Shown: positions 1 to 64,000 of the stretch, piece by piece
How positions within the stretch are numbered: position 1 is the stretch's first letter
Layout of the letters: each line of letters opens with the position of its first letter
Assembly: GCA_963662665.2 (NCBI GenBank)
Contig: CAXXJS010000010.1
Location: 192,001-256,000 of the forward strand
Length of the DNA stretch: 64,000 bases
DNA from: Candidatus Latescibacterota bacterium
GTDB lineage: Bacteria > Latescibacterota > UBA2968 > GCA-2709665
Direction of reading: 5' to 3'
Program-made: the position numbers and the translations under genes
Notes under the pieces: generated by a model
Database searches by the model: none
What the model was told of the DNA's origin: nothing
Seen by the model: only the letters and a program-made list of their open reading frames with translations

Positions 1-132
1 ATCGCGTTGCACCATGCAGAGAAAGTAAGGGTCAGGCTGATGCCGACCTGCGAGGCGTTTCTGGACGCATTCGGACGGCCGCCGGACTTGCTTGGGAAAC
101 TGGTCGCCCCGTATCGGGAAGCGTGGCGATGA
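1..132 (+). CDS. 3' end of a gene running in from the window edge (unknown product)
   Basis: Frame 1 is open from base 1 to TGA at 130-132, overlapping the next ATG (ATGA coupling). Confidence 0.5.
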   Translation: MALHHAEKVRVRLMPTCEAFLDAFGRPPDLLGKLVAPYREAWR

Positions 133-374
133 CGGACTCCGATAGTCTCCGATATGCGATTCCTGCAGGCATCGGCCGGTACGAAAAAGAGATTGAACGC
201 AGCCGGTTCATTGCTACATTATCCCACGCAGGAACGGCGCATGCGGCGAAGTCGTTCATAGACCGGATACGTGCGGAGTTCCCCGACGCAAGTCACCATT
301 GCCGGGCATATCTGATCGGGCTGCCGGGGGTCTTTATGACAAATGCCCAGGTCAAGGGAGGCGTTGATGGATAA
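129..374 (+). pseudogene. yigZ: Truncated YigZ/IMPACT family protein (N-terminal part only)
   Basis: EIERSRFIA...FIDRIRAEFPDASHHCRAY matches the YigZ N-terminus; the SDDGEP motif and C-terminal half are missing. Confidence 0.7.
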
Positions 375-1596
375 GGCAGCACTATTGGGCGGCACGCCAG
401 TCAGAACCAAGCCGTTTCCATCCTGGCCGCAGTCGGACGGGCGCGACCTGGACTATCTGCGCGAAGTGCTGGGTACCAGTCTATGGGGAGGTACCATTCA
501 CGGTCCGAGGGTCTCGGCGTTCTGCGATGCGTTCGCACAATATGCGGATGCGCGGCACGGCGTGGGTATGGGCAGCTGTACGGCCGGGCTGGAGTTGTCC
601 CTCCGCGCATTTGGCATCGGACCGGGAGACGAAGTCATCGTCCCGGCATACACGTTCATCGCAACCGCGCTGGCGCCGCTTGCCATCGGCGCAGACATTG
701 TTTTCGTGGACATCGACCCGCGGACGTTCTGTGCAACACCGGAGACGATAGAAGAAGCCATATCACCGCGCACGAAAGCGGTGATTCCCGTCCATTTTGC
801 AGGGCACGCGGCCGACGTGGAAGGAATTCGGGCGTTGGCGGACAGGCACGAGCTGAAAGTTGTATGGGACGCGGCCCACGCGCACACGTCCGGTTGGCGG
901 GGCAAAATGATCGGCGGTCTGGGGGACGTGGCTGTCTACAGTTTCAACCATGCGAAGAATCTGACCTGCGGCGAGGGAGGGATTGTTACCACGAACGACG
1001 AAGGGCTGGCGGATTTTCTGAAGTTCACGCTGTCTACCTTCGGACGGAAGAAGGACCGGCCATGGTACGAACATCACCATCTGGGGTTTTCGGATCCGTT
1101 GACGGAGTTTCAAGGCGCCATTCTGCAGGCGCAGTTTGAGCGGCTGGAGGAGCAGAGCCTGAAGCGCGAGGCCAATGCCAGTTTGCTGATTCGAGGGCTG
1201 ACTGAAATTGAGGGGGTCGATCCACCATTTATCTCGCCCGAGGTCACACGCCACGGCTGGCACGTGTTTGTCATGACCTATAACGGAGACGCGTTCGAGG
1301 GGCTTCCCAGGGAGACGTTCCTGAGGGCGCTTGAAGCAGAGGGAATTTCGAACGGCGGGTATACCTACCCATTGTATGACAATCCGATGTTCAACACGGA
1401 AACGGGCGAGGTTGCCGGAGCGCAGGGCAGGTGCCGCGTGATGCCCTGTCCGGTGAGCGAATGGGCCTGCAGGGACGGCGTATTCAATATAGCACAATCG
1501 GCGCTTTTGGATGAGCCCGACGGGATGAACGATATCGTGACCGCGATCGAGAAAGTGAAAGCCAATACCAAAGAGCTGATGGACCTGAAGGAGTAA
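367..1596 (+). CDS. DegT/DnrJ/EryC1/StrS family PLP-dependent aminotransferase
   Basis: GDEVIVPAYTFIAT, PVHFAG, DAAHA, SFNHAKNLTCGEGG motifs; GGAGG RBS before ATG 367. Confidence 0.93.
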   Translation: MDKAALLGGTPVRTKPFPSWPQSDGRDLDYLREVLGTSLWGGTIHGPRVSAFCDAFAQYADARHGVGMGSCTAGLELSLRAFGIGPGDEVIVPAYTFIATALAPLAIGADIVFVDIDPRTFCATPETIEEAISPRTKAVIPVHFAGHAADVEGIRALADRHELKVVWDAAHAHTSGWRGKMIGGLGDVAVYSFNHAKNLTCGEGGIVTTNDEGLADFLKFTLSTFGRKKDRPWYEHHHLGFSDPLTEFQGAILQAQFERLEEQSLKREANASLLIRGLTEIEGVDPPFISPEVTRHGWHVFVMTYNGDAFEGLPRETFLRALEAEGISNGGYTYPLYDNPMFNTETGEVAGAQGRCRVMPCPVSEWACRDGVFNIAQSALLDEPDGMNDIVTAIEKVKANTKELMDLKE

Positions 1597-1599
1597 GCG

Positions 1600-2415
1600 A
1601 TGGCCGAGACGGTTGCACTGACACTGTCACAGCGGTATCATTTCGATACCTACGGGTACGTGCTGCTGGAAGACGCGTTGACGCCGGACCAGGTGGAGCG
1701 AATGAAGGCGGCGCTTTACCGTCTGAAGGCCAACCCGGCGGCCGCTTTGGGTGTTTATGTTCGTCCAAGAGGCGATCATCATGTGCTTTTTGGAAACCTG
1801 GTGGAGTACGACCCCGCCTTGCTGGAATATGCCGCCCACCCCGGGCTTGTGCCCCTGGTGGAAGAGGTGGTAGGCGGTGCGGTGCGGCTGGAGGAGACTG
1901 AGGCGATAATCAACCGGCGTGACCCGCAGGCGGATCTGAATCAACTTCGGAAGCGCCGGACCAATCCGACGGGTTTTCACAGGGGCACAACGGCGACGTG
2001 GGGCTGCTATACGGAGCAGGATCGGTACCACTGTATCTTTGTAAAGACGCTCGCCTATCTGACGGACGTGGGGCCGGACGACGGAGGCACCTGCCTGATT
2101 CCCGGCAGCCACCGGTTGACGTGGCCCCGGGAGGAGATGATCCGGGCGGCCATGGACGACGAACGGCTGATCCACCAGGTAGAGGCCAGGGCAGGTTCGG
2201 TGCTCCTGTTCGGGGAGTCGCTGATTCACAGCACTACTGCGATCCGGAGCGACAGAGAGCGGGTGATTCTGGTTGCGGGATACACGCCGCCGATGCTCCG
2301 CGAGTGGATGGGCAACGAAGTCAGCCCCGAATTTGTCGCGTCCCTGCCGGAAGAGATGCGCCCGCTGATTTCAGGCAGCGACAGCTGGAACTGGCGGCGG
2401 AATTATTCACAGTAG
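1600..2415 (+). CDS. Phytanoyl-CoA dioxygenase (PhyH) family protein
   Basis: FDTYGYVLL, YLTDVGPDDGGTCLIPGSH, AGSVLLF..LIH motifs. Confidence 0.88.
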   Translation: MAETVALTLSQRYHFDTYGYVLLEDALTPDQVERMKAALYRLKANPAAALGVYVRPRGDHHVLFGNLVEYDPALLEYAAHPGLVPLVEEVVGGAVRLEETEAIINRRDPQADLNQLRKRRTNPTGFHRGTTATWGCYTEQDRYHCIFVKTLAYLTDVGPDDGGTCLIPGSHRLTWPREEMIRAAMDDERLIHQVEARAGSVLLFGESLIHSTTAIRSDRERVILVAGYTPPMLREWMGNEVSPEFVASLPEEMRPLISGSDSWNWRRNYSQ

Positions 2416-2442
2416 AGTTGATTCTTTCAAGGAGTTTTCCCA

Positions 2443-3186
2443 ATGGCGGACGAGCGTGTATTTGTAGGGGATCTGACCCGGACCGAATTTCGGGAGCGTA
2501 TGGAGTCGGGTGTGATTCAGGCGGCAATTGTGCCAACCGGCGCCACGGAGCAGCACAACGAGCACCTGGAGATGATTCACGATGCATTTCACGTGAGTCA
2601 CGTCGCGGAACAGGCTGCCAGACGGCTTCATCCCCGGGTTGTGGTGGCCTCACCCGTAAGCATTGGCGTATCGGAGCAGTGGATGGCGCATATCGGGACC
2701 CTGACGGTTCGGCCGGAGATCTTCTGCGAGTACGTTTACGACGTCTGCGATTCACTCCGGCGGGCGGGTATCGGGAATATACTGATTCTGAACGGCCACG
2801 GGGGCAACGTGAAGCCACTCATGCGCCGCATCGACGAGTACCGGGATCGGCTGGGCGTGAATCTCCGGTTTCAGTCGTACTGGGACGTGTACGATCCCGC
2901 GCTCGTTTTTTCGACGATGGAAACCAGACGTCTGCCCGGACATGCCTGTGAATACGAAACCTCAACGATGATGGCGCTCGCTCCGGAAAGGGTACACGCG
3001 GAGGCAATTGTCAATGAGGCTGCGATGCTGGCAACGAAGGAAAAAGGCGATCGGCTGCTCGGTCCGGCGGTTGAGGGTGTTGCGGACGTGCTGAGCAGCA
3101 TGATTGCGGGAAAAGCGGTGAACAGGCCTCCGGTCACGTACGTGGATGGGCAGCGCATTCACATGGTAACCGGCGACACGGTCTAG
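2443..3186 (+). CDS. Creatininase family protein
   Basis: PTGATEQH, NGHGGN, GHACEYETS motifs. Confidence 0.92.
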   Translation: MADERVFVGDLTRTEFRERMESGVIQAAIVPTGATEQHNEHLEMIHDAFHVSHVAEQAARRLHPRVVVASPVSIGVSEQWMAHIGTLTVRPEIFCEYVYDVCDSLRRAGIGNILILNGHGGNVKPLMRRIDEYRDRLGVNLRFQSYWDVYDPALVFSTMETRRLPGHACEYETSTMMALAPERVHAEAIVNEAAMLATKEKGDRLLGPAVEGVADVLSSMIAGKAVNRPPVTYVDGQRIHMVTGDTV

Positions 3187-3253
3187 CGTCCCATGGCGTT
3201 GCGCGTCACGCCGCCGCGCCTGTGCCGAAAGCGTGGTGGCGTGTGGGAAAAAA

Positions 3254-3328
3254 TGGAGCCGCCCGGGGGGTTCGAACCCCCGACCTACGGATTACAAATC
3301 CGTTGCTCTACCACTGAGCTAGGGCGGC
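3254..3328 (-). tRNA. tRNA-Thr (UGU)
   Basis: Reverse complement GCCGCCCTAGCTCAGTGGTAGAGCAACGGATTTGTAATCCGTAGGTCGGGGGTTCGAACCCCCCGGGCGGCTCCA: cloverleaf, TGT anticodon, encoded CCA. Confidence 0.97.
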
Positions 3329-3406
3329 TTGAATTGACGACCTGTTTCGTCACATTTGAAATGAACGCCAGGGCAGCGATACTGCCCGGATGGCGCTTGC
3401 GGTTCA

Positions 3407-4819
3407 TCAAGACCGCTTCCAGATCGTACCCTCCGGTGTGTCCTCCAGCGTGTAGCCCATTTCGGTGAACCGGTCCCGAATCTCGTCCGCCCGAGCCCAA
3501 TTCCTCTCCTCCCGCGCCTGGTCGCGTTCCGCGATCAGCACCGCAAGATCCCCCGGAAGTTCCTCCTCCCGGGCATCGTCTGCAGCCCCGTCGAAAACCC
3601 CCAGGACCTGATCGATCTCGTCCAGAAAGCCGTCGATCAGGCCGGCGCCGTCCCGGTCCATTCGTCCCGCACGGAGCAGATCCTCTACCCCATTTACCAT
3701 CTCAAATACGGCGCTCATCGCGCGCGGCGTGTTCAAGTCGTCATCCATAAACCCGACGAACCCCTCGCGGGCCGCGTCGACCTGCGACGTCACGTCCTCC
3801 CCTCCGCACTTCCGCGTGACTTCGCTCAGCCTGCGCCTGAAGTTGTCCAGCCTTCGCATGGTATTCCGGGCGGCGTCTAGCACTTCCGCGGAGAAATTGA
3901 ACGCGGTACGATAATGATTGCTCACCACCAGGTACCGGAAAGCGCGCGCGTCATCGGGCGTATTCACGATATCCCGCACGGTCAGGAAGTTGCCGAGGCT
4001 CTTGGACATCTTTTCGTCGTCGACATTGATATGCGCGCCGTGCAGCCAGTAATTGACGAAGCGTTTTCCCGTGACTGCCTCGCTCTGCGCGATCTCGTTC
4101 TGATGGTGCGGGAATATCAGGTCCACCGCCCCGGCGTGGATGTCGATGGTTTCCCCGAGATATCTGATGGACATGCAGGAGCACTCCATATGCCAGCCCG
4201 GCCTTCCCGTACCCAGATCCGTTTTCCAGAAAACGTCTCCGTCCTCCGGCTTCCACTTCTTCCACAACACGAAATCCCGTGCGTCGTCCTTGTCGTACTT
4301 GTCCGTATCCACACCGCTGGCGCCTGCCTGGAGTCCGGAAACGTCCAGTCGCGCCAGTTCCCCGTACGAAGGAAAGCTCCGTATCGAAAAATACACGGAT
4401 CCGTCGTGCACGTATGCGTGACCGTCTTCAATCATCCGCGCGATCATTTCCACCATATCGGGGATGTGGTCCGTCGCTCTCGGATAGTGATCGGCCGGGC
4501 GCACGTTCAACGTTTCCATATCCTCGAAAAACGCGGCTGTAAACCGCTCGGTGAGCGCCTTCAGCGTTGTCTTTTCTTCGCGCACTTTACCGATAATATT
4601 GTCGTCCACGTCCGTGATATTCATCACGTGGCAGACCTGATAGCCCCGGTAATCCAGATAGCGCTTGATCAGGTCGAAGACGACAAATGTCTTGAAATTC
4701 CCGATATGGGAATAATCGTGAACCGTGGGCCCGCAACTGTAGAACGTGACCTTGCCGGGCTCAATCTCTTTGAAGTCCTCTTTTTCCCGGGTCAGACTGT
4801 TGAAGAGTCGAATGGCCAT
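3407..4819 (-). CDS. cysS: Cysteine--tRNA ligase
   Basis: CGPTV, HIGN, GRPGWHMECS, FPHHQNE, KMSKSLGN motifs. Confidence 0.97.
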   Translation of the reverse strand: MAIRLFNSLTREKEDFKEIEPGKVTFYSCGPTVHDYSHIGNFKTFVVFDLIKRYLDYRGYQVCHVMNITDVDDNIIGKVREEKTTLKALTERFTAAFFEDMETLNVRPADHYPRATDHIPDMVEMIARMIEDGHAYVHDGSVYFSIRSFPSYGELARLDVSGLQAGASGVDTDKYDKDDARDFVLWKKWKPEDGDVFWKTDLGTGRPGWHMECSCMSIRYLGETIDIHAGAVDLIFPHHQNEIAQSEAVTGKRFVNYWLHGAHINVDDEKMSKSLGNFLTVRDIVNTPDDARAFRYLVVSNHYRTAFNFSAEVLDAARNTMRRLDNFRRRLSEVTRKCGGEDVTSQVDAAREGFVGFMDDDLNTPRAMSAVFEMVNGVEDLLRAGRMDRDGAGLIDGFLDEIDQVLGVFDGAADDAREEELPGDLAVLIAERDQAREERNWARADEIRDRFTEMGYTLEDTPEGTIWKRS

Positions 4820-4822
4820 TGA

Positions 4823-4860
4823 CGTTCCCTCGTACTCTCGTTCCCTCGTACTCTCGTTCC
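4823..4860. repeat. Short tandem repeat (CGTTCCCTCGTACTCT x~2.4) between ddl and cysS
   Basis: 16-nt unit read directly from the sequence. Confidence 0.8.
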
Positions 4861-4879
4861 GCAACCCTGTCGCGCACGG

Positions 4880-5983
4880 CTATAAGGAGGTTTTCAACCG
4901 CCGCTCCCGACCGTGTCGTTTAAACGCGAGCTGAATCAGGCGGTCGACCAGTTCCGTATAGGACATTCCGCTCGCTTCCCACAGTTTCGGATACATACTG
5001 ATCCGCGTAAAGCCGGGAATGGTATTGATTTCGTTGATCAGCACGTCGTCCCGGCCGCGCACAAAGCAATCCACGCGAGCCATTCCCTCACAGCATAGCA
5101 CCTTGTAAGCCTGAATGGCCAACGCCTGAACGGTGTGTACCGTCGCCCGTGGAAGATCCGCCGGAATTGCCAGTCCGGCTCCCTGCTCATCGATATATTT
5201 CGCTTCATACGTGTAGAACCGGTGATGCGGTATAATCTCACCGGGAACGGACGCGACGGGATCTTCGTTGCCCAGCACCGAGACCTCGATTTCGCGGCCC
5301 CCCGCGTCTGCCTCGACCAGGACCTTGTGGTCGTACTGAAACGCAAGTTCGAGCGCATCGGCAAACATCTCAGGCCCGTCTACCCGGCTCACGCCCACCG
5401 ACGAACCCAGATTGGCCGGCTTTACAAAAACGGGCATTCCGAGCCGGCTCACAACCGCATCGAAATCAATTCGAACGCTGGACCGGGAGAATGCCAGAAA
5501 GTCAGGAGTCGGAATGCCGGCTTCCCGCAGCAGGCGTTTCATGACGTCTTTATCCATCGCAACGGCCGAACCCAGTACACCGGCGCCAACGAATGGAATA
5601 TCGGCCAGTTTCAACATACCCTGAATGGTGCCGTCCTCGCCAAACGGCCCGTGCAGAACGGGAAACACGACGTCCAGCGCTTCCAGCCGTTCATGGTCGG
5701 ACGAACGAACGAGATGTGCACCGCCGGCGCCCCGCGGCACCAGCATCACGCCGGCATCCGTGTCGTCTGCCGTCAGCGCGGGGAGTTCCGACCCGGCAGC
5801 TTCTACATAGAGATCAGACGGAGCACTCAGGCGCCAGTTTCCTCCTCGGTCGATTCCAACCAATACCACTTCGTATTTGCTCTTGTCAATTGCCTGTATG
5901 ACGTTCCTGGCGGATTTCAGCGACACTTCGTGTTCGGCTGACTTTCCCCCGAAAAGCACACCCACGCGGATCTTTTTGCTCAT
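4880..5983 (-). CDS. ddl: D-alanine--D-alanine ligase
   Basis: [38 protein letters not shown]. Confidence 0.96.
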
Positions 5984-6053
5984 CGAGGTTTCCTCAACTG
6001 AAAATTGGCGCCCGTACGCTCAATTCCGGTAGGCCCTGCAATGCGGCCGGCTG

Positions 6054-6740
6054 TCAGGGCGCCCCGGAATCCGATGGTGTTTGATCTCCGCAATCCTTCG
6101 ATGCTGACCGGCCCTTCTTTCTTCGCCACAGCCAGAACCCGATCCCGCCTGCGACCATCAGTACCAGTATTACCCGATTGTAGGCCCTCATTACGTCGAC
6201 CACCAGACCCCAGTTTTCGCCCACCTTCAAACCGAAATACACCAGCAGGCTGTTCCAGAGAAGTGTACTCAGGACGACGTATATGAGCATCCTGACCGGG
6301 TGTACCCTGCTGATCCCGGCCACGATCCCGACAAACGCTCGTACGGTAGGCAAAAACCGGTTGAAAATCACAATCCGATCGCCATACCGCAAGAAACCTG
6401 CCTCCACCCGGTTCAGGTTCTTCTCTGAAAAAACCCGGGACCTGATACCCAGAAAGAATGCACGACCTTTCCAGTACGCCACCGCGTAAACCAGCAGACA
6501 TCCCAATGTGCTGCCCAGCCACATCACCACGTATGCCGGCGCCAACGGTACAATACCCATACCCGCGAGATAAGCGCCAAATACAATAAGGGTATCTCCC
6601 GGAATCGGCGGTATCAGATTCTCCAGGAAGGCGCCGAGAAACAAAAAAAAACAGATCAATTCCGGGGGCTGATCACTCAGAGTCAGCAACAACTGCTCCC
6701 ATGCCCGCGACACCCACGAAAGATCGAACAGAAAATCCAA
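6054..6740 (-). CDS. DedA family membrane protein
   Basis: ENLIPPIPGD and RFLPTVR motifs, hydrophobic segments. Confidence 0.9.
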   Translation of the reverse strand: MDFLFDLSWVSRAWEQLLLTLSDQPPELICFFLFLGAFLENLIPPIPGDTLIVFGAYLAGMGIVPLAPAYVVMWLGSTLGCLLVYAVAYWKGRAFFLGIRSRVFSEKNLNRVEAGFLRYGDRIVIFNRFLPTVRAFVGIVAGISRVHPVRMLIYVVLSTLLWNSLLVYFGLKVGENWGLVVDVMRAYNRVILVLMVAGGIGFWLWRRKKGRSASKDCGDQTPSDSGAP

Positions 6741-6754
6741 CCAGTCCTCCAGGT

Positions 6755-7960
6755 TTATTCCGCAGTTGCTCTTCCCTGATCCTGCGCCGGAACCCCCGGC
6801 GCGACCAGCGCGATCGCCTGAGCGGCAATTCCTTCCTCCGCTCCTACAAATCCCAGACCCTCGGTCGTGGTTGCCTTTACCGAAACCCGTTCCGCCGGGA
6901 CTCCGAGCGCCCCGGCTATTTTCACCCGCATATCCGAAATGTACGGCGAAATCTTCGGGCGCTGTGCAATAACGGTTGCGTCCACGTTCATGATCTCCGC
7001 ACCGCCGTCACGGACCAGCCCCGACACCCGCTCCAGCAGAATCAGACTCGAAATACCCGCATACGCCGGATCGGCATCCGGAAAGCGCCTGCCGATGTCG
7101 CCCAGGCCCATAGCACCTAGAACGGCATCCGCAACCGCATGGGAGAGCACATCGGCGTCGGAGTGCCCCTGAAGACCCCGGTCGAATGGAACCGGCACAC
7201 CGCCCAGAATCAGAGGGCGGCCCGCAACCAGCCGGTGCACGTCGTAACCCTGCCCGGCGCGCAGATTCGACGGTACGTTCCCGGCTCTGGATCTCAAGAT
7301 GGATTCGGCCATTGCCAGATCCTCAGGCGCCGTAATTTTCAGATTATCCTCCCGGCCCGTCACCACGTATACCGGCACATTCAGTTGTTCCAAAAGCGAC
7401 GTGTCGTCGGTACCTGTGTACCCACATCGGGCGGCCACTTCGTGTGCCCGATGCAATATCGGTGCGCGAAACGCCTGAGGGGTCTGGACGCGCCACAGCC
7501 GTGAACGGTCCAGCGTATGCAACACACGCCCGTTGTCGATTTCCTTGATCGTATCCGTTACGGGCGTACCCAGAACCGCCGAACCCTTCTCACGCGCCAG
7601 ATCGATGACAGCGTCAATCTGTTCGGGCAGAACCAGCGGCCGCGCCCCATCATGCACGACAATGACGCCGGCGTCTTCCGGTACCGCCCGAAGACCCTCC
7701 GCAACAGAATCCTGGCGCTGCTCCCCTCCCGTCACCACGGCGGTTACCTTGCTTATGCCCCACTCGCGAACGACCTTCCTGCATCGATCCACGCTATCCG
7801 CCAGCGTGACGAGCACAACGCGTTCGACCTGTTCTGCACGCTCGAAGGCCGCTAACGCATGGACAAGCATCGGCCGCCCTGCCAGGTCAATGAATTGCTT
7901 CGGCAGGACGCTCCCCATCCGCCGACCGGAGCCGGCGGCAAGCAGGATCGCGTAAACCAT
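6755..7960 (-). CDS. ispDF: Bifunctional IspD/IspF (MEP pathway)
   Basis: LAAGSGRRMG..PKQF, HDGARP, QTPQ (IspD); GYDVH, GHSDADV, KATTTEGLG (IspF). Confidence 0.96.
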   Translation of the reverse strand: MVYAILLAAGSGRRMGSVLPKQFIDLAGRPMLVHALAAFERAEQVERVVLVTLADSVDRCRKVVREWGISKVTAVVTGGEQRQDSVAEGLRAVPEDAGVIVVHDGARPLVLPEQIDAVIDLAREKGSAVLGTPVTDTIKEIDNGRVLHTLDRSRLWRVQTPQAFRAPILHRAHEVAARCGYTGTDDTSLLEQLNVPVYVVTGREDNLKITAPEDLAMAESILRSRAGNVPSNLRAGQGYDVHRLVAGRPLILGGVPVPFDRGLQGHSDADVLSHAVADAVLGAMGLGDIGRRFPDADPAYAGISSLILLERVSGLVRDGGAEIMNVDATVIAQRPKISPYISDMRVKIAGALGVPAERVSVKATTTEGLGFVGAEEGIAAQAIALVAPGVPAQDQGRATAE

Positions 7961-7986
7961 AGAGAACCACGAATCTTTCCCGCCGC

Positions 7987-9024
7987 TCACAAAATCAACA
8001 TCGCGTCACCGTAGCTGTAGAATCTATACCGCTTCCGCACCGCCTCTTCGTACGCCTCCAAAATGAACGTACGATCCGCAAATGCGGAAACAAGCATCAG
8101 CAGCGTCGATCCGGGCAGGTGAAAATTGGTGACCAGCGTGTCTATCAGCTTGAACCTGTACGGAGGATAGACAAATAACCGGGTCCAGCCCGATCCGGCA
8201 TTCAGATTCCAGCCGCCGGTCGTTCGCGACGCCGACGACTCGAGTGCACGCACGGTGGTTGTGCCCACCGCCACCACGCGCGCGCCATTCCGCCGGCATG
8301 CGTTCACCTTTCCCGCGGCGTCCGGACCAATCTCGAAGTATTCCGCGTCCATTTCGTGCCGCCGGGGATCTTCCGCGTCCACGGGCCTGAACGTGCCCGG
8401 ACCCACGTGGAGCAGCACCCGGACGATCTCCACGCCGGACGCCCGGATCCGATCCAGGAGACCGGACGTAAAATGCAGACCGGCGGTAGGCGCCGCAACC
8501 GCCCCCGGGGTTCGCGCATACACCGACTGATATCGATCTCTATCCGTCGGCTGCTCTTCACGTCTGATATATGGCGGCAGTGGGATGCGTCCCTGGCTCT
8601 TCAGTACCGCTTCCACTGTCACACCGCCCTTGAACCGGACCAGCCGCCGTCCGGACGGTAGAACAGCCGTCACTTCCGCAACGAGATCCACGTTGGGGAA
8701 GGCCACCTCCGCGCCCTTCCGAAGCCGGCGGCCCGGCCGCGCCAATACTTCCCAGCATTCCCCGTCGCCACGGACCAGCAAGAGTTCCACGGCCCCTCGG
8801 GTGCCGGGGCGGTACCCATTGAGGCGGGCAGGAAAAACGCGCGTTTCATTGACGACCAGGCAATCTCCGGGACGCAGAAAATCCGGAAACGACTTGAACA
8901 CGGTATGGTGAAGCCGCCTGGCTTTCCGATCCACAACCATCAACCGGGCGCCGTCCCGTTCCGGGGCCGGGTACTGGGCGATCAATTCCTCGGGAAGCGC
9001 GTAATCGTAGTCGGCAAGGATCAT
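7987..9024 (-). CDS. queA: S-adenosylmethionine:tRNA ribosyltransferase-isomerase
   Basis: PLPPYI, AAPTAGLHF, LHVGPGTF, TNFHLP, YRFYSYGDAM. Confidence 0.97.
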   Translation of the reverse strand: MILADYDYALPEELIAQYPAPERDGARLMVVDRKARRLHHTVFKSFPDFLRPGDCLVVNETRVFPARLNGYRPGTRGAVELLLVRGDGECWEVLARPGRRLRKGAEVAFPNVDLVAEVTAVLPSGRRLVRFKGGVTVEAVLKSQGRIPLPPYIRREEQPTDRDRYQSVYARTPGAVAAPTAGLHFTSGLLDRIRASGVEIVRVLLHVGPGTFRPVDAEDPRRHEMDAEYFEIGPDAAGKVNACRRNGARVVAVGTTTVRALESSASRTTGGWNLNAGSGWTRLFVYPPYRFKLIDTLVTNFHLPGSTLLMLVSAFADRTFILEAYEEAVRKRYRFYSYGDAMLIL

Positions 9025-9199
9025 GGAACCCGATGTTCGGAGTCAGGAATGCCGGGACATTATCGCCGCCGTTACGGCCCGACCGGCGGTTTTGCAGGTC
9101 TGCTGATTTCTGTGTGCTGACCCGCGAGCCCTCGCCCGCGGCATCTGCCTGTCAGGACGGCCTTGAGAACCACTTCATGCCGGCGCCGCCCCACTTACG

Positions 9200-9424
9200 T
9201 TACCGCCGGGAAATCAGGTTCAGAACCACGGTCAGGACGATACTGACCACAATACAGGTTACAATTGGAAAATAAAGCCTGAAACCCTCCCGGCGGACGA
9301 CAATATCCCCCGGCAGCCGCCCTGCAAAAGGAATCCTGTCTCCGACCCACAGCAAAAAACCCGCCGCAAACAATAGAATTCCCACAATCATCAGGGCCCT
9401 GCCAATGCAGGAAAACCCGCTCAC
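9200..9424 (-). CDS. DUF2905 family small membrane protein
   Basis: GRLPGDI...YFPIVTCIVVS signature; commonly found next to queA. Confidence 0.85.
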   Translation of the reverse strand: MSGFSCIGRALMIVGILLFAAGFLLWVGDRIPFAGRLPGDIVVRREGFRLYFPIVTCIVVSIVLTVVLNLISRR

Positions 9425-9708
9425 GACGTCCGCCTTTCATAGAAGGCAGAACTTACAGAAATCTCGAACCGGCGTCAAGGCATTGCGTCCCGAATTGAGA
9501 TTCTGCAACAAGAGGGCGGAAAGCCGGAGCCTGGCACGTCCGGCCTTTGTGAATACCCCGAACGCCAGGTCGCAGCTTCTGCTGTTTTCGCCGTGTGCCC
9601 ACAAAAACACCAGACGTGAATCACGCCACGCCGCAACGGCGGGCCGATTCACGTCTGGTGTCTCGCACGGGACGTCCAGCAGCCCGCTGAAAGAGTCCAT
9701 CCCGACTG

Positions 9709-9860
9709 CTCGTGTCCTGTCCCCAAAATATCTCACCATTCGGCCGCCGATTCATCCGGTCTTGCTACGTTGGGCCGACCTGCCCAGGTCGGAGGCGCCT
9801 TGCGAAACGGGCGACTCGACGGCCGAATTCAGACAACTTATTTCCCGGACAGAACACTAG
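9709..9860. mobile_element. MITE family B, copy 1 (IS630-type ends)
   Basis: Imperfect TIRs CTCGTGTCCTGTCCCCAAAATA / TATTTCCCGGACAGAACACTAG; body matches 43909-44035. Confidence 0.8.
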
Positions 9861-10891
9861 GGCGTAAATACGACCTTCAACGCCTCCATATTCTCGGCGG
9901 CCGCGAACCCTTTCTCCCACTCTGTAAGGGGCAACCGGTGTGTAACTATCGTATCGACCTCGATCTTTCCGTCGGCAATCATCCAGATGGTCTTGTCCCA
10001 ACTCGCGTATTCCGTCGACATATTGAAAAAGAGCGTCACGACCTTGGTCATTGCCGCATCCCAGTCCAGCTGCACGGGACGCTTGCCTGTAAGGCCGATG
10101 GCGCAAATCCGACCCCATTTACACACCAGATCCACTGCCTGAGCGATGGCCGGCGGCGCGCCCGAGCACTCAATTACGAGATCCGCCCCCTTGCCGCCTG
10201 TCAGTTCCATGCAGCGCTCCACCGGATCCGCCTCTGCGAAATTTACAACGTGTTCCACGCCCAGCCTGCGAGCCGCCGCCAGGCGCAATTCCTCGTCTGC
10301 CGGGGCGCCCACGATCATCACTTCGCGGGCCCCGGCGACCCGGGCTACCTGGGCCGCCAGCAGGCCGATGGGCCCGGGCCCCAGCACCACCACGAAATCC
10401 CCCACCTCAATCGCTTGCCGGTCGATGATATCCGTTACCGTATTGGCCGCAGGTTCAACCAACGCGCCCTGCTCAAAGCTCATATGGTCCGGTATCCGGT
10501 GCAACAGGTTGGTGGGATATTTGATGTATCTGGTGAACGCGCCATCGATACCCCAACCAGGAGATCTCTTCTCGAGACAATTCTGAATATGCCCTTTCCG
10601 ACACAGGAAACACTTGCCGCAGTGGAGTGTATGCGGCTCGCCAACCACGCGGTCGCCGACCTTCCAATCCAATACCGAATTTCCAACTTCGACGATCTCA
10701 CCCGAGAACTCATGGCCCAGGATCACGGGCGGCCAGTACGGAAACGTATCGTGTTTCACGTGTACATCGGTACCGCAGATGCCCGCCGCCTTTACTTCAA
10801 TCAGAACCTCATCATGCGTGATTTCGGGCTCCGGCACGTCGCGCAGTTCCAGAAATCCAACGCCTCGTTTGGTCTTGACAACCGCCTCCAT
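9857..10891 (-). CDS. Zinc-binding (MDR family) dehydrogenase
   Basis: CGTD, GHEFSG, CGKCFLC...C, GPGPIG. Confidence 0.93.
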   Translation of the reverse strand: MEAVVKTKRGVGFLELRDVPEPEITHDEVLIEVKAAGICGTDVHVKHDTFPYWPPVILGHEFSGEIVEVGNSVLDWKVGDRVVGEPHTLHCGKCFLCRKGHIQNCLEKRSPGWGIDGAFTRYIKYPTNLLHRIPDHMSFEQGALVEPAANTVTDIIDRQAIEVGDFVVVLGPGPIGLLAAQVARVAGAREVMIVGAPADEELRLAAARRLGVEHVVNFAEADPVERCMELTGGKGADLVIECSGAPPAIAQAVDLVCKWGRICAIGLTGKRPVQLDWDAAMTKVVTLFFNMSTEYASWDKTIWMIADGKIEVDTIVTHRLPLTEWEKGFAAAENMEALKVVFTP

Positions 10892-10952
10892 AATCTACTC
10901 CTTATTTATGTTGGATCTCGCAACAGTTGCACGCACAAGGCACGAATTCCCC

Positions 10953-10981
10953 TTGAAATCCGGGGTTGGATAATGTATAAT
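10953..10981 (+). promoter_or_regulatory. Near-consensus sigma70 promoter
   Basis: TTGAAA-17 nt-TATAAT. Confidence 0.5.
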
Positions 10982-11040
10982 CAATTTTACAATACGGCCG
11001 ACCGGCGTTTAACCGGTCGGCTGATCCGATTATGAGGAAA

Positions 11041-11232
11041 TCATCCGCAATCCAGACAACGCACTTCGTCGAAAATCCGACCTTGCTCATCCGGCTCGTC
11101 GATTGCGAAATTTACGAGGCACCGAACCGCCTTCGAAGCGTCTTCCAGACGGTATTTGGCGGCGACCTCTCCCAGAAACGCCATCTGGTGTGTTTCCAGC
11201 AAGATCTCGAAAGTCTGCTTTTCCTTGAACAC
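11041..11232 (-). CDS. Small hypothetical protein, C-terminal CxxC
   Basis: 63-aa ORF with upstream GGGAGG RBS, ending RCLDCG. Confidence 0.65.
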   Translation of the reverse strand: MFKEKQTFEILLETHQMAFLGEVAAKYRLEDASKAVRCLVNFAIDEPDEQGRIFDEVRCLDCG

Positions 11233-11429
11233 GCCAACACCTCCCTGTCGAGTCGGATTCCACCTTGCAGGCAGTGATTTTTCTGCGTTTCCAAAGATTC
11301 ATGATAGGGTTTCGGCAGTGCATTGTCAATGGGGATTCATTTCCCCGCACCCCGCTTCTTGCGGTCCGGCCGGCACCCGGCACAGCAAATCGAAAACAGC
11401 GCGTTTACTGATCGTCGGCTCCTGAATTC

Positions 11430-14288
11430 ATGTCAATACTTGAATCTTTCATTGCCATTGACCTCGAAACTTCCGGCCTGGAACCACCGCGCGCCGAAAT
11501 CCTGGAAATCGGCGCTGTACGTGTGGAAAACGGTCAAATCGTCGACCGTTTTCAAAGCTACGTCAAGCCGAAAGGCGTCATTCACGACGAAACCATCCGT
11601 CTCACCGGCATCACGGCAGCGACGGTCCGCGATGCGCCGCCAATCGACGCCGCTTTCGGAAATTTTCGGGGTTTCGTTGCCGATCTGCCCCTCATTGCCC
11701 ATCAGGGCCGTTTTGAATCCCGTTTCCTTACAGCCTTTGCCGACTTACCCATCGCGAATTCGGTACACAGCGTCCGCGAACTCGCCCGCGCCGCCCTGCC
11801 AACCCTCCATGATCACCGCGTTGAAACCCTTGCCGGACACTTCTCCGTTCAGTGCGAAGCACCCCACAAAGCACTTACCGACGCCGAAACCCTGGCGGGG
11901 ATCTACCTCAATCTGGTTGAACTGCTACGTTCCGTGTCCCTGCATTTGAAGCAGCAAATGCTGAGTTTGCTGCAGGGCTCCAGGTCGGGGCTGCTTCCCA
12001 TCCTGGTCGAATTGGCCAGTGAAGGCGCGAGGAAGGAGTTCATGAGCCCGAAGCGGGGCGGGCGGCCACCCGACACCCGGTTATTCAACGCCGGCGGGGA
12101 GACGCCTCAGATTGAGGGCGACCCGTCCGAACAGCCGCTGGATCCAGCGGTGGTCTGCGGCATGCTCGAACCCGGAGGATGCTTTGAGGAGGAGATCTCC
12201 GGGTACGAATATCGTCCCCAGCAGGTCGACATGGCGCAAGCGGTGACCGAAGCCATCAATGACGGGCGGCACCTGGCGGTGGAGGCCGGTACCGGCGTGG
12301 GTAAATCGATCGCCTACCTCGCGCCGTCCATACTCTATGCCGTAAGGAACAATGTACGATTTATCGTTTCGACCAACACAAAAAACCTCCAGGAGCAGCT
12401 CTTTTTTAAAGACTTGCCATTGCTGGCGTCGATCCTGGACGCGCCGTTCCGCTACGCGCTGCTCAAGGGTCGAAACAACTATATTTGTCTAAACAGGTGG
12501 GATTCCTCGCTGGCCAATCCGGACGCCAGCTTTACGCCGAACGAACGCATCGGTGCGTTGCCCCTGGTGCTGTGGGCGGAAACGACCGGCACGGGGGACA
12601 TCACCGAGAATACAGGATTCGACCTGGGACGAAATGCAGGCCTGTGGGCTAAAATCTGTTCCGACTCGGGCTTTTGCCGAAGCCAGCGATGCCGCAACAA
12701 CGGACGGTGTTTCGCCAACAACATCCGGAGAACGGCTACTAGAGCGCATCTGGTGGTAATCAATCATTCGTTGCTCTTCTCCGATCTAGTCACCGAGAAC
12801 GCCATCCTGGGTGAGTACTCCCACCTGGTTCTGGATGAAGCGCACAATCTGGAAAAAGTCGCCGCGCACTACCTTGGGAAGGAACTCAGCCTATGGCGGG
12901 TCAAGAACGTCACCGATCAATTGTGCGGCCCGGGTTCGTCGGACGCGGGAACTCTGCCAGCCCTCAGACACTGGATCGCCGTTGCCGATCCGGAACCGGC
13001 CACAGTCAAAGCCTTTGACGCCGGCATCAAGTCGGCGACCATTGCCGCACAGGACCTCTGGCTCCGGGCACGGACATTTTTCGAGGAACTTTCCCGCCAC
13101 GTGCTGCAACGTGTGGGCGCGCCGGGAAATGCATACAGGGAGAAGGTCCGATATCGACCCGGGGAGCCCACCTTCGATGCCATGGACGAATCGCTGGTGC
13201 CGTTTTCGGTGTCCCTGGATGCGCTCTGCAGCCGTCTTAGGGACCTCTCCGACTGGCTTCGAGACCTGCCGGGGCACACCTTTGTCAACCAGGACGAGAT
13301 CGGCAACGAACTCGTCGGTTGCATCGAAACCGCCCAGACCATTAAAGACGACCTGATCGACCTCGTCGCCGCCGGCGATGAGAACGCCGTCTACTGGCTG
13401 GAGTTACCGGGTACTGAAAAGAGCGCCGATACGCGGCTTTTTTCCGCTCCGCTGGATGTATCGGAGATGCTGAACATCGGGCTCTACGAAGGTAAGTCCA
13501 CGATCGTCTTCACGTCCGCCACGCTGGGTATCCGGGGCAGGCTTACCTATTTTCTGCGGCGCATGGGCCTCGAAACCATGCCCGGGACCCGCCTGCAGAC
13601 CCTGTGCCTGGGATCCCCGTTCGACTACCGGAAACAGGCCTTCGTATGCACGCCGCGCTTTATGCCGTCGCCCAAATCAGCCGATTTCCAGGAAGCCGTG
13701 GACGCATTGCTGTACGAACTGATGCTCAAGACGAAACGTGGCACCCTGGCCCTCTTCACGTCGTACGGTATGTTGAACCGGACGTATGACGCCATAAAGC
13801 CGGAACTGCGCGCCAACGGCGTTCTCGTGCTGGGACAGGGCATCGACGGATCCCGCACGAATATCACGAACCGCTTCAAACTCGAAGAAGCCGCCATGCT
13901 CCTGGGTACCGACAGCTTCTGGGAAGGCATCGACGTTCCGGGCAACGCCCTCCAGGTTCTGGGCATTGTACGTCTGCCGTTCGCCGTGCCCTCGGAACCG
14001 CTTGTAGCCGCCCATATCGAGGAACTCGAAAAGCAGGGCAAAGACCCGTTCCTGAATTACTCGGTACCCGAAGCCATCCTGAAGTTCCGGCAGGGATTTG
14101 GTAGACTGATCCGCAACAATACCGACCGGGGGGCGGTCGTGGTGTTGGACAGCAGGGTACTCAGCACCCGATACGGCCGGGCTTTTCTGCAGGCCCTCCC
14201 GGTGGGTCATCATACTTTCAATTCCCGGGAAGAAATGATCGGGGCCATTGCCGCCTGGTTTGAAGACGCAAACGGGACAAACCATTGA
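11430..14288 (+). CDS. dinG: DnaQ-like exonuclease / DinG family helicase fusion
   Basis: DLETSG and HKALTDA (DEDDh); EAGTGVGKS, DEAHNL, FWEGIDVPG, QGFGRLIR. Confidence 0.93.
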   Translation: MSILESFIAIDLETSGLEPPRAEILEIGAVRVENGQIVDRFQSYVKPKGVIHDETIRLTGITAATVRDAPPIDAAFGNFRGFVADLPLIAHQGRFESRFLTAFADLPIANSVHSVRELARAALPTLHDHRVETLAGHFSVQCEAPHKALTDAETLAGIYLNLVELLRSVSLHLKQQMLSLLQGSRSGLLPILVELASEGARKEFMSPKRGGRPPDTRLFNAGGETPQIEGDPSEQPLDPAVVCGMLEPGGCFEEEISGYEYRPQQVDMAQAVTEAINDGRHLAVEAGTGVGKSIAYLAPSILYAVRNNVRFIVSTNTKNLQEQLFFKDLPLLASILDAPFRYALLKGRNNYICLNRWDSSLANPDASFTPNERIGALPLVLWAETTGTGDITENTGFDLGRNAGLWAKICSDSGFCRSQRCRNNGRCFANNIRRTATRAHLVVINHSLLFSDLVTENAILGEYSHLVLDEAHNLEKVAAHYLGKELSLWRVKNVTDQLCGPGSSDAGTLPALRHWIAVADPEPATVKAFDAGIKSATIAAQDLWLRARTFFEELSRHVLQRVGAPGNAYREKVRYRPGEPTFDAMDESLVPFSVSLDALCSRLRDLSDWLRDLPGHTFVNQDEIGNELVGCIETAQTIKDDLIDLVAAGDENAVYWLELPGTEKSADTRLFSAPLDVSEMLNIGLYEGKSTIVFTSATLGIRGRLTYFLRRMGLETMPGTRLQTLCLGSPFDYRKQAFVCTPRFMPSPKSADFQEAVDALLYELMLKTKRGTLALFTSYGMLNRTYDAIKPELRANGVLVLGQGIDGSRTNITNRFKLEEAAMLLGTDSFWEGIDVPGNALQVLGIVRLPFAVPSEPLVAAHIEELEKQGKDPFLNYSVPEAILKFRQGFGRLIRNNTDRGAVVVLDSRVLSTRYGRAFLQALPVGHHTFNSREEMIGAIAAWFEDANGTNH

Positions 14289-15760
14289 ATCCCCAGGGCG
14301 TGACATCCATCAAAGAGCCACTGGCGAAACTGCTCACGCAGGTGCCCCAGGTGAACCATCCGCTGATCGGCCAGGCCTATCACCTTGCCAGCGCGAGTCA
14401 CGAAGGACAACACCGGGACGAGGGGCAGCCGTTCATCACCCATCCCATCGCCGTTGCGCTCATCCTGGCATCCGAACTCGGATTCGCCAGAGATACGGAA
14501 ATGATAGCCGCAGCCCTTCTCCACGACGCTGCGGAAGACTCCGTGCTGACCCCGGACGAGGACATTCTACCCACGTTCGGGCCGGGGGTAACGGAACTCG
14601 TGAAGGGTGTAACCAAAGTTGACGAACCGAGCACCCGCAGCCGGTCGGCCCGCCGGTCGGCAACGCTCCAAAGGCTATTCACCGCCGCACACCGTGACCC
14701 GAGGGTACTCATTCTGAAACTCGCGGACCGGGTGCATAACATGCGCAGTATCGCGGGCATCAAGGACGCCAGACGCCAGAATCGAATTGCACAGGAAACC
14801 ATAGACGTCTACGCGCCGCTTTCCCGCCTGCTGGGCATGGACCGCATACGCAGAGAACTGGAAGACCGCAGCTTCGGCTGCCTGCACCCGCGCGTCTACG
14901 ACCAGCTTGACCGCCTCATGCAAGAGGGTCCGCCTCAATCCTTTCTCGACTTTCAGACCGGAATGCGCGATATATTCGCGGACCACGGAATCCGCACACG
15001 CATCCGGCTCCGGACCAGGACACTAAGAAGTATCTACGGTAAAGCCACTACTGGCACGCGTTCCGGCGACAAACGCCTGCCTGCAGACAACGTCCACGAC
15101 CGATATACCGTCATCGTTATCGTCTCCAATCGTTACGCGTGCTACAGGACGCTGGGAATTATCCATCACAGGTTCTCCCCTCTGATGGACGGCGTAAAAG
15201 ACTTTATCGCCTTGCCCAAACGGAACGGTTACCAGGCCCTGCAGACAACCGTCATCGACAAGGGGCGGCGCTTCGAAGTCGCCATCCAGACTCCCTCTAT
15301 GTACAGAATGGGTGAACTGGGCGTGGCGACCCTTCGCGGCGGAGAACTTCAGGAAGAACGGCGGACCCGCTGGCTTCAGGAACTGGCCGAGTGGCATGAA
15401 CACGGCGGCTCCGGCGTGCAATTTCTGGACGAGGTCAAACGCATGCTCTTTATCCATGAAATGGCCGTTTTCACTCCCAACGGCGATCCCATTATTTTGC
15501 CGGAAGGCGCCACCCTTGCGGATTTTGCATTTGCGGTCCACACGGACCTGGGCTTGCACTGCATCGGCGGGCGCATCAACGGCAAGCCCGCATCGCGTTT
15601 TTCGGTTCTGAGCTGGGGTGACACGATCGAAATAGATACCGCGCCCCACCAGCAGCTTAAACGCTCCTGGCTGCGTTACGTGAAGACCTACCGCGCCCGC
15701 CGCCTGATACGGCGTCACATCACCCGCGCGGAATCGTCCGGCGAACAGATCATCGAGTAA
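14285..15760 (+). CDS. RelA/SpoT homologue (HD hydrolase, degenerate synthetase, TGS)
   Basis: LLHDAAED, KLADRVHNMR, PKRNGYQ, VFTPNG..DFAFAVHT. Confidence 0.88.
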   Translation: MNPQGVTSIKEPLAKLLTQVPQVNHPLIGQAYHLASASHEGQHRDEGQPFITHPIAVALILASELGFARDTEMIAAALLHDAAEDSVLTPDEDILPTFGPGVTELVKGVTKVDEPSTRSRSARRSATLQRLFTAAHRDPRVLILKLADRVHNMRSIAGIKDARRQNRIAQETIDVYAPLSRLLGMDRIRRELEDRSFGCLHPRVYDQLDRLMQEGPPQSFLDFQTGMRDIFADHGIRTRIRLRTRTLRSIYGKATTGTRSGDKRLPADNVHDRYTVIVIVSNRYACYRTLGIIHHRFSPLMDGVKDFIALPKRNGYQALQTTVIDKGRRFEVAIQTPSMYRMGELGVATLRGGELQEERRTRWLQELAEWHEHGGSGVQFLDEVKRMLFIHEMAVFTPNGDPIILPEGATLADFAFAVHTDLGLHCIGGRINGKPASRFSVLSWGDTIEIDTAPHQQLKRSWLRYVKTYRARRLIRRHITRAESSGEQIIE

Positions 15761-15849
15761 CCGGAAATCCACGCGCAAATGTCGATGTCGGTGTTTTCTT
15801 TCAACAATCCTTCATTCCCGTTACTACTGAATCGCGGAGGAGTCACGAT

Positions 15850-16191
15850 TTGAAATCCCACGCTTTCTTCTTCGCTGCGATCCTTTTCCTCGCGGCCTGT
15901 GGCGAGGGCGCCGAACGCGTCCGGGCTGAAATCTCCGTACAGGAAAAGAGGATCGTCCATGCAAAAACGGTTCTTGCGCTCGAACAAAAGCGCCTGGCGG
16001 CGTTGCAGGACAGCCTTGAAATCAATGTCCGGCAGAATATTTCCCTGAATATGGACACAACCACCGCCGCGTCGATCGAAAAGGAACGCTTGCAACTCCA
16101 GGAGACAATTGTCGAAACGGCCAGGCGCAACCTCGACAGCCAGAAGGAGTTTCTGGCCCTCCTGCAAAAACGCCTTCAAGCCCTCAGATAG
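15850..16191 (+). CDS. Hypothetical coiled-coil lipoprotein
   Basis: GGAGG RBS, lipobox LAAC, helical heptad-like remainder. Confidence 0.7.
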   Translation: MKSHAFFFAAILFLAACGEGAERVRAEISVQEKRIVHAKTVLALEQKRLAALQDSLEINVRQNISLNMDTTTAASIEKERLQLQETIVETARRNLDSQKEFLALLQKRLQALR

Positions 16192-16324
16192 CCCCTGACA
16201 ATACCGGATGGATCAATCCCTTGCCCAGGGGTACTGTCACGCCCGGCGAAGAACCCGATGTACCGACCCCGGACCCCCGTGGCTCGCCCCGCGGTCCGGA
16301 TCCGGTCTTCGTTCGAGGTCCATC

Positions 16325-18568
16325 ATGAAAATCCCATCGAGAGAAATTACGGTTGCGAATCGATTCATTTATTACTACGCCAACTTCGTGGAACGATTCT
16401 ACGGCTACGTCATGCGACGGGACGGTCGCAACGTCGCCGGCGAACACTACGTGGGGCGCTTGAAAGAATCAGCGCTATCGACGCGCTCCCGGCCCGGAAG
16501 GAAAACGTCCCATCCGGCGATTCGCCGCAGGTTACGGGAGCGACCTCTTCAGGTAACGCCTTCAGGTCGGAAAACCATCGCCGAGGCCGTACGTGGTGAA
16601 ATTGTACTGTTTCTGTATCGGAAGCGTCTGATGCTGGGATACTATTCACATCCGCTCTGGGGAAAACGCATCTGTATCGCCGCGGAGGACGGCAGGCGCC
16701 TGGTAATTCGAAGAAGATCCCTGGTCTACCTTACCGGGGTCGGTGTAAATGGCAATCGCGACTTCCTCCGAACCTACGAAGCGTCGGTACGCACGCTGGC
16801 AAAACACATCGACCTCGAGGAAATCTGGCATGTCCTTAGAGACGACCAGCCTGTTTACCAGATCTCTGACATCGGCGCGCTCCTTTGGGGCGACGACCCG
16901 GACCCCTCGCGTTGGCTTGCCCTTTACATCCACCTGGATGCCGCCTGCCCATACTTCGTACGGTCCCGAACGGACACCTGTCGTCCCCTCGAATCAGATG
17001 AAGTGAAGAACCGAATGAACCATCTCGCCGGGAATGAGACGCTGACTCACGAGCTGGCGGAATTTCTCTACTGGCTGGGGGACGACGAGGAGCCCTACGA
17101 TCCGAAGTCGCTCACGGGCAGGCAGCGCGACTGGCTCGAACAGATCAGGGGATACGCCCTTTGGGGAATCGAAGCGGACCGCGGCGGGCGCGCCCGGGAA
17201 ATGCTCCGTCAACTGGATACTGCGAAAGGCGACCGTCGGCGGTATGCGTTTGAGTTGATGGTCAGGAAACGCATTTGGGATCCCGATGAGGACCTGGATC
17301 TCCTCCGGGCGGATCTCTCGCCCGATTTCACGGCCGAAGTCCTGAGTGAGGCCGACGGAATCGATCTGGCGGGGATCCTGAAAGGCCGGCGAAGACTCCG
17401 TCGCGGGTTCTTCTCCATACAGACGCCAGCCGGAGACCAACCCGAACTCGCCTTCTCGCTCAAGCGCCGGTGGCGAGGCGGATACGAACTCGGCGTACAC
17501 ATCCCTGACGTTACCGCGTATGTACCGACGGAAACCGCGCTGGACAGGGCTGCGTCCGATCGGCTGGCGACACTGCAACTTCCCGACCTCACGCTTCCGA
17601 TGCTGCCGCCACGCCTGACAGACGACATCGGGCGGTTCAAAGTGGATAGACGGCGACCCGCGGTAAGCCTGCTCTGGATACTCGATCGGAATCTGAACCT
17701 CGGGGACCTGCGCGTTGTACTTTCGTCGATCAAACTGCGAAAACGTCTGACTGCCGGGGAAACGGAGGCAATCGACACGGGGGAACATCACAGGCTTTCC
17801 GGACCCCTGCGGATTCTGGGCAGTCTGACGCGTTCCCTCCGTGAACAACGCGAACGCCGCGGGGCAATTGAGAATTTCGGCCAGATACGGGTCAAGACCG
17901 GAAACGGCGGGATCGTCGTCCAACAGACGGACCCCGCCGACCCCGGAGCCGGCATTCATCACGAGCTGGCGCTTCTTGCCGCCGTTGAACTGGGAAGGTG
18001 GTGCGCGCACCGCAACATCCCTGCCATTTACCTGACCCAGGACGCGGTCCTGAACCGGCTCGAATTGGATAAAATCCACCATCCGATTGTTCGCCGGCAC
18101 GAAATCCGTCGCAAGACGCCGTATCCGACATACAGCGCCGAGCCCGATGACCACCACGGATACGGGATTCGCGCGTGCTGCGCGGCCGTCGCGCCGTGCG
18201 ATCGTTATACGGACCTGATGGTTCAGAGACAGATCGTCCATTATCTGAGAGTTGGCGCTCCACTGTACACAGCCGGTGAACTCGACGCCGTCCGCTACCG
18301 CGCCCGGGAAGAATACGTGCGCCATGCCGACCTGCGCCGCCGCCGTGAGCATTTCCTCGTCCTTAACCAGCTTGAGACGTTAAAAAATCGGACGCTTTCC
18401 GCCATTGTGCTTCATTCAGGGCGCGACGGCGCACTGATTGAACTTGAGGAATTCCCTATCAAGACCCGGGTCCAAGCACCCCGATCCGTAAGAGCGGGAG
18501 ACACGCTCAAACTTCGCGTTACCGGCGTCGACCGCTGGCGGCGCGACCCCCATTTTCTTGTATTGTAG
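16325..18568 (+). CDS. RNB-domain (RNase II/R-like) protein, catalytic motif degenerate; start uncertain
   Basis: LGVHIPDV, LPMLPP.L, HHGYG, RYTDLMVQRQI; S1-like C-terminus. Confidence 0.8.
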   Translation: MKIPSREITVANRFIYYYANFVERFYGYVMRRDGRNVAGEHYVGRLKESALSTRSRPGRKTSHPAIRRRLRERPLQVTPSGRKTIAEAVRGEIVLFLYRKRLMLGYYSHPLWGKRICIAAEDGRRLVIRRRSLVYLTGVGVNGNRDFLRTYEASVRTLAKHIDLEEIWHVLRDDQPVYQISDIGALLWGDDPDPSRWLALYIHLDAACPYFVRSRTDTCRPLESDEVKNRMNHLAGNETLTHELAEFLYWLGDDEEPYDPKSLTGRQRDWLEQIRGYALWGIEADRGGRAREMLRQLDTAKGDRRRYAFELMVRKRIWDPDEDLDLLRADLSPDFTAEVLSEADGIDLAGILKGRRRLRRGFFSIQTPAGDQPELAFSLKRRWRGGYELGVHIPDVTAYVPTETALDRAASDRLATLQLPDLTLPMLPPRLTDDIGRFKVDRRRPAVSLLWILDRNLNLGDLRVVLSSIKLRKRLTAGETEAIDTGEHHRLSGPLRILGSLTRSLREQRERRGAIENFGQIRVKTGNGGIVVQQTDPADPGAGIHHELALLAAVELGRWCAHRNIPAIYLTQDAVLNRLELDKIHHPIVRRHEIRRKTPYPTYSAEPDDHHGYGIRACCAAVAPCDRYTDLMVQRQIVHYLRVGAPLYTAGELDAVRYRAREEYVRHADLRRRREHFLVLNQLETLKNRTLSAIVLHSGRDGALIELEEFPIKTRVQAPRSVRAGDTLKLRVTGVDRWRRDPHFLVL

Positions 18569-18646
18569 ACGACCCGGACGCCGCGGACGTGAAACTGCAG
18601 CCCCCGGCCGGCAGGGCAGCCTCACGCACCACGACAGGAGACCCCG

Positions 18647-20212
18647 ATGAACGATGACACAGCATTGATCTCACACTGGAAACTGGACGGCGACTGCCGG
18701 GACCACGCAGGCGTCAACCACGGAGAGAATCACGGCGTTGCCTTTTCACCCGACGGCGCCCGGTTCAACGGCCGAGGCGCCCATATCCGGGTGCCCTCCA
18801 CACGTTCGCTCAACTTCGGCGTCGATGATTTCACCATATCGGTACACGTGCATACCGACGAAATCCTGGACGACGTGCCGGGAGACATCCTCAGCAAATA
18901 CGACCCCGACTCCCGCACGGGCCTTAACTTCGGACTGGCGAACAGCGCGGGCGTCACGGCGGCGCAATCCAACTACCGCCACCTCCAATTCGGCATTGAC
19001 AGCGGCCATCCGGGCGAATGGATCGACTGCGGTCGCCCCGGCAACAACCTGCGCGTCTACTCGCTCTGCGTCTACGACGGCGACCTCTACGCGGGTACGT
19101 TCGAAACCGGCGCGAACGAGTCCGGCGGCGTCTACCGGTACGACGGGACCGCCGGATGGATCGATTGCGGGCACCCGGACATGTGCAATACCATGGCATC
19201 GCTCTGTGTTTTCGATGGAACCTTATACGCGGGATCCTCCCGCTACAAGGCCGGTGGTTCCGCCCTTCCGGAATCCGAAAACCAGAATCCGGGCGGAAAC
19301 ATGTTCAGGTACGAAGGCGGTTCCCGCTGGACGCCCGTAGGCCGGCTGGAGGGCGCGGATTCCTGCGCCGGAATGGCCGTCTACAGGGGACGGCTCTATG
19401 CCATCCCGCTCTACAGCCAGGGCGTATTCCGCTACGACGGCGGTGACGCCTGGACTTACTGCGGCACCCCGGGTAGACGCATGATGTCACTGGGGGTATT
19501 CAACGGCCATCTCTACGGCGCCGGAAACGAAGGAGAGGCAGCCGGCGGCGTGTTCCGCTACGACGGCGGAACCGGGTGGGCGCATGCGGGCGGTCAGGAG
19601 GGCGTGACGCAGGTCTATTCGTTCGCCGCCCACAACGGCAGACTCCACGTGGGCACCTGGCCCCAGGGCAAGGTCTTCCGGGACGACGGTGAAGACCCAT
19701 GGACGTGCGCCGGACGCCTGGGCGAGGAACTGGAAGTCATGGCGATGGCCGTTTACAACGGCAAACTCTACGCCGGCACCCTGCCCCTGGGCCAGGTCTA
19801 TCGGTACGACGGGGGTGACACCTGGACCCTCACGGGCCAGCTCGACACAACCCCCGACGTGAAATACCGCCGTGTCTGGTCCATGGCCGTTTACCGGGGG
19901 AAACTGTTCGGCGGCACGTTGCCGTCCGGCCGCGTCTACGCAATGGAGGCCGGCGCCAACGTGAGCCACGACCGCGAACTCGCGGCCGGGTGGCGTCATC
20001 TCGTGGCGGTTCGCCATAGCAACCGCCTCCTGCTCTACGTCGACGGCAAACAGGTTTCCGCGTCGTCGGCCTTCAATTCCTCCGAATTCGACATCGCGAA
20101 CGACGTGCCCCTCAAGATCGGCGACGGCGGCGTCGACACCTTCAACGGGCGGCTCAGGGATCTTCGTCTTTATGGCCGCGCCCTTTCGGGGGCGGAAATC
20201 GCGGACCTGTAG
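18647..20212 (+). CDS. LamG-like domain protein with inserted beta-propeller repeats
   Basis: HWKLDG..DFTIS at N-terminus; WRHLVAV..LYVDG..LRLYGRALS at C-terminus; ~7 internal VYxGxLYAG..VYRYDG..W repeats. Confidence 0.8.
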   Translation: MNDDTALISHWKLDGDCRDHAGVNHGENHGVAFSPDGARFNGRGAHIRVPSTRSLNFGVDDFTISVHVHTDEILDDVPGDILSKYDPDSRTGLNFGLANSAGVTAAQSNYRHLQFGIDSGHPGEWIDCGRPGNNLRVYSLCVYDGDLYAGTFETGANESGGVYRYDGTAGWIDCGHPDMCNTMASLCVFDGTLYAGSSRYKAGGSALPESENQNPGGNMFRYEGGSRWTPVGRLEGADSCAGMAVYRGRLYAIPLYSQGVFRYDGGDAWTYCGTPGRRMMSLGVFNGHLYGAGNEGEAAGGVFRYDGGTGWAHAGGQEGVTQVYSFAAHNGRLHVGTWPQGKVFRDDGEDPWTCAGRLGEELEVMAMAVYNGKLYAGTLPLGQVYRYDGGDTWTLTGQLDTTPDVKYRRVWSMAVYRGKLFGGTLPSGRVYAMEAGANVSHDRELAAGWRHLVAVRHSNRLLLYVDGKQVSASSAFNSSEFDIANDVPLKIGDGGVDTFNGRLRDLRLYGRALSGAEIADL

Positions 20213-20311
20213 AACCTGCGATCAAGAGTTCATTTTCAACAGCAGCCTCAATGGGACACCGCCCGCAGTCAGAAATCAAAACCAAACCCCTACACGTCCC
20301 GGAGGACACCG

Positions 20312-21638
20312 ATGCTCAAGGCAGGCGCATCAAAAGTCAACATTACACCATTTCTGGGCGGGCCGATGGCCGGTTACGGGGCACGCGACCGCGGCAGTGA
20401 GAGCATCCACGATGAACTCTATGCCAAAGCCCTTGTGCTGGACGACGGCAAAACCGCGGTCGCGATGATTACTACCGACCTCATCGGCATTGATCGGGAT
20501 TTTTCGAAAAACGTCCGTGCGCTTGTCGAAGAAAGGGTCGGATTGCCTTCGGACCGGGTTTGGCTGTGCGGGTCTCACACCCATTTCGGGCCGTCCGTGA
20601 GTCCGGGCCGGACGAACGAAAGTAATGTCGATCCCATTGACCGGGCCTATGCGGACGTCCTGGCGGCAAAGCTGTCCACCGCCGTACAGTTGGCCCATAG
20701 CCGGTTGCGTCCGGCCCGCCTGGGTGCCGGCGCAACCCGCGCCGAAGGCATCAGCTACAACCGACGGCTCATCCGCCACGACGGCAAGGTGGAAATGAGC
20801 CTCACGCTGCCGCCGCCTTACGAGGGCTTGAAGTTCGGCCCGATGGATCCCGAGGTGGGCCTCTTGAAAATAGATGGGGCAGACGACGGCGACATCATCG
20901 CCTCGCTCGTCAACTTTGCCTGCCATCCCGTCTCCAGCACCGACCGCATGTATGAATTCACCGCCGACTACCCTGGTTACGCCATGGACCTGATCGAGTC
21001 CGTGGAAGGCGGCATCTGCCTGTTCGCCCTCGGCTGCGCGGGCAATATAGTTCCGATACAACGGCAGGGCCGGTCGAAACGCCAGGTGGGCCTGTCGCTG
21101 GGCGGATCCGCGCTCAATGCACTCCAGTGGATTCGGACGAGCGGCCAGGTCCGCATACGCGCCGCCAGAAAGTCGATCGAATTGCCACTGCGCAGGTTTC
21201 CGGCAACCACGCGAATGGAGCAGCAGATTACAGACGCGGAAGCCGCGCTGGACAGTGCCGTGGAGAGGAAGGCGCCATCACGAGAAATAACCGAAAGCCG
21301 GGAAGCCCTGGGCCTGGCCAGAAGTCTGCCCGGCTGGGCCGAACGCTTCGGACGACGCAAGACCCGAACCACGGAAATCCAGGTGTTCTGGCTCGGCGAT
21401 TTCCCGATCATCGGGCTCCCGGGGGAAGTCTTTGTCGAACTCGGACTCCGGATCAAGAAGGCCGTGGACGCCTTCCCGGTTCTGGTGGTAAGTCTCAGCA
21501 ACGACAGCGCGGGGGTACATACCGATCCGCCGCGCATACCGGCAGGGAGGGTATGAATCCAACGTGTCGGCCTTCGCCCCCGGTTGCGGCGAACACCTCG
21601 TCAGAGAAGCCCTGGACCTGGCCGAATCGATACGTTAA
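20312..21638 (+). pseudogene. Neutral/alkaline ceramidase-like protein with +1 frameshift near the 3' end
   Basis: NITP, HDELYAKAL, SHTHFGP, NFACHP, ADYPG, PGEVF; the GYIP...GGYE tail continues in another frame after G5 at 21511-21515. Confidence 0.75.
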
Positions 21639-21937
21639 CCTTTCTTGTTTTTCCGATGGAATTTACATGGATGGACAGGATGCACAGGATAAGTACCCAC
21701 GGGCCGGAATACTTCCTCTTCCGGGTTGCAGCGATAAATCCGTCCACCATCGTCCGCGCAACATTGCGATAACCAGCACAATTGCAAGTGTTCAACGTCT
21801 GTCGTTTGTTTATACGCTACGATCGTTGAAAAACTACCGATTAACATCAGATCCACCGGTTCTCGTAAATCATTGAAACCTAGCGATCGAACCACCAACC
21901 TGCGCCATGGGGCGGGGCTCACGATAGGTCTACGCTT

Positions 21938-23242
21938 ATGTCGATACTTACGTGTCTGTTATTCTTGGTTATGTTCCTTTACTTCGCCAGAACCCGTGCG
22001 GCCGCCGCCGAGGTTACGCTTGCGGCCGGCACGGCCAGGGCCGACATCACACCCGATCCCGCGATGGTGAACTGGGTGGATGGCAGACCCTATGACGGCG
22101 TTCTGGATCGCCTCACCCTGCGCGGACTCGTTCTTTCGGACGGATCCACAGAATTCGCTTTGATTTGCTGGGATCTCATCGACGCGACGGAGGAATGCGT
22201 CGTCGACGTACGGCGGGCGGTTCGCGGCGCAACGGGCATCCCGGAAACGCACATCCTCGTGGCCGCCTCGCACACCCACTCGTCGCCCCGTTCCCCATAT
22301 GCCGCAACCACGTTTCCCGGACGCAGGAGCGAACGGCTGAGAGCCATACTGGACGATCCCGTCTTCCAGGCCTGGAGCCGGCGCCTCCCCGAACAATGCA
22401 CGGATGTCCTGAAACGTGCGCAGGAACGCCGGCAGACCGTCACATTGAACATCGGCCGTGCGAATGTCTCAGAATGGCTATTCAACCGGCGGCCACTCGA
22501 TCCGAACGGCAACGCGGTTACGATGTTTAAACCGGAAGATCCGCGTACGTTGCCGGGCGGCCTGCGTTTCGGTTCGCTGGATCCGACCCTTACGGTCCTG
22601 ACCCTCACAGGCGCGGACAACACGAATGTTGCGACTGTTTACAGCGCGCCCTGCCACCCCGTCTCCATCTATCCCTATCACCGCGGGGTTTCGGCAGATT
22701 GGCCGGGACCGGCCAGTGAACGGATTTCGGAAGTCCTGGGCGGCGAAACCTTCTTTCTGCAGGGCTGCTCGGGAGACATCGTCCCCGCCAGCCGAGGTGA
22801 AGGAGCGCGCAAGGAAATGGCCCGTTTCTTCGCGGAACGGGCCATTGCGGCGGCACGGCGGTCCCACCGCCTGCCCTCGTCGCCTCTGACGGTAGCAACA
22901 GGGATTGTCGGCCTGCCGCTCGTACCCGAAGCGCGAAGGGTGGCCGGCGCCGACGTCCGACCGGTCGAAATCCAGGCGGCTGTTTGCGGGCCGTTCGGCC
23001 TCGCCGTACTGCCCGGCGAACCCCTCAACGGGCTCGCGCGGGAGATTCAGGCGCGCTCACCCCTCCCGCACACGCTTGTTATCGGCTACGCCAATGGCCG
23101 CGGGGTGAGTTACGTTGGTCTTCCCGGAGAAAAAGCCAGAGGCGGATACGAAGCAGGCGCGGGCCAGGGTACCGAAGAAGCCGGCGACTTTATGATTCAG
23201 ACCGCCCTTCGGCTTCTGGGGGAACAGGTCGAAGACATCTAA
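21938..23242 (+). CDS. Neutral/alkaline ceramidase-like hydrolase, probably exported
   Basis: Signal-like N-terminus; DITP, SHTHSSP, CHP, SADWPG, QGCSGD, PGEP, GGYE. Confidence 0.8.
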   Translation: MSILTCLLFLVMFLYFARTRAAAAEVTLAAGTARADITPDPAMVNWVDGRPYDGVLDRLTLRGLVLSDGSTEFALICWDLIDATEECVVDVRRAVRGATGIPETHILVAASHTHSSPRSPYAATTFPGRRSERLRAILDDPVFQAWSRRLPEQCTDVLKRAQERRQTVTLNIGRANVSEWLFNRRPLDPNGNAVTMFKPEDPRTLPGGLRFGSLDPTLTVLTLTGADNTNVATVYSAPCHPVSIYPYHRGVSADWPGPASERISEVLGGETFFLQGCSGDIVPASRGEGARKEMARFFAERAIAAARRSHRLPSSPLTVATGIVGLPLVPEARRVAGADVRPVEIQAAVCGPFGLAVLPGEPLNGLAREIQARSPLPHTLVIGYANGRGVSYVGLPGEKARGGYEAGAGQGTEEAGDFMIQTALRLLGEQVEDI

Positions 23243-23369
23243 ACGGAACAAACGTCCAACCCTGAAGTCTACGACTGACCGTGACCTGGCAGGTCGCCTG
23301 TTGGCGGGCAAGCACCCTTAGGAACTACACTCCGGGGTTTCACGCGCTTTACCTCTCCCAACGCCATCA

Positions 23370-23480
23370 CCCACCTACCCCCTTTCCCCCGTCTTGAGGA
23401 AGGGGGAAACTGTGATCGCTTGATGTACGCCTGCTTTTCTCCCCCTCTCCCCGGGGAGAGGGGGCCGGGGGGTGAGGTCC
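23370..23480. repeat. Pair of GC-rich palindromic REP-like elements
   Basis: TTTCCCCC..GGGGGAAA and CCCCCTCTCCCCGGGGAGAGGGGGCCGGGGGGTGAGG palindromes between convergent genes. Confidence 0.65.
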
Positions 23481-23574
23481 GCGCCCTTCGCGTTCGTCCA
23501 CACAACAGTGCTGACGTCAACTGATTCGGTTTTTGGTTTTGGCTGACAACTGACCATTGACAACTGAAAGCCCT

Positions 23575-23733
23575 TTATTCCTTTTCATCTTCGATTCGAT
23601 GTTGTCGATCGATGGATTCGAAAAGGGATCTGATGTCGAAAAAGCCGCCGATGCCCACAACAACGGCGACGATTGCGAAGATGAAAAGCCCGATCAGGAG
23701 CACGACGCCCCAGAAAGGAACCCAGAATGCCAT
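23575..23733 (-). CDS. 52-aa membrane protein downstream of the symporter (below the ORF track cutoff)
   Basis: MAFWVPFWGVVLLIGLFIFAIVAVVVGIGGFFDIRSLFESIDRQHRIEDEKE; GGAGGAG RBS in the symporter 3' end. Confidence 0.8.
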   Translation of the reverse strand: MAFWVPFWGVVLLIGLFIFAIVAVVVGIGGFFDIRSLFESIDRQHRIEDEKE

Positions 23734-23736
23734 GGA

Positions 23737-25284
23737 TCACTCCTCCTTTTCACGCCGAGACCGATCGGGAAACAGAAGAGAACCGAGAACCATAAGGCCC
23801 ATCGCCAGAACGGTTGCGCCGAGACCGATATGTGCGCCGGTGAAGGCGCCCAGACCCAGGGCCCTTTTCACGGGCGTCAGGCCGGTAACGGCAGCGGCTC
23901 CGGCAACAAGGGCGAGGTACGCACCGGCGGTGCTGGCGCGCTTCCAGTAGAGCCCGGTGAGGAGTAAGGCGAATGCGCCGGTGAAATAGATGGCGCCGCT
24001 GACCAGCATATAATCCCACAGGTCCTGGCCAAGCTCGTACCACAGTCCCCAGACGAGCAGAAAGGCGCCGATGAGAAATATGAAGATCCGGGACAGGGTC
24101 AGGCGTGCACGGGTGGAGAGGGTGTCGCCGGTGGCGGGTGCGACTACGTCGTGGGTGAGTACCGAGGACCAGCACAGCAGATAGCTGTCGTGCGTGGACA
24201 TGAACGCGGCAAGCAGTCCCGCGCCGATAAGGCCGATGAGACCGGCAGGAAGAATCTGGCTGAGGAAAACGGGCATGGCCAGAAGGGTGAGATCCGCATT
24301 CCCCGTGGGTACGCCTGCGGCTGAAAAAAAGACCGCACGGGTCACCTCGTTCTGGTAGAGGTAGACAAAGGCGCAGATGCCCAGAAACTGCGGCACCATG
24401 AATCGAACGAGGAAGCCGATGGCAGACCAGGCGTAGAGTTTTTTCACCACGGCCGGGCTTTCGGCGGCGCAAGCCCTCATAACAGCGGTCTGCCAGACCG
24501 CGCATGATACAATCCCGGCGGTAAAGATCATCCAGACGACGTACGAGGGTCCGAACCCGCCGCCTTCATGCAGCGGATTGAAGCCGGCCTCCCCGTGAAG
24601 GGTCGCTACCGTGTCGACGATTACCGACCATCCGAGCCTGTCTACGGCGATACCGCAGGTGAGAATGACACCCACAGACAACACGATAAACTGGATATAA
24701 TCGGTGATGACAACCGAAACCATGCCCCCGAGAATGGTATAACTCAGAACAAGCAGGAGCATTACGGTCATAATAATGGCAACGGACGTGGGATTCGTGA
24801 TACCGGTGAGACCGGCGACAAAGATCGCGCCCGCTTTCAGGAACAGACCCATATTGAGGATGCCCGAAAGGGCGAGCAGAAGGCCGCCGAAGATGCGGAC
24901 GCCCCGGCTGAACCGCTTTTCGTAGAATTCCGGAATCGTCATCACGCCCAGTTCGCGCAGCGGAACCACGATAAATCCGGTGAGGCCGATGATCAGGGTG
25001 ACAATGCCTGCGATAAGGCCGATGTGAAAGGCGGCGAATCCACCCGTGAAGCCCTTCTGGGCGGAATACATGACGGTCACGAGCCCGAGTTCGCTGCCGA
25101 TCATGGTTGCAACGGCGAGGTAGGGCTTGAGCGAACGGCCGGCGACAATATAGTCGCTCATGTTGCGGATGTACCTGTTGGCATAGAGGCCGATCGCGAC
25201 GGTGCCGAGCATGTACAGACCAACAATTGCCCAATCAACGGCGCCGAAGTTCGAACTGATCCGCGAAACGAGATCGGACGTCAT
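23737..25284 (-). CDS. Sodium:solute symporter family protein
   Basis: DYIVAGRSL, TIPEFYEKRF, GGMVSVVITDYIQF, LAAFMST; many TM segments. Confidence 0.93.
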   Translation of the reverse strand: MTSDLVSRISSNFGAVDWAIVGLYMLGTVAIGLYANRYIRNMSDYIVAGRSLKPYLAVATMIGSELGLVTVMYSAQKGFTGGFAAFHIGLIAGIVTLIIGLTGFIVVPLRELGVMTIPEFYEKRFSRGVRIFGGLLLALSGILNMGLFLKAGAIFVAGLTGITNPTSVAIIMTVMLLLVLSYTILGGMVSVVITDYIQFIVLSVGVILTCGIAVDRLGWSVIVDTVATLHGEAGFNPLHEGGGFGPSYVVWMIFTAGIVSCAVWQTAVMRACAAESPAVVKKLYAWSAIGFLVRFMVPQFLGICAFVYLYQNEVTRAVFFSAAGVPTGNADLTLLAMPVFLSQILPAGLIGLIGAGLLAAFMSTHDSYLLCWSSVLTHDVVAPATGDTLSTRARLTLSRIFIFLIGAFLLVWGLWYELGQDLWDYMLVSGAIYFTGAFALLLTGLYWKRASTAGAYLALVAGAAAVTGLTPVKRALGLGAFTGAHIGLGATVLAMGLMVLGSLLFPDRSRREKEE

Positions 25285-25305
25285 AGGCGATACCGGGAGT
25301 TAAAC

Positions 25306-25338
25306 AGAAAAGCACCCAGCCATGCCGGGTGCTTTTCT
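25306..25338 (-). terminator. Intrinsic terminator after the flavin reductase gene
   Basis: AGAAAAGCACCCAGC-CAT-GCCGGGTGCTTTTCT hairpin with T tract. Confidence 0.65.
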
Positions 25339-25340
25339 TG

Positions 25341-25958
25341 TTAGGGCCAGGTGGGGCGTTCCATCGAAAAGGATTCGGTGACGCATGCGTAGTCCAGGTA
25401 CCCGAGTCGCCCGACCGGTCTCAAAGCTACCGTGTCGACGTGGCCATCCTTAATAGCCCGGTCGGCAATGTGGATGCCGACAACCTGACCGAAGACAACC
25501 GTGTTCGGATCGTCCGGATTGTCCGTTGGCAGGTCCACGGTGCGGGTATGGATACATTCCAGATGCACCGGGCTTTCCGCCACACGCGGGGGCTTCACAA
25601 GCAATGAAGGCGCCTGGGTGACGCCCGCGTATTCGAATTCGTTGACGTTCGCTGGTGCGGGCACGGCGGTCGCGTTCATCTGTGTTCGAAGTTCCCACGT
25701 GGCAAGGTTTACCACGAATTCGCCGGTTTCCTGCGCGTTCTTTATGGAATCCTTTAATCCGCCGTGGGTGTGTGTGGTTGTGGCGGCAAACATGACCTGC
25801 GGCGGGGTATAGGCCACGGCGTTGAAAAACGAGTATGGGGCCAGGTTGATCGTTCCCTGCGCGTCTATCGACGAAATCCATCCTATCGGTCTTGGTACAA
25901 CGATGGCGTTGAAGGGATCGCGGCGCAGCCCGTGGCCTTCCGACGTCCTGTAGAACAT
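25341..25958 (-). CDS. Flavin reductase family protein
   Basis: PRPIGWISS, NLAPYSFFN, GEFVVN, GRLGY. Confidence 0.93.
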   Translation of the reverse strand: MFYRTSEGHGLRRDPFNAIVVPRPIGWISSIDAQGTINLAPYSFFNAVAYTPPQVMFAATTTHTHGGLKDSIKNAQETGEFVVNLATWELRTQMNATAVPAPANVNEFEYAGVTQAPSLLVKPPRVAESPVHLECIHTRTVDLPTDNPDDPNTVVFGQVVGIHIADRAIKDGHVDTVALRPVGRLGYLDYACVTESFSMERPTWP

Positions 25959-26008
25959 GCTTGTGGTCTCTCATTCCGGAGGTTAACCCACTTTCCTTCC
26001 AGCAGGGC

Positions 26009-27010
26009 CTATTTCCACTTGAAAACAACACCCAGCGCGGCGCTCGGATCGTCGGCGAGCATCGTGTAGATTTCCTGGCACTGTTCCGGATCCGCGACGT
26101 GGGTGATGAGGTCTTCGACCGGCAATCTGCCCTCTCCCATCAGGCGCATCACCAGCCTGCGGTCCCGTTCTTTCGCCCACCGGTAGTAAATGTGGTCGGC
26201 CTCCGGCGTCTTGGGCTGGTGGGCGCCCAGGATGCTGACTTCCCTCAGGTGTACGTCGGCCAGGAAATCCATGTCGACGGTGCCGCGCGGCGAACCCAGC
26301 GCGACCACACGGCCTGCCGTGCATGCGATTCGGACGGCGGTGGGATATACCGCGGGTTTTCCGGTCGCTTCTATAACGACGTTGGCGCCGTCTTCCACGC
26401 AGTGTCGCCCGACGGCGTCCCGGACGTCGTCCACGGCGCCGGGGTTAATGCAGACGTCAATTCCGCGGCTTTGCGCCTTGCCCAGACGAAAGTCGTCCAG
26501 GTCCACCGCGATTACCGGCACGGCGCCGGAGAGTCCCGCGAGCGTCGACGCGAGTTGGCCGACAATCCCAAGGCCGATGACGACGACAACCTCGCCCAAT
26601 TCGATGCGCGCCACACGGATCCCGTGGATGGCGATAGCGCCCATGACCATGAAGGCGGCGGCTTCGGACGACACGGAATCAGGGACTATCTGGTGGAAGG
26701 ACCTGGGGCCGGAGAGAACGCAGTGGCTGGCGTGGTTTCCCTGCCCCGCGACACGGTCTCCCGGCCGAATGCCCTCAACGTCCTTGCCGACTTCCAGCAC
26801 GGTGCCGACGTTGCAATAGCCGGTGGGGCGGGGAAACCGTACCGGGTTTCCGGGTTCGCCGCCTCGGGTCCACCCGTGGATCTCGGTACCCACGCTGACT
26901 GCTGTGTACTCGTTTTCGAGAAGGATACCGTCATCCGGTACCGGACCCGTTTCGAACGACGCGACTTCCATCCGGCGAATATCCGGAACGAGGAGACGTC
27001 TGGCTTTCAT
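26009..27010 (-). CDS. MDR family (zinc-binding type) dehydrogenase
   Basis: SVGTE, GYCNVG, GLGIVGQL, IEATG. Confidence 0.88.
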   Translation of the reverse strand: MKARRLLVPDIRRMEVASFETGPVPDDGILLENEYTAVSVGTEIHGWTRGGEPGNPVRFPRPTGYCNVGTVLEVGKDVEGIRPGDRVAGQGNHASHCVLSGPRSFHQIVPDSVSSEAAAFMVMGAIAIHGIRVARIELGEVVVVIGLGIVGQLASTLAGLSGAVPVIAVDLDDFRLGKAQSRGIDVCINPGAVDDVRDAVGRHCVEDGANVVIEATGKPAVYPTAVRIACTAGRVVALGSPRGTVDMDFLADVHLREVSILGAHQPKTPEADHIYYRWAKERDRRLVMRLMGEGRLPVEDLITHVADPEQCQEIYTMLADDPSAALGVVFKWK

Positions 27011-27099
27011 TTTCAAGTCCTTTCGAGTCGGTCGAAGGGGGCACAGGGAGCGGTTCGTTGAGATGGTCGCGGAATCCCTCGGGAAGTCCGGGATGGCCG

Positions 27100-28137
27100 C
27101 TACGCCTGCCGACAGTCCAGGGTGTCCCGGAAAAGTCGAAGGAAGTTGCCTCCCCACACCTTTCGGATTTCGTTTTCCGTGAGGCCGCGAGAAAGCATGG
27201 CACGGGTGAGGCGCACAAGCCTTGAGACGTCTCCGAAAACCGGTGTAACCGAACCCATGCCGTCGTAGTCGGAGCCGACGCCAACGTGGTCGATGCCGAC
27301 CAGGTCCGCCACGTGACAGATATGGTCGACCATTCGGTCCGCGGAAGAATTTTCAGGATCGATAAAGCCAGGGAGAAAGGCAATGCCCATCACCCCGCCG
27401 GCGGCGGCCAGCGCCCTGAGCTGATCGTCGGTCAGGCAGCGCCAGTGGTTGCATTCGGAGAAAACCGCGGTGTGGGTCATTGTCACCGGGAGTGAAGACT
27501 GTTCCAGCACCTGGTAGAAGGCTTTGTCGTTAATGTGAGCCAGGTCCGTGATGACGCCCAACCGGTTGCTTTCCTGGAGAACAGCTTTGCCGAAGTCCGT
27601 CAGCCCGCCGGCATTCCTGCGTTCACGTTCACGGTCGCCAGACGTGCATGGGCCGAATGGACTCCTGCTGCCCTGAAGGTAGGCCGGGTCGTCGCCGCCT
27701 TCGCCGTGGGTGATCCCGATGCAGCGCACACCCAGACGGTAGTAGAGGCCCAATACATCCATCTCGCCTTCCAGCCAACGCCCGGCGCCTTCTATTGTAA
27801 GCAGGATGCCGATCTTGCCGGCTTCTCTCGCCCGTTCAACGTCCCGTGACGAGAACACCAGCATCAGGTCCGCGGGATACCGCTCCACCGAGGCCAGGGT
27901 CTGCTCGAGGGTAACGCGGACGTTTGCCGTGGGGCCGTTGCCGACCACGAAGAAGCCGGCGTCGAACCCGCCTTCCTTCATCCGGGGAATGTCCATGTGA
28001 TACGCGAGGTCCCGTTTCTTCAGGTCCATCGGGCGATCCCCCCGGTGGACGTGCTCTACGGGCGTGTCGTTGTGGCCGTCGACGATAAGGCAGCGATCGT
28101 GGACCGCCTGCGCTTCTTCAAGAGTGATATCCGGCAT
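27100..28137 (-). CDS. Membrane dipeptidase (peptidase M19) family
   Basis: DGHND, IEG, DLAH, GSDYDG, GGNFLR. Confidence 0.92.
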   Translation of the reverse strand: MPDITLEEAQAVHDRCLIVDGHNDTPVEHVHRGDRPMDLKKRDLAYHMDIPRMKEGGFDAGFFVVGNGPTANVRVTLEQTLASVERYPADLMLVFSSRDVERAREAGKIGILLTIEGAGRWLEGEMDVLGLYYRLGVRCIGITHGEGGDDPAYLQGSRSPFGPCTSGDRERERRNAGGLTDFGKAVLQESNRLGVITDLAHINDKAFYQVLEQSSLPVTMTHTAVFSECNHWRCLTDDQLRALAAAGGVMGIAFLPGFIDPENSSADRMVDHICHVADLVGIDHVGVGSDYDGMGSVTPVFGDVSRLVRLTRAMLSRGLTENEIRKVWGGNFLRLFRDTLDCRQA

Positions 28138-28203
28138 GTGAATTGTCCTCTGATGGGGGCGACAGTGCGCCCTTGTGGGTCGGAATGACGCTCTGAGTGT
28201 TGT

Positions 28204-29526
28204 CTAAGGTGGATCGACGGGTACTTTCTGGTTCTTGCGGACCAGCGGATCGTATGTAAATCCGTCAGACCGTTTCTCGAACTCCGCACGGGCCTTTTTC
28301 AGGTTCTCCGGGCCCCGGCAGAGGTCAACCGCGCTCCCCGCGAAGACCTTGGCGGTCTGCTGGATCGCGCGCTCGGCGAAAGGAAGGGCGGCCTGCGCGG
28401 CCATGTCCCGATGATGGCCGGGCGTTCCCTTTGCATAACAGACCATCTGAAAGCGTCCCAGAGGGGCCAGCCAGGAAACGTTGTCCTCGTCCGTCGATCC
28501 CCGGCCCTGCGAGCCGCTGCCCTTCGCGATCTTTGTATTGAACCCCTTTTTATAGCCGAGTGATTCAGCGTGCTTCCGGTCGGCTTCCGTGGGTTCGGGC
28601 GGTCCGAAGCGTTTCAGGTTCTTTCGGACAATCTCGCACATCGCCTTGTTGGGCAGACGCGGGTACACGGCGGTGATGCGCGACCACTTCATCTTCGTGT
28701 CCGTGGCCCTGGCGGCGCCCCGGGCGCAGGCGGTGAGTCGTTCACGCACTTCGTCGACCTGCTTCCGGTCCTTTCCCCGCACGAAGTACCAGATTTTGGC
28801 ATAGGCCGGCACCACGTTGGGGGCGTCGCCTCCGTTGCGAATGACGGAATGGATCCTGACGTTTTCGGGGACATGCTCCCGAAGATAGTTGGCTGCAATA
28901 TCCGTAAGCATCACCCCGTCCAGGGCGCTACGGCCCCGGTGAGCCGACGCGCCGTGGGCGGTGCGGCCGAAGAATTCGTAAACGACGGAGTCCAGCGACG
29001 ATCCGCCGAAATTGTTGACGCCCGAAGAATTTCCCGGATGCCAGGCGAGGCAGGCGTCCAGGTCCCGAAAAGCGCCGTCGCGGGCCATATACACTTTGCC
29101 CGCCAGCGTTTCCTCCGCCGGACAGCCGTAGTAGACGATTTTTCCCGATGTTCCGGTTGACTCGAGAATTTTCGCAGCGGCGACCGCACCCACGGCCGGG
29201 GCAACGCCCAGCAGGTTGTGGCCTCAGCCGTGACCCCATTGGCCTTCTTCGGGACCGCAGTTGGGCAGCGCGTCGTATTCCCCCAACATCCCCACCGCCG
29301 GATCCCCGACGCCCCGGGTTGCGCGAAATGCCGTTGGGATTTTCTTGAACGGAAATTCGACGTCGAAGTCCCTCGAGGCCAGGTAGTCCGCGATGGCCTT
29401 AGAGGACCTGACTTCACGGAAGGGCCGTTCCGCAAAGGCATGTACCTGCGTGGAAAGGTCCCTGGCGCGTTTCGACTCGGCAGCCACGGCGCGATTGACC
29501 AGGCTCTTTTTTTCTTTTGCGGTCAT
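28204..29526 (-). CDS. M20 family amidohydrolase (AbgB-like), candidate selenoprotein with UGA at codon 101
   Basis: ORFs 29224-29526 and 28204-29193 are in frame and joined by EYDALP...GHG-TGA-GHNLLG; then GCPAEE, WHP, STD motifs; SECIS-like hairpin follows. Confidence 0.85.
29182..29223 (-). promoter_or_regulatory. Putative bacterial SECIS element
   Basis: GCU-GGGC[GUU]GCCC-C-GGC hairpin, loop 18 nt after the UGA. Confidence 0.65.
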
Positions 29527-29634
29527 GGAACGTTCCCTTTGTGAAAAACGCCGGTTGACAGTTTTCGGGTCTTCCGGATAGAATCGTCAGAGGTTCCGAT
29601 TCGACTTTCCCCTCGAGTCTACATACGGCGCATC

Positions 29635-29831
29635 TAGCCTTGATTCGTAATTCTTCGGGGAAGTAAAACCGAATATATGCAAGAAGATAAAGACGATTTG
29701 ACTTCGGATTACCAGGATACACCAGGTCACTGGACGTGATCTGAAAAAACGTCCTCTTTGACGACCGTTACGCCCCGTTTCAGGGGTTTTCGTCGCGTCG
29801 CCGAGTTGCTGTTTTTTTAGAATTGAGGCTA
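29635..29831 (+). mobile_element. MITE family A, copy 1 (intron-free, 197 bp)
   Basis: TIRs TAGCCTTGATTCGTAA / TTAGAATTGAGGCTA; homologous to 55127-55324 and 42469-43420. Confidence 0.85.
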
Positions 29832-30917
29832 ACGTCCAGCGACGGCATCAGCCACCGCATCGCCCACTTCGTACGTCCTGGCGGCGCCTCCCAGATCGAC
29901 CGGGTGGTTCTTCGGATTGTCCAGCGTTCGATCGACGGCGCGGTCAATCGTCTCGGAAGCCGCGACGGCTTCAGGATCGTTGTGACGCGCTCCCAGCCAG
30001 GACAGCATCATCCCGGCGGAAACGATCTGGGCCATGGGATTGGCGATGCCCTTCCCGGCTATGTCGGGGGCGGTACCGTGGGAAGGCTGGAAGACGCCGT
30101 AGCGGTCGCCTACGTCGGCCGAAGGCGCCATACCCATCCCGCCGATGGTTGCGGCGGCCAGGTCCGATATGATATCCCCGAACATATTTTCCGCAACGAC
30201 AACGTCGTACCAGGCCGGGTTGCGCAGCTGATACACGGTGAATGCATCCACGTAGGCATAATCCCGTTCGATTTCGGGATACGATTCGGCGATCTCGTCG
30301 TAGATCTGCCGGAAAAAAGCCATACTCTTCAGAATGTTGGCTTTGTCAACGGAGGTGACGCGGCTCCTGCCGTCTGCGGGCGCCCCCTTCCGTTGTTTCG
30401 CGATTTCAAAGGCGTACCGGACGATCCGTTCGGTACCGGCGCGGGTGATGACCATATTGTCCACTGCAAGGCTGTCGCCCAGGCGGACCCCGGCGCCGCG
30501 AGAGGCGTAGAGTCCTTCGGTATTCTCACGCAGGATGACGTAGTCGAGCGGCGGATTCCCATCGAGAAGCGGAGGCACACCGCGAAATTTCCTGATGGGT
30601 CTGATCCCGGCGTAAAGGTCGAGTTCGAAGCGCAGTGTCAGTTGCGGGGCGATTTCCGTGCCGTCGGGAAACCGGATATCGGGGTCGCCCGCGGAACCGA
30701 AGAGCACGGCGTCGGCCTGCTTGCACGCGTCGAGGGTGGGATCGGGCAGGTCATTACCGGTTTCGGCGTAACACCTTGCGCCTACCTGGTGTTCGGAAAA
30801 GGTGAACCGGAGACCGGGATGCGGCTCCTCGAGCGCCAGGAGGACTTTAAGCGCTTCCCCCACTACTTCCGGGCCGACGCCGTCTCCGGGGAGTACCGCG
30901 ATGTTATACGTTGGCAT
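29829..30917 (-). CDS. Isocitrate/isopropylmalate dehydrogenase family protein
   Basis: LPGDGVGPEV, RENTEG, DKAN, NMFGDIISD, HGTAPDIAGKGIANP. Confidence 0.93.
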   Translation of the reverse strand: MPTYNIAVLPGDGVGPEVVGEALKVLLALEEPHPGLRFTFSEHQVGARCYAETGNDLPDPTLDACKQADAVLFGSAGDPDIRFPDGTEIAPQLTLRFELDLYAGIRPIRKFRGVPPLLDGNPPLDYVILRENTEGLYASRGAGVRLGDSLAVDNMVITRAGTERIVRYAFEIAKQRKGAPADGRSRVTSVDKANILKSMAFFRQIYDEIAESYPEIERDYAYVDAFTVYQLRNPAWYDVVVAENMFGDIISDLAAATIGGMGMAPSADVGDRYGVFQPSHGTAPDIAGKGIANPMAQIVSAGMMLSWLGARHNDPEAVAASETIDRAVDRTLDNPKNHPVDLGGAARTYEVGDAVADAVAGR

Positions 30918-30927
30918 GTACGTCCTT

Positions 30928-32058
30928 TCAAAAGATACGGAATCCGCCCTCGGATCTTACGCCGCGTTCCAGCATGTCCGGCTCGACGTCGAATCCCGCA
31001 CCGGGGGTATCGGGTACGATCAGCCTGCCGTTTCGCGTCTGCCATCCGTCAAGGACGATGCCCGGCATGTTTGCGGGAGCCGCCTCCAGGAGGCTGAAAT
31101 TGGGTATGGATGCGGCGAAGTGGGCGTGTGCGTAACGTTCGATAACACTCCCCCAGCAATGAGGGGCGCACTTCGCACCCCAGGGCTGGATCCGATCCGC
31201 GGTTGCTTTCCACCAGGTCAGACCCTTGAATCGGAAGTCGTGCTGAACAACGTCGATCCACCCCTTTTCGACCATATCGAAGAAGTCGGGCGGTGGCGGC
31301 CCGGATTCGCCGTCGGCCACGAGCGTATCGCACCCGCTTTGTTCGATGGCTTCCTTAAGGGCCTGGTTGAACGCCCGGTCTTCGGGAAACGGTTCTTCGA
31401 GCCAATAGATCTCCGCTCCCCCGCAGCGTTCGAGGATGCCCAGAGCGATGTTGAGCGTGGTACCGTTGTTGGCGTCAATGAGAATTTTTGCATCCGGTCC
31501 CGCTGCTTCCCGAACCGCGTGGATTACCAGAACGTCCCGGTCCGTTCCCTCCCGGACGGGCATCCAGCGCGCGCCGCGACCGATTTTTATTTTGAAATTG
31601 CGATAGCCGTGGCTGTGACCGGTCCGGACCTCTTCGTGAAAGATGCGCCGCGCCTGGTCGTCGTCGGCTCCGAGGTCGTCGATGTAGATGGAGCCGTCAT
31701 AGAGTTCCACTTCGCGGGCGCCGCGCGCGCCCAGAAGTTGATACAGAGGTGTCTCTTCACATCTGGCGGCAAGGTCCCACAGGGGCAGGTCGATGGCCGC
31801 GCCGGCCCCTCTTGAACCGCGGGGAAGCTCAAAGAAGTCCGATGGACGTTTGCCAAGCAGCGTCGCGGCACGCTCCCTGTCAAGCGATGACCAGCCGATA
31901 CCCACGGCGCCGCCGCCGGTGGAAATGCGCACAACCGGGTCGGTGACGGCACGGCCATGCGCGCCGATGCGGGCGTTACATCCGACGTTGCGCGGACGCT
32001 TCCCCCGGAGGACAACCTTTTCGATCTTGACAATGGGGTCGGTAAAAGCACTGGTCAT
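30928..32058 (-). CDS. Mandelate racemase/muconate lactonising enzyme family protein
   Basis: DLPLWDL, KIKIG, DANN, WLEEP, DGE, PHCW. Confidence 0.88.
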   Translation of the reverse strand: MTSAFTDPIVKIEKVVLRGKRPRNVGCNARIGAHGRAVTDPVVRISTGGGAVGIGWSSLDRERAATLLGKRPSDFFELPRGSRGAGAAIDLPLWDLAARCEETPLYQLLGARGAREVELYDGSIYIDDLGADDDQARRIFHEEVRTGHSHGYRNFKIKIGRGARWMPVREGTDRDVLVIHAVREAAGPDAKILIDANNGTTLNIALGILERCGGAEIYWLEEPFPEDRAFNQALKEAIEQSGCDTLVADGESGPPPPDFFDMVEKGWIDVVQHDFRFKGLTWWKATADRIQPWGAKCAPHCWGSVIERYAHAHFAASIPNFSLLEAAPANMPGIVLDGWQTRNGRLIVPDTPGAGFDVEPDMLERGVRSEGGFRIF

Positions 32059-32180
32059 ATGTAGGGCCCAGGAATCCCGTATGGATGTGCGGAATGATAA
32101 AGTAAGCCAAAAAACGGGGGTTGGAAATCAAAAAAGCCTGTGTCGTCAGGCCTTCCGTTTTAGTACTCAGGAATTTGGTC

Positions 32181-32209
32181 TTGACGGACGGTACAAGATG
32201 TAGTATTTT
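32181..32209 (+). promoter_or_regulatory. Possible sigma70 promoter for smc
   Basis: TTGACG-17 nt-TATTTT upstream of smc. Confidence 0.4.
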
Positions 32210-32435
32210 TCAGGCATCGCGACGGATAATTCCCCAATTTGTTGCGTAATCCGCACCTCCCCAACCCTCCCCGTTTCCATTTATCCTTGCTTTTCCGGAC
32301 CAATAGCGAACGTCCGCGCAGTCCGGGTGAGGACACGACGGATCGGAACGCCTGGCGTTTCCTCCCCACCAGGGTGTCGGTCGCGTGTATCCGTACTGAC
32401 AGGCCGGATGTTTGTGTTTTTCAGGAGGCGGTACT

Positions 32436-35400
32436 TTGCATCTTTCCCGGCTGACGGCATTGGGCTTCAAATCCTTCGTGCAACAGCTGGACCTTTCGCT
32501 CCAGAATGGCATTACCTGCGTTGTGGGGCCTAACGGCTGCGGCAAATCGAACGTGGTTGATGCGCTGCGCTGGGCGCTGGGCGAGCAGCGGGTCCGGTCG
32601 TTGCGCAGCACCAATATGGAAGATGTGATTTTTTCGGGTACACGGAATCGGAAACCACTCGGGATGGCCGAGGTATCAATCACGATTGACAATGCGGAAC
32701 GGATTCTGCCGGTTGACTATACCGAGGTAACCGTTACCCGACGGCTGTTCCGGTCCGGAGACAGCGACTATCTGCTGAACAGGGTCCCCTGCCGGTTGAA
32801 GGACATCCAGAATCTGCTGATGGATACGGGACTGGGCGCTCACGCCTACTCCGTGATAGAGCAGGGGATGATGGATGAGATCATCAGCGATAAACCCGAG
32901 GAACGGAGGCGCCTCTTCGAAGAGGCCGCGGGCGTAACCCGTTACAAAGTACAGCGGCGGGCGGCGTGGAACCGTCTGGAGTCTGTCCGGAGGGACCTGG
33001 TGACCGTAGACGCAGTCATGGATCAGATCGAACGCCAGGTGAAATCCCTCGCACGGCAGGAGCGGAAAGCGCGGCTCTACAGACAGCTCTCGGACCAGAT
33101 GAAGGACCTCGAGGTCCGGTTGGGTCGCTACCGGTTCTTTCAGATGTCCGAAAGATCCCGGCCGGTTGCGGATGAGATGGCCTTTCTCAATGAGGACGTG
33201 GCGTTGGCCTCCGGTGACGTCGCTCGACTGGAGGCTCGTCTGGAGGCGGTTCGCACGGAACTGACCGAACGGGATCATGCACTCACGGAAGCCAACGCGG
33301 CGGTGAGCCGGCAGAGCGGACTGGCGCATCGGAAGCAAACGGATATCGAGGTCGAGCAGGAGAAAGTCCGTTCTATCGACACATTCCTCCAGCAGGCGGC
33401 CCGGCGACAGGAGGAACTGGCCGCACGGCGGGATATAGCGAGCGAGGGGGCAAAGGATGCGGCGCAGCGAGGGACCCGGGACCGGGAGGCGCTGCAACGC
33501 GCGGAAGCAGCATTGGCGGCGGAGCAGGCCGTGCTGGACGCGACGAACCAGGGCCTCGACGCGCGACGAAACCGGACGGACGAACAGAAGACACAACTGT
33601 TGAGCGCGATGGGTGAAATCACAGGTGGGAGCAGACGGCTGGAACGCGGCCAGGCCAGGCTGGAGGGAATTGCACAGCGCCAGGCCCGCCTTGAAGCGGA
33701 TGCGAAGCAGTCGACGCTACTGAAAGAGGAGGCAGACGACTCCCGTCGTGAGGCCGAACGGCAGATTGATCACCTGGAAAGTGAAGTTGCCGAACAAACC
33801 GAGCTCAGGGAGACTTACGCGGCTGAATACAGGCGGCTGAATGAAGAACAGGAAAGCATGACGGAAAAACGCAGCCTGCTGCGGGCTCAACGGGAGGCCG
33901 ACGGAGCGCGGGTTGGCCTTTTGAAAAAGCTTCGGGAGGGATTCGAAGGGTATTCCAACGGTGTACGCGCGCTGGCGGTCGATTCTCCGTTTGCGGACCG
34001 TGTGCGCGGCGTGGTTGCGGACCGCATTGAAGTGGATACGCGGTATGCGACTGCCATTGAAGCGGCTCTCGGACGCGCGCTGGAATGTCTGCTGGTGGAC
34101 GAGCCCGCCGACGCGGTGAAGGCAATGGATTACCTTAGATCGGGCGACCGCGGATCGGCTGCGTTTCTGCCGCTGAATTTCGTTTCCGGCGGCAACGGCG
34201 TCCCCTGGACGCCGCCGGATGACGCAGGGGTAGCGGGTAGAGCGTCGGATCTGCTGCGCGGTGAAGATTCACCCGTTCACGCACTGCTGCAACGGACGCT
34301 CGTGGTGGACAACTCGTATAACGCGCTTCCCCTTCTGGAAAAAATGCGGCCGCTTGGCGTGGACGTGGTCACCGAGAAAGGCGAGCTGTTTTCGGCCGAC
34401 GGGACGATATTCGGCGGGAAGAAGGTCGATGGCGGAACGGGACTGATCGGACGCAGACAGGAGATTGTATCGCTGGAAGCGAATCTGAGTACCGCCGACG
34501 TCGAACTGACGGCGTTGGCTGCGGAAATCGAAAACGGCGCTGCATCGATTAACGAATTGCAGACCCGCATTGGCGACACGGACGGTATTCTGACGGACCT
34601 GAACAATCGTCTGACCGGGCACCGCCAGGATCTTCAGGTCGCGCAGGCCGAAGAACAGCGACAGGTGCGCTTCGAGTCGGAAATACGCGATGAAATCGCC
34701 GCGCTGACGTCCGGCGAAACCTCACTGAGGGAATCGATCGCTTCCGAGGCCGCGGAATTGGACGTACTGGAAAAACGTCGGGAACAATTGGAAACGGCAA
34801 CGCGTGAGGCGGACGTGTCGATGCGGGAACGGGAGCACCGGCAGCGGTCGGAACAGGACGCCGTCTCCAGGCGGCAGGTAGAGATCGCTTCACTGAAAGC
34901 CGGCGTGGACCGGCACGGAGACGAAGCGCAGAGATGGGCTCGGGACCTGGCCGAATCAAAACGCGAAATCGAACGACTGGCCGCCGATTGCGGGAAACGA
35001 AAGAAGGAAAGGACCGACCTTGAGAAATCCGCTCAGGCTGCCGCGAAGGAACTGGAGGTCCTGCATCGCAGACAGGACGAACTGGAGGCGGAGCGGGACA
35101 GGCAGGCGGAGCGCCAGCAGGCGTTGCTGACGGATACCCGGAAGTTGGAAGACAGTGCGCGGGACAAGAACCGGCGGGCGAACCGGAACCGGGAACGATT
35201 GGGCGAACTGCAGGGCGAGATGGCGGAACTCAGAACGGGGGCCGAGGCGTTACGCTCTCGAATTCTGGACGAACACGAGGTGGATATCAAACAAGCGGGC
35301 GCGTTGGACGATCCGGAATTCGACGAAGACGTCACTGACAGACGGACAAGCGGGCTTCGCGAACGGCTCCGTCGGATGGGTCCGGTCAACCTCGCCGCCG

Positions 35401-36032
35401 TGGAAGAGTATGAGGACCAGAAGCAACAGTACGAGTTTATGTCCAAACACAGGAGCGATCTGCTGGACGCGGCGGAAACCCTTCAGCGCACCATATCGAA
35501 GATCGACCGGACGGCCCGCGGCCGTTTTATGGTAACGTTCGATCAGATCAGGGAGAATTTCCGGAAAACGTTCGAGGCGTTTTTCGAAGGCGGCCAGGCG
35601 GATCTCCTGATGCCTGCGGACCAGGACCCGCTGGAAGCGCCGCTGGAGATTATCGCCCGTCCGAAAGGCAAACAACTGCAGCATATCAATCTGCTTTCCG
35701 GTGGAGAACGGGCGTTGACCGCGATTGCGCTGTTGTTCGCAATCTACCTGGTGAAACCCAGCCCGTTCTGTATCCTCGACGAGGTCGACGCCCCTCTGGA
35801 CGATGCCAACGTCGCACGTTTCGTGCGGGTGCTCAAACGGTTCTCGGCCGACACCCAGTTCATCGTGGTGACCCACAACAAGGTCACGATGGCAGCGGCG
35901 GACTGTCTGCACGGGATTACCATGGAAGAGCCGGGGGTGTCCAGGCTGGTATCCGTCAGGCTGGACCACGAAACCCACGGCGGAAACGGGCGGGCGGAAG
36001 CGGTGGCGGAGACCACGGCCGCGGACGATTGA
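32436..36032 (+). CDS. smc: Chromosome segregation protein SMC
   Basis: GFKSF, GPNGCGKSN, hinge domain, LSGGE, LDEVDAPLD; AGGAGG RBS before TTG 32436. Confidence 0.97.
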   Translation: MHLSRLTALGFKSFVQQLDLSLQNGITCVVGPNGCGKSNVVDALRWALGEQRVRSLRSTNMEDVIFSGTRNRKPLGMAEVSITIDNAERILPVDYTEVTVTRRLFRSGDSDYLLNRVPCRLKDIQNLLMDTGLGAHAYSVIEQGMMDEIISDKPEERRRLFEEAAGVTRYKVQRRAAWNRLESVRRDLVTVDAVMDQIERQVKSLARQERKARLYRQLSDQMKDLEVRLGRYRFFQMSERSRPVADEMAFLNEDVALASGDVARLEARLEAVRTELTERDHALTEANAAVSRQSGLAHRKQTDIEVEQEKVRSIDTFLQQAARRQEELAARRDIASEGAKDAAQRGTRDREALQRAEAALAAEQAVLDATNQGLDARRNRTDEQKTQLLSAMGEITGGSRRLERGQARLEGIAQRQARLEADAKQSTLLKEEADDSRREAERQIDHLESEVAEQTELRETYAAEYRRLNEEQESMTEKRSLLRAQREADGARVGLLKKLREGFEGYSNGVRALAVDSPFADRVRGVVADRIEVDTRYATAIEAALGRALECLLVDEPADAVKAMDYLRSGDRGSAAFLPLNFVSGGNGVPWTPPDDAGVAGRASDLLRGEDSPVHALLQRTLVVDNSYNALPLLEKMRPLGVDVVTEKGELFSADGTIFGGKKVDGGTGLIGRRQEIVSLEANLSTADVELTALAAEIENGAASINELQTRIGDTDGILTDLNNRLTGHRQDLQVAQAEEQRQVRFESEIRDEIAALTSGETSLRESIASEAAELDVLEKRREQLETATREADVSMREREHRQRSEQDAVSRRQVEIASLKAGVDRHGDEAQRWARDLAESKREIERLAADCGKRKKERTDLEKSAQAAAKELEVLHRRQDELEAERDRQAERQQALLTDTRKLEDSARDKNRRANRNRERLGELQGEMAELRTGAEALRSRILDEHEVDIKQAGALDDPEFDEDVTDRRTSGLRERLRRMGPVNLAAVEEYEDQKQQYEFMSKHRSDLLDAAETLQRTISKIDRTARGRFMVTFDQIRENFRKTFEAFFEGGQADLLMPADQDPLEAPLEIIARPKGKQLQHINLLSGGERALTAIALLFAIYLVKPSPFCILDEVDAPLDDANVARFVRVLKRFSADTQFIVVTHNKVTMAAADCLHGITMEEPGVSRLVSVRLDHETHGGNGRAEAVAETTAADD

Positions 36033-36078
36033 ACGCGGCCGCGATCACGACATCAGAGTTGGCGCAAGACCGGTATGT

Positions 36079-38148
36079 TCATACCGAACCCAGGCTCTTC
36101 AGAATCTTCGCGACAATGGCATCCGTATCGTGCACGCCGGACAGCCGTTCGACGATGATTCCCTGCGGATCGACCAGGAAATAGGCCGGTATCCCGCGAA
36201 CGTTGTAGTCAACAACGGGACCGGAACCGGAGACCCCGGAGCGTACGTGTACCCCGTCGATCCCGTGTTCTTCAATGGCCTTGCGCCACGCGGCGTCGCT
36301 CGAATCCAGTGAAAGGTTAACGAAAACCACCGGCAAATCGGTGGTTTTCTTCTTTAATTTCCGGATAGACGGCAGGTTGGCGATGCATGGCCCGCACCAA
36401 CTCGCCCAGAAGTCCAGCAGCACCACCTTGCCTCTGAACTGGCTGAGGGATACCTGCTGCCCTCCCAGATCCGTCAGTGTAAATTCGGGCGCGGGACGGC
36501 CCGGCCGCAGCACCATCGCCTTTTCCAACGCCGCCAGGACCGCCGCGTTGTATTCCGGGTAGGGGTTGGTTGCGCGGAAGTCCCGCCATTTGCGACGGAC
36601 CAGTTCAAAGTTCTCGCCGCCGTACTCGAAACTTCGGATCAATTCCCCGGCCAGGAACCAGTAAAGCACGCGCCCTTTCAATTTCTTCTCGGCCAAGTCA
36701 ATCCTGTGTGGAAGCCTGGGTATGGACCGTTTCCTGATTGCATAGATCGAATCCAGCTTCGCCTGCACCGCCTGTGGCAGACCCAGACCCGCGAGGTCCA
36801 GCTTCTGGGACAGCTTGAGCGGCTGTCGGTTCTCGTACAGGGAGTCCAGATGTGCGACCACTTCCGGCGTCTGGTCCAATTCCGACAGATCCACCATTTC
36901 GGACAGCTTCTGCGTCTTGCGGATCGACTTCAATTGCCCTTCCATGTCCATGCCTTCTTCTACGGGCAGCCGGATAACCAGCGAACCGCCTGTGGTATCG
37001 ATTTCCGGTTTTTTCAGCTTGCTTGAAGTCGTGATCCTGTACGATCTGCCACTCTTTTCGTATAAGTAGTCGAGGCGGGCGTGAGCTGCCTGCGGGACGC
37101 CCAATTTCGGCAAATCGATGATGTCGGACAGTGTGGAACTGCTCCTGTTGTCATACAACGAATCAAGCCTGTCCGCGACCGGTTTCGGCAGATCCGATGC
37201 TCCCAGCCGGATCATTTTTGACAGCTTCGGGTGCCACCCGTACAGTGCATAGAGTGCGTCGAGACCTGCGACGGTCTCCTCCCGAAGAACCAGACTCGAC
37301 AAATCGTATTGATCGCTGAGCCTGTCGGACACGGGCATCCTCATCATTTCCAGGTCCAGCGTCCGGATGAGGTAGATCTTATACGTATCCATGCCGATCG
37401 CCTTCTCGTCCACCAGCGGGACCCGTTTCAGGAAGTCGTGGAATTCAGGCGGGATATCCGGGTTCTCCCGGCCGGTGGCGCGCCGGTAATTTTCCGGGTA
37501 TGAAATCTTCAGAAAGGCATACGTGTAGTTGAAAAAGCGTTTCGCATACTCGACGAATTCCGGCGAGAACGCGTATCTCGTTCGCCGCCTGTCCAGGAAT
37601 TCAAGCTGCTCCGTGCGCCACCCGTCCGCCAGGCGCGAAAAGTCTGCCGCCTTCACTGTCCTGGAGTCCCTGATTTCCTTTTGGAAGTCCTGGAACCGGG
37701 GGTACCATTCGGCAATAAACCGGCTGTTGTCCGCGTTGGTTCCGTTGAACCGGAACGAGGTATAGAGATGTCCGGGGTGGATTTTGATATGCAGGCTGTC
37801 GCCGGGCTCGACAAACAGCACCAGGGGACCGGGCTTGAAGATGGACGACGCGGCCTGCCGCACCCACTTCCACGGGACGCTTCTGCCCTTGTAACTCCCC
37901 CGAACGAGGGACCCTCGGACGACGGGAATCTCGAGGGCGAACCGGTTCCGGCTGTCCAGGCGCACGCGCTGCTCGGATTGTCGTCCCAGCGCCCAGGGCG
38001 AGTCATACTTGAACGTGATCTCTCTCGATGTCGGGTCCCGGACTTCACCTGTGATAACCGCGACCGAAGGCTCGCCGCTTTCCGCGGCAAAAGCAGCGGT
38101 CGACGCGGCAAGCAGGACGAACAGAATCTGACAGATTGCGCTCTTCAT
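36079..38148 (-). CDS. Exported TlpA/redoxin family protein with internal ~31-aa repeats
   Basis: Signal peptide; C-terminal APEFTL..LLDFWASWCGPC..GIPAYFLVD. Confidence 0.85.
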   Translation of the reverse strand: MKSAICQILFVLLAASTAAFAAESGEPSVAVITGEVRDPTSREITFKYDSPWALGRQSEQRVRLDSRNRFALEIPVVRGSLVRGSYKGRSVPWKWVRQAASSIFKPGPLVLFVEPGDSLHIKIHPGHLYTSFRFNGTNADNSRFIAEWYPRFQDFQKEIRDSRTVKAADFSRLADGWRTEQLEFLDRRRTRYAFSPEFVEYAKRFFNYTYAFLKISYPENYRRATGRENPDIPPEFHDFLKRVPLVDEKAIGMDTYKIYLIRTLDLEMMRMPVSDRLSDQYDLSSLVLREETVAGLDALYALYGWHPKLSKMIRLGASDLPKPVADRLDSLYDNRSSSTLSDIIDLPKLGVPQAAHARLDYLYEKSGRSYRITTSSKLKKPEIDTTGGSLVIRLPVEEGMDMEGQLKSIRKTQKLSEMVDLSELDQTPEVVAHLDSLYENRQPLKLSQKLDLAGLGLPQAVQAKLDSIYAIRKRSIPRLPHRIDLAEKKLKGRVLYWFLAGELIRSFEYGGENFELVRRKWRDFRATNPYPEYNAAVLAALEKAMVLRPGRPAPEFTLTDLGGQQVSLSQFRGKVVLLDFWASWCGPCIANLPSIRKLKKKTTDLPVVFVNLSLDSSDAAWRKAIEEHGIDGVHVRSGVSGSGPVVDYNVRGIPAYFLVDPQGIIVERLSGVHDTDAIVAKILKSLGSV

Positions 38149-38446
38149 AAGTCGATCCCCCATTCGGATCTCTTGTCACCCGACGCGCCAAACCCTGAGG
38201 CGACGTTCGCCGGAATTACGACACACAACTCAATCGTTTGCGATAGGCAATACGCCCGGTCGTCGCTGTTGAACCCAACCTGCGGCGTCAATGATAATCG
38301 CACCGCATTCCGCGGATACTTTTCCGTCCTCCCAGACACACAAAAAGATAGCCAATTTGCCGTCCGGAAGCGAACGCAAACGTCCGTCCCGCGACAGAGC
38401 CATTTCCGGCGATTGTCACGGAGACACTGATTGGTACAAACTGGAA

Positions 38447-40516
38447 TCATTCCGATTTTCTGGGGTTTTCGAAGATAGCCAGGTTGTTGTTCAGAAGGGC
38501 GTAGATATAATCGCCCCTTAGAATAAACATATCGCGTCCACGAACGGCCCCTCGCGGGTCAGATCTAAGAATGTTGGGGCCGAGGCGATAGGTAAACCGT
38601 TTATACAACCCGAGTGTCTCCATCCGCTTATACGCGCCGTAGACGGTTTTGCTATATGTTTGGACCGATCCACCTCTGAGGGCGTAGGCCGACTTTCCTT
38701 CGATCTTCATCAACGTTGGCAGACGCGTCCACGGGAGGTAGTCGACTTCCACCGGCTTCCGGGGATCGCTGATGTCCACAATCGCAATCTCGCGCGGCAG
38801 GGGTCGTTCGACATATGCCCGATCGTCATCAACGGTAAGTGGCCCCAATCCGGGCGGTGCGGCACGCGTGTACGCTTGTTTTCCGTGGATTTGCATCATC
38901 CGCTCGAACACCCGTGCAAACCTCGGACCCGCTTCCTCCTGTATCCTTGACAGGCGTTCAGGAACCTCTCCTGAAGCCAGTTGTTGATGGAATTCCTGAA
39001 CCATCGTCTCGTAACGGACAGAACGACCGAATCGACGCAGCGGCGTCCGGCTCAATATTGAGGGGCGACCGGAATCTGCAAGATCCAGAATCATGAAATC
39101 GTGTCCAAGCGTGAGAAATGCGCGTGGACCTGCGAACTGTATTGTCCACTCGTCGTTCCAGGCATGTTTCGCCGCCTCTTCGAGAGTCAATATCTGAGTC
39201 TGTTGTGGCAGGCCACCTTCTTGTATGTCAAACCTGTGCATTTCCAGGAATTTATCCCGGATAAGCCCCGCGTAAAGATGATTCTCCCATACTCCCCACC
39301 CTACGAACCGGGGGTTGCGCTTCAATGTTGGGGTTGTGCCTTTCTCGGTCAGATACAACAGCTTCTTCGACTGCAGCCGCACACGGTCCGGTTGGCTGAG
39401 GTCGAATATTGCGACGCCCACACTGCCGCGAAATCCGCCCCATACGTACGCACGCGAGCCGGACAACGCCAACCGTTGGAGGCGCCACCCGCCCCCGCTG
39501 ACCCGGCCGACTTGCACAGGCGCCGAGACATCCGACACGTCCACGACGCTCAGTTCCCGATCGAGTAATACAACCGCAAGTTCATCCCTCAACGCCATAT
39601 CCACCACTTTTGTTTCGTAGCGCAGGCGCCCTAACGGTCGGTTGTGGGGATGCGGGTGCGGAGATCGAACGTGATCCATTCCGATGAGGACAACTGCGCA
39701 GATCAAGGCGATTCCTCCAAGCACCCACTGGAAACGCCGTCGCAACTGCTCACTGCCTACACGGCAGGACAGAGCCAGAATGCCGCCGGCCACCAGGACG
39801 GCCACCGCGCTCCTGGCAATCAGAAGAGAAGCGTCGAATGCCTTTCGAAGGATTCCCGCGTGGTCGTGCACGCCAACGGAGAACAGGAGCCTGAAATAGA
39901 ATGCCACGATGGGCGGACCCCAGCTCCACGCAATCATTATACATACGTATGCTACCCAGGCGGCGATCAGGCACGTTACTGCAGCCTTGAGGGGATGGTT
40001 GGTAAGTGTCGATACGAGCACGGACAGGGCATAGGGAATCAAGCTGACCAGGAACCACAGGAGTACGGTCCGTCCATATCCAACGTCAGTCAGAATCTCA
40101 TCCGGCTGCCAGCCTGGCCACAGGATAAGAGACCGAGGCGGGAAGAAACCCATTTTGTCGATGAAATTTCCATCTATCGCCATATCGATGAATACACCAG
40201 CCCAATAGGAAGCCAGGACCGCCAGAAGTCCAACAGCGCCCACGATAAATTTCGTCAAGAGAATCTTCCACAAAGCCAGGGGCCGGCATAGCAGGAAGGG
40301 CAGCGTCATCCGGCTGCGCTCCCGAGCGATCGCATCCATCCCCATCAGCACCGCGCCAAAGAGACCTACCGAGTGACTGACGACATTGACATCGGCAGGG
40401 GCGAAGTCCCATTGGGAGAAAACCAGCCCGATAGTCATCGCCAACCCCGCGCACGCGGCGATTTTGTAGGCGGATTCCCGGGCTTCCTTCCAGAACAGAG
40501 CAACGATCGGGTTCAT
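38447..40516 (-). CDS. ABC transporter permease fused to an LVIVD-like beta-propeller
   Basis: FWKEARE, RERSRMTLPFLLCRP, TM segments; VVDVSDVSAP and IVDISDPRKP repeats. Confidence 0.75.
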   Translation of the reverse strand: MNPIVALFWKEARESAYKIAACAGLAMTIGLVFSQWDFAPADVNVVSHSVGLFGAVLMGMDAIARERSRMTLPFLLCRPLALWKILLTKFIVGAVGLLAVLASYWAGVFIDMAIDGNFIDKMGFFPPRSLILWPGWQPDEILTDVGYGRTVLLWFLVSLIPYALSVLVSTLTNHPLKAAVTCLIAAWVAYVCIMIAWSWGPPIVAFYFRLLFSVGVHDHAGILRKAFDASLLIARSAVAVLVAGGILALSCRVGSEQLRRRFQWVLGGIALICAVVLIGMDHVRSPHPHPHNRPLGRLRYETKVVDMALRDELAVVLLDRELSVVDVSDVSAPVQVGRVSGGGWRLQRLALSGSRAYVWGGFRGSVGVAIFDLSQPDRVRLQSKKLLYLTEKGTTPTLKRNPRFVGWGVWENHLYAGLIRDKFLEMHRFDIQEGGLPQQTQILTLEEAAKHAWNDEWTIQFAGPRAFLTLGHDFMILDLADSGRPSILSRTPLRRFGRSVRYETMVQEFHQQLASGEVPERLSRIQEEAGPRFARVFERMMQIHGKQAYTRAAPPGLGPLTVDDDRAYVERPLPREIAIVDISDPRKPVEVDYLPWTRLPTLMKIEGKSAYALRGGSVQTYSKTVYGAYKRMETLGLYKRFTYRLGPNILRSDPRGAVRGRDMFILRGDYIYALLNNNLAIFENPRKSE

Positions 40517-41412
40517 TGTTGCCCTCCTGATTCCGGCCGGACGTGGGCGACAAAGGCCTCCTCGAGGCCGACGTCCATGACGTCCTCGATATGCCCGCCC
40601 TGCGCCTGGATGGGCGCGGCCTGCGCCTCGCCGTACCCCACCACCGTCAGCAGCAGCCGCGACCCCTCGCCCTGCACCTGGCGCAGGCCCTCGATATCCC
40701 GCAGTTCATCCGCGCCATCCGGCATGCGCACGACCACCCGCTTTACCGAACCCTTCACCTCGTCCACTGCGCCTTCGGCCACCAGGCGGCCCTTTTCGAT
40801 TATCGCCACACGGTCGGCCACGCGCTCCACCTCGTGGACCAGGTGCGAGGAGAGGAAGACCGTGCGGCCCTCCTCCTGGATGAGCCCGATGATGCTCTCG
40901 AGGAAGTCACGCCGCACCACCACGTCCAGCCCCGAAGCCGGCTCGTCCAGGATCAGCAGCCGCGGCCCGTGGCCCAGGGCTAACGTGAGGGCCAGTTGAG
41001 CGTTCATCCCCCGGGACAGGTGTTTGACCTTCTGATCCGGGTCCAGGCCGAACCGGTCGATGAGCGCATCCACCCTGTCGTGGTTCCATGTGTCGTAAAA
41101 CTGACCGGTGAACCAGACGAGTTCCCTCACCCTCATCCAGCCGTACATCACGCGATTTTCCGCTACGTATCCCACCTGCCGCCGAAGCTCCATGGAGCCT
41201 GTCACCGGATTCAGCCCCAGGACCTCCACCCTCCCGGCCCTGGGCTTCAGGAGGTTCATGAGGATCTGAATCGTGGTGGTCTTGCCCGCGCCGTTACGGC
41301 CGAGGAAACCGCAGACCGTACCAGCGGGTACCTCCAACCGCAGATCGTCCACGGCTGTAAGTTTGCCGAAGCGATGGGTCAACCCCTCGATTGCGATCGC
41401 CGTGCCGTTCAT
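40513..41412 (-). CDS. ABC transporter ATP-binding protein
   Basis: GRNGAGKTT, LSRGM, LDEP, SSH. Confidence 0.95.
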   Translation of the reverse strand: MNGTAIAIEGLTHRFGKLTAVDDLRLEVPAGTVCGFLGRNGAGKTTTIQILMNLLKPRAGRVEVLGLNPVTGSMELRRQVGYVAENRVMYGWMRVRELVWFTGQFYDTWNHDRVDALIDRFGLDPDQKVKHLSRGMNAQLALTLALGHGPRLLILDEPASGLDVVVRRDFLESIIGLIQEEGRTVFLSSHLVHEVERVADRVAIIEKGRLVAEGAVDEVKGSVKRVVVRMPDGADELRDIEGLRQVQGEGSRLLLTVVGYGEAQAAPIQAQGGHIEDVMDVGLEEAFVAHVRPESGGQQ

Positions 41413-41431
41413 ATCGACTCCTTCCTCCCGG

Positions 41432-41821
41432 TCAATCTTCTTTCCGAAAACGGTCAAGTCGTTCCCGGACCACCTGCTCCATTTCCTCAGGGCTCAGTTC
41501 CAGTTCAACGCCCTGCACCAGCGCCCTGTCCAGCAGTTCCCTCACGATTTCCAGCTTTTCTTCGCGGGATATGGTGACGTCCCGCTCGGCGACGTACGTG
41601 CCCATCCCACGTTTCTTGTAGATGAATCCCTCGCGCTCCAGTTCCAGATAGGCGCGCGCCACCGTATTCGGGTTGATCAGGTACTGGCCGGCGAGTTCCC
41701 TCACAGAGGGTAGTTCTTCGTGCGGCTTCAGCACCCCCCGGGCCATCTGGTACCTGATCTGCTCCATCATCTGCAGGTAGATGGGTACCCCGTTGGCCGT
41801 GTCTATGCGCAAGGGCAACAT
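41432..41821 (-). CDS. GntR family regulator, YtrA subfamily
   Basis: PIYLQ, LPSVRELA, NPNTVARAY, RGMGTYV; short C-terminus; precedes ABC genes. Confidence 0.93.
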   Translation of the reverse strand: MLPLRIDTANGVPIYLQMMEQIRYQMARGVLKPHEELPSVRELAGQYLINPNTVARAYLELEREGFIYKKRGMGTYVAERDVTISREEKLEIVRELLDRALVQGVELELSPEEMEQVVRERLDRFRKED

Positions 41822-41936
41822 GACAACGTTCCCGTTTTGCCCAATCCCAACGAAGTTCACTATCAGGACGGGGTTTCGACGTCCCGGACACGCCGTCCGG
41901 GCATCGATGAGTCTCAGGTGGAATGCTCGATGAGTA

Positions 41937-41964
41937 TTACTGTATGAGTGAACCGATACAGTAA
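41937..41964. promoter_or_regulatory. Putative YtrA-type operator
   Basis: Perfect 9-bp inverted repeat TTACTGTAT-N10-ATACAGTAA upstream of the GntR gene. Confidence 0.7.
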
Positions 41965-42040
41965 CATACTAACCAATCGCGTCCGGAAACGCAAGTGGTT
42001 TTTTCGTCAACAGGGAAAAATAGCCGGCGACCGTCGCGGC

Positions 42041-42135
42041 GGGCGCCCACAAGGGACGCCCCTACAAGGCGAGGGGGAAGCGCTGAGAAGGTGAAGGCGC
42101 AGGATTATGTAGCGCAAATTGCCAATTTGCGGTAC
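42041..42135. repeat. Two GTAG-type REP palindromes
   Basis: GTAGGGGCGTCCCTTGTGGGCGCCC (minus, 42041-42065) and GTAGCGCAAATTGCCAATTTGCG (plus, from 42109). Confidence 0.65.
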
Positions 42136-42468
42136 GGCGGGCGGGGTGGGATGTGTATGTGCTGACGCTTGTTCAGTTTGCGAAATCTTACATGGATTCA
42201 AGTATTCCGGCGCGAGTTCATCGCGATAGCAGGAGAGTGTACTGCCCGGCGAGACGGATGAATGAAAGATGCTCGGACCACCTTCTACGCCGCAGGAGAT
42301 GCATCGCCAGGCTCCTGGATTTTCGGAGACTGGCACGCATTTTGCGGCCACAAACCCCAAGTACGTCCAGGAGTTTCGGTTTCGCGGCGGAATCTCAGAC
42401 CGGAGGATTTACGATCGGGCAGCCTCGCGAAAAACGCCATTGGGCGCCGCATACTGAAATTGGGTCTT

Positions 42469-43420
42469 TGGCCCCAATTCGAAAAAACAGCAACTCGGCA
42501 ACGAGATGAAAACCACTGAAACGGGGCGTAACGGTCGTCAAAAAGGACATTCTTTCAGTTCACGTCCAGTGACATGGTGTATCCTGTTAATCAGAAGTTA
42601 AATCGCCTTTATCTACTTGCCTAAATTCGGTTTTACTTCCCCGAAGAAGTAGAGTCGAGATGTGGCGCGGTGGTTTAGGAGTGGCCTGTCTGTTCCCGCC
42701 CCTTTCGTCTGGCGGTGCCTCAATAGCCCCTCCCTGCTCCGTTTCCACATCCCGCTCGTCGAACCGGACGTGCGGAGTTACCGCATCCGGCTCTCCGACG
42801 GACATCGCCTTCAGGTACACACTGCCCGATCTGCCCGGACAGCTTCACCTGAAACCTTAGCTTGATCTGGAGTCGCCTCGTCTTATTCTGGAGGAGGTTA
42901 TAGGCTTGCGCCACTCTCCCGACAGTTGTCCCCTTCACAAGCACATCCGAAGTCAGGCCCCTTTCCTCCGCCGGCGTTACCCGGCATCACAGGTACTACG
43001 AGCCTGTCCGCCACCCCATACGGCCCGGCCTGGCCCTCACGGGCTTCCGGTTGGTGGCTCTCCACCACCGCTGGGGCTTCCCGTGTTGCGTCGGATCTCC
43101 TTGTATGCGTGCCTCCGCCATTACCCCGGCGGGACCGTTGGGTGCTCTCGTTGCCTGCTTCCCCAACGACGGCGGCCTTCCCCGTTCGCAAGCCGGGTCG
43201 GCTCCCGCATTACCCTTTTCGAGGCCTGCTCAGCGTTTACTCACGTTTCAGCCCACATACTCGCCGAGTCGCCTGGCGACCCTCTACACCGGAGGCTTCG
43301 GAGATGTCGTTACCTACGTCTCCGCTCCGATTGCTTCCGACTGTGGCAACATCTGTCGGGTGGGACTCTCACCCACTGAAGTTCCGCGCCTTTTCACGGC
43401 GCACTTGCGAATCAAGGTTA
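42469..43420 (-). mobile_element. MITE family A, copy 2, interrupted by a group II intron
   Basis: 43405-43420 is the left TIR and 42469-42648 is the remaining body; joined, they restore the sequence of copies 1 and 3. Confidence 0.85.
42649..43404 (-). ncRNA. ORF-less group II intron (756 nt, class E-like long domain VI)
   Basis: 5' GTGCG, domain V GAGCCGGATGCGGTAACTCCGCACGTCCGGTTC, 3' end CTCGACTCTAC; EBS1 TTGCGA pairs with exon TCGCAA. Confidence 0.92.
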
Positions 43421-43506
43421 GCCTCTGTCATTATTGCATTTCCCATTGACAACGCGCGATTTTTACTGTTGTTTTAATCAATCGGCGCGAGAAGGGAAAA
43501 ACCGGA

Positions 43507-43872
43507 GTGAAGTGGGTGTCCATCTGGAGCGTCAAGGAAACTGACAGGGTTTTGTTTGGAGTTGTGTCGGTCCTGGTGTTCTTCATTGGTGCGTGGAATC
43601 TGGTTTCCAGAAAGAGCTGGTCCAGCCTTTATTTTTCCGAAGACTTAGTCATTTTGGGCGCCTGGTCGGTCACTGTCGCCTACTTCACAATAGGGGCCAT
43701 TGACATCATGGTTATGATCTTTGGGACTATGACTGAACTTGTGGCCGGATGGTATAAAAACAGGGTTCTCAAAAATGCGCGCGAAGAGATCCGGGAACAG
43801 GTTCGAGAGGAAGTCCTTCAGGAACTTCGGGAGGCCCGGCAGGACAAGACTGATGCGGGTGAAGTAAATTAA
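43507..43872 (+). CDS. Hypothetical membrane protein
   Basis: Two hydrophobic segments and a charged REE-rich tail; GGAG upstream; lower GC. Confidence 0.6.
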   Translation: MKWVSIWSVKETDRVLFGVVSVLVFFIGAWNLVSRKSWSSLYFSEDLVILGAWSVTVAYFTIGAIDIMVMIFGTMTELVAGWYKNRVLKNAREEIREQVREEVLQELREARQDKTDAGEVN

Positions 43873-43908
43873 ACATCCTGTTCCAATAAACCTGCTCAAC
43901 TGTAACCT

Positions 43909-44035
43909 CTGGTGTTCCGTCCCAGGAATACCTCACCATTCGGACGCCGATTCATCCCGTCTTGCTACGTTGCGTTGCGAGACGGGCGACTCGACGGCCG
44001 AATTCAGGCAACTTATTTCCGGGACAGACCACTAG
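43909..44035. mobile_element. MITE family B, copy 2
   Basis: TIRs CTGGTGTTCCGTCCCAGGAATA / TATTTCCGGGACAGACCACTAG; homologous to 9709-9860. Confidence 0.8.
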
Positions 44036-45258
44036 TACCCTTTGACGGCTAAAGCACGGCGTAGTCTGGATACAGCTTTCTCAGTTTGATGCGAGCATCG
44101 TCGGTCGTGAACCGCCAATGGACGGCCTTGCTATTGTTGTTGCGATCATTCGCCCAGGCGGAAGTCTGCTCTTTGAGTGAATCGATATCGGGGATGCGCT
44201 GCTTCAAGCATTGGTTGCTCAAGACACTCAGTTCGATCTCGGCGATGTTGAGCCAACTCCCGTGTTTGGGCGTGTAGTGGATTTCGAGACGCCTGGCCAG
44301 ACGGCGAGCTTCTTCGGGTGAGAACGCCTCGTAGAGTGCCGCGGGCGTGTGCGTGTTGAGGTTATCACACACCAGGACGACGGTTTCGGCTTCACGGTAG
44401 TCCGTATCCAGAAGCTCCTTGATCTCCTGGGCCCAGTCCAGTGCGGTCTTGCGTTGTCTTACACGGACCTTGCGCCAGCACGAAAGCGGTTCAGTGAACA
44501 TGAAGTTCACGGCGGTTCCGTTACGTTCATACTCGTAGTCGTAGCGTTCAGGTTTGCCCGGACGTGTAGTGACCGGAACACGCGTCTCCTTGACCAACTG
44601 AACCGGGTGTTCGTCCATATTGACAACGGGCCTCAGGGCGTCGTACGGCCGCTGATAGACATCCAGGATATCCTCCATCGCGGCGACAAACGCGGCGTTT
44701 TGCTTGGGCGGAATCACCCAGCACGTTCTCAGGTGAGGCCTAAGTTTGTTTTTTTAAGCGTTCGCTGCACCGTCCGGTATGAGATGCTATCGACGATCTC
44801 CAGGGCTACGAGCTCATCGGCCAAAAGCTTCAGCGTCCACCGCTTACGTCCCGTTGGAGGTTCACTGCAAGCCAACGCGATCAATCGGGCTTCCTTAGCA
44901 CCATCCAGCTTTCTTTCGGTGGGAGGATGGGCGCGCTTCTTTCGCTCAAGGGCCGAATCCAGGCCCTCCAACACAAAACGCTTCCGGATGCCCTCAACCG
45001 TAGACCGATTGCACGAAAAGGCCTCCGTGATCTGCCGATCCAGCCAGGCCGGACCCTCTGCATCGGCCTTGAGAAGCACATGCGCGTGCCTGATTCGGTA
45101 CGCTTGCGTCTTGCCTTTGCTTACCAGATCCTGCAGCCGTTCCCGTTCTTCGGGACTCAGACGTACGACGTATTTCTTCGGCATGCCGATGGCTCCTTCG
45201 TCTTCAGGGGAGACATCGAACTATAAGCACGCCCAGTCTTAGAAGTCAATAGGTACTA
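44033..45258 (-). mobile_element. IS630 family element, two-ORF (frameshift) type, apparently complete
   Basis: TIRs TAGTACCCTTTGAC / GTCAATAGGTACTA with TA ends. Confidence 0.9.
44049..45184 (-). CDS. IS630 transposase (HTH orfA 44729-45184 plus DDE orfB) joined by a -1 frameshift
   Basis: A7 slippery run at 44749-44755 gives LKKNKLRPHLRTCWVIP; MDE, CDNLNTH, HYTPKHGSWLNIAEIE. Confidence 0.9.
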
Positions 45259-46344
45259 GTGTCTTGTCCCATGAATTAGTTCAAAAAGTCTAGTAATCTT
45301 GTCAAGGATCGATTCTGCGGTGGCGGTCCAGACGAACGGTTGTGAGTTGGTGTTGTAATGGTTAGTGAAATCCTGAATGTTGGCGATGAGGTCTTTCACC
45401 TTCTTGAAGGTCCCGCGTCGGATGGCTTTCTGGGTAATGATACCGAACCAGATCTCGACTTGGTTGAGCCAAGACGCGTAGGTCGGTGTGTAGTGAACGT
45501 GATATCGGGGCCTGGCTGCGATCCAGCGTTTGATTTTTTCGTGTTTGTGCGTGGCGTAGTTGTCGACGACGAGATGAATGTCAAGGTCCTTCGGGACGTT
45601 TTGGTCGATATATTTGAGGAATTGCAGGAATTCCTGGTGTCGATGTCGGGGTTTGCATTGGGCCAGCACCTTGCCGGAAGCGACCTCTAGTGCGGCGAAC
45701 AAGGTCGTGGTGCCGTGCCGGATATAATTGTGGGTCACCCCTTCCACATAGCCCAACCCCAAAGGCAATATCGGCTGCGTTCGTTCCAATGCCTGGATCT
45801 GGCTCTTTTCGTCAACGCATAATACCATCGCGTTGTCGGGAGGGTTCAGATACAGGCCGACAATGTCACGTACCTTCTCGACAAAGAACGGATCATTGGA
45901 CAGCTTGAAGTGTTTTTGCCGGTGCGGCTGTAGACCAAACGCTTTCCACACGCGCTGAACCGTAGACTTGGACAGTTGCGTCTGGGCCGCCAGAGAGCGG
46001 CAGGTCCAATGGGTGGCTCCCGACGGCTTGTCTTTGAGCGTTGTATAAATCAGCGCGGCGATGCGCTCATCGCTGATCGACCGGGGCCCCCCGGGGCGCA
46101 ATTCATCATAAAGCCCCATCAGACCTTGTTCTAAAAACCGACGGCGCCACTTCCCGACTGTGGCTCCCGACAGACCAAGCTGTCGTCCAATCTGCTGATT
46201 CGACAGCCCTTGATCACTCATCAGAACGATCTTCGCCCGACGTACATGACTGTGCGACATGCTTCTTGAACGGGAAATCGTTTCCAACTGTGCCCGAACC
46301 TCATCCCCAATACTCAGTGGCGCTAACGGACGTCCCCTGGCCAT
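45256..46344 (-). CDS. IS630 family transposase, single ORF
   Basis: VDEKSQIQAL, YIRHGTTTLFAAL, DNYATHK, TPTYASWLNQVE; TIR CTAGTGTCTTGTCCC overlaps the stop codon. Confidence 0.95.
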   Translation of the reverse strand: MARGRPLAPLSIGDEVRAQLETISRSRSMSHSHVRRAKIVLMSDQGLSNQQIGRQLGLSGATVGKWRRRFLEQGLMGLYDELRPGGPRSISDERIAALIYTTLKDKPSGATHWTCRSLAAQTQLSKSTVQRVWKAFGLQPHRQKHFKLSNDPFFVEKVRDIVGLYLNPPDNAMVLCVDEKSQIQALERTQPILPLGLGYVEGVTHNYIRHGTTTLFAALEVASGKVLAQCKPRHRHQEFLQFLKYIDQNVPKDLDIHLVVDNYATHKHEKIKRWIAARPRYHVHYTPTYASWLNQVEIWFGIITQKAIRRGTFKKVKDLIANIQDFTNHYNTNSQPFVWTATAESILDKITRLFELIHGTRH

Positions 46345-46392
46345 AGATTCCTCCTTTCGCTATAAGAAATCTATGGCAAATAAACTATTTTT

Positions 46393-47771
46393 GCCGCCGT
46401 CCCAACGCGCTCAACGGAAAGCTTGGGCCGCATAGCAGCGCTGTCCGCGGCGACTGCCTCGATCCAACGACATTACAGGATGCATTCGTGGGAATCGACA
46501 CTGCCTACTATATGGTCCATTCGATGGGGGGCAGTGCCGATTTCGACATTCAGGACCGCCAGGCGGCGCGCAACTTCGGTGACGCGGCACGGGCCGCCCA
46601 CGTACGGCGCATCGTCTACGTCGGCGGTCTGGGCGCCGCGGAGGGGCTCTCCAGGCATCTGCGCAGCCGTCATGAAACGGGAGAGGAATTGCGGGCCTCG
46701 GGCGTGCCCGTGATCGAGTTCCGCAGCGGCATCGTGCTGGGCGCCGGCAGCCTCTCGTTCGAATTGATCCGGGCCCTGGTCGAACGCTTGCCGGTGATGG
46801 TCTGCCCCTCGTGGGTCCGCACGCCCACCCAGCCGATCGCCCTCGGCGACCTGGTGTCTTACCTTGTTGCGGCGCTGGACCTTCCCCGTGGTAGAAGCCA
46901 ACTGTTCGAGATAGGCGGAGCGGACGTGGTGTCGTACCGTGAGATCATGCTCGAGTACGCCCGGCGGCGCGGTCTTCGGCGCCTGCTGATTCCCGTGCCG
47001 TTGTTGACGCCCCGTCTTTCGAGCCTCTGGCTCGGGCTGACGACTCCGGTCTATGCGCGGGTCGGCCGCGAACTGGTCGACGGCCTGCGTACGGCAACCG
47101 TCGTGAACGCCGCCGCCGCCCGGACCGCTTTTCCGATAGCGCCGCTCGGTTTGCGGGCGGCCATCGCACGGGCCGTTGAAGAAGAGGACTCGGCGTTCGC
47201 CGCCACCCCGTGGTCGGAGGCCGCGCTGGCGTCCGGAACCGTACTGCGCTGGGGCGGCGTCCGTATCCGAAGCCGGTTGATCCATTCGGCCGCCGTGGAT
47301 CTGCCGGTGGGGTCCGCGGCTGCGTTCGCCCCCATTCAGCGCATCGGCGGGGCCCGTGGCTGGTACTACGGTGACTGGATCTGGCGTTTTCGTGGTCTGT
47401 TCGATCTTCTGCTGGGTGGGGTGGGCATGAACCGCGGCCGCCGGGACCCCGAGACCCTGGCCGCAGGCGACGTCCTGGACTGCTGGCGGGTGGATGCCTG
47501 CAAGCCGGATATTCGCCTCCGGCTCGCGGCCGAGATGAAGCTCCCCGGGCGGGGTTGGCTCGAGTTCGACGTCACACCGCGGGGCGGAGGCGCATCCAGA
47601 ATACGCCAGACCGCCGTCTTCGACCCGGCCGGGCTCTGGGGGCGCTTCTACTGGCACGCCCTGTATCCGATTCACGTCCTGTTGTTCGGTGGGCTTCTTC
47701 GAAGCATCGCCCGGCGAGCAATCGCGAAGTCGTCCTGGCGGAAAGGAGGACGCCATGCGCTTAAATATTGA
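46393..47771 (+). pseudogene. 5'-truncated SDR/NAD(P)-binding + DUF2867 protein
   Basis: Frame opens at RRPNAL..RGDCLD..IDTAYYMVHSM without the GxxGxxG N-terminus; AEMKLPGRGWLEF, GRFYWHALYPIH. Confidence 0.78.
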
Positions 47772-48387
47772 AGCGCAACTGAATACGACAACACGCACCG
47801 TGTCGTCGCCGGAGCGTAATGGACAACCCGCTCACGCGGTATCCGTTGTTCGCAGTTATCCCACGACTGTTGAGGACCTTTGGGATGCCGTGACGAACGG
47901 TGAGAGAATCTCGCGGTGGTTCCTGCCGATCAGTGGCGAACTCAAGCCTGGAGGCCGCTATCAGTTTGAAGGCAATGCAGGCGGATTAGTCACGGCGTGC
48001 GAACGCCCCTCTCATTTCGAGGTCACCTGGGAGTTCGGCGGCGACGTAAGTTGGGTTGAAGCGCGCATCTGTGAGGACGCTGACGGCCACGCTCGATTGA
48101 GGCTCACGCACACCGCGCACCATTCGAAACACTGGGACGAATATGGACCGGGCGCGGCCGGCGTGGGATGGGAAATGGGTCTGATGGGCCTTTCGAACCA
48201 TATCATGCAACCGGAAGCGCCATTGCAGGATGAAGCCGAGTTCGCCGCTTCGCCGGAAGGCAGGGCATTCATGGTGGGCAGCAGCGAGGCGTGGGAAACG
48301 GCGGCCGTGGGTGCCGGCACGGACCCTGCCGTTGCGCGCGCGGCGGCAGAGCGTACAGCCGCTTTCTATACCGGTGATTCGGCCTGA
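47755..48387 (+). CDS. SRPBCC/AHSA1 domain protein
   Basis: LWDAVT..RISRWFLP, GGRYQFEGNAGG, GPGAAGVGWE. Confidence 0.88.
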   Translation: MRLNIEAQLNTTTRTVSSPERNGQPAHAVSVVRSYPTTVEDLWDAVTNGERISRWFLPISGELKPGGRYQFEGNAGGLVTACERPSHFEVTWEFGGDVSWVEARICEDADGHARLRLTHTAHHSKHWDEYGPGAAGVGWEMGLMGLSNHIMQPEAPLQDEAEFAASPEGRAFMVGSSEAWETAAVGAGTDPAVARAAAERTAAFYTGDSA

Positions 48388-48447
48388 CGATGTCAAACCC
48401 GTCCGCTGTCCAAATGGACAACAATTCTCACCGAAAGGAGACCGATT

Positions 48448-48789
48448 ATGGATATAGAACTCGTCTACTGCGCCATGTGAGGTTACGAAGACGAGGCCGT
48501 CAGTTTGACGCGCCATCTGCTGGAAAAATACAAGACGGGTATCTCGCGATTGACGCTGGTTCCATCGGGCAGGGGAAAATTTGAGATCACGGCTGACGGG
48601 GAGACGGTCTTCTCAAAGCTGAAGGAAGGCCGGTTCCCTGAAGACGTCGAGGTTGAGTCCCGCCTCGCCGTAAAAACAGGAAACAGCGGTTCCGGTTCGG
48701 GATCGTGCTGTCCGGAAGACGAACCTGTCAGGCGCAAAAGCATGGGGTTCCGCTCCCTCGTCGCGATGCTTTTCCGTAGAGCCGGATGA
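48448..48789 (+). CDS. Rdx (SelT/SelW/SelH) family selenoprotein, CxxU
   Basis: AAAGGAG RBS; MDIELVYCAM-TGA-GY...GKFEITADGETVFSKLKEGRFP; hairpin downstream. Confidence 0.9.
48495..48514 (+). promoter_or_regulatory. Putative bacterial SECIS element
   Basis: GGC-CGUCA[GUU]UGACG-C-GCC, loop 22 nt after the UGA at 48478-48480. Confidence 0.7.
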
Positions 48790-48971
48790 AATGTCGTTCG
48801 AGGGCGCGCCGTGGGATACCATGGAAATTGTCAATAAGTCCGAATCAGGTCAGGAACGATTCCTCTTCGGGGTATTGTTTCGTCGTAGAAAATAGGATAT
48901 CTTTAATCAGGGTTGGGCCGGGCAGGAAGACAAGGTTGTACTCTCCGATACTCACATCCAGGGAGGCTGCC

Positions 48972-49643
48972 ATGGTGTATCGTATCTGCCTCGCGCTGAC
49001 GTGTGTGTTCGCACTTGCCGGGTGTTATACGCAGATTCGGCCGCCCGAATATGAAACGGTAAGCCGTGTCGGTTCCGATTCGCCCGCTGATAAGGACACT
49101 GTTGTTGTATACAGGCAGTACGTGTACAACAGTTTCGATCCGTACGGGTGGGCGGTGGCGCCGTATTACGAACCGTATTTTCCGGGATATCCGTCCTGGG
49201 CAAGACGCGGTTTCCGATGGCGACATTCCTACTGGACGGCGGCATACGGACCGTGGTGGCGGGGGTGGGCGCGGCGCGTTCTCGCGCGCGGACGATTGCC
49301 CGCTCCCAGATACAGATATCGCCCGGTCGATACCGATCCCATCGATCTTCACGAACCGCGTCTGCGTATCAGATATACCGGATTGCGGGGTGGGGAGCAC
49401 GCGCCCGCCGGTACGGTCCGGAAGGGTAAGGTAGAACAGACGACGCGGAGGCGGCGAGCGCCGGTGGCAAGCGCCATCCGGAGCGATTCGAAAACGGAAA
49501 GATCGGGCAGCACTTCGAGAACCGCCTCGAAACCGCGCGATTCGGGCGGCGGTCAGTCGTCTAAACCGAAAGAAGACGAGAAGCAGCAGGAAAAGCGCGA
49601 GGAGAAGCGCGAGGGCCAGCGTCGAAGAGGGGGGATGCGATGA
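48972..49643 (+). CDS. Hypothetical lipoprotein with an aromatic-rich middle and basic disordered tail
   Basis: GGGAGG RBS, lipobox LAGC; ATGA overlap with the next gene. Confidence 0.75.
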   Translation: MVYRICLALTCVFALAGCYTQIRPPEYETVSRVGSDSPADKDTVVVYRQYVYNSFDPYGWAVAPYYEPYFPGYPSWARRGFRWRHSYWTAAYGPWWRGWARRVLARGRLPAPRYRYRPVDTDPIDLHEPRLRIRYTGLRGGEHAPAGTVRKGKVEQTTRRRRAPVASAIRSDSKTERSGSTSRTASKPRDSGGGQSSKPKEDEKQQEKREEKREGQRRRGGMR

Positions 49644-50923
49644 GGCCGGTCCGTCCATTGGTTTCGATGCTGACAATATGCGCCTGGACGGCAGTGCTCA
49701 ACGCGCAGGAGGTTGCGCTGGACGGGTTTTCCGGAATCGGCGCGCGCGCGATGGGGATGGGGGGCGCGTACGTTACGGTATCGGATGATTTCTCCGGTCT
49801 ATTCTGGAACCCGGCGGGATTGGCACGGGCCCGGCGAGGGTCGATCTCGTGGGGGATGTCGCACGACCGTTATCGGAACGAGTCGCATTTCTTCAGTCAG
49901 TCTTCGGCATTCGAGTTGAACAGCACGCGCTTTGCGTCGGCCGGTGTCGTATACCCGGTTACGGTTTATCGTGGCAGCCTGGTTTTTGCGGGTGGGTTCG
50001 GGCGCATCCGGCACTTCGACGGTGGATTGCGGATCGACGCGTACGATGAAATCGCCGAGTTCGAAAAGTCGGGCGTTTCGGAAGACAGGGGCACATTCGG
50101 CGCGTGGACGCTGGGCGTTGCAGTTGACCTGGCGCCGCGCCTGTCCGCAGGGGTTTCGCTCTACAAATGGCGTGGAACCAACCGGTTCATGCAGGAACTG
50201 ACGCTCGAAGACGTGCGGCAGGCCCACGTGGATACGGTACGTATTTATCAGCGTTTCGAATCCGACGAGAGTTTTTCGGCGTTGGGCTTGCGGGGCGGCA
50301 TCAGTTTTTGGCATCCGTCCAATTTCCGGCTTGGCTTTACGGTTTCCGCGGCCACCCCCATTCGGGTATCGGCTGAACTGGCCGATGAATTTGAAGATAC
50401 GTTCGACGATCGGACGGATATCTATCCCCGCGATGCTTACGCTGACAAATACGAGATACGGCAGCCGCTTTCGTTGGGCTTCGGTCTGGGATGGTCCTTG
50501 GCGGGCTTGACGTTTAGCGGCGACGTGCACTATGGGGATTTACAGGAAGTGACCTACAGCGTCGTGGCACGCAACATCACGCCGCATGTCGACGATTTTC
50601 GCCGCCAATACCGAAATGCAGTGCGGATCCATCTCGGTGGCGAATACGCCATTCCCGGCCGGGGTGTGGCCATGAGGGCCGGATACTATCGCGACCCTGT
50701 TCGATACGTAGGAGGCGGCCCCGTACCCGAGGTGCGAATCGAGACCGACCGCGATGCGTGGACGCTCGGTATCGGCACTGAGCTGGATCGGTATTTTGCG
50801 CTGGATCTGGCCGCCGTGATTGGCGGGTACACCCAGACGGAAGGCAACCGCCAGGACAGGGTGCGTACCCTACGCGCGCTGGTTTCCATGCGGGTGAATT
50901 TCGACGTGGACCCGTACCGGTAG
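49640..50923 (+). CDS. OmpP1/FadL-like outer membrane beta-barrel
   Basis: GARAMGMGGA...D..LFWNPAGL N-terminal motif; amphipathic strands. Confidence 0.85.
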   Translation: MRPVRPLVSMLTICAWTAVLNAQEVALDGFSGIGARAMGMGGAYVTVSDDFSGLFWNPAGLARARRGSISWGMSHDRYRNESHFFSQSSAFELNSTRFASAGVVYPVTVYRGSLVFAGGFGRIRHFDGGLRIDAYDEIAEFEKSGVSEDRGTFGAWTLGVAVDLAPRLSAGVSLYKWRGTNRFMQELTLEDVRQAHVDTVRIYQRFESDESFSALGLRGGISFWHPSNFRLGFTVSAATPIRVSAELADEFEDTFDDRTDIYPRDAYADKYEIRQPLSLGFGLGWSLAGLTFSGDVHYGDLQEVTYSVVARNITPHVDDFRRQYRNAVRIHLGGEYAIPGRGVAMRAGYYRDPVRYVGGGPVPEVRIETDRDAWTLGIGTELDRYFALDLAAVIGGYTQTEGNRQDRVRTLRALVSMRVNFDVDPYR

Positions 50924-50962
50924 AACGGACTCCCGACACATCCCGGTGAAGTACATTAAGAA

Positions 50963-50995
50963 CCGCCGGTTGCTGGCAACCGGCGGATCCTTTTT
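50963..50995 (+). terminator. Intrinsic terminator
   Basis: CCGCCGGTTG-CTGG-CAACCGGCGG followed by a T tract, between convergent genes. Confidence 0.65.
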
Positions 50996-51026
50996 CCTGA
51001 TGGCCGCCACAGACCTGCAATCGGGA

Positions 51027-52322
51027 TTACCCGGCGGCGGCGCGTATATTCGAGCGCGTTCCAGGGATGTCGAAACAGGCGTACTGGTTCGCCCGCATGA
51101 TGCGGGTCGCGACGTCGATCGCCTGTTTTTCGGTCATATATCCTTCCGCGATCTCCGCGTCTAGCGCCCGGCGGATTTCATTCCGCGCCTGAATGGAATA
51201 CGCCAGCGCGCCGGTAGGCCACCCGGTGTCGCCCCCGAACGCGAAGAGTTTGTTGGCGGGGACCGCATGCAGGAAGCGGCGCAGAAAGTCCCTCGAGCTG
51301 AACGGGTCGATGCTCCACGCCCAGCATAGGTCCACCCATATGTTCCGATAATGCTTGGCAAGCGCGACCAGTTCGTCGCTATACGGATAGGCGATGTGCA
51401 TCAGGACGAAACGGGCGTCTGGATATCGCGCGAATAGCGCACACATATTCCCGGCGGCGATCCGGCTCACCGGCATGCGGTCGTTCCCCGCGTAGTATCC
51501 CGTGTGGATCTTGAACGGCAGGTTGTGTTCAATCGAGAGTTCCACGCCGCGCGCCCAGCACCAGTCCCCGAGACAGAGTCGCGTCTGCACAGGGACGTCC
51601 TTCTCCGGGTTTGTCAATATTGTTTCGAGCGCGGCGGCGGCCTCCGAACGGTTCCGTTCCGTCCAGTTCAGGGTGCGGCTGTAGGCGTGCTGCGCCTTCA
51701 CCGCAATGGCGCATCCGGCATATTTGGAAAAGAGCGCTTCCATCGCCTGCCCGAGCGCGTCAATCCCGTTAACCTCTATATCTGTCTCCTCGTTTATCTG
51801 TTCCGGGTTGACCTGGCCGTTGCAGAACCCCGCCCAGGACAGGTCGTAAAGGAAAAAATCGAGGCCCGAATCATCGGGCAGACACGCCCACTGGAAATCG
51901 TCCGTCTGAACGTGGTCCAGGTTGGCCACGTCGCAAAGCAGGCGACGTCGTTCACCGGGTTGCCGCAGTGCGTACGTCTTTTCCTGGGCGTCCGCAACGG
52001 CGTCCGCGGTCAGGACGTCGATGCCGTACACATGCCTGGCGATCAACCGAACCGCTTCACCATATCCGGTAAATTGCGTCGCTTCCCAGGCTTCGCGGAT
52101 TCCCTCGAATCGGCCGGAAATGTCCGCGTCCGATCCGTCCATCAGCCGCTTCATGGCGGCAGGTGAGGCGCCGGCCGTGTGAAGGTCGGCCGGTACGTAG
52201 TTTCCAAACAGATCCTGCAGAATATCGGGGCCATCGTTCAGCCAATCCGGTTCCTTGCGCAAATGCTCGTGCGTATCGACCAGGGCGGTCTCCTGAATAT
52301 GATGTTTCAGATCTTCGTACAT
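51027..52322 (-). CDS. Amidohydrolase family protein
   Basis: VDTHEH, IHTG, FVLMH..YP, FGGD. Confidence 0.85.
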   Translation of the reverse strand: MYEDLKHHIQETALVDTHEHLRKEPDWLNDGPDILQDLFGNYVPADLHTAGASPAAMKRLMDGSDADISGRFEGIREAWEATQFTGYGEAVRLIARHVYGIDVLTADAVADAQEKTYALRQPGERRRLLCDVANLDHVQTDDFQWACLPDDSGLDFFLYDLSWAGFCNGQVNPEQINEETDIEVNGIDALGQAMEALFSKYAGCAIAVKAQHAYSRTLNWTERNRSEAAAALETILTNPEKDVPVQTRLCLGDWCWARGVELSIEHNLPFKIHTGYYAGNDRMPVSRIAAGNMCALFARYPDARFVLMHIAYPYSDELVALAKHYRNIWVDLCWAWSIDPFSSRDFLRRFLHAVPANKLFAFGGDTGWPTGALAYSIQARNEIRRALDAEIAEGYMTEKQAIDVATRIMRANQYACFDIPGTRSNIRAAAG

Positions 52323-52365
52323 TCGATCGTCCTCCGGGCCGATTCCGACTGCGGTCTACCGGCTG

Positions 52366-52974
52366 TCAGGTCCCGGTCCAGACCGGGAAGAGGTTGTGCT
52401 CGATTTCCAGCAGATTCAGGATCCGTCCGGCGATAAAATCCGCCAGGTCATCAAAGGTTTCAGGTTTCTGGTAGAACGCGGGCATCGCCGGCAGGATGGC
52501 GGCCCCCGCTTCGGCCGCGGCGGTCATGTTCCGTAGGTGGACCAGGTTCATCGGCGTTTCCCTGGGTACGAGTATTAGGGGCCGGCGTTCCTTGAGCGTG
52601 ACGTCAGCCGCCCTCTCGATCAGGTTTCCGGACGCGCCATGTGCGATATTCGAAAGGTATTTCATCGAGCACGGCACGACGACCATACCGCGCAGGCCCA
52701 CGGACCCGCTCGCGACCGGAGCGGCCATATTGCCAATCTGGTGAACGACCACGTGCCCGTTCGCAATTTCCGCGCCGTACCGATCGGAGAGAAATTCCGG
52801 GAATTCGGATTGTTTTCCCTCGAAACCGCCCTCGTCGCGCAGAAGCATCCAGCCGAATCCGGAGATGATGAGATGGACCTCGAACCCGTTCATCAGCAGC
52901 GCGCGTAGGGTGCGCAGGGCATAGATCGCCCCGCTGGCGCCGGTAATCGCAACCGCAATCCCACTTACCGCCAC
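52366..52974 (-). CDS. ubiX: Flavin prenyltransferase
   Basis: ITGASG, ASGS, PCSM, RAADVTLKERR, PRETP, PAMPAFY. Confidence 0.95.
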   Translation of the reverse strand: MAVSGIAVAITGASGAIYALRTLRALLMNGFEVHLIISGFGWMLLRDEGGFEGKQSEFPEFLSDRYGAEIANGHVVVHQIGNMAAPVASGSVGLRGMVVVPCSMKYLSNIAHGASGNLIERAADVTLKERRPLILVPRETPMNLVHLRNMTAAAEAGAAILPAMPAFYQKPETFDDLADFIAGRILNLLEIEHNLFPVWTGT

Positions 52975-53825
52975 AGCACGTCTCCCAACGTAAATGCGAA
53001 AAAGACGGCGCTGATCGCGGCATTCACGTTCATGAATGCCACGCCCAGTCTTGAAAGGTCATCCGGCTTCACCAGCGAGTGCTCGTACAACATCAGCCCC
53101 GCCACCGCAACCAATCCTGCCGCGTAGATGACGCCCATTTCGAAACGCACACCCACCGCGCACATCAGAAGAAAGGAAACCGCGTGCAAAAACCGCGCGA
53201 TGGCCAGCCCACGGCGCACGCCGAAGCGTTGTGGAATCGAATGGATTCCGTAACCGCGGTCAAACGCCACGTCCTGGCAGGCGTAGATGATATCGAACCC
53301 GGAAACCCACGCCAATACGGCGCCGGCCAGAAGCAGGATCGCCGGATCCGGACTTCCGGTAATTGCAATCCAGGCGCCGATGGGCGCAATCGACAGCGCG
53401 AGTCCGAGAAATATCTGCGTGGTCCACGTAAACCTTTTGGTGTACGAGTAGAAGAATACAACTCCCAGGGCTACCGGCGACAGCGCTAAACACAGGGGGT
53501 TCAGGCGCCAGGCCGCCAGTATAAGCGCCGCAGACGAAACCGCAATCAGCGCGCGCACGGCGCCCGGCGAGATCCGTCCGCGCGGCAACTCGCGCGCAGC
53601 GGTCCTGGGATTCGCCGCGTCCATGTCGCGGTCCACGAGCCGGTTGAACCCCATTGCGGCGCTTCTGGCGCCGACCATCGCCACAGCGATCCAGAATACC
53701 TGGTCCAGGCTTACGTCCACTTCCAGCGCCGCCAGCGCCGCGCCGCTGAACGCAAACGGAAGGGCGAACACGCTGTGCGAAAACTTGATCATTCGCCCGT
53801 AGGTTACAATCCGTTCAACCAGCAT
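52965..53825 (-). CDS. UbiA family prenyltransferase (MqnP-like)
   Basis: IKFSHSVFALPFA, NRLVDRDMDAANPRT, YSYTKRFT, FDIIYACQD. Confidence 0.92.
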   Translation of the reverse strand: MLVERIVTYGRMIKFSHSVFALPFAFSGAALAALEVDVSLDQVFWIAVAMVGARSAAMGFNRLVDRDMDAANPRTAARELPRGRISPGAVRALIAVSSAALILAAWRLNPLCLALSPVALGVVFFYSYTKRFTWTTQIFLGLALSIAPIGAWIAITGSPDPAILLLAGAVLAWVSGFDIIYACQDVAFDRGYGIHSIPQRFGVRRGLAIARFLHAVSFLLMCAVGVRFEMGVIYAAGLVAVAGLMLYEHSLVKPDDLSRLGVAFMNVNAAISAVFFAFTLGDVLWR

Positions 53826-53896
53826 GACGTGTCGGCCTTAAGCGATACATGGGAAGATCGACTAAGCGTGTACCAGCGCGAAAATCCGTCGGCTTC

Positions 53897-54979
53897 CTAG
53901 CCGGTTCCAAGCGCGGCATCCACGATTTCAGCGATTCGCGTCATGTCGTCGCCGGTAAACTCCACGCCGGCCGCGTTCACGTTGTCTTCCAGATGCCGCA
54001 TTTCGGTGACGCCGGCGATTACGGACGGCACCTGCTCGTTGGCCAGAAGCCAGGCGATGGCGAGTTGGGCCAGGGAAATTCCCTTTGCTTCGGCAACCGC
54101 GAGCAGCCCTTCAACGGCCTCCAGGTAGGGTTCGGTCAAAAACTCGGCTTCGTCACCGTCGTCAATGATCCGTCCGCTGGCTTCCTCCAGTTTCCCCTTG
54201 CGATACCGACCCGTGAGCAGCCCGCTCGCGAGCGGATAAAAGGGAATTACCCCCACGTCCGCCCTGGCCGCCGCATTCAGGAAATCTGCCGCCCTGCCAC
54301 CCTCCTCGCACGCCACTGCATCCTGTTGCACGAGATTGTATCGGTTCTGCACGGCCACAATCCGCCGGGACACGTCCTTGCCAACCTTTTCCAGCGACGC
54401 AACCACGTTGGCCATCTGCGTCGCCGAATGATTGGATACCGCCAGGTACCGCACCTTTCCCTGAGAGACCAGATCGTCGAAAGCGCCCCAGGTTTCCTCA
54501 ATCGGGACCCGGTAGTTTCCGTCGTCATCGGTACCGCTCTGGTGCAGATAGAGCAGATCGACATAATCCGTCTGCAACCGCTCCAGGCACTTGTCCACGC
54601 CAAAGTGGATATACGTCCGCGAGGCGCCTAGTTGATTCGGCGTAAAATCGGCCTCCATGGCGTGCTCTGCACGAACAGGGTTGTGAATCTTGGTCGCCAT
54701 AACCACCTGCTCTCTGACCGACTGCGGCCGAGCGGCGAAGTAACGCCCCAGCAGACGTTCTGAATTACCGGATCCAAGGTTGTAGGAACATGCCGTGTCC
54801 CAGTGAAAGACCCCCAGTTCCAGCGCACGGTCCAGGACCTCAAACCCCTCGTGGTCTCCTATGCGGGAGCCGTCGTACACGGGGTCGCCCCATTTCCACA
54901 TGCCCAGCCCGACAACGGATACGAACAGACCGGAGTTCCCCACGCGCCTGCACGGCATGCCTCTGAATTCCTCTGCCAT
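53897..54979 (-). CDS. Aldo/keto reductase
   Basis: GLG, DTACSY..G.SE, LERLQTDYVDLLYLH, VSNH, PLASGLLTG. Confidence 0.93.
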   Translation of the reverse strand: MAEEFRGMPCRRVGNSGLFVSVVGLGMWKWGDPVYDGSRIGDHEGFEVLDRALELGVFHWDTACSYNLGSGNSERLLGRYFAARPQSVREQVVMATKIHNPVRAEHAMEADFTPNQLGASRTYIHFGVDKCLERLQTDYVDLLYLHQSGTDDDGNYRVPIEETWGAFDDLVSQGKVRYLAVSNHSATQMANVVASLEKVGKDVSRRIVAVQNRYNLVQQDAVACEEGGRAADFLNAAARADVGVIPFYPLASGLLTGRYRKGKLEEASGRIIDDGDEAEFLTEPYLEAVEGLLAVAEAKGISLAQLAIAWLLANEQVPSVIAGVTEMRHLEDNVNAAGVEFTGDDMTRIAEIVDAALGTG

Positions 54980-55126
54980 CTTTCCAAACCTCCATTGGTT
55001 GAAATTCTCACCAAACACACATCGAGCGCTATTTTAAACCTATATCGGCCGGATCACGGACCCTGTAATCGGGCGCCCTATCGTCGGTACGCCGGCCGAC
55101 CCGCCCCGGGCCGGACGGCGACGAAG

Positions 55127-55324
55127 TAAACCTTGATACGTAATTCTTCGGGGAAGTAATACCGAATATATGTAAGTGGATAAAGGCGATTTAACTTCTG
55201 ATTACCAGGATACACCAGGTCACTGGACGTGAACTGAAAGAATGTCCTTTTTGCCGACCGTTACGCCCCGTTTCAGGGGTTTTCGTCGCGTCGCCGAGTT
55301 GCTGTTTTTTTCGGATTGGGGTTA
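55127..55324 (+). mobile_element. MITE family A, copy 3 (intron-free)
   Basis: Near-identical to 29635-29831; ends AACCTTGATACGTAA / TTCGGATTGGGGTTA. Confidence 0.85.
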
Positions 55325-55339
55325 ATCCCGGTTTCTGAA

Positions 55340-58156
55340 TCAGACGGACCGGATGCGTGGATGCTGATTATGCCATTCCGTTGCTTGTTCGTACGCCAGA
55401 CCGGCGGCCAGAACCGTCGCTTCGTCGTAGAGGTTGCCAATCAGCGTCAGTCCCCGGGGCATCCCGTCCATGAAACCGCACTTTAGCGTCAGGGCCGGAT
55501 GTCCGGTGAGATTGGAAATGGCCAGACTCGCCCCGGCATTGCCGGGCGCCAGCAGCACGTCCCAATTCGCCATCAGTTCCTCCATGTCGCGAATCATGAG
55601 GGAACGCACCTGCTGCGCGCGCAGATATTCTACGGCGGGCACCATCCGAAAGCTGCGTAAAACCGTCGGCCAGGAACTGCTGTCCGCATCGGTCATGGCA
55701 TCCAGTTCGCCCGCCCGCGTCGCACTGTCGAACGCAGCCGCCGCTTCCACGCAAAGCATCATCGAGACCGCGCCGTGAGGAGTTTCGGGAAGCGTGACCG
55801 GCTCTGCCTTCAGTCCGAGATCCGCGAACCTCCTGAACGAGGCTTCGTATACCGCCCGTTCCCCAACATCCTGGATGGCATCGAATTCCGGCTGAACGAA
55901 GCCGATTCGCAATGCGGATACATCCGGGGCTGCGGGCCAGTTAAACGGCACGTCCACCACGGACCGGTCTCTCCCGTCCGGTCCGTGGATGGCGCTGAAC
56001 ACGGCCGCGCAATCTTCAACGCCACGGCACATCGGACCCAGTTTGTCCATGGTCCAGGCAAGCGCCATCGCGCCGTATCGGCTCACGCGGCCGTAGGTGG
56101 GCCGCAGCCCCGTTACCCCGCAGGTGTGGCTCGGCGAGACGATGGACCCCAGAGTCTCCGAGCCGATGCTGAAGCCGACAAGACCGGCGGCGGTTGCGGC
56201 GCCCGGCCCGGCCGAAGACCCGCTCGAGCCTGTTTCGATATTCCAGGGGTTCCGGGTCATTCCGCCAAACCAGTGCGGTCCGTTTGCGAGCGCTCCGGTT
56301 GAGAGCTTGGCCGCCAGCACAGCGCCCGCGTCCCGAAGCCGTTCCACAACGGCGGCGTCGGTCTCGCCGGTTTGATCCTTGAACGGGGTGGCGCCCCACG
56401 TGGTCCGGATTCCCTTTGTGGCCAGCAGGTCCTTGGCGCCCCATGGGATTCCGTGCACCGGCCCCCGGTAACGCCCGGCCATGATCTCCGCCTCTGCGGC
56501 CTTCGCCTGCGCAAGGGCCAATTCTTCCGTGAGCGTAACAACGCATTTCAACTTGCCGCCGATAGCATCCAAACGGTCCAGGTAGAGCCGGGTGAGTTCC
56601 ACGGGAGACACCTCGCGGGTTTCCACCAGGCGGGCAAGCGTGCTCACCGGCTGAAAGGCCAGGCCGTCTTCGGATTCCGGTCGCTCGACCCTGGAGGCGG
56701 CAAACCGGAACGCGCTCTGTTCTCCGGACGGCGGCGGCTTCACGCCGGGCAGAAATATCGACGCCGGACTCGCGTCGTATCCCACGTCGACCTTACGAAG
56801 TTCCCGGTAACGGAGCCGATATTGCTCCACGTCCCGCCGCATTTTCCCGCGATGTTCCCCGGTAAAGCGGATCCCGCTCAGCTGCTCCGAGCCCGCGATC
56901 ATGGCATCTACGACAGCCGCCTCGGCCTCCGCGATTCCGGTCAGCGATACGTGTCGAATTTCCGTATCGAGATCCGGGCTGCATCCCTCGCCGATGTGTC
57001 CATGCGTGTAGACCAGGTCGGGTACGTCCACACTGTTGTGTCCGGTCTGCCGTTCGAGGGCGGGCAGCCAGTTGGATACGTCCGGCTCGTTGGACGATAT
57101 GCGGTAGCCGTTGAAGGTCTCCCCGCCGTCGCGGGATGTAAACAGCGCGATCTCGTTGCTGGAATCCGCCCAGCCGCCGCCTCGCCGGCAGACCGGGACC
57201 GCCGCGTAGATCACCCCGTCGTCCGCGATGCTGAGTGCACAGACGTCCGACATTTCACATTCGCCGAACAGGCGTTCGGCCTGAGGCATCAACGATACCA
57301 CATGCCAATCGTTCTTCCCTCTGGAATAGAAAAACGTCTCCGCCACACCGCCTTCGCGTCGGTTCAGCGTAAAGCAGAGCGATCCTTTGCCGCCGGTCAC
57401 GACGTTGCCCATCCGTACGTCCAGCCCTTCGTCGAACTCGATGACGCAGGGCGAGGTCGGAGTTGCGGGGAGGTCCAGCGTGCGTCCGTCAACGTTCTCC
57501 CAGTTCCCGCCCCGGTCGCGGGAACGCATCACGCCGAACCCTCTACCCCGCGTGTCGCCGTGATCCGCTCCGGTTGCCCGCACGATATGATAGGCCAGGT
57601 ACAGCGTTCCGCGCCTGTCGATGTGAAGCGCGTTTTCGAATTGGGTATACGCGGGCGGTCCCTCGGGGTCCACGAGCTTGACCGGGTCCGTCCATTCGCC
57701 GCCCCTGGTTCTTTTCTGATACACCAGCGACCAGGGCCGTTCCGCCGCGTACGACCCGCGGTAACAGGCGTGCAACGTATCGTTTTCGTCACAGACCAGG
57801 CTCGGATAGGTTGCTGTCGCGCCTCCGAACGAGGGTTGTTCCACCCACGACGTCGAGGTATTGGGGCGTCTGCTCACCACGTGCCGGATCGGGTTGTGAT
57901 GCGGGCCGAATGCCAGATGCAGGTATCCCTTTGAATCCATCGCAAAGGCCGCGCCGGCGTGGTTGTCGTCTCCGGTCCCCACGTAGACCGGCCTGCCCCA
58001 GCGCCTGGTCGCGTGATGGTAGGTCCGTACGTAGATCTTGCAGATCTGGTCCAGCCAGGCCACGTGAGTCTTGCCGGCGTGGGTCAGAATCTTGTTGCTC
58101 ATCGTGTACGCGGTTCCCCGCGTTGAACCCGTTATGGAAAGTACCTTGTGTTTCAT
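55340..58156 (-). CDS. BNR-4-like beta-propeller / amidase-signature fusion protein
   Basis: N-terminal DNH..DSKGYLHL..HH, TYP, SRDRG..W; C-terminal GAKDL, GSSGSSAG, GSETLGSIVSPS. Confidence 0.85.
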   Translation of the reverse strand: MKHKVLSITGSTRGTAYTMSNKILTHAGKTHVAWLDQICKIYVRTYHHATRRWGRPVYVGTGDDNHAGAAFAMDSKGYLHLAFGPHHNPIRHVVSRRPNTSTSWVEQPSFGGATATYPSLVCDENDTLHACYRGSYAAERPWSLVYQKRTRGGEWTDPVKLVDPEGPPAYTQFENALHIDRRGTLYLAYHIVRATGADHGDTRGRGFGVMRSRDRGGNWENVDGRTLDLPATPTSPCVIEFDEGLDVRMGNVVTGGKGSLCFTLNRREGGVAETFFYSRGKNDWHVVSLMPQAERLFGECEMSDVCALSIADDGVIYAAVPVCRRGGGWADSSNEIALFTSRDGGETFNGYRISSNEPDVSNWLPALERQTGHNSVDVPDLVYTHGHIGEGCSPDLDTEIRHVSLTGIAEAEAAVVDAMIAGSEQLSGIRFTGEHRGKMRRDVEQYRLRYRELRKVDVGYDASPASIFLPGVKPPPSGEQSAFRFAASRVERPESEDGLAFQPVSTLARLVETREVSPVELTRLYLDRLDAIGGKLKCVVTLTEELALAQAKAAEAEIMAGRYRGPVHGIPWGAKDLLATKGIRTTWGATPFKDQTGETDAAVVERLRDAGAVLAAKLSTGALANGPHWFGGMTRNPWNIETGSSGSSAGPGAATAAGLVGFSIGSETLGSIVSPSHTCGVTGLRPTYGRVSRYGAMALAWTMDKLGPMCRGVEDCAAVFSAIHGPDGRDRSVVDVPFNWPAAPDVSALRIGFVQPEFDAIQDVGERAVYEASFRRFADLGLKAEPVTLPETPHGAVSMMLCVEAAAAFDSATRAGELDAMTDADSSSWPTVLRSFRMVPAVEYLRAQQVRSLMIRDMEELMANWDVLLAPGNAGASLAISNLTGHPALTLKCGFMDGMPRGLTLIGNLYDEATVLAAGLAYEQATEWHNQHPRIRSV

Positions 58157-58196
58157 CGTTGATTACCGTCTTGCGGTGACGCGGCAATAACGTGGT

Positions 58197-58898
58197 TCAC
58201 GCATCCGCCTCGATTCTTGCCACCCATCCCGACGTCGCGTCGCAATAGAGGAATCCATCTCCGTTGCGGGAAAGTCCGTGCGGTTCGGGGTACCGGTCCG
58301 GAACCCGGATTCGATCCAACTCGTTTCCGGACTGCACGTCAAGTTTCACGATCGTCCGGTCCGAGGTGTGGACAACCCACACGCCGTCTTCGACTCGTAC
58401 TACGCCGTGCGCCCTTCCGTATGGAAGGGGAATCACCCGCAGAACGGACCAGTCCGAAATACGTACCTGGGTCAACGTCTGGCTCTTCAACGTGGTCAGC
58501 CACAAGGTCCCGGATTCAAAGGAATCGTATTCCAGCCCGTGGGTTCCACCGCCGCCGGGCAGCGGCCACCGCCCACGGGTTTCCCCGGTCCCTGGATCCA
58601 CCCGTAGGATCTCGCCGGAATCAGCGTCGGTGTCTCGGGGCGTTCGCCACTTCTCCGCCGACCCGTTTGCCGCCAGCCAGAGCGATCCGCCGCCCCACGC
58701 CAGCCCGCTCGTGTTCGACGAAACGGTGGGCACTTCGGATCTCAGGCGTAACATCCCGTACTCGTCCGCATCCGAGACCTCCAACAACGCGACGCGGTCC
58801 GTCACCTGGTCGACCACCCGGATACCGTCGTGGGTTGCCTGTACGCCGTTCGGCATCGCATAGGGTGCCCTGAACCAACGTTCGATTTTCACGGTCAT
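58197..58898 (-). CDS. Hypothetical beta-propeller protein
   Basis: Repeated PNG/SGLAW/HGLEY/HGV/PHGL blade motifs. Confidence 0.7.
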   Translation of the reverse strand: MTVKIERWFRAPYAMPNGVQATHDGIRVVDQVTDRVALLEVSDADEYGMLRLRSEVPTVSSNTSGLAWGGGSLWLAANGSAEKWRTPRDTDADSGEILRVDPGTGETRGRWPLPGGGGTHGLEYDSFESGTLWLTTLKSQTLTQVRISDWSVLRVIPLPYGRAHGVVRVEDGVWVVHTSDRTIVKLDVQSGNELDRIRVPDRYPEPHGLSRNGDGFLYCDATSGWVARIEADA

Positions 58899-58976
58899 CG
58901 GCGATAACTTTCGATAGTGCGCCGGAGCGCAGTCCCGTCGGGAGGATCGATAGTTGCAGCGGGCGGCGACGGTCCT

Positions 58977-60074
58977 TCAGGCGACCTGCCGGCCCGCGGT
59001 TTCGAACAGCCGGTATTCCTGCCACGCGTGCTCGCAGCATGGTCCTCTGGCAAACCACGCCCACCCGTGCGACGGTTGAAGCACGATGCCGCAAATCGTC
59101 TGCCCGCATCCGTTTACGCTATGCCTGCAAATCGAAACCGGGGTGTTCACGTGGTCCCTCAACGCCGACTTGATCGTCTCCGCATCAGGGTCCGCGGATC
59201 TTCTCAAGAGCCGCGTCGCCCGGCCCCAGCGGGCAAGACTCTGTCCGCGCTGATCGTCAGCCCGCCGCTCCAGCGGTTTCAGACGGTCGGCCAGATAGTG
59301 GTTCGAGTGCGCCATCGGTCCGTCGAACGGGCTGGTGGCTTCGTAGTCCGCGGCCGTGGTTTCCAGGTTGTAGATTTCCCCGTGACGGTCGCACAGAACA
59401 TAATTCATGCCGGATGCCCGGCGAGAGGCGACCGCGGCGTCGATGGCGTCTCCGATCTGAGTCGTGGCGAGAATCCGCCGGATCACGAATGGGTAGGGAA
59501 CGCCGGGTCCGGCGTCACCGGGGACGAGGTTATTGATGACCACGCCGATGCCTTCGCTGTTCATGCCCGCGCAGCCCAGCATTCCCGCCGTCGTGTACAT
59601 GAGCGCGTCCGGTCCCGCACCGGTGATTTTCAGCAGTACCGCCGCAGGCTGGAAGATCTCCACCAGGTCGTAATTCTGGCCGATTGCAGCCCTCGCGCCG
59701 CCTTCCATGTCGGGGACCATAAACGTCGTACAGCCCGCCCCGATAAAGTTCGGAGAGAGATAGTCGAAGATGTCCAGGAAGCCGTTGAGCGCTATGATCT
59801 CCTCAATCGGCACACCGGCGCCTGTTGCGATTCCTCTTGCCTCTTCCATCAGGTCCGCGGCGTATGCTGCTGCGGGCTCTGCGTAGGTCCCCGAGATTTC
59901 AAGGACCCGTGTCTTGCTCAAAACCGGCACCCGGTGGTCGCGGCTGAGCCGTTCCAGGTGGTCAAAATAGACCGGAAGCAGCGCACGAATCTCCTCACGA
60001 AAGACCTCGCCGTGCGCCTGCCCGCGACTAAAGGGCGATCCCGAAACCTCAAGGAGCGGAAATCCGTCGTTCAT
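58977..60074 (-). CDS. C45 family autoproteolytic acyltransferase/peptidase (Ntn hydrolase)
   Basis: RGQAHG, GCT cleavage site, GQNYD, GMNSEG, HSNHY. Confidence 0.88.
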   Translation of the reverse strand: MNDGFPLLEVSGSPFSRGQAHGEVFREEIRALLPVYFDHLERLSRDHRVPVLSKTRVLEISGTYAEPAAAYAADLMEEARGIATGAGVPIEEIIALNGFLDIFDYLSPNFIGAGCTTFMVPDMEGGARAAIGQNYDLVEIFQPAAVLLKITGAGPDALMYTTAGMLGCAGMNSEGIGVVINNLVPGDAGPGVPYPFVIRRILATTQIGDAIDAAVASRRASGMNYVLCDRHGEIYNLETTAADYEATSPFDGPMAHSNHYLADRLKPLERRADDQRGQSLARWGRATRLLRRSADPDAETIKSALRDHVNTPVSICRHSVNGCGQTICGIVLQPSHGWAWFARGPCCEHAWQEYRLFETAGRQVA

Positions 60075-60125
60075 GGGGCAATCTCCTTCAACGTGAGTAC
60101 GGCGGCAAGCGCATCCGGAATTGGT

Positions 60126-61541
60126 TTACGACTCGCCACCGTCTGTTTCTTCGTGTTCCCCGGCGTCCCTCGCCTGCAGTTTCCTGGCCGTCTTCGGCGA
60201 CCCGATATAGAGTGAGTCATACGCCGCTTTCGAACTTGGAAAGGGGCCCTCGTGTCGGGTGCCGTGCCACTGCAGATTGGTGAACATCGGATTGGTCAGG
60301 CCCGTTTCTCTTTCTCGTCTTTCAATCCAGGCCTCCATGCGGTGTCGCAGCATCCGAACGACCCCGGATTCCGCTTCCGCAAGATTCACGTTCTCGTCCG
60401 GGTCTTCCACCAGGTTGTACAGCTCTACCTCGGGCTTCCCGTGGAAATCGGGCTCGAGCGCCGCGATCAGCTTCCACTCGGGCGTGCGCCACCCGTGCTT
60501 GCGCATCCAGGTGGCCTCCGTGATATAGAATTCAGACCGGTTCGACGCCCGCTGTCCACGAATCAGCGGCAAAAGGTTATCCCCGTCAAATTCGATGTTT
60601 GTGCCAACATCCAGAAGCTCCAATAGGGTCGGCACGAGATCGGGGTGACTCGTATGGCCGTTCACGCGCAACCCTTCCGGCAGCACGCCCGGTAGACGCA
60701 GAATCAGCGGTACATGCAGGGTGCAGTCGTACATTCCGTGATGATCGAAATAACAATCGTGATCGGCCAGCGTTTCGCCGTGGTCTCCGTTGTATACGAC
60801 GAGCGTCTCTTCTGCCAGTCCCAGTTCCTCCAGGCGGGTAAGGATCCGCTGGATACAGGCATCCATATACGCGACTTCGCCGTCGTACTGCGCGATCACG
60901 TAGTCCGCGTCGGTGATGCCGGGCGGCATCCAGCTGAGATGAAAGTCCCGAAACGGCTTGAAATTCCGCACGGGCTCCATCGACGTTTTGGCCGGATCGC
61001 ACGGATCGCCACTGTAAAACATCGTATCGTACGGCGGAGGCGGCAGGTAAGGCGCGTGAGGGTCCATATGCCGCAAAAACAGGAAGAAGGGCCGGTCGGC
61101 CGCCGCGAGCCGATCCAGTTCCGGAATCGTGACGTCGTTCAGCCACTCGGCCTTGCGAAGGGGTCGTTGCTCCCACGACCCCCATGCCTCGTAGTTGAGG
61201 TACCTGTCGAACCCCCGCGAACCGGGGTTGCCAGTGAAACCGACGCAAGTCGTATCGTATCCGGCGTCGCGAAGAATCTCGGGAAGACTCGTCACCTCGG
61301 GCCTTAAACCGCCCTGGTGGCGCAGCGCCACGACTTGCGTGGAAAAACAGTCCATGCCGGTCAGCATTGACGCATAGGCAGAGGTGGTCGGAATGTGCGG
61401 GCTGTAGTTCTTCTCGAACAACACCCCCTGCGTGGCCAGCCGGTCCGCGTAGGGCGTCGTCAGCCGTTCGTACCCGTAGCAGCTCATGTGGTCGGCCCAG
61501 AGGCTGTCCACACCGAGAAACAACAAATTCCGTTTTGACAT
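60126..61541 (-). CDS. Sulfatase-like hydrolase (non-canonical nucleophile motif)
   Basis: DSL.ADH, TP..D.LA..G, DPHAPY, GDHGE, ELYNL..DP.E..NL. Confidence 0.88.
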   Translation of the reverse strand: MSKRNLLFLGVDSLWADHMSCYGYERLTTPYADRLATQGVLFEKNYSPHIPTTSAYASMLTGMDCFSTQVVALRHQGGLRPEVTSLPEILRDAGYDTTCVGFTGNPGSRGFDRYLNYEAWGSWEQRPLRKAEWLNDVTIPELDRLAAADRPFFLFLRHMDPHAPYLPPPPYDTMFYSGDPCDPAKTSMEPVRNFKPFRDFHLSWMPPGITDADYVIAQYDGEVAYMDACIQRILTRLEELGLAEETLVVYNGDHGETLADHDCYFDHHGMYDCTLHVPLILRLPGVLPEGLRVNGHTSHPDLVPTLLELLDVGTNIEFDGDNLLPLIRGQRASNRSEFYITEATWMRKHGWRTPEWKLIAALEPDFHGKPEVELYNLVEDPDENVNLAEAESGVVRMLRHRMEAWIERRERETGLTNPMFTNLQWHGTRHEGPFPSSKAAYDSLYIGSPKTARKLQARDAGEHEETDGGES

Positions 61542-61621
61542 GGTCTATAGACCCTTTTCGTTCGGCGATGAAGCGGCGATACGGAGCCGGAAAACAACGG
61601 ACCCCGACGCCCGTTTCGGAA

Positions 61622-62716
61622 TCAGTCCTGCATCAGCGGGAGTTTCACAGGCTGCCCGGTTTCGTAACACTGCAATGCCGCAAACGCGATTTCGTGCGTC
61701 ACAATCGCATCGTCCAGGTTGCAGTGCGATTCCGTGTCTGTCTGGATACATTGCACGAAATGGTCCATCTGGCCCTGGAACGGGTGGTGGGTCACGTCCG
61801 CGCTGTCCGGAAGGATGGCCGGAATCTCCACCCAGCTGTTCTGCCCCGGATACTTATGCGACCAGACCCGGTTGTCCTTGACGGTTCCCTTATTCCCGAA
61901 GATTTCGACCGGGAACGTGTACGGCATGATGCACCCGTAGTTCACGGAGACCTTTCCGACGGCCCCATTGGAAAACTTCACCAGGGCGACTTCAAGATCG
62001 TCGTACTCCAGGGGCAGGCCGACCACCCACTTGTTGGCAAGGTAGTCGAACTCTTTCTTGAGACCCTTCCGGTAACCACCCGAATAGGCGAAGACCTCCA
62101 CGGGTCGGGCCGCTTCGAACTCGCCCTGCGCGGCGAACCAGCGCAACGAGTCGATGGCGTGGCACCCGCCGGTGAGAAACGCGCTCACGCCGGTGCTCGT
62201 CTTCCTGGCCTCGTCCCAGCCCGTCCACCAGCTTGCGATATCGTGCTGGTAGTCAGTCTCCACGTAGAAGACGTCTCCGAGGGCGTCGTCGGCGACCATT
62301 GCCTTGATGGTCTCGAACAGCGGATTCCACCGCAGCACGAAGCTCACCACCGTCCGCACTCCTGCCTTGTGCACGGCCTCGCGCATGGCCCTGATTTCGT
62401 CCAGGCTGTTGGCGATGGGCTTCTCGATGACAATGTGTTTTCCCGCCTCCGCAGCGGCGATGGTATTCTCCGCGTGAAAACGCTGCGGGGTGCAGACGCA
62501 CACGATGTCCACCCCGTCGTGCGACAGAGCCTGCTCGTAGCTATCGTACAGCCCGATGTCCTCCAGGCCGGCCTCTTCGGCGCGGGTCCGCGCGCTTGAC
62601 AGTTTCCGGCTGGATACGGCCACCACATCGGTATTCGGATTGTTGGTGAAGGCCATGATGTGCTGCGTGGACACCCAGCCTGCCCCGTGAACGAGGACCC
62701 CCAGTTTTTCAGACAT
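61622..62716 (-). CDS. Gfo/Idh/MocA family oxidoreductase
   Basis: GAGWV, CTP..H, GKHIVIEKP, GCHAID. Confidence 0.92.
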   Translation of the reverse strand: MSEKLGVLVHGAGWVSTQHIMAFTNNPNTDVVAVSSRKLSSARTRAEEAGLEDIGLYDSYEQALSHDGVDIVCVCTPQRFHAENTIAAAEAGKHIVIEKPIANSLDEIRAMREAVHKAGVRTVVSFVLRWNPLFETIKAMVADDALGDVFYVETDYQHDIASWWTGWDEARKTSTGVSAFLTGGCHAIDSLRWFAAQGEFEAARPVEVFAYSGGYRKGLKKEFDYLANKWVVGLPLEYDDLEVALVKFSNGAVGKVSVNYGCIMPYTFPVEIFGNKGTVKDNRVWSHKYPGQNSWVEIPAILPDSADVTHHPFQGQMDHFVQCIQTDTESHCNLDDAIVTHEIAFAALQCYETGQPVKLPLMQD

Positions 62717-62795
62717 ATCATACCTCCTTGGAGTGTTTTCCGAGCGGCGGGCAGCCGCGCCTCTCACCGGATTCACCCGCGACCCGGTTTTACAA

Positions 62796-64000
62796 CTACA
62801 ACCGCGACTGATCGAATAGCGGAACGTGTGACAGGGCCGATTCGCCAACTTCCAGTGAGCCCCCGGTCACCGGTCTGTTTTTCCGAATATACGCCATGAG
62901 CAGGTTGTGATATTCCTCTGCGACGTCGGAATGGTCTCTCACCACGTTGGCCAGTTCATTGGGATCCGACGTCAGATCGTACAGCTCCTGCGGCGCCAGA
63001 GGTTGCCTGTTTCCCTCCGCCGGCGCAGGATTGTTCTTCACCCAGGGCGTCTGATAATTCCAGGTCCTGCTGCGAACGCTGGCGTAGTTTCCGAATGCGG
63101 TAATCACGTGTTCCCGCCCGTGTTCAATTTCTCCTGTGAGGAGATCCGCGCCCAGACATCGATCCGGGGCATCGATCCCCATCAATCCCAAAAGGGTGGG
63201 CATCAGGTCCTGGTGTTGTACGAATGCATCCACAACGTTTCCGCCAAAGGCGCCCACGTCCGGATGCCGGATGATCAGAGGCACCTGCGTACATTGCCAG
63301 CGCAGCCGGCTGGGGCCTTTGTGGAGTTGCCCCTGTTCTCCCATCATCGTGCCATGGTCGGAAAGGAAGACCACGATCGAGCCTTCCAGCAGCCCGAGGT
63401 CTTCCGCGGTTTCCATCAGCCGGCCGAACCACCGGTCGATCAACGCGCACAGGCCCCGGTAGTGCGCCCGCACCCGATGGACCTGGTTTTCGCTCATTCC
63501 GTCCGTGCTGGCAGGAGGAAAAATCCACTCCACGCCGTCGTGGTCGTCCCCCTCGTAATGCTGTTCCACCAGTTCAGGAGGGGCAAACCACGGTTCGTGC
63601 GGGAAAAAACACTCCAGCCAGAGCATGAAGGGCTGCTGGCGCGCATTTTCCCTGAGGAATTCGATGCCTTTCCGAAGCACCCGAACGCTGCACCAGTCGG
63701 TCTCGTCTTTCCAGTCCCGGCTGTTCATCAGAAACTGCGTCAGCACGGGCGAGCCCACCCCGGTGGGATCGAACCTGTCAACCGGAACGACGTCGCGGGG
63801 CCCGGCCACTACGTAATCCATTTCCTGTCCGCGTTCCCAGTTGAACTGAACGAACCCCCGGTGGAAGTTCTTGCCGGGTTTGAACTGGTGCGGCAGATCG
63901 CTGATCAGCCCGGTGACGTATCCGCGTTCGACCAGCCACTCCGCCAGGGTCATGTCCTCGTGGAACAGGGGATGCCAGCCGGCAAGCTGCACCCGGTCCC
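62796..64000 (-). CDS. Sulfatase family protein, 5' end outside the window
   Basis: TLAE, PHEPW, SDHG, DLMPTLL, ELYDL..DP.E..NV. Confidence 0.88.
   Translation of the reverse strand, partial: DRVQLAGWHPLFHEDMTLAEWLVERGYVTGLISDLPHQFKPGKNFHRGFVQFNWERGQEMDYVVAGPRDVVPVDRFDPTGVGSPVLTQFLMNSRDWKDETDWCSVRVLRKGIEFLRENARQQPFMLWLECFFPHEPWFAPPELVEQHYEGDDHDGVEWIFPPASTDGMSENQVHRVRAHYRGLCALIDRWFGRLMETAEDLGLLEGSIVVFLSDHGTMMGEQGQLHKGPSRLRWQCTQVPLIIRHPDVGAFGGNVVDAFVQHQDLMPTLLGLMGIDAPDRCLGADLLTGEIEHGREHVITAFGNYASVRSRTWNYQTPWVKNNPAPAEGNRQPLAPQELYDLTSDPNELANVVRDHSDVAEEYHNLLMAYIRKNRPVTGGSLEVGESALSHVPLFDQSRL

Follow-up and report, generated by a model that had tools for sequence, protein, structure and literature searches.

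Metallohydrolases of the M20D subfamily share a set of metal ligands consisting of Cys, His, Glu, His and His together with a catalytic Glu. The Cys of their H-x-C-G-H motif is taken here to be a metal ligand, as in the structures of ILL2 and SACOL0085. For the N-alpha-acyl-glutamine aminoacylase CsAga, a review states that a cysteine bridges both zinc ions and gives no residue number for it (PMC11511702). In formate dehydrogenase (Mo/W-Se) and [NiFeSe] hydrogenase (Ni-Se), selenocysteine (Sec) instead of Cys directly ligates the catalytic metal, as described in a 2026 catalogue (PMC13188914). With few exceptions, the prokaryotic selenoproteins in catalogues either are redox proteins or bind metals that are redox-active or soft.

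The locus described here combines these two themes. On the minus strand of the window (the whole 64,000-nucleotide stretch of Candidatus Latescibacterota DNA that was analysed), one reading frame runs from an ATG at 29526 to a TAG at 28204-28206, and its sole interruption is an in-frame TGA at codon 101 (Table 1). The context of this codon is ...NCGPEEGQWGHG-U-GHNLLGVAP..., with WGHG-U-GHNLLG as its core. Under translation table 11, the frame is divided into an ORF of 100 aa (29224-29526) and an ORF of 329 aa (28204-29193). A preliminary description of this DNA had proposed that the two ORFs are one frame broken by a single TGA, with 440 codons and intact PAEE, WHP and STD motifs. Re-reading of the sequence bears this out, and the motifs are found at residues 136-139, 162-164 and 344-346, respectively. 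We consider it very likely that this is a functional gene for a selenoprotein, an M20D enzyme in which UGA codon 101 is recoded to Sec. A conserved in-frame UGA, Sec/Cys pairing, purifying selection, constraint at the RNA level, the Sec machinery and the protein family and fold are all directly observed, while Sec insertion itself is inferred in the absence of expression data.

Table 1. Features of the Sec-form M20D locus and its surroundings (window coordinates).
Feature	Coordinates	Strand	Remarks
Sec-form M20D amidohydrolase CDS (inferred)	28204..29526	-	single frame, 440 codons plus TAG, putative Sec at codon 101
UGA codon 101, inferred to be read as selenocysteine	29224..29226	-	aligns with Cys of the M20D H-x-C-G-H metal-site motif
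Hairpin HP1, GGGC[GUU]GCCC	29199..29209	-	nt +18 to +28, counting the U of UGA as +1
Hairpin HP2, CGGCCG(U/C)[(G/A)GGU]GCGGUCG	29181..29198	-	nt +29 to +46; abuts HP1
Peptidase M19 (membrane/renal-type dipeptidase), downstream	27100..28137	-	Pfam PF01244, 269.7 bits
Isocitrate/isopropylmalate dehydrogenase family gene, upstream	29829..30917	-	Pfam PF00180, 306.7 bits
Zinc-type alcohol dehydrogenase family gene	26009..27157	-	Pfam PF00107

M20D orthologues with 68-100% identity were found in 55 of 168 Latescibacterota genomes, and all 55 contain exactly one TGA; 37 of the 41 close relatives have such an orthologue (68-100% identity), each also with exactly one TGA. The TGA column and its WGHG-U-GHNLLG context are identical in all 54 distinct Sec-form genes read as DNA. 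Where the TGA is absent, the aligned residue is mostly Cys: genome G154 has an orthologue of 67% identity with Cys (TGC) at the codon-101 column, 80 M20D loci on genome contigs comprise 55 with Cys (TGC/TGT), 23 with U and two without the motif at position 101, and all 100 full-length, motif-bearing metagenome homologues (56-77% identity) have Cys at this position. A single 90%-identity cluster even contains both the Cys form (451 aa) and the Sec form, the latter split into 100 aa and 335 aa. The preliminary description had named a recurring TGA/Cys alignment among relatives as support for Sec, and such an alignment is found, with TGA in 55 genomes and Cys in the G154 orthologue and the 100 metagenome homologues. 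The recurrence of UGA in the orthologues is beyond chance. The TGA is also not an assembly error, a possibility for which a check at position 29224 had been suggested: 29224-29226 are unchanged in the contigs of three studies that cover the gene.

The median dN/dS is 0.116 for the part of the gene before the UGA and 0.087 for the part after it (380 of 1275 pairs). Values of about 0.1 on both sides indicate purifying selection, and the relaxed selection that would have counted against the preliminary description is not seen. The gene meets the criteria for a selenoprotein of a UGA at a conserved column under purifying selection and of a Cys at the aligned position of homologues. If the TGA were a true stop in a pseudogene or split gene, the products would be an N-terminal fragment of 100 residues and at most a separately initiated C-terminal protein of 329 residues, and gene callers do yield exactly such ORF pairs and truncated entries, while expression or proteomic evidence of read-through is lacking. 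We nevertheless judge this explanation highly improbable. The codon at this one column is TGA and never TAA or TAG in 54 distinct genes with 68-100% identity, and dN/dS is as low behind it as before it. Residues 99-103, which make up the H-x-C-G-H motif, would be missing from the C-terminal ORF, and in the AlphaFold2 (AF2) model the N-terminal piece is integral to the catalytic domain. The synonymous sites just past the TGA and the distribution of selA, both described below, also argue against it.

The genome encodes the machinery that recoding to Sec would require. The selA (560 bits) and selB (372 bits) genes adjoin on contig C16 with tRNA-SeC(tca) beside them, and selD, which has an in-frame TGA of its own, is on contig C40. 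The criterion that selA, selB, selC and selD are found in one genome is met by all four, which supports the earlier suggestion that the organism probably decodes Sec. That suggestion had drawn on a CxxU selenoprotein gene near 48448, which is real: an Rdx/SelW-like match at 48454-48663 of the window contains a single TGA and reads YCAMUG. Besides the M20D gene, the genome has at least six selenoprotein-family genes with a TGA, four of which have the loop G-U equally far from the UGA or the same GUU triloop. The selA gene accompanies the Sec-form M20D gene in 54 of 55 genomes, a co-occurrence that is not expected of a split gene; it was not found in the remaining Sec-form genome, G032 (91% complete, 430 contigs). 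Nor was selA found in G154, which has the Cys-form gene, or in its genus-mate G155.

These observations also bear on whether near-cognate decoding or a local change of the code could place a standard residue (Trp, Cys or Gly) at the UGA. The inserted residue has not been measured and the exact structure of the SECIS is unresolved, which leaves such read-through formally conceivable, but we give it very little credence. Of the 3314 stop-to-stop frames with 300 codons or more, 1795 end in UGA, which is the commonest terminator of the genome, so that there is no global reassignment of UGA. Every motif-bearing homologue without TGA has Cys, the classic Sec/Cys signature, and selA was not found in the Cys-form lineage, whereas the genome studied here has the full Sec machinery and the other TGA-containing genes mentioned above. 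Recoding of codon 101 to Sec remains the preferred reading.

Constraint on the RNA directly 3' of the UGA is consistent with this reading. Over 161 conserved codons of four-fold or higher degeneracy, the mean synonymous entropy is 1.40 bits (51 of the 54 distinct Sec-form genes), and only five of these codons, i.e., codons 107, 109, 111, 113 and 114, have near-invariant synonymous sites (<0.15 bits). All five lie within the stretch from nt +18 to nt +42: codons 107 and 109, in hairpin HP1, show zero synonymous variation in Sec-form genes, and codons 111, 113 and 114, in hairpin HP2, are near-invariant. The same codons vary in 27 distinct Cys-form DNAs (e.g., 1.38 bits for Gly107 and 1.64 bits for Ala114), and codons 102-105 vary equally in the Sec-form and Cys-form sets. 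Such frozen synonymous sites would not be expected behind a true stop. Conservation of a downstream hairpin had been suggested as a check, and in the Sec-form genes this RNA is indeed conserved. The preliminary description was also right that a hairpin with a GUU loop exists. Its placement 18 nt after the UGA holds only when counting from the U: the HP1 stem begins at +18 (window position 29209) with the GUU loop at +22 to +24, so that 14 nt lie between the UGA and the stem.

All four pairs of HP1 are invariant across 46 distinct segments. In HP2, 99.7% of cells pair; one pair varies on both sides, from G-C to A-U in three sequences with one mismatch, and the closing pair changes from C-G to U-G in 20 of the 46 segments. 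The loop G-U at +22/+23 is common to the M20D gene and the selD, FdhA-like and Prx1 (Prx-like) genes of the same genome, and the GUU triloop is also present in both of its Rdx genes. In one M20D orthologue (L056/G083), the loop of HP1 is ACA and not GUU. The minimum-free-energy fold of the single sequence near the UGA is no better than those of shuffled sequences (z 0.07) and by itself gives no support. Comparison by RNAalifold and two pair-count tests of a long hairpin whose lower stem includes the UGA, HP1 plus HP2, and an outer stem plus HP1 showed that each of these three structures pairs at least 99.6% of cells. The SECIS structure is unresolved among the three models because covariation in the M20D segments is too sparse, with only one pair changing on both sides. 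A scan of 29100-29300 against Rfam with E values up to 10 returned only three chance-level matches, all to unrelated families. HP1 is most likely the apical hairpin of the SECIS to which SelB binds, although which hairpin binds SelB is inferred; HP2 is possibly part of the SECIS, and its role is otherwise unassigned.

The protein scores 189.8 bits with TIGR01891 (cut-off 153.75) and 30.1 with Pfam M20_dimer (cut-off 21). Pfam Peptidase_M20 (PF01546) gave no match at an E value of 0.001, so only M20_dimer was reached in Pfam, and PF01546 is precomputed for many homologues of the protein. The AF2 model has a pLDDT of 89.9 (92-98 in the first 100 residues) and a pTM of 0.89, and its top Foldseek matches are all M20D structures, led by 3RAM (HmrA). 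The criteria for M20D membership, i.e., a family-model score above cut-off and a two-domain fold with catalytic and dimerisation domains, are both met. As judged from these family and structural models, the product is an M20D amidohydrolase with a predicted fold closest to those of HmrA and PM20D2. The term "AbgB-like" used in the preliminary description is borne out as regards M20D membership and no further, given that HmrA and PM20D2 are the nearest relatives and 3IO1 is much more distant. An assignment to AbgB, which would call for nearest relatives of AbgB type and for abgA and abgT nearby, is not met; E. coli AbgB was not compared directly.

In alignment A2 (18 sequences), C101 (here U), H103, E138, E139, H163 and H371 are invariant. 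In 3RAM and 7YH4, the Cys of GHACGHN aligns with Sec101, as does that of HACGH in 1XMB, and by transitive alignment HACGH of 6SLF, 3RAM and 7YH4 corresponds to residues 99-103 of the protein. The invariant residues satisfy the ligand set expected of M20D enzymes (Cys/His/Glu/His/His plus the catalytic Glu); distances were not read out of the model. No conserved second Cys adjoins Sec101 that could form a redox pair of the CxxU or UxxC type. A metal-ligand role of residue 101 is inferred by analogy, from one sentence on CsAga in a review, from the alignment and from the structures of ILL2 and SACOL0085, and there is no structure of the protein.

Sec101 might instead be inserted as a redox-sensitive or regulatory residue that is not primarily a catalytic metal ligand, which would make the enzyme a redox-switched hydrolase. 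Redox proteins account for most of the known selenoproteins according to the catalogue (PMC13188914), and homology is the only basis for the ligand role. Still, such a role is unlikely in our view: the H-x-C-G-H motif and the four other predicted ligands are invariant in A2, the fold matches metal-bound M20D structures, no neighbouring conserved Cys is available for a CxxU/UxxC pair, and in CsAga, according to the review, a cysteine bridges both zinc ions (PMC11511702).

The genes around the M20D gene encode MR/MLE, Iso_dh, Peptidase_M19, ADH_zinc, Flavin_Reduct and SSF proteins. The peptidase M19 gene adjoins the Sec-form gene in the checked loci of the window's family, and in the same family, as well as in part of the genomes of the sister family, the PF00180 gene adjoins the M20D gene. 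Of all neighbours, the zinc-type alcohol dehydrogenase gene is the most widely conserved: in both families of the order, tblastn places it beside the M20D gene. None of the ten neighbouring ORFs scanned was abgA- or abgT-like. As a clue to the substrate, synteny shows neighbours conserved within the order and names no specific pathway.

In the sequence records examined, gene callers give two separate ORFs for the Sec-form gene, either as truncated entries of 294-336 aa or as 100 plus 335 aa on one contig; the pseudogene call that the preliminary description had expected of standard pipelines is not made there. The truncated entries are named "peptidase dimerization domain-containing protein" by NCBI, and the automatic name given to homologues by JGI is "aminobenzoyl-glutamate utilization protein B." With the gene split into ORFs of 100 aa and about 330 aa, the annotation of a conserved enzyme is wrong in at least 55 species representatives from an uncultured phylum about which little is known; adding the family to selenoprotein search sets would correct this. 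Among four RNA runs, each with a 0.07 share of words, one (X15) was examined. Two short, diverged pieces of a 361-nt contig in this run match, evidently from another M20 gene, and are uninformative on the transcription of the M20D gene.

A comparison with published selenoprotein lists, as the preliminary description had suggested, found the family in none of the catalogue texts examined. M20 peptidases are absent from the 2026 catalogue of 119 families, as judged from its Table 1 and main text, and no hydrolytic, dinuclear family of peptidase type is among the 119 families in that table (PMC13188914). They are likewise absent from the NCBIfam selenoprotein families. The available main texts of the 2026 review, deep-Sep, the 2022 Haft preprint and BSepDB contain none of the words M20, amidohydrolase, peptidase and hydrolase, which does not exclude a listing in supplementary material (e.g., BSepDB Table S2), and literature searches found no description of a Sec-containing M20 protein, amidohydrolase or peptidase. 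The Sec-form M20D protein is a type of selenium enzyme missing from the examined catalogues.

We propose that UGA 101 would be decoded as Sec through SelA, SelB, tRNA-Sec and SelD, directed by a SECIS within the coding sequence that would begin 14 nt past the UGA with GGGC[GUU]GCCC and continue directly with the second conserved hairpin. The predicted product is a dinuclear metallo-amidohydrolase or dipeptidase of 440 residues, of the HmrA/PM20D2 type within M20D. Sec101, in place of the Cys of H-x-C-G-H, may by homology coordinate both catalytic metal ions, with His103, Glu139, His163 and His371 as putative co-ligands and Glu138 as the putative general base. The substrate is probably a dipeptide or N-acyl amino acid; both metal and substrate are inferred. 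The gene cluster suggests a catabolic setting, with a putative enolase-superfamily enzyme, an IsoDH-like dehydrogenase, an M19 dipeptidase, a Zn-alcohol dehydrogenase and a Na+/solute symporter.

Going further, we lean, without strong conviction, towards a model in which Sec101, as a selenolate, forms the bridge between both metals of a hydrolytic, non-redox M20D peptidase, as an order-level trait of Latescibacterota with at least four Sec/Cys switches on the tree, and in which the SECIS may be an unusual, abutting pair of hairpins (GUU triloop plus RGGU tetraloop) in place of one stem-loop. If the bridging selenolate is real, the protein would be the first selenoprotein metallopeptidase, in which selenium might have been selected for tuning metal affinity or metal choice, or for shielding the ligand from irreversible oxidation. 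Sec at the metal-bridging position of a hydrolytic enzyme would provide a clean non-redox system in which to ask why cells pay for Sec over Cys, and natural Sec and Cys versions with >90% identity allow direct comparison.

Among selenoproteins, the proposed enzyme resembles formate dehydrogenase and [NiFeSe] hydrogenase, for which Cys homologues and recoding by a bacterial SECIS are also described in the available part of the catalogue (PMC13188914). The latter two are redox enzymes with Mo/W or Ni, whereas the Sec-form M20D enzyme would be hydrolytic, non-redox and dinuclear (Zn/Mn/Co-type). Another M20-family hydrolase, YgeY, was linked by phylogenetic profiles to selenium-dependent molybdenum hydroxylases, as stated in the accessible portion of the report (PMC2276186), but YgeY is not a selenoprotein and differs in subfamily and context. 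AbgB, the p-aminobenzoyl-glutamate hydrolase subunit B, belongs to the same M20D superfamily and has the same H-x-C-G-H motif, without orthology being shown; 3IO1, annotated as "aminobenzoyl-glutamate utilization protein," is a weak match (E value 1.3e-5, TM-score 0.67 on target), well behind HmrA and PM20D2. CsAga of Corynebacterium striatum (6SLF) is also an M20D enzyme (Foldseek TM-score 0.76), but it has Cys instead of Sec and is distant, with a profile E value of 5.5e-9 and about 17% identity in the Foldseek alignment. Human PM20D2 (7YH4, 8XZC), a beta-alanyl-lysine/Xaa-Arg dipeptidase, is the second-best match (E value 7e-32, TM-score 0.86 on target) and has these motifs as well, among them that of the C-terminal GSTD region, although it is eukaryotic, has Cys in the motif and gives no evidence of common substrates. 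The closest counterpart is HmrA of Staphylococcus aureus (3RAM), an M20D Met-X carboxydipeptidase, which is the best match in both sequence (E value 7e-42, profile 4e-59) and fold (TM-score 0.80 on query and 0.90 on target). With about 25% identity, HmrA has Cys instead of Sec, and the Sec-form protein, whose substrate is unknown, has seven inserted residues (CGPEEGQ-W) ahead of the motif and extends further at the C-terminus; GH-x-CGHN, PAEE, the dimerisation domain and the two-domain M20D architecture are common to both.

The M20D gene runs on the minus strand of the window sequence as 440 sense codons, from an ATG at 29526 to a TAG at 28204-28206, and is interrupted only by a TGA at 29224-29226 (codon 101), in the context NCGPEEGQWGHG-U-GHNLLGVAP. 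Under translation table 11 the frame is split into a 100-aa and a 329-aa ORF, and the Sec-form gene is mis-annotated as these two ORFs; the single frame proposed in the preliminary description is borne out by the minus-strand translation, and the PAEE, WHP and STD motifs that it listed as intact are found at residues 136-139, 162-164 and 344-346. The read-through protein (P0001, searched with C in place of U) matches NCBIfam TIGR01891 'amidohydrolases' (189.8 bits; cut-off 153.75) and Pfam M20_dimer, with no match to the Pfam catalytic Peptidase_M20 model at E 0.001. The gene very probably encodes a genuine, conserved selenoprotein form of M20D metallo-amidohydrolase, for which Se incorporation and expression are inferred; this reading, first made from the DNA alone, is supported by the conserved UGA, Sec/Cys pairs, dN/dS, frozen codons and Sec machinery. 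Coordinates of the gene, its neighbors and the associated hairpins are collected in the table.

Genes of the M20D neighborhood, a second selenoprotein gene and hairpins downstream of UGA codons (window positions, or nt counted from the U of UGA as +1)
Feature	Position	Strand	Detail
Enolase-superfamily gene	30928-32058	-	
Iso_dh-family dehydrogenase	29829-30917	-	
M20D gene	28204-29526	-	
Peptidase M19 dipeptidase	27100-28137	-	
Zn-ADH-family gene	26009-27157	-	
Flavin reductase	25341-25958	-	
Sodium:solute symporter	23737-25284	-	
Rdx/SelW-like selenoprotein gene	48454-48663	+	Pfam PF10262, 59 bits, one TGA, MDIELVYCAMUGYEDE...
HP1 (M20D gene)	+18 to +28		GGGC[GUU]GCCC
HP2 (M20D gene)	+29 to +46		CGGCCG(U/C)[(A/G)GGU]GCGGUCG, abuts HP1
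selD hairpin	loop G-U +22/+23		CAGUCC[GGUC]GGACUG
FdhA-like gene hairpin	loop G-U +22/+23		GGUUGCC[GGUCU]GGCAGCC
Prx-like gene hairpin	loop G-U +22/+23		loop AGUU

The TGA is not an assembly artefact. Runs of three separate studies yielded contigs that cover the gene: two match the window exactly, possibly with the source sample among them, and one carries six differences, none at the TGA; at 29224 these contigs have neither TGC nor TGT. One RNA run provided no usable coverage of the gene. That the interrupted frame might be a decaying pseudogene is ruled out by the median dN/dS (Nei-Gojobori, Sec-form genes) of 0.116 before the UGA (codons 4-100) and 0.087 after it (codons 102-440): both halves are under strong purifying selection, and the relaxed selection that would have refuted the Sec reading is not seen. 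Of the 54 distinct Sec-form genes, 51 entered this estimate (three have indels and were excluded), and 380 of 1275 pairs passed the divergence filters.

A TGA in this genome alone, with Cys in every close orthologue, would have refuted the Sec reading and is not what is found; a six-frame search found the orthologue in 37 of 41 close genomes with exactly one TGA each. The same search of 168 phylum genomes gave 83 matches in 80 genomes (E <= 1e-40). In 55 genomes, the window's own included, the orthologue is 68-100% identical and contains a single TGA; the remaining 28 matches (34-67% identity) are without a stop. The TGA column is identical in the DNA of all 54 distinct Sec-form genes fetched (WGHG-U-GHNLLG), and the sole stop-free orthologue in the phylum, that of genome G154 (67% identity), reads WGHG-C-GHNLLG. 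Database labels of the genomes are mostly Candidatus Latescibacterota, with six Gemmatimonadota/Gemmatimonadetes and four 'bacterium'; the same contigs are placed in the window's phylum. The 80 loci listed from a named genome collection comprise 23 with U, 55 with Cys and two without the motif, and Cys is found in all listed loci labelled Kiritimatiellae, Planctomycetota, Lentisphaerae, Armatimonadota, Aminicenantes, Clostridia or Alphaproteobacteria. Among 120 relatives listed from the protein database, all 100 full-length motif-bearing sequences (56-77% identity) have Cys, while 18 shorter entries (294-351 aa), two of them named 'peptidase dimerization domain-containing protein' by NCBI, start just after the UGA position, as expected of Sec forms cut by gene callers. 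TGA in 55 genomes and Cys in G154 and database homologues thus recur at one column, and within what was searched the Sec form is confined to Latescibacterota.

One 90%-identity cluster (P0122, P0123, P0065) unites a 451-aa Cys form with two proteins encoded on one contig, of 100 aa and 335 aa, which together are a Sec form cut at the UGA. The two forms differ by less than 10%: the switch between Sec and Cys was very recent here, and the cluster provides a ready natural pair for biochemical comparison. All Sec forms fall within one clade of 108 rows (support 96) in a FastTree phylogeny built on 189 rows (54 Sec, 116 Cys and 19 truncated; duplicates and two full-length motif-less proteins left out). 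Cys forms are mixed in among them, at least four Sec/Cys changes are required and two Cys forms are nested in a Sec clade. From this quick tree, which came with long-branch warnings, we draw only the claim that Sec/Cys exchange occurred more than once.

The Sec machinery looked for, selA, selB, selC and selD, is all found in the window's own genome: selA (560 bits) and selB (372 bits) are adjacent on contig C16, directly adjoined by tRNA-SeC(tca), and selD, on C40, itself contains an in-frame TGA. TGA terminates 1795 of 3314 stop-to-stop frames of at least 300 codons in this genome and is therefore an ordinary stop elsewhere. In the phylum, selA is above cut-off in 131 of 168 genomes and in 54 of the 55 Sec-form genomes, the exception being G032 (91% complete, 430 contigs). 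It was not found in G154 or its genus-mate G155 (genus g29; 86% and 90% complete); since G154 has the Cys form of the enzyme, this would fit a lineage that lost the Sec trait and replaced Sec by Cys. The selenoprotein gene previously placed near 48448 proved to be Rdx/SelW-like, reading YCAMUG, and a second copy with the same hairpin type lies at C30:24154-24369. Further TGA-containing matches at C7:2664-3401, C8:51901-52389, C21:89441-89722 and C40:300099-301019 represent an FdhA-like gene, two AhpC/TSA (Prx-like) genes and selD. With the two Rdx genes and the M20D enzyme included, the candidate selenoproteins of this genome number at least seven, a count made without a systematic selenoproteome scan.

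Across 161 conserved codons of at least four-fold degeneracy in the 51 Sec-form genes, mean synonymous entropy is 1.40 bits, and only codons 107, 109, 111, 113 and 114 (nt +18 to +42) fall below 0.15 bits. In 27 distinct Cys-form DNAs used as control, both the residue and the synonymous position change across codons 107-114 (Gly107 1.38 bits, Ala114 1.64 bits); at codons 102-105 the Sec and Cys sets vary to the same extent. Two hairpins, HP1 and HP2, can form in the frozen stretch, with 99.8% of cells paired in 46 distinct segments and only one pair altered on both sides. An alternative fold with the UGA in the lower stem is the RNAalifold consensus and has 99.6% of cells paired, and covariation permits no choice between the two models; a single-sequence fold around the UGA was no better than shuffles, and Rfam had no match to window 29100-29300 above chance level. 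The GUU hairpin described earlier is present and lies in the stretch frozen in Sec forms, with a SECIS structure that these comparisons leave unresolved. Comparison inside the genome favors HP1 as the putative SelB site, because its loop matches those of other selenoprotein genes: the loop G-U lies at +22/+23 in HP1, selD, the FdhA-like gene and one Prx-like gene, and both Rdx/SelW-like genes have a GUU triloop at +26 to +28 (CGUCA[GUU]UGACG at 48454-48663). The sole exception among Sec-form orthologues is locus L056 (G083:C598), where Val108 is replaced by Thr and the HP1 loop is ACA at +22 to +24, with stem and HP2 unchanged; either the loop G-U is non-essential or this copy is poorly decoded.

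The gene order IsoDH-M20D-M19-ADH is preserved in the window's family and M20D-ADH adjacency in the sister family, and neither arrangement was seen beside Cys forms of other phyla. The neighborhood fits a peptide or N-acyl-amino-acid catabolic cluster and names no substrate. Elsewhere in the window, a 434-aa ORF (21938-23242, plus strand) without a Pfam match at E 1e-5 adjoins a ceramidase-like gene (20312-21556, PF04734), and a 694-aa protein (36079-38163, minus strand) ends in a Redoxin/AhpC-TSA/thioredoxin-like domain of about 140 residues, its first ~550 residues having no Pfam match.

A 2026 review of the prokaryotic selenoproteome covers 119 families/subfamilies, GenBank-only annotations included (PMC13188914). 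Its Table 1 names no M20 peptidase or amidohydrolase, and its main text never uses amidohydrolase, M20, peptidase or hydrolase; nor do the main texts of the deep-Sep paper, the BSepDB paper and a 2022 preprint that describes eight new families. No selenoprotein-specific model of NCBIfam release 20 matches. No description of an M20D selenoprotein was found in full-text literature; supplementary lists and subscription papers were not covered, and prior mention is not excluded.

The AlphaFold model of the M20D protein, built from an 18-row alignment hand-picked from 121 proteins, has a mean pLDDT of 89.9 and a pTM of 0.89; pLDDT is 92-98 over the first 100 residues, which makes the segment before the UGA integral to the fold. 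Foldseek ranks HmrA (3RAM; TM on target 0.90), human PM20D2 (0.86) and CsAga (6SLF; 0.76) ahead of SACOL0085 (4EWT; 0.71), 1XMB (0.69), 3IO1 (0.67) and 1YSJ (0.67), and sequence searches agree. The label 'AbgB-like' is unsupported beyond subfamily level, the nearest relatives of known structure being HmrA and PM20D2. The same genome also contains a Cys-containing M20D paralogue of 452 aa (C49:60553-61911; L018:1441-2799) that reads AAHACGHNAQ, is 29% identical to the Sec enzyme and has PM20D2, HmrA and CsAga as closest PDB matches. Metal ligands in M20D enzymes form a Cys/His/Glu/His/His set, as in the structures of ILL2 and SACOL0085. In CsAga, a cysteine is reported to bridge both zinc ions (PMC11511702). 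Here residue 101 falls on the Cys of GHACGHN in 3RAM and 7YH4 (PM20D2) and of HACGH in 1XMB, and indirectly, through a paralogue of the same genome, with HACGH of 6SLF; C101, H103, E138, E139, H163 and H371 are invariant in the 18-row alignment. Because residue 101 aligns with the motif Cys and the ligand set is invariant, we infer that Sec101 is a metal ligand, probably the bridging one; Sec occupies the predicted metal-ligand position held by Cys in HmrA and PM20D2.

Follow-up and report, generated by a model that had tools for sequence, protein, structure and literature searches.

The genome of this Candidatus Latescibacterota bacterium contains eight copies of a 756-nt group II intron without an open reading frame (ORF), which are at least 99.7% identical to each other, a near-identity that assembly polishing could have inflated, and which lie in eight different copies of a MITE. 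We consider it likely, and hold with good confidence, that these copies arose through repeated RNA-guided retrohoming in trans into a multicopy, harmless MITE target, with splicing, trans-mobilization and priming as presumed steps. One of the eight lies in the window, by which we mean the whole 64,000-nt stretch of DNA analyzed here.

The intron of the window runs on the minus strand from 43404 to 42649 (Table 1), and the preliminary description had read the same boundaries and length. On that strand, its junctions are CTAA CCTTGATTCGCAA / GTGCGCCG ... TCGACTCTAC / TTCTTCGGGGAAG, where slashes mark the exon-intron borders, and its ends, GTGCG and TAC, fit the group II consensus of 5' GUGYG and 3' AY. 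A check against the Rfam group II models, which the preliminary description had proposed, gave a match to RF02003 (group-II-D1D4-4) at 89.7 bits versus a gathering score of 49 (E = 2e-18), covering model positions 1 to 138 of 138. The model of domains V and VI, RF00029, matched 42649-42795 from end to end (positions 1 to 77 of 77); the domain VI loop, enlarged by about 75 nt, keeps the score at 35.7 bits, under the gathering score of 40. Domain V fits the group II pattern of a hairpin of about 34 nt with an AGC triad and a 2-nt bulge, and 6 nt separate the candidate branch-point A (42655) from the 3' splice site. A full-length sister intron has an ORF at nt 493-1818 in its domain IV (nt 451 to about 1825); in place of this domain, the window intron has a stub of about 155 nt that retains a GGGAGA..TGG..AGCCTA..ACCTCC motif around the site of the sister's start codon, the start codon itself being lost. 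When 19 distinct ORF-less sequences were folded together (alifold), the consensus recovered domains I to VI, with compensatory double changes at 12 pairs, 5 of these within the stub, although the structure used for counting came from that alignment itself. The catalytic motifs are all present. By its sequence, the 756-nt intron is an ORF-less, non-autonomous ribozyme of group II, with predicted splicing activity.

Scanning 42200-43800 for promoters and terminators returned no site of either kind, and in a crude open-frame analysis of 11 intron loci no frame of at least 180 codons spanned any copy. A match to the TPP riboswitch inside the intron (Rfam, 19.9 bits, E = 0.46) was taken as chance. 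By eye only, we noticed a stem GGACGT..ACGTCC followed by TTTTT inside the MITE.

In the window, the host element measures 190 bp, has terminal inverted repeats and is flanked by a 4-bp target duplication; the intron enters this MITE 13 nt from its end. The preliminary description had put this distance at 16 nt; an insertion near the end of the element is indeed what we see, and the 3 additional nucleotides belong to the duplicated target. Using blastn, we found 78 segments of the MITE in the genome, comprising 56 full-length empty copies, 10 occupied ones and, for the rest, fragments. The bodies of the 56 full-length empty copies measure 188-192 bp, contain no ORF and have the ends CCTTGATTCG... 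and ...CGAATTGGGG. In 35 of these copies the same 4 bp flank both ends, whereas 2000 shuffled pairings gave on average 11.5 such copies and at most 21; a 5-bp match was found in none of the 56. Among the tetramers found on both sides are rare ones such as TTCA (three times) and TCAA, CCAA, CGAA, TAGA, CTTA and GTAA (once each). Small, ORF-free and multicopy, with inverted repeats and a target duplication, the element is a real MITE. Together with the Rfam match, these hallmarks bear out the earlier view of an ORF-less group II intron within a transposase-less MITE, and both empty copies that had been named nearby were recovered at 29634-29832 and 55127-55325.

Table 1. Features of the intron, its host MITE and its pairing elements (window coordinates; exon positions are counted from the 5' splice site)
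Feature	Position	Strand	Details
ORF-less group II intron	42649..43404	-	5' GTGCG, 3' CTAC; 756 nt
Domain I core	43241..43378	-	Rfam RF02003 match
Domain IV stub	42799..42949	-	intron nt 456-606; replaces ORF-bearing domain IV
Domain V	42761..42793	-	GAGCCGGAUGCGG-UAAC-UCCGCACGUCCGGUUC
Domain VI	42652..42757	-	loop insert of about 75 nt; candidate branch-point A bulged at 42655
EBS1 TTGCGAA	43185..43191	-	9-nt loop of hairpin CCCG-GCTTGCGAA-CGGG
Proposed EBS2 GGGT	43212..43215	-	within CGAAAA-GGGT-AATGCG; would pair with exon ACCT at -14..-11
IBS1 TTCGCAA	exon -7..-1	-	within left inverted repeat of the MITE
IBS2 ACCT	43415-43418 (-14..-11)	-	first A is the last base of the target duplication, outside the MITE body
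Left 4-bp target-site duplication CTAA	43418..43421	-	last A is position -14 of the intron target
First 13 nt of MITE (left terminal inverted repeat)	43405..43417	-	CCTTGATTCGCAA; 5' exon of the intron
MITE remainder, 177 nt	42472..42648	-	3' exon; ends in right inverted repeat ...TTTTCGAATTGGGG
Right target duplication CCAA	42468..42471	-	one mismatch to CTAA
Empty MITE copy	29634..29832	+	CTAG CCTTGATTCGTAA TTCTTCGG...; exon TCGTAA
Empty MITE copy	55127..55325	+	TAAA CCTTGATACGTAA...; exon ACGTAA

The MITE was present in all 14 other genomes of the genus and in none of the 26 searched outside it. A 1551-bp insertion sequence at C57:49339-50889 encodes a 459-amino-acid transposase (NF033539, IS1380 family; 215 bits versus a cut-off of 180), is flanked by a CTAA duplication and has the ends CCTTAATTCCGCAA... 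and ...TTTTCGCATTGAGG, its likeness to the MITE being limited to about 14 nt at each end. The MITE may be a deletion-type relative of such an IS1380-family insertion sequence. Other pairs of terminal inverted repeats lie 400-4000 bp apart; of the interiors read for open frames, those on C23 and C61 bracket seemingly ordinary genes.

Five of the eight intron copies are identical, two carry G671C and one carries T239C, so that any pair differs at no more than 2 of 756 positions. All eight interrupt the MITE at the same nucleotide and in the same orientation, after CCT[T/C]GATTCGC[A/T]A and before TT[C/T]TTC, an agreement that the preliminary description had suggested checking. Their host MITE bodies are only 88.0-96.9% identical (mean 92.2%, 28 pairs). 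Several occupied MITEs are most similar to an empty copy; one empty MITE is 100% identical to an occupied body, and another 98.4%. Since near-identical introns thus reside in diverged MITEs, several of which have an empty copy as nearest relative, we conclude that the intron entered pre-existing MITE copies one by one.

These observations leave little room for the suggestion, made in the preliminary description, that the intron also moves as MITE cargo. A single capture by a MITE, after which the composite of MITE and intron was multiplied by an IS1380-type transposase, would account for the fact that all copies lie in one MITE family at one nucleotide, and a transposase gene of that family with similar ends does exist on C57. 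Such a history is nevertheless extremely unlikely given the contrast between uniform introns and diverged host bodies and the empty nearest relatives of occupied MITEs. Moreover, the insertion point, 13 nt from the tip, interrupts the left inverted repeat and so should impair recognition by the transposase, and in sister species the intron family occupies repeats other than MITEs, each time with a matching EBS1.

Spread at the DNA level, through ectopic gene conversion or recombination between MITE copies and without an RNA intermediate, also appears very unlikely to us. The MITE does offer 177 nt of homology on the 3' side, but only 13-17 nt are shared on the 5' side, and adjacent exon positions were not converted along with the intron: the 3' exon of the C23 copy departs from that of the other occupied MITEs at position +3 and beyond, and therefore no flank was co-converted. 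Spread of this kind is further contradicted by the dependence of occupancy on three variable nucleotides that pair with EBS1, and by the covariation of EBS1 and exon over 15 types across the genus.

Retrohoming in trans would require a helper, and three full-length sister introns of 1975 nt, of the kind that the preliminary description had proposed to look for, are indeed present in the genome (on C61, C24 and C16). They are 95% identical to the 756-nt intron over nt 1-450 and 96% over nt 606-756. Each has an intact ORF of 441 amino acids with reverse transcriptase (RT) and maturase domains (RVT_1, 125.6 bits; GIIM, 50.3 bits; TIGR04416, 354 versus a cut-off of 300), and a genome-wide search at E ≤ 1e-5 turned up no RT/maturase match besides these three. 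Beyond GIIM, the protein has 34 more residues; Pfam detected RVT_1 and GIIM only and no endonuclease domain, which corresponds to the RmInt1-type (En-less) protein with RT and maturase domains but without D/En. Its best plasmid matches were general relatives only (Planctomyces sp., 65%; Frigoriglobus, 63%), and the closest solved structure in a PDB search was the GsI-IIC RT (E = 1e-53). Between the C16 and C61 ORFs there are 10 synonymous and 3 non-synonymous changes, a pattern indicative of purifying selection on an intact helper gene. As assembled, each full-length copy is mismatched to its own exon at -1 and -2, leaving 5 of the 7 EBS1/IBS1 positions paired. Between loci the fit is better: AATCGAA, the EBS1 at C16, is fully complementary to TTCGATT, the exon sequence at C61 and C24, and TTTTGGA, the EBS1 at those two loci, pairs with the C16 exon TTCGGAA at 7 of 7 positions, three being wobbles. 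This leaves two possibilities: an assembly in which the interiors of the 2-kb repeats were mis-phased, or helper copies that are unable to splice at their present sites.

The EBS1 that had been recognized in the preliminary description as TTGCGA at 43186-43191 was confirmed, and its pairing extends to 7 nt (TTGCGAA with exon TTCGCAA). Among the eight ORF-less copies, EBS1 and IBS1 pair at 7 of 7 positions in six and at 6 of 7 in two. The intron occupies 6 of 17 MITE sites with the exon variant TCGCAA, 2 of 3 with TCGCTA and 0 of 44 with any other, among them 0 of 11 with TCGTAA and 0 of 7 with TCGAAA; the probability that all eight insertions would fall within those 20 of 64 sites by chance is 2.8e-5, or 1.8e-3 if the 11 wobble-compatible TCGTAA sites are added to the compatible group. 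As had been predicted earlier, the copy at 29634-29832 is of this latter type and would pair with EBS1 via one G-T wobble. Site use nevertheless departs from what pairing alone predicts: 11 perfect TCGCAA sites and 11 wobble TCGTAA sites are compatible yet empty, and two insertions occupy TCGCTA sites, which have a mismatch to EBS1 at -2.

The same relationship holds across the genus. In 55 copies from 10 genomes, we found 15 EBS1 types that covary with their 5' exons, and 36 of these copies pair at 7 of 7 EBS1/IBS1 positions, wobble included; the copies G002 L086 (no boundary by pattern) and G009 L059 (no EBS1 loop by pattern) lie outside this set. Mean EBS1 pairing over 42 non-redundant rows was 6.14, whereas 2000 shuffles averaged 3.85 and never exceeded 4.71. 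Covariation of EBS2 was weak (2.76 versus a shuffle mean of 2.40), even in the chosen register, which was the best. In G009, two copies lie at the same MITE nucleotide with EBS1 TGACGA facing exon TCGTCA, and in G006 one copy with EBS1 TTTCGAA lies in the inverted-repeat-like CCTCAATTCGAAA. The variable exon triplets CAA, TCA and AAA are matched by the EBS1 5' halves TTG-, TGA- and TTT-, and the ORF-less lineage evidently retargets by changing EBS1. The preliminary description had held that copies in unrelated targets would speak against its reading. There are none in this genome; relatives in sister species do occupy other repeats, and they strengthen the RNA-guided reading because each has its own, different and matching EBS1. 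We also considered whether the whole family is a MITE specialist, and rejected this because a second target repeat, ATCCTGTNNATCCATG/TAARTT, is a short motif of about 30-45 nt and not a MITE.

Under retrohoming in trans, the intron would be transcribed within a MITE-containing transcript, and the RT/maturase of the 1975-nt sister would splice and package it in trans. The 756-nt intron would then reverse-splice into other MITE copies, with EBS1 (TTGCGAA) and EBS2 (GGGT) pairing with the first 13 nt of the left inverted repeat and the last A of the target duplication. Since the helper protein is without an endonuclease domain, priming would presumably be provided by a strand of the replication fork. 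Such priming has been described for En-less introns.

The ORF-less copies could instead be fossils of a past burst that no longer splice or move, the helpers, for example, being mis-paired with their own exons. The pairing of the full-length copies at only 5 of 7 positions in the assembly and the 22 compatible sites that are still empty would fit this explanation, which we regard as unlikely: differences of at most 2 of 756 nt between any two of the eight copies imply a very recent burst, the helper ORFs are intact and differ by mostly synonymous changes (10 versus 3), and no catalytic motif has been lost.

Because the assembly consists of 66 contigs (92% complete, 5% contaminated) and public contigs break at repeat borders, one might suspect that a single intron sequence was pasted into several repeat-bounded gaps. 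We give this artefact next to no credence. The same ORF-less family with the same architecture occurs in the closed single-contig genomes G007 and G009 of sister species, and the G671C and T239C variants distinguish copies from each other. In two public runs of different studies, a 612-nt contig joins the unique flank, 16 exon nt and 12 nt of the intron; in run X1, depth was about 83-98 over the intron versus 9-13 on the unique flanks, a ratio of about 6-9 fold. The preliminary description had named reads failing to span the two junctions as a sign of misassembly; entry from the flank into the intron is thus documented twice, while in four public runs, with short contigs broken at repeats, no contig bridged either junction with 31 nt on each side. 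In RNA run X19, intron-like contigs were only 90-95% identical and came from other organisms, and the MITE and its flanks were uncovered, making this run uninformative on splicing here.

The ORF-less lineage with its conserved domain IV stub was found in at least 8 genomes of the genus. In 14 of 18 further distinct ORF-less sequences, which represent 7 other genomes, the stub shares 87-97% identity with that of the window, while the other 4 reach 74-75%; in local alignment the 5' part of the window stub matches the domain IV of the sister only in part. These comparisons point to a single origin of the ORF-less form and to an old lineage, common to several species of the genus. The stub is lineage-specific, unlike the ribozyme core: in a tree of the first 300 nt, ORF-less and ORF-containing copies are interleaved, and the core of the window intron is 95% identical to its own helper versus 80-93% to the ORF-less copies of most other species. 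The ORF-less intron may thus exchange ribozyme core sequence with its RT-encoding helper and so stay compatible with it. More tentatively, and with somewhat less than even confidence, we envisage a long-lived, genus-wide ORF-less lineage living as a parasite of parasites, which targets neutral multicopy repeats, changes the 5' half of EBS1 along with its target, exchanges its core with the helper and limits the spread of the MITE. In this genome and in two sister species its target would be the MITE inverted repeat; in others, short intergenic repeat motifs. A MITE copy is probably disabled once the intron has entered it, and MITE spread may be curbed as a result.

Several known systems share parts of this arrangement. 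In Methanosarcina, ORF-less group II introns are reportedly nested in other introns; like the introns described here, they coexist with RT-encoding relatives and home into other mobile elements, but they are archaeal and their targets are intron ORFs rather than inverted repeats of DNA transposons. For TeI3 (ORF-less) and TeI4 (ORF-containing) of Thermosynechococcus elongatus, trans mobilization by the protein of related introns was shown experimentally (Mohr, Ghanem and Lambowitz 2010, PMC2882425). The two systems have in common an ORF-less lineage that lost the ORF-bearing portion of domain IV only once, an excess of ORF-less over ORF-containing copies, families diverged in EBS sequences with matching target sites, and mobilization in trans by a related intron's protein, which in our case is presumed. 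Our system differs in its main target, the MITE inverted repeat (with short intergenic repeats in sister species), in a helper without a detectable endonuclease domain, in a lineage that spans several species of a genus, and in a ribozyme core that has stayed much closer to the helper's than the domain IV stub has.

In Sinorhizobium meliloti, RmInt1 homes into ISRm2011-2 and RmInt2 into ISRm17 (Toro et al. 2018, PMC5894124; PMC4615759). Like our intron, RmInt1 is a group II intron of bacteria that naturally homes into a transposable element present in many copies; its protein, too, has RT and maturase domains without a DNA-binding or endonuclease domain, a likeness in domain composition; and it occasionally uses ectopic sites with similar IBS, comparable to our C16 site AACTTCGGATTCGGAA/TTCC. 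RmInt1 is, however, autonomous and resides in an autonomous IS630-family element, whereas here both intron and host element are non-autonomous, and the host may stem from an IS1380-family element. IStrons, in which a group I intron is fused to an IS element (PMC4227781), also associate a ribozyme with a DNA transposon; their parts form one chimeric unit moving by transposition, whereas our intron and MITE move separately and the ribozyme belongs to group II. A search of full-text literature, with most subscription journals outside its scope, retrieved no paper on a group II intron homing into a bacterial MITE.

The system apparently brings two known behaviors together in a new pairing, namely an ORF-less intron living on a borrowed RT and homing into a multicopy transposable element. 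It provides a natural system for studying how group II introns without an ORF maintain themselves and multiply with a reverse transcriptase that is not their own, and how fast they can retarget. The approximately 15 EBS1 variants with their matching sites over sister genomes constitute a ready data set on the target rules of an endonuclease-less intron, in which T-16 and A-15 of the distal exon could possibly be read by the protein. A MITE can be a safe harbor for a retroelement, and if the intron inactivates the MITE copy that it enters, as is probable, this would establish a three-level hierarchy of parasites, from IS to MITE to intron.

On the minus strand of the window, a small ORF-less group II intron resides in a MITE, as the preliminary description had claimed. 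The locus reads CTAA CCTTGATTCGCAA / GTGCGCCG ... TCGACTCTAC / TTCTTCGGGGAAG, with slashes marking intron boundaries. The Rfam model RF02003 (group-II-D1D4-4) matched positions 43241-43378 over its entire length (89.7 bits; gathering score, 49), and RF00029 (domains V and VI) matched positions 42649-42795 end to end with 35.7 bits, a value brought below the gathering threshold (40) by an insertion of ∼75 nt in the domain VI loop. Domain VI spans window 42652-42757 (minus strand), and its insertion is branched and common to ORF-less and full-length forms. GAG/CUC closing pairs of domain VI flank a bulged A at 42655, separated by 6 nt from the 3' splice site. No RT ORF is present in the 756-nt sequence, where a 155-nt stub replaces the ORF-bearing domain IV of full-length sister introns (sister intron nt 451 to ∼1825). 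When 19 distinct ORF-less sequences were folded jointly with alifold, the consensus showed compensatory double changes at 12 pairs, 5 of them within the stub, with counts biased in favor of the structure since it was built from the same alignment. The assembly was checked against short contigs from public sequencing runs. In both X1 and X5, runs from different studies, a 612-nt contig extends from unique 5' flank through 16 exon bases into 12 nt of intron without differences; no public-run contig spanned a junction by 31 nt in each direction. Contig depth in X1 was 83 to 98 in the intron versus 9 to 13 in the flanks, and one contig each in X1 and X5 links intron nt 450 to nt 606, corresponding to the full-length sister form.

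Features of the intron system in the window and in the genome under study (G000; C, contig; L, locus)
Feature	Position	Strand	Description
Group II intron	43404 to 42649 (756 nt)	-	Boundaries and Rfam matches
Domain V	42761-42793	-	GAGCCGGAUGCGG-UAAC-UCCGCACGUCCGGUUC
EBS1 TTGCGAA	43185-43191	-	Final 7 nt of 9-nt loop in hairpin CCCG-GCTTGCGAA-CGGG
Proposed EBS2 GGGT (four bases)	43212-43215	-	Within CGAAAA-NNNN-AATGCG; best partner exon -14 to -11 (ACCT)
tRNA gene, unrelated to intron	3257-3328	-	Rfam RF00005, 74.8 bits
1975-nt sister intron	C61:80849-82823 (L009)		Same MITE site as small intron
1975-nt sister intron	C24:8271-10245 (L023)		Opposite strand; inner MITE arm mimicking inverted repeat
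1975-nt sister intron	C16:124183-126157 (L022)		Look-alike site, non-MITE
IS1380-family insertion sequence	C57:49339-50889 (L017 140-1690)		CTAA duplication; tips CCTTAATTCCGCAA... and ...TTTTCGCATTGAGG, similar to those of the MITE

The host element proved to be a true MITE. A blastn search of G000 with the "spliced" locus yielded 78 segments, among which were 56 full-length empty copies with bodies of 188 to 192 bp and tips forming imperfect inverted repeats (CCTTGATTCG... and ...CGAATTGGGG). The flanking 4 bases are the same on both sides in 35 of these 56 copies (shuffled pairings, mean of 11.5 and maximum of 21 in 2000 shuffles) and the fifth base agrees in 0 of 56; the target duplication is therefore 4 bp. 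CTAA and TTAA are the commonest duplications, and rare tetramers among matching flanks include TTCA (three copies) and TCAA, CCAA, CGAA, TAGA, CTTA, and GTAA (one each). Within the genus, all 14 other genomes contain the MITE; outside the genus, none of 26 searched genomes does. Some copies adjoin or are nested within others (G000 C9:10028-10323, C36:43131-43446, C30:42475-42736, and C24:7977-8270). The sole candidate autonomous partner that we found is a 1551-bp insertion sequence with a single complete copy in G000, which encodes a 459-aa IS1380-family transposase (NF033539, 215 bits versus a cutoff of 180; PF13701); a further piece, of 343 bp, lies on C14. The left end of the complete copy, CCTTAATTCCGCAA / AAATC, is intron-target-like yet without an intron.

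G000 contains eight copies of the small intron (five identical, two with G671C, and one with T239C), and all eight, checked genome-wide, lie directly 3' of nucleotide 13 of the MITE left end in one orientation, as had been anticipated. The bodies of the occupied MITEs are 88.0 to 96.9% identical to each other (mean, 92.2%; 28 pairs), and these copies also vary at the start of the 3' exon. The nearest relative of several occupied MITEs is an empty one, with one empty copy being 100% and another 98.4% identical to an occupied body. The small intron thus inserted independently into pre-existing MITE copies that had already diverged. Amplification as MITE cargo, which the preliminary description had also envisaged, does not fit host bodies that are far more diverged than their introns and have empty MITEs as nearest relatives; that part of the earlier interpretation falls, and the remainder is largely right. 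We also rejected DNA-level conversion, for which homology on the 5' side would be merely 13 to 17 nt.

MITE occupancy tracks the three variable exon bases opposite EBS1, the intron-side target-pairing sequence. Sites with the exon variant TCGCAA are occupied in 6 of 17 cases and those with TCGCTA in 2 of 3, compared to 0 of 44 for all other variants. The chance of all eight insertions falling within the 20 of 64 sites having TCGCAA or TCGCTA is 2.8e-5, or 1.8e-3 if the 11 wobble-compatible TCGTAA sites are counted in. Pairing alone does not account for all of this pattern, since 22 compatible sites are empty and two insertions are at sites mismatched at -2. The exon sequence TTCGCAA is the complement of EBS1 TTGCGAA, so that the complementarity noted previously stands and extends to 7 nt. 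Across 10 genomes of the genus, this register was examined in a total of 55 copies (11 in G000, 26 ORF-less ones in 7 sister genomes, and 18 ORF-containing ones in 4 sister genomes), which carry 15 distinct EBS1 heptamers. Pairing, wobble included, was 7/7 in 36 of the 55, and its mean over 42 non-redundant rows was 6.14, versus 3.85 for shuffled exons (maximum of 4.71 in 2000 shuffles). The EBS2 signal was weak (2.76 versus 2.40 for shuffled exons; maximum, 2.71). Taken together, the two registers thus define an RNA-read target (-14 to -1) that consists of the last A of the duplication and the first 13 nt of the inverted repeat. Many unrelated target sites of the intron family (such as TAACC, TAGCC, TAAAT, and TAGCA) have T in position -16 followed by A in position -15, which may be what the protein reads; both bases are supplied, in the MITE, by the transposon's own target duplication.

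Other intron sub-families home to other repeats, also with many empty copies. The repeat ATCCTGTNNATCCATG / TAARTT has 15 empty matches in G000 and 49, 16, and 59 in the sister genomes G001, G007, and G009, respectively (reversed-pattern control, 0), and AAGCTGACA / ACTGCTCTTCCTGA has 0, 10, 0, and 6 in the same four genomes; the former was rejected as a MITE and proved to be a short motif. A short intergenic repeat, ATCCTGTCCATCCATG / TAAATT, found at window 21660-21681 (minus strand) and at 14 further sites in G000, serves in sister genomes as the homing site for introns of this family with a different EBS1 (sub-family CATGGAT). All 15 sites are empty in G000, and an intron with EBS1 CATGGAT is absent from this genome. 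Two ORF-less copies in G009 occupy the identical MITE nucleotide (EBS1 TGACGA, exon TCGTCA), and one copy in G006 lies within the inverted-repeat-like CCTCAATTCGAAA (EBS1 TTTCGAA).

A search for a full-length sister with an RT ORF, as the preliminary description had proposed, yielded three copies in G000, which share 95% identity with the small intron in nt 1 to 450 and 96% in nt 606 to 756. Each has an intact 441-aa ORF (RVT_1, GIIM, and TIGR04416, the last with 354 bits versus a cutoff of 300), and a domain search detected no endonuclease domain in the protein. Between C16 and C61, the ORF has 10 synonymous and 3 non-synonymous differences. No RT/maturase matches other than these three were found in the genome (92% complete). 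We infer that the small intron is mobilized in trans by this helper protein. The small intron retains a diverged form of the helper start-codon region (GGGAGA..TGG..AGCCTA..ACCTCC, ATG missing); domain IVa of other introns is a protein-binding site, and by analogy this region is a candidate for one. Two fragments in G000, C5:13735-13948 and C10:148815-148958, match intron nt 1 to 214 (78% identity) and nt 1 to 136 (70% identity), respectively; no RT gene lies nearby, and they are probably remnants of other introns.

All three helper copies show only 5/7 EBS1 pairing with their own exons, the mismatched positions being -1 and -2. The C16 EBS1 is perfect for the C61 and C24 exons, the EBS1 of C61 and C24 fits the C16 exon 7/7 with 3 wobbles, and the loops accordingly look swapped relative to the 5' exons; of 19 differences that separate the C16 and C61 copies, 5 fall within the 9-nt EBS1 loop. 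This could reflect either exchange between copies or mis-phasing of repeat interiors in the assembly. Since 12 of 18 ORF-containing copies in sister genomes pair 7/7, we prefer mis-phasing as the explanation of the apparent swap.

Full-length ORF-less matches were found in seven other genomes of this genus (13 in G001, 6 in G009, 3 in G007, 2 in G005, and 1 each in G006, G003, and G011), with G007 and G009 being closed single-contig genomes. The ORF-less copy at L066 (G003:C52:27223-28347) has as its 5' exon the 3' terminus of a second intron copy (...CCCTACTCTAC / GTGCGCCG), forming a tandem pair at a contig end. The domain IV stub is 87 to 97% identical to that of the small intron in 14 of 18 other distinct ORF-less sequences and 74 to 75% identical in the remaining 4, and its 5' part gives only a partial local alignment with helper domain IV. 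Stub conservation and this partial match point to a single origin of the ORF-less form. When a tree was built from intron nt 1 to 300 with EBS1 and EBS2 masked, copies with and without the ORF were interleaved, and the G000 small intron clustered with its own helper; this suggests, as a lead only, exchange between the two forms.

A full-text search of the main text of openly available papers returned no report of a bacterial MITE as a homing target of a group II intron. The closest known system is that of the TeI3/TeI4 introns of Thermosynechococcus elongatus, in which a single deletion is common to 17 ORF-less introns, six EBS families occur, and mobilization by "driver" proteins has been demonstrated experimentally (PMC2882425). 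RmInt1 in ISRm2011-2 is similar in that its homing target is a multicopy transposable element and its protein lacks an endonuclease domain (PMC5894124). Unlike in these systems, intron and host element are here both non-autonomous, the target is a MITE inverted repeat, and the lineage is genus-wide with many retargeting events.
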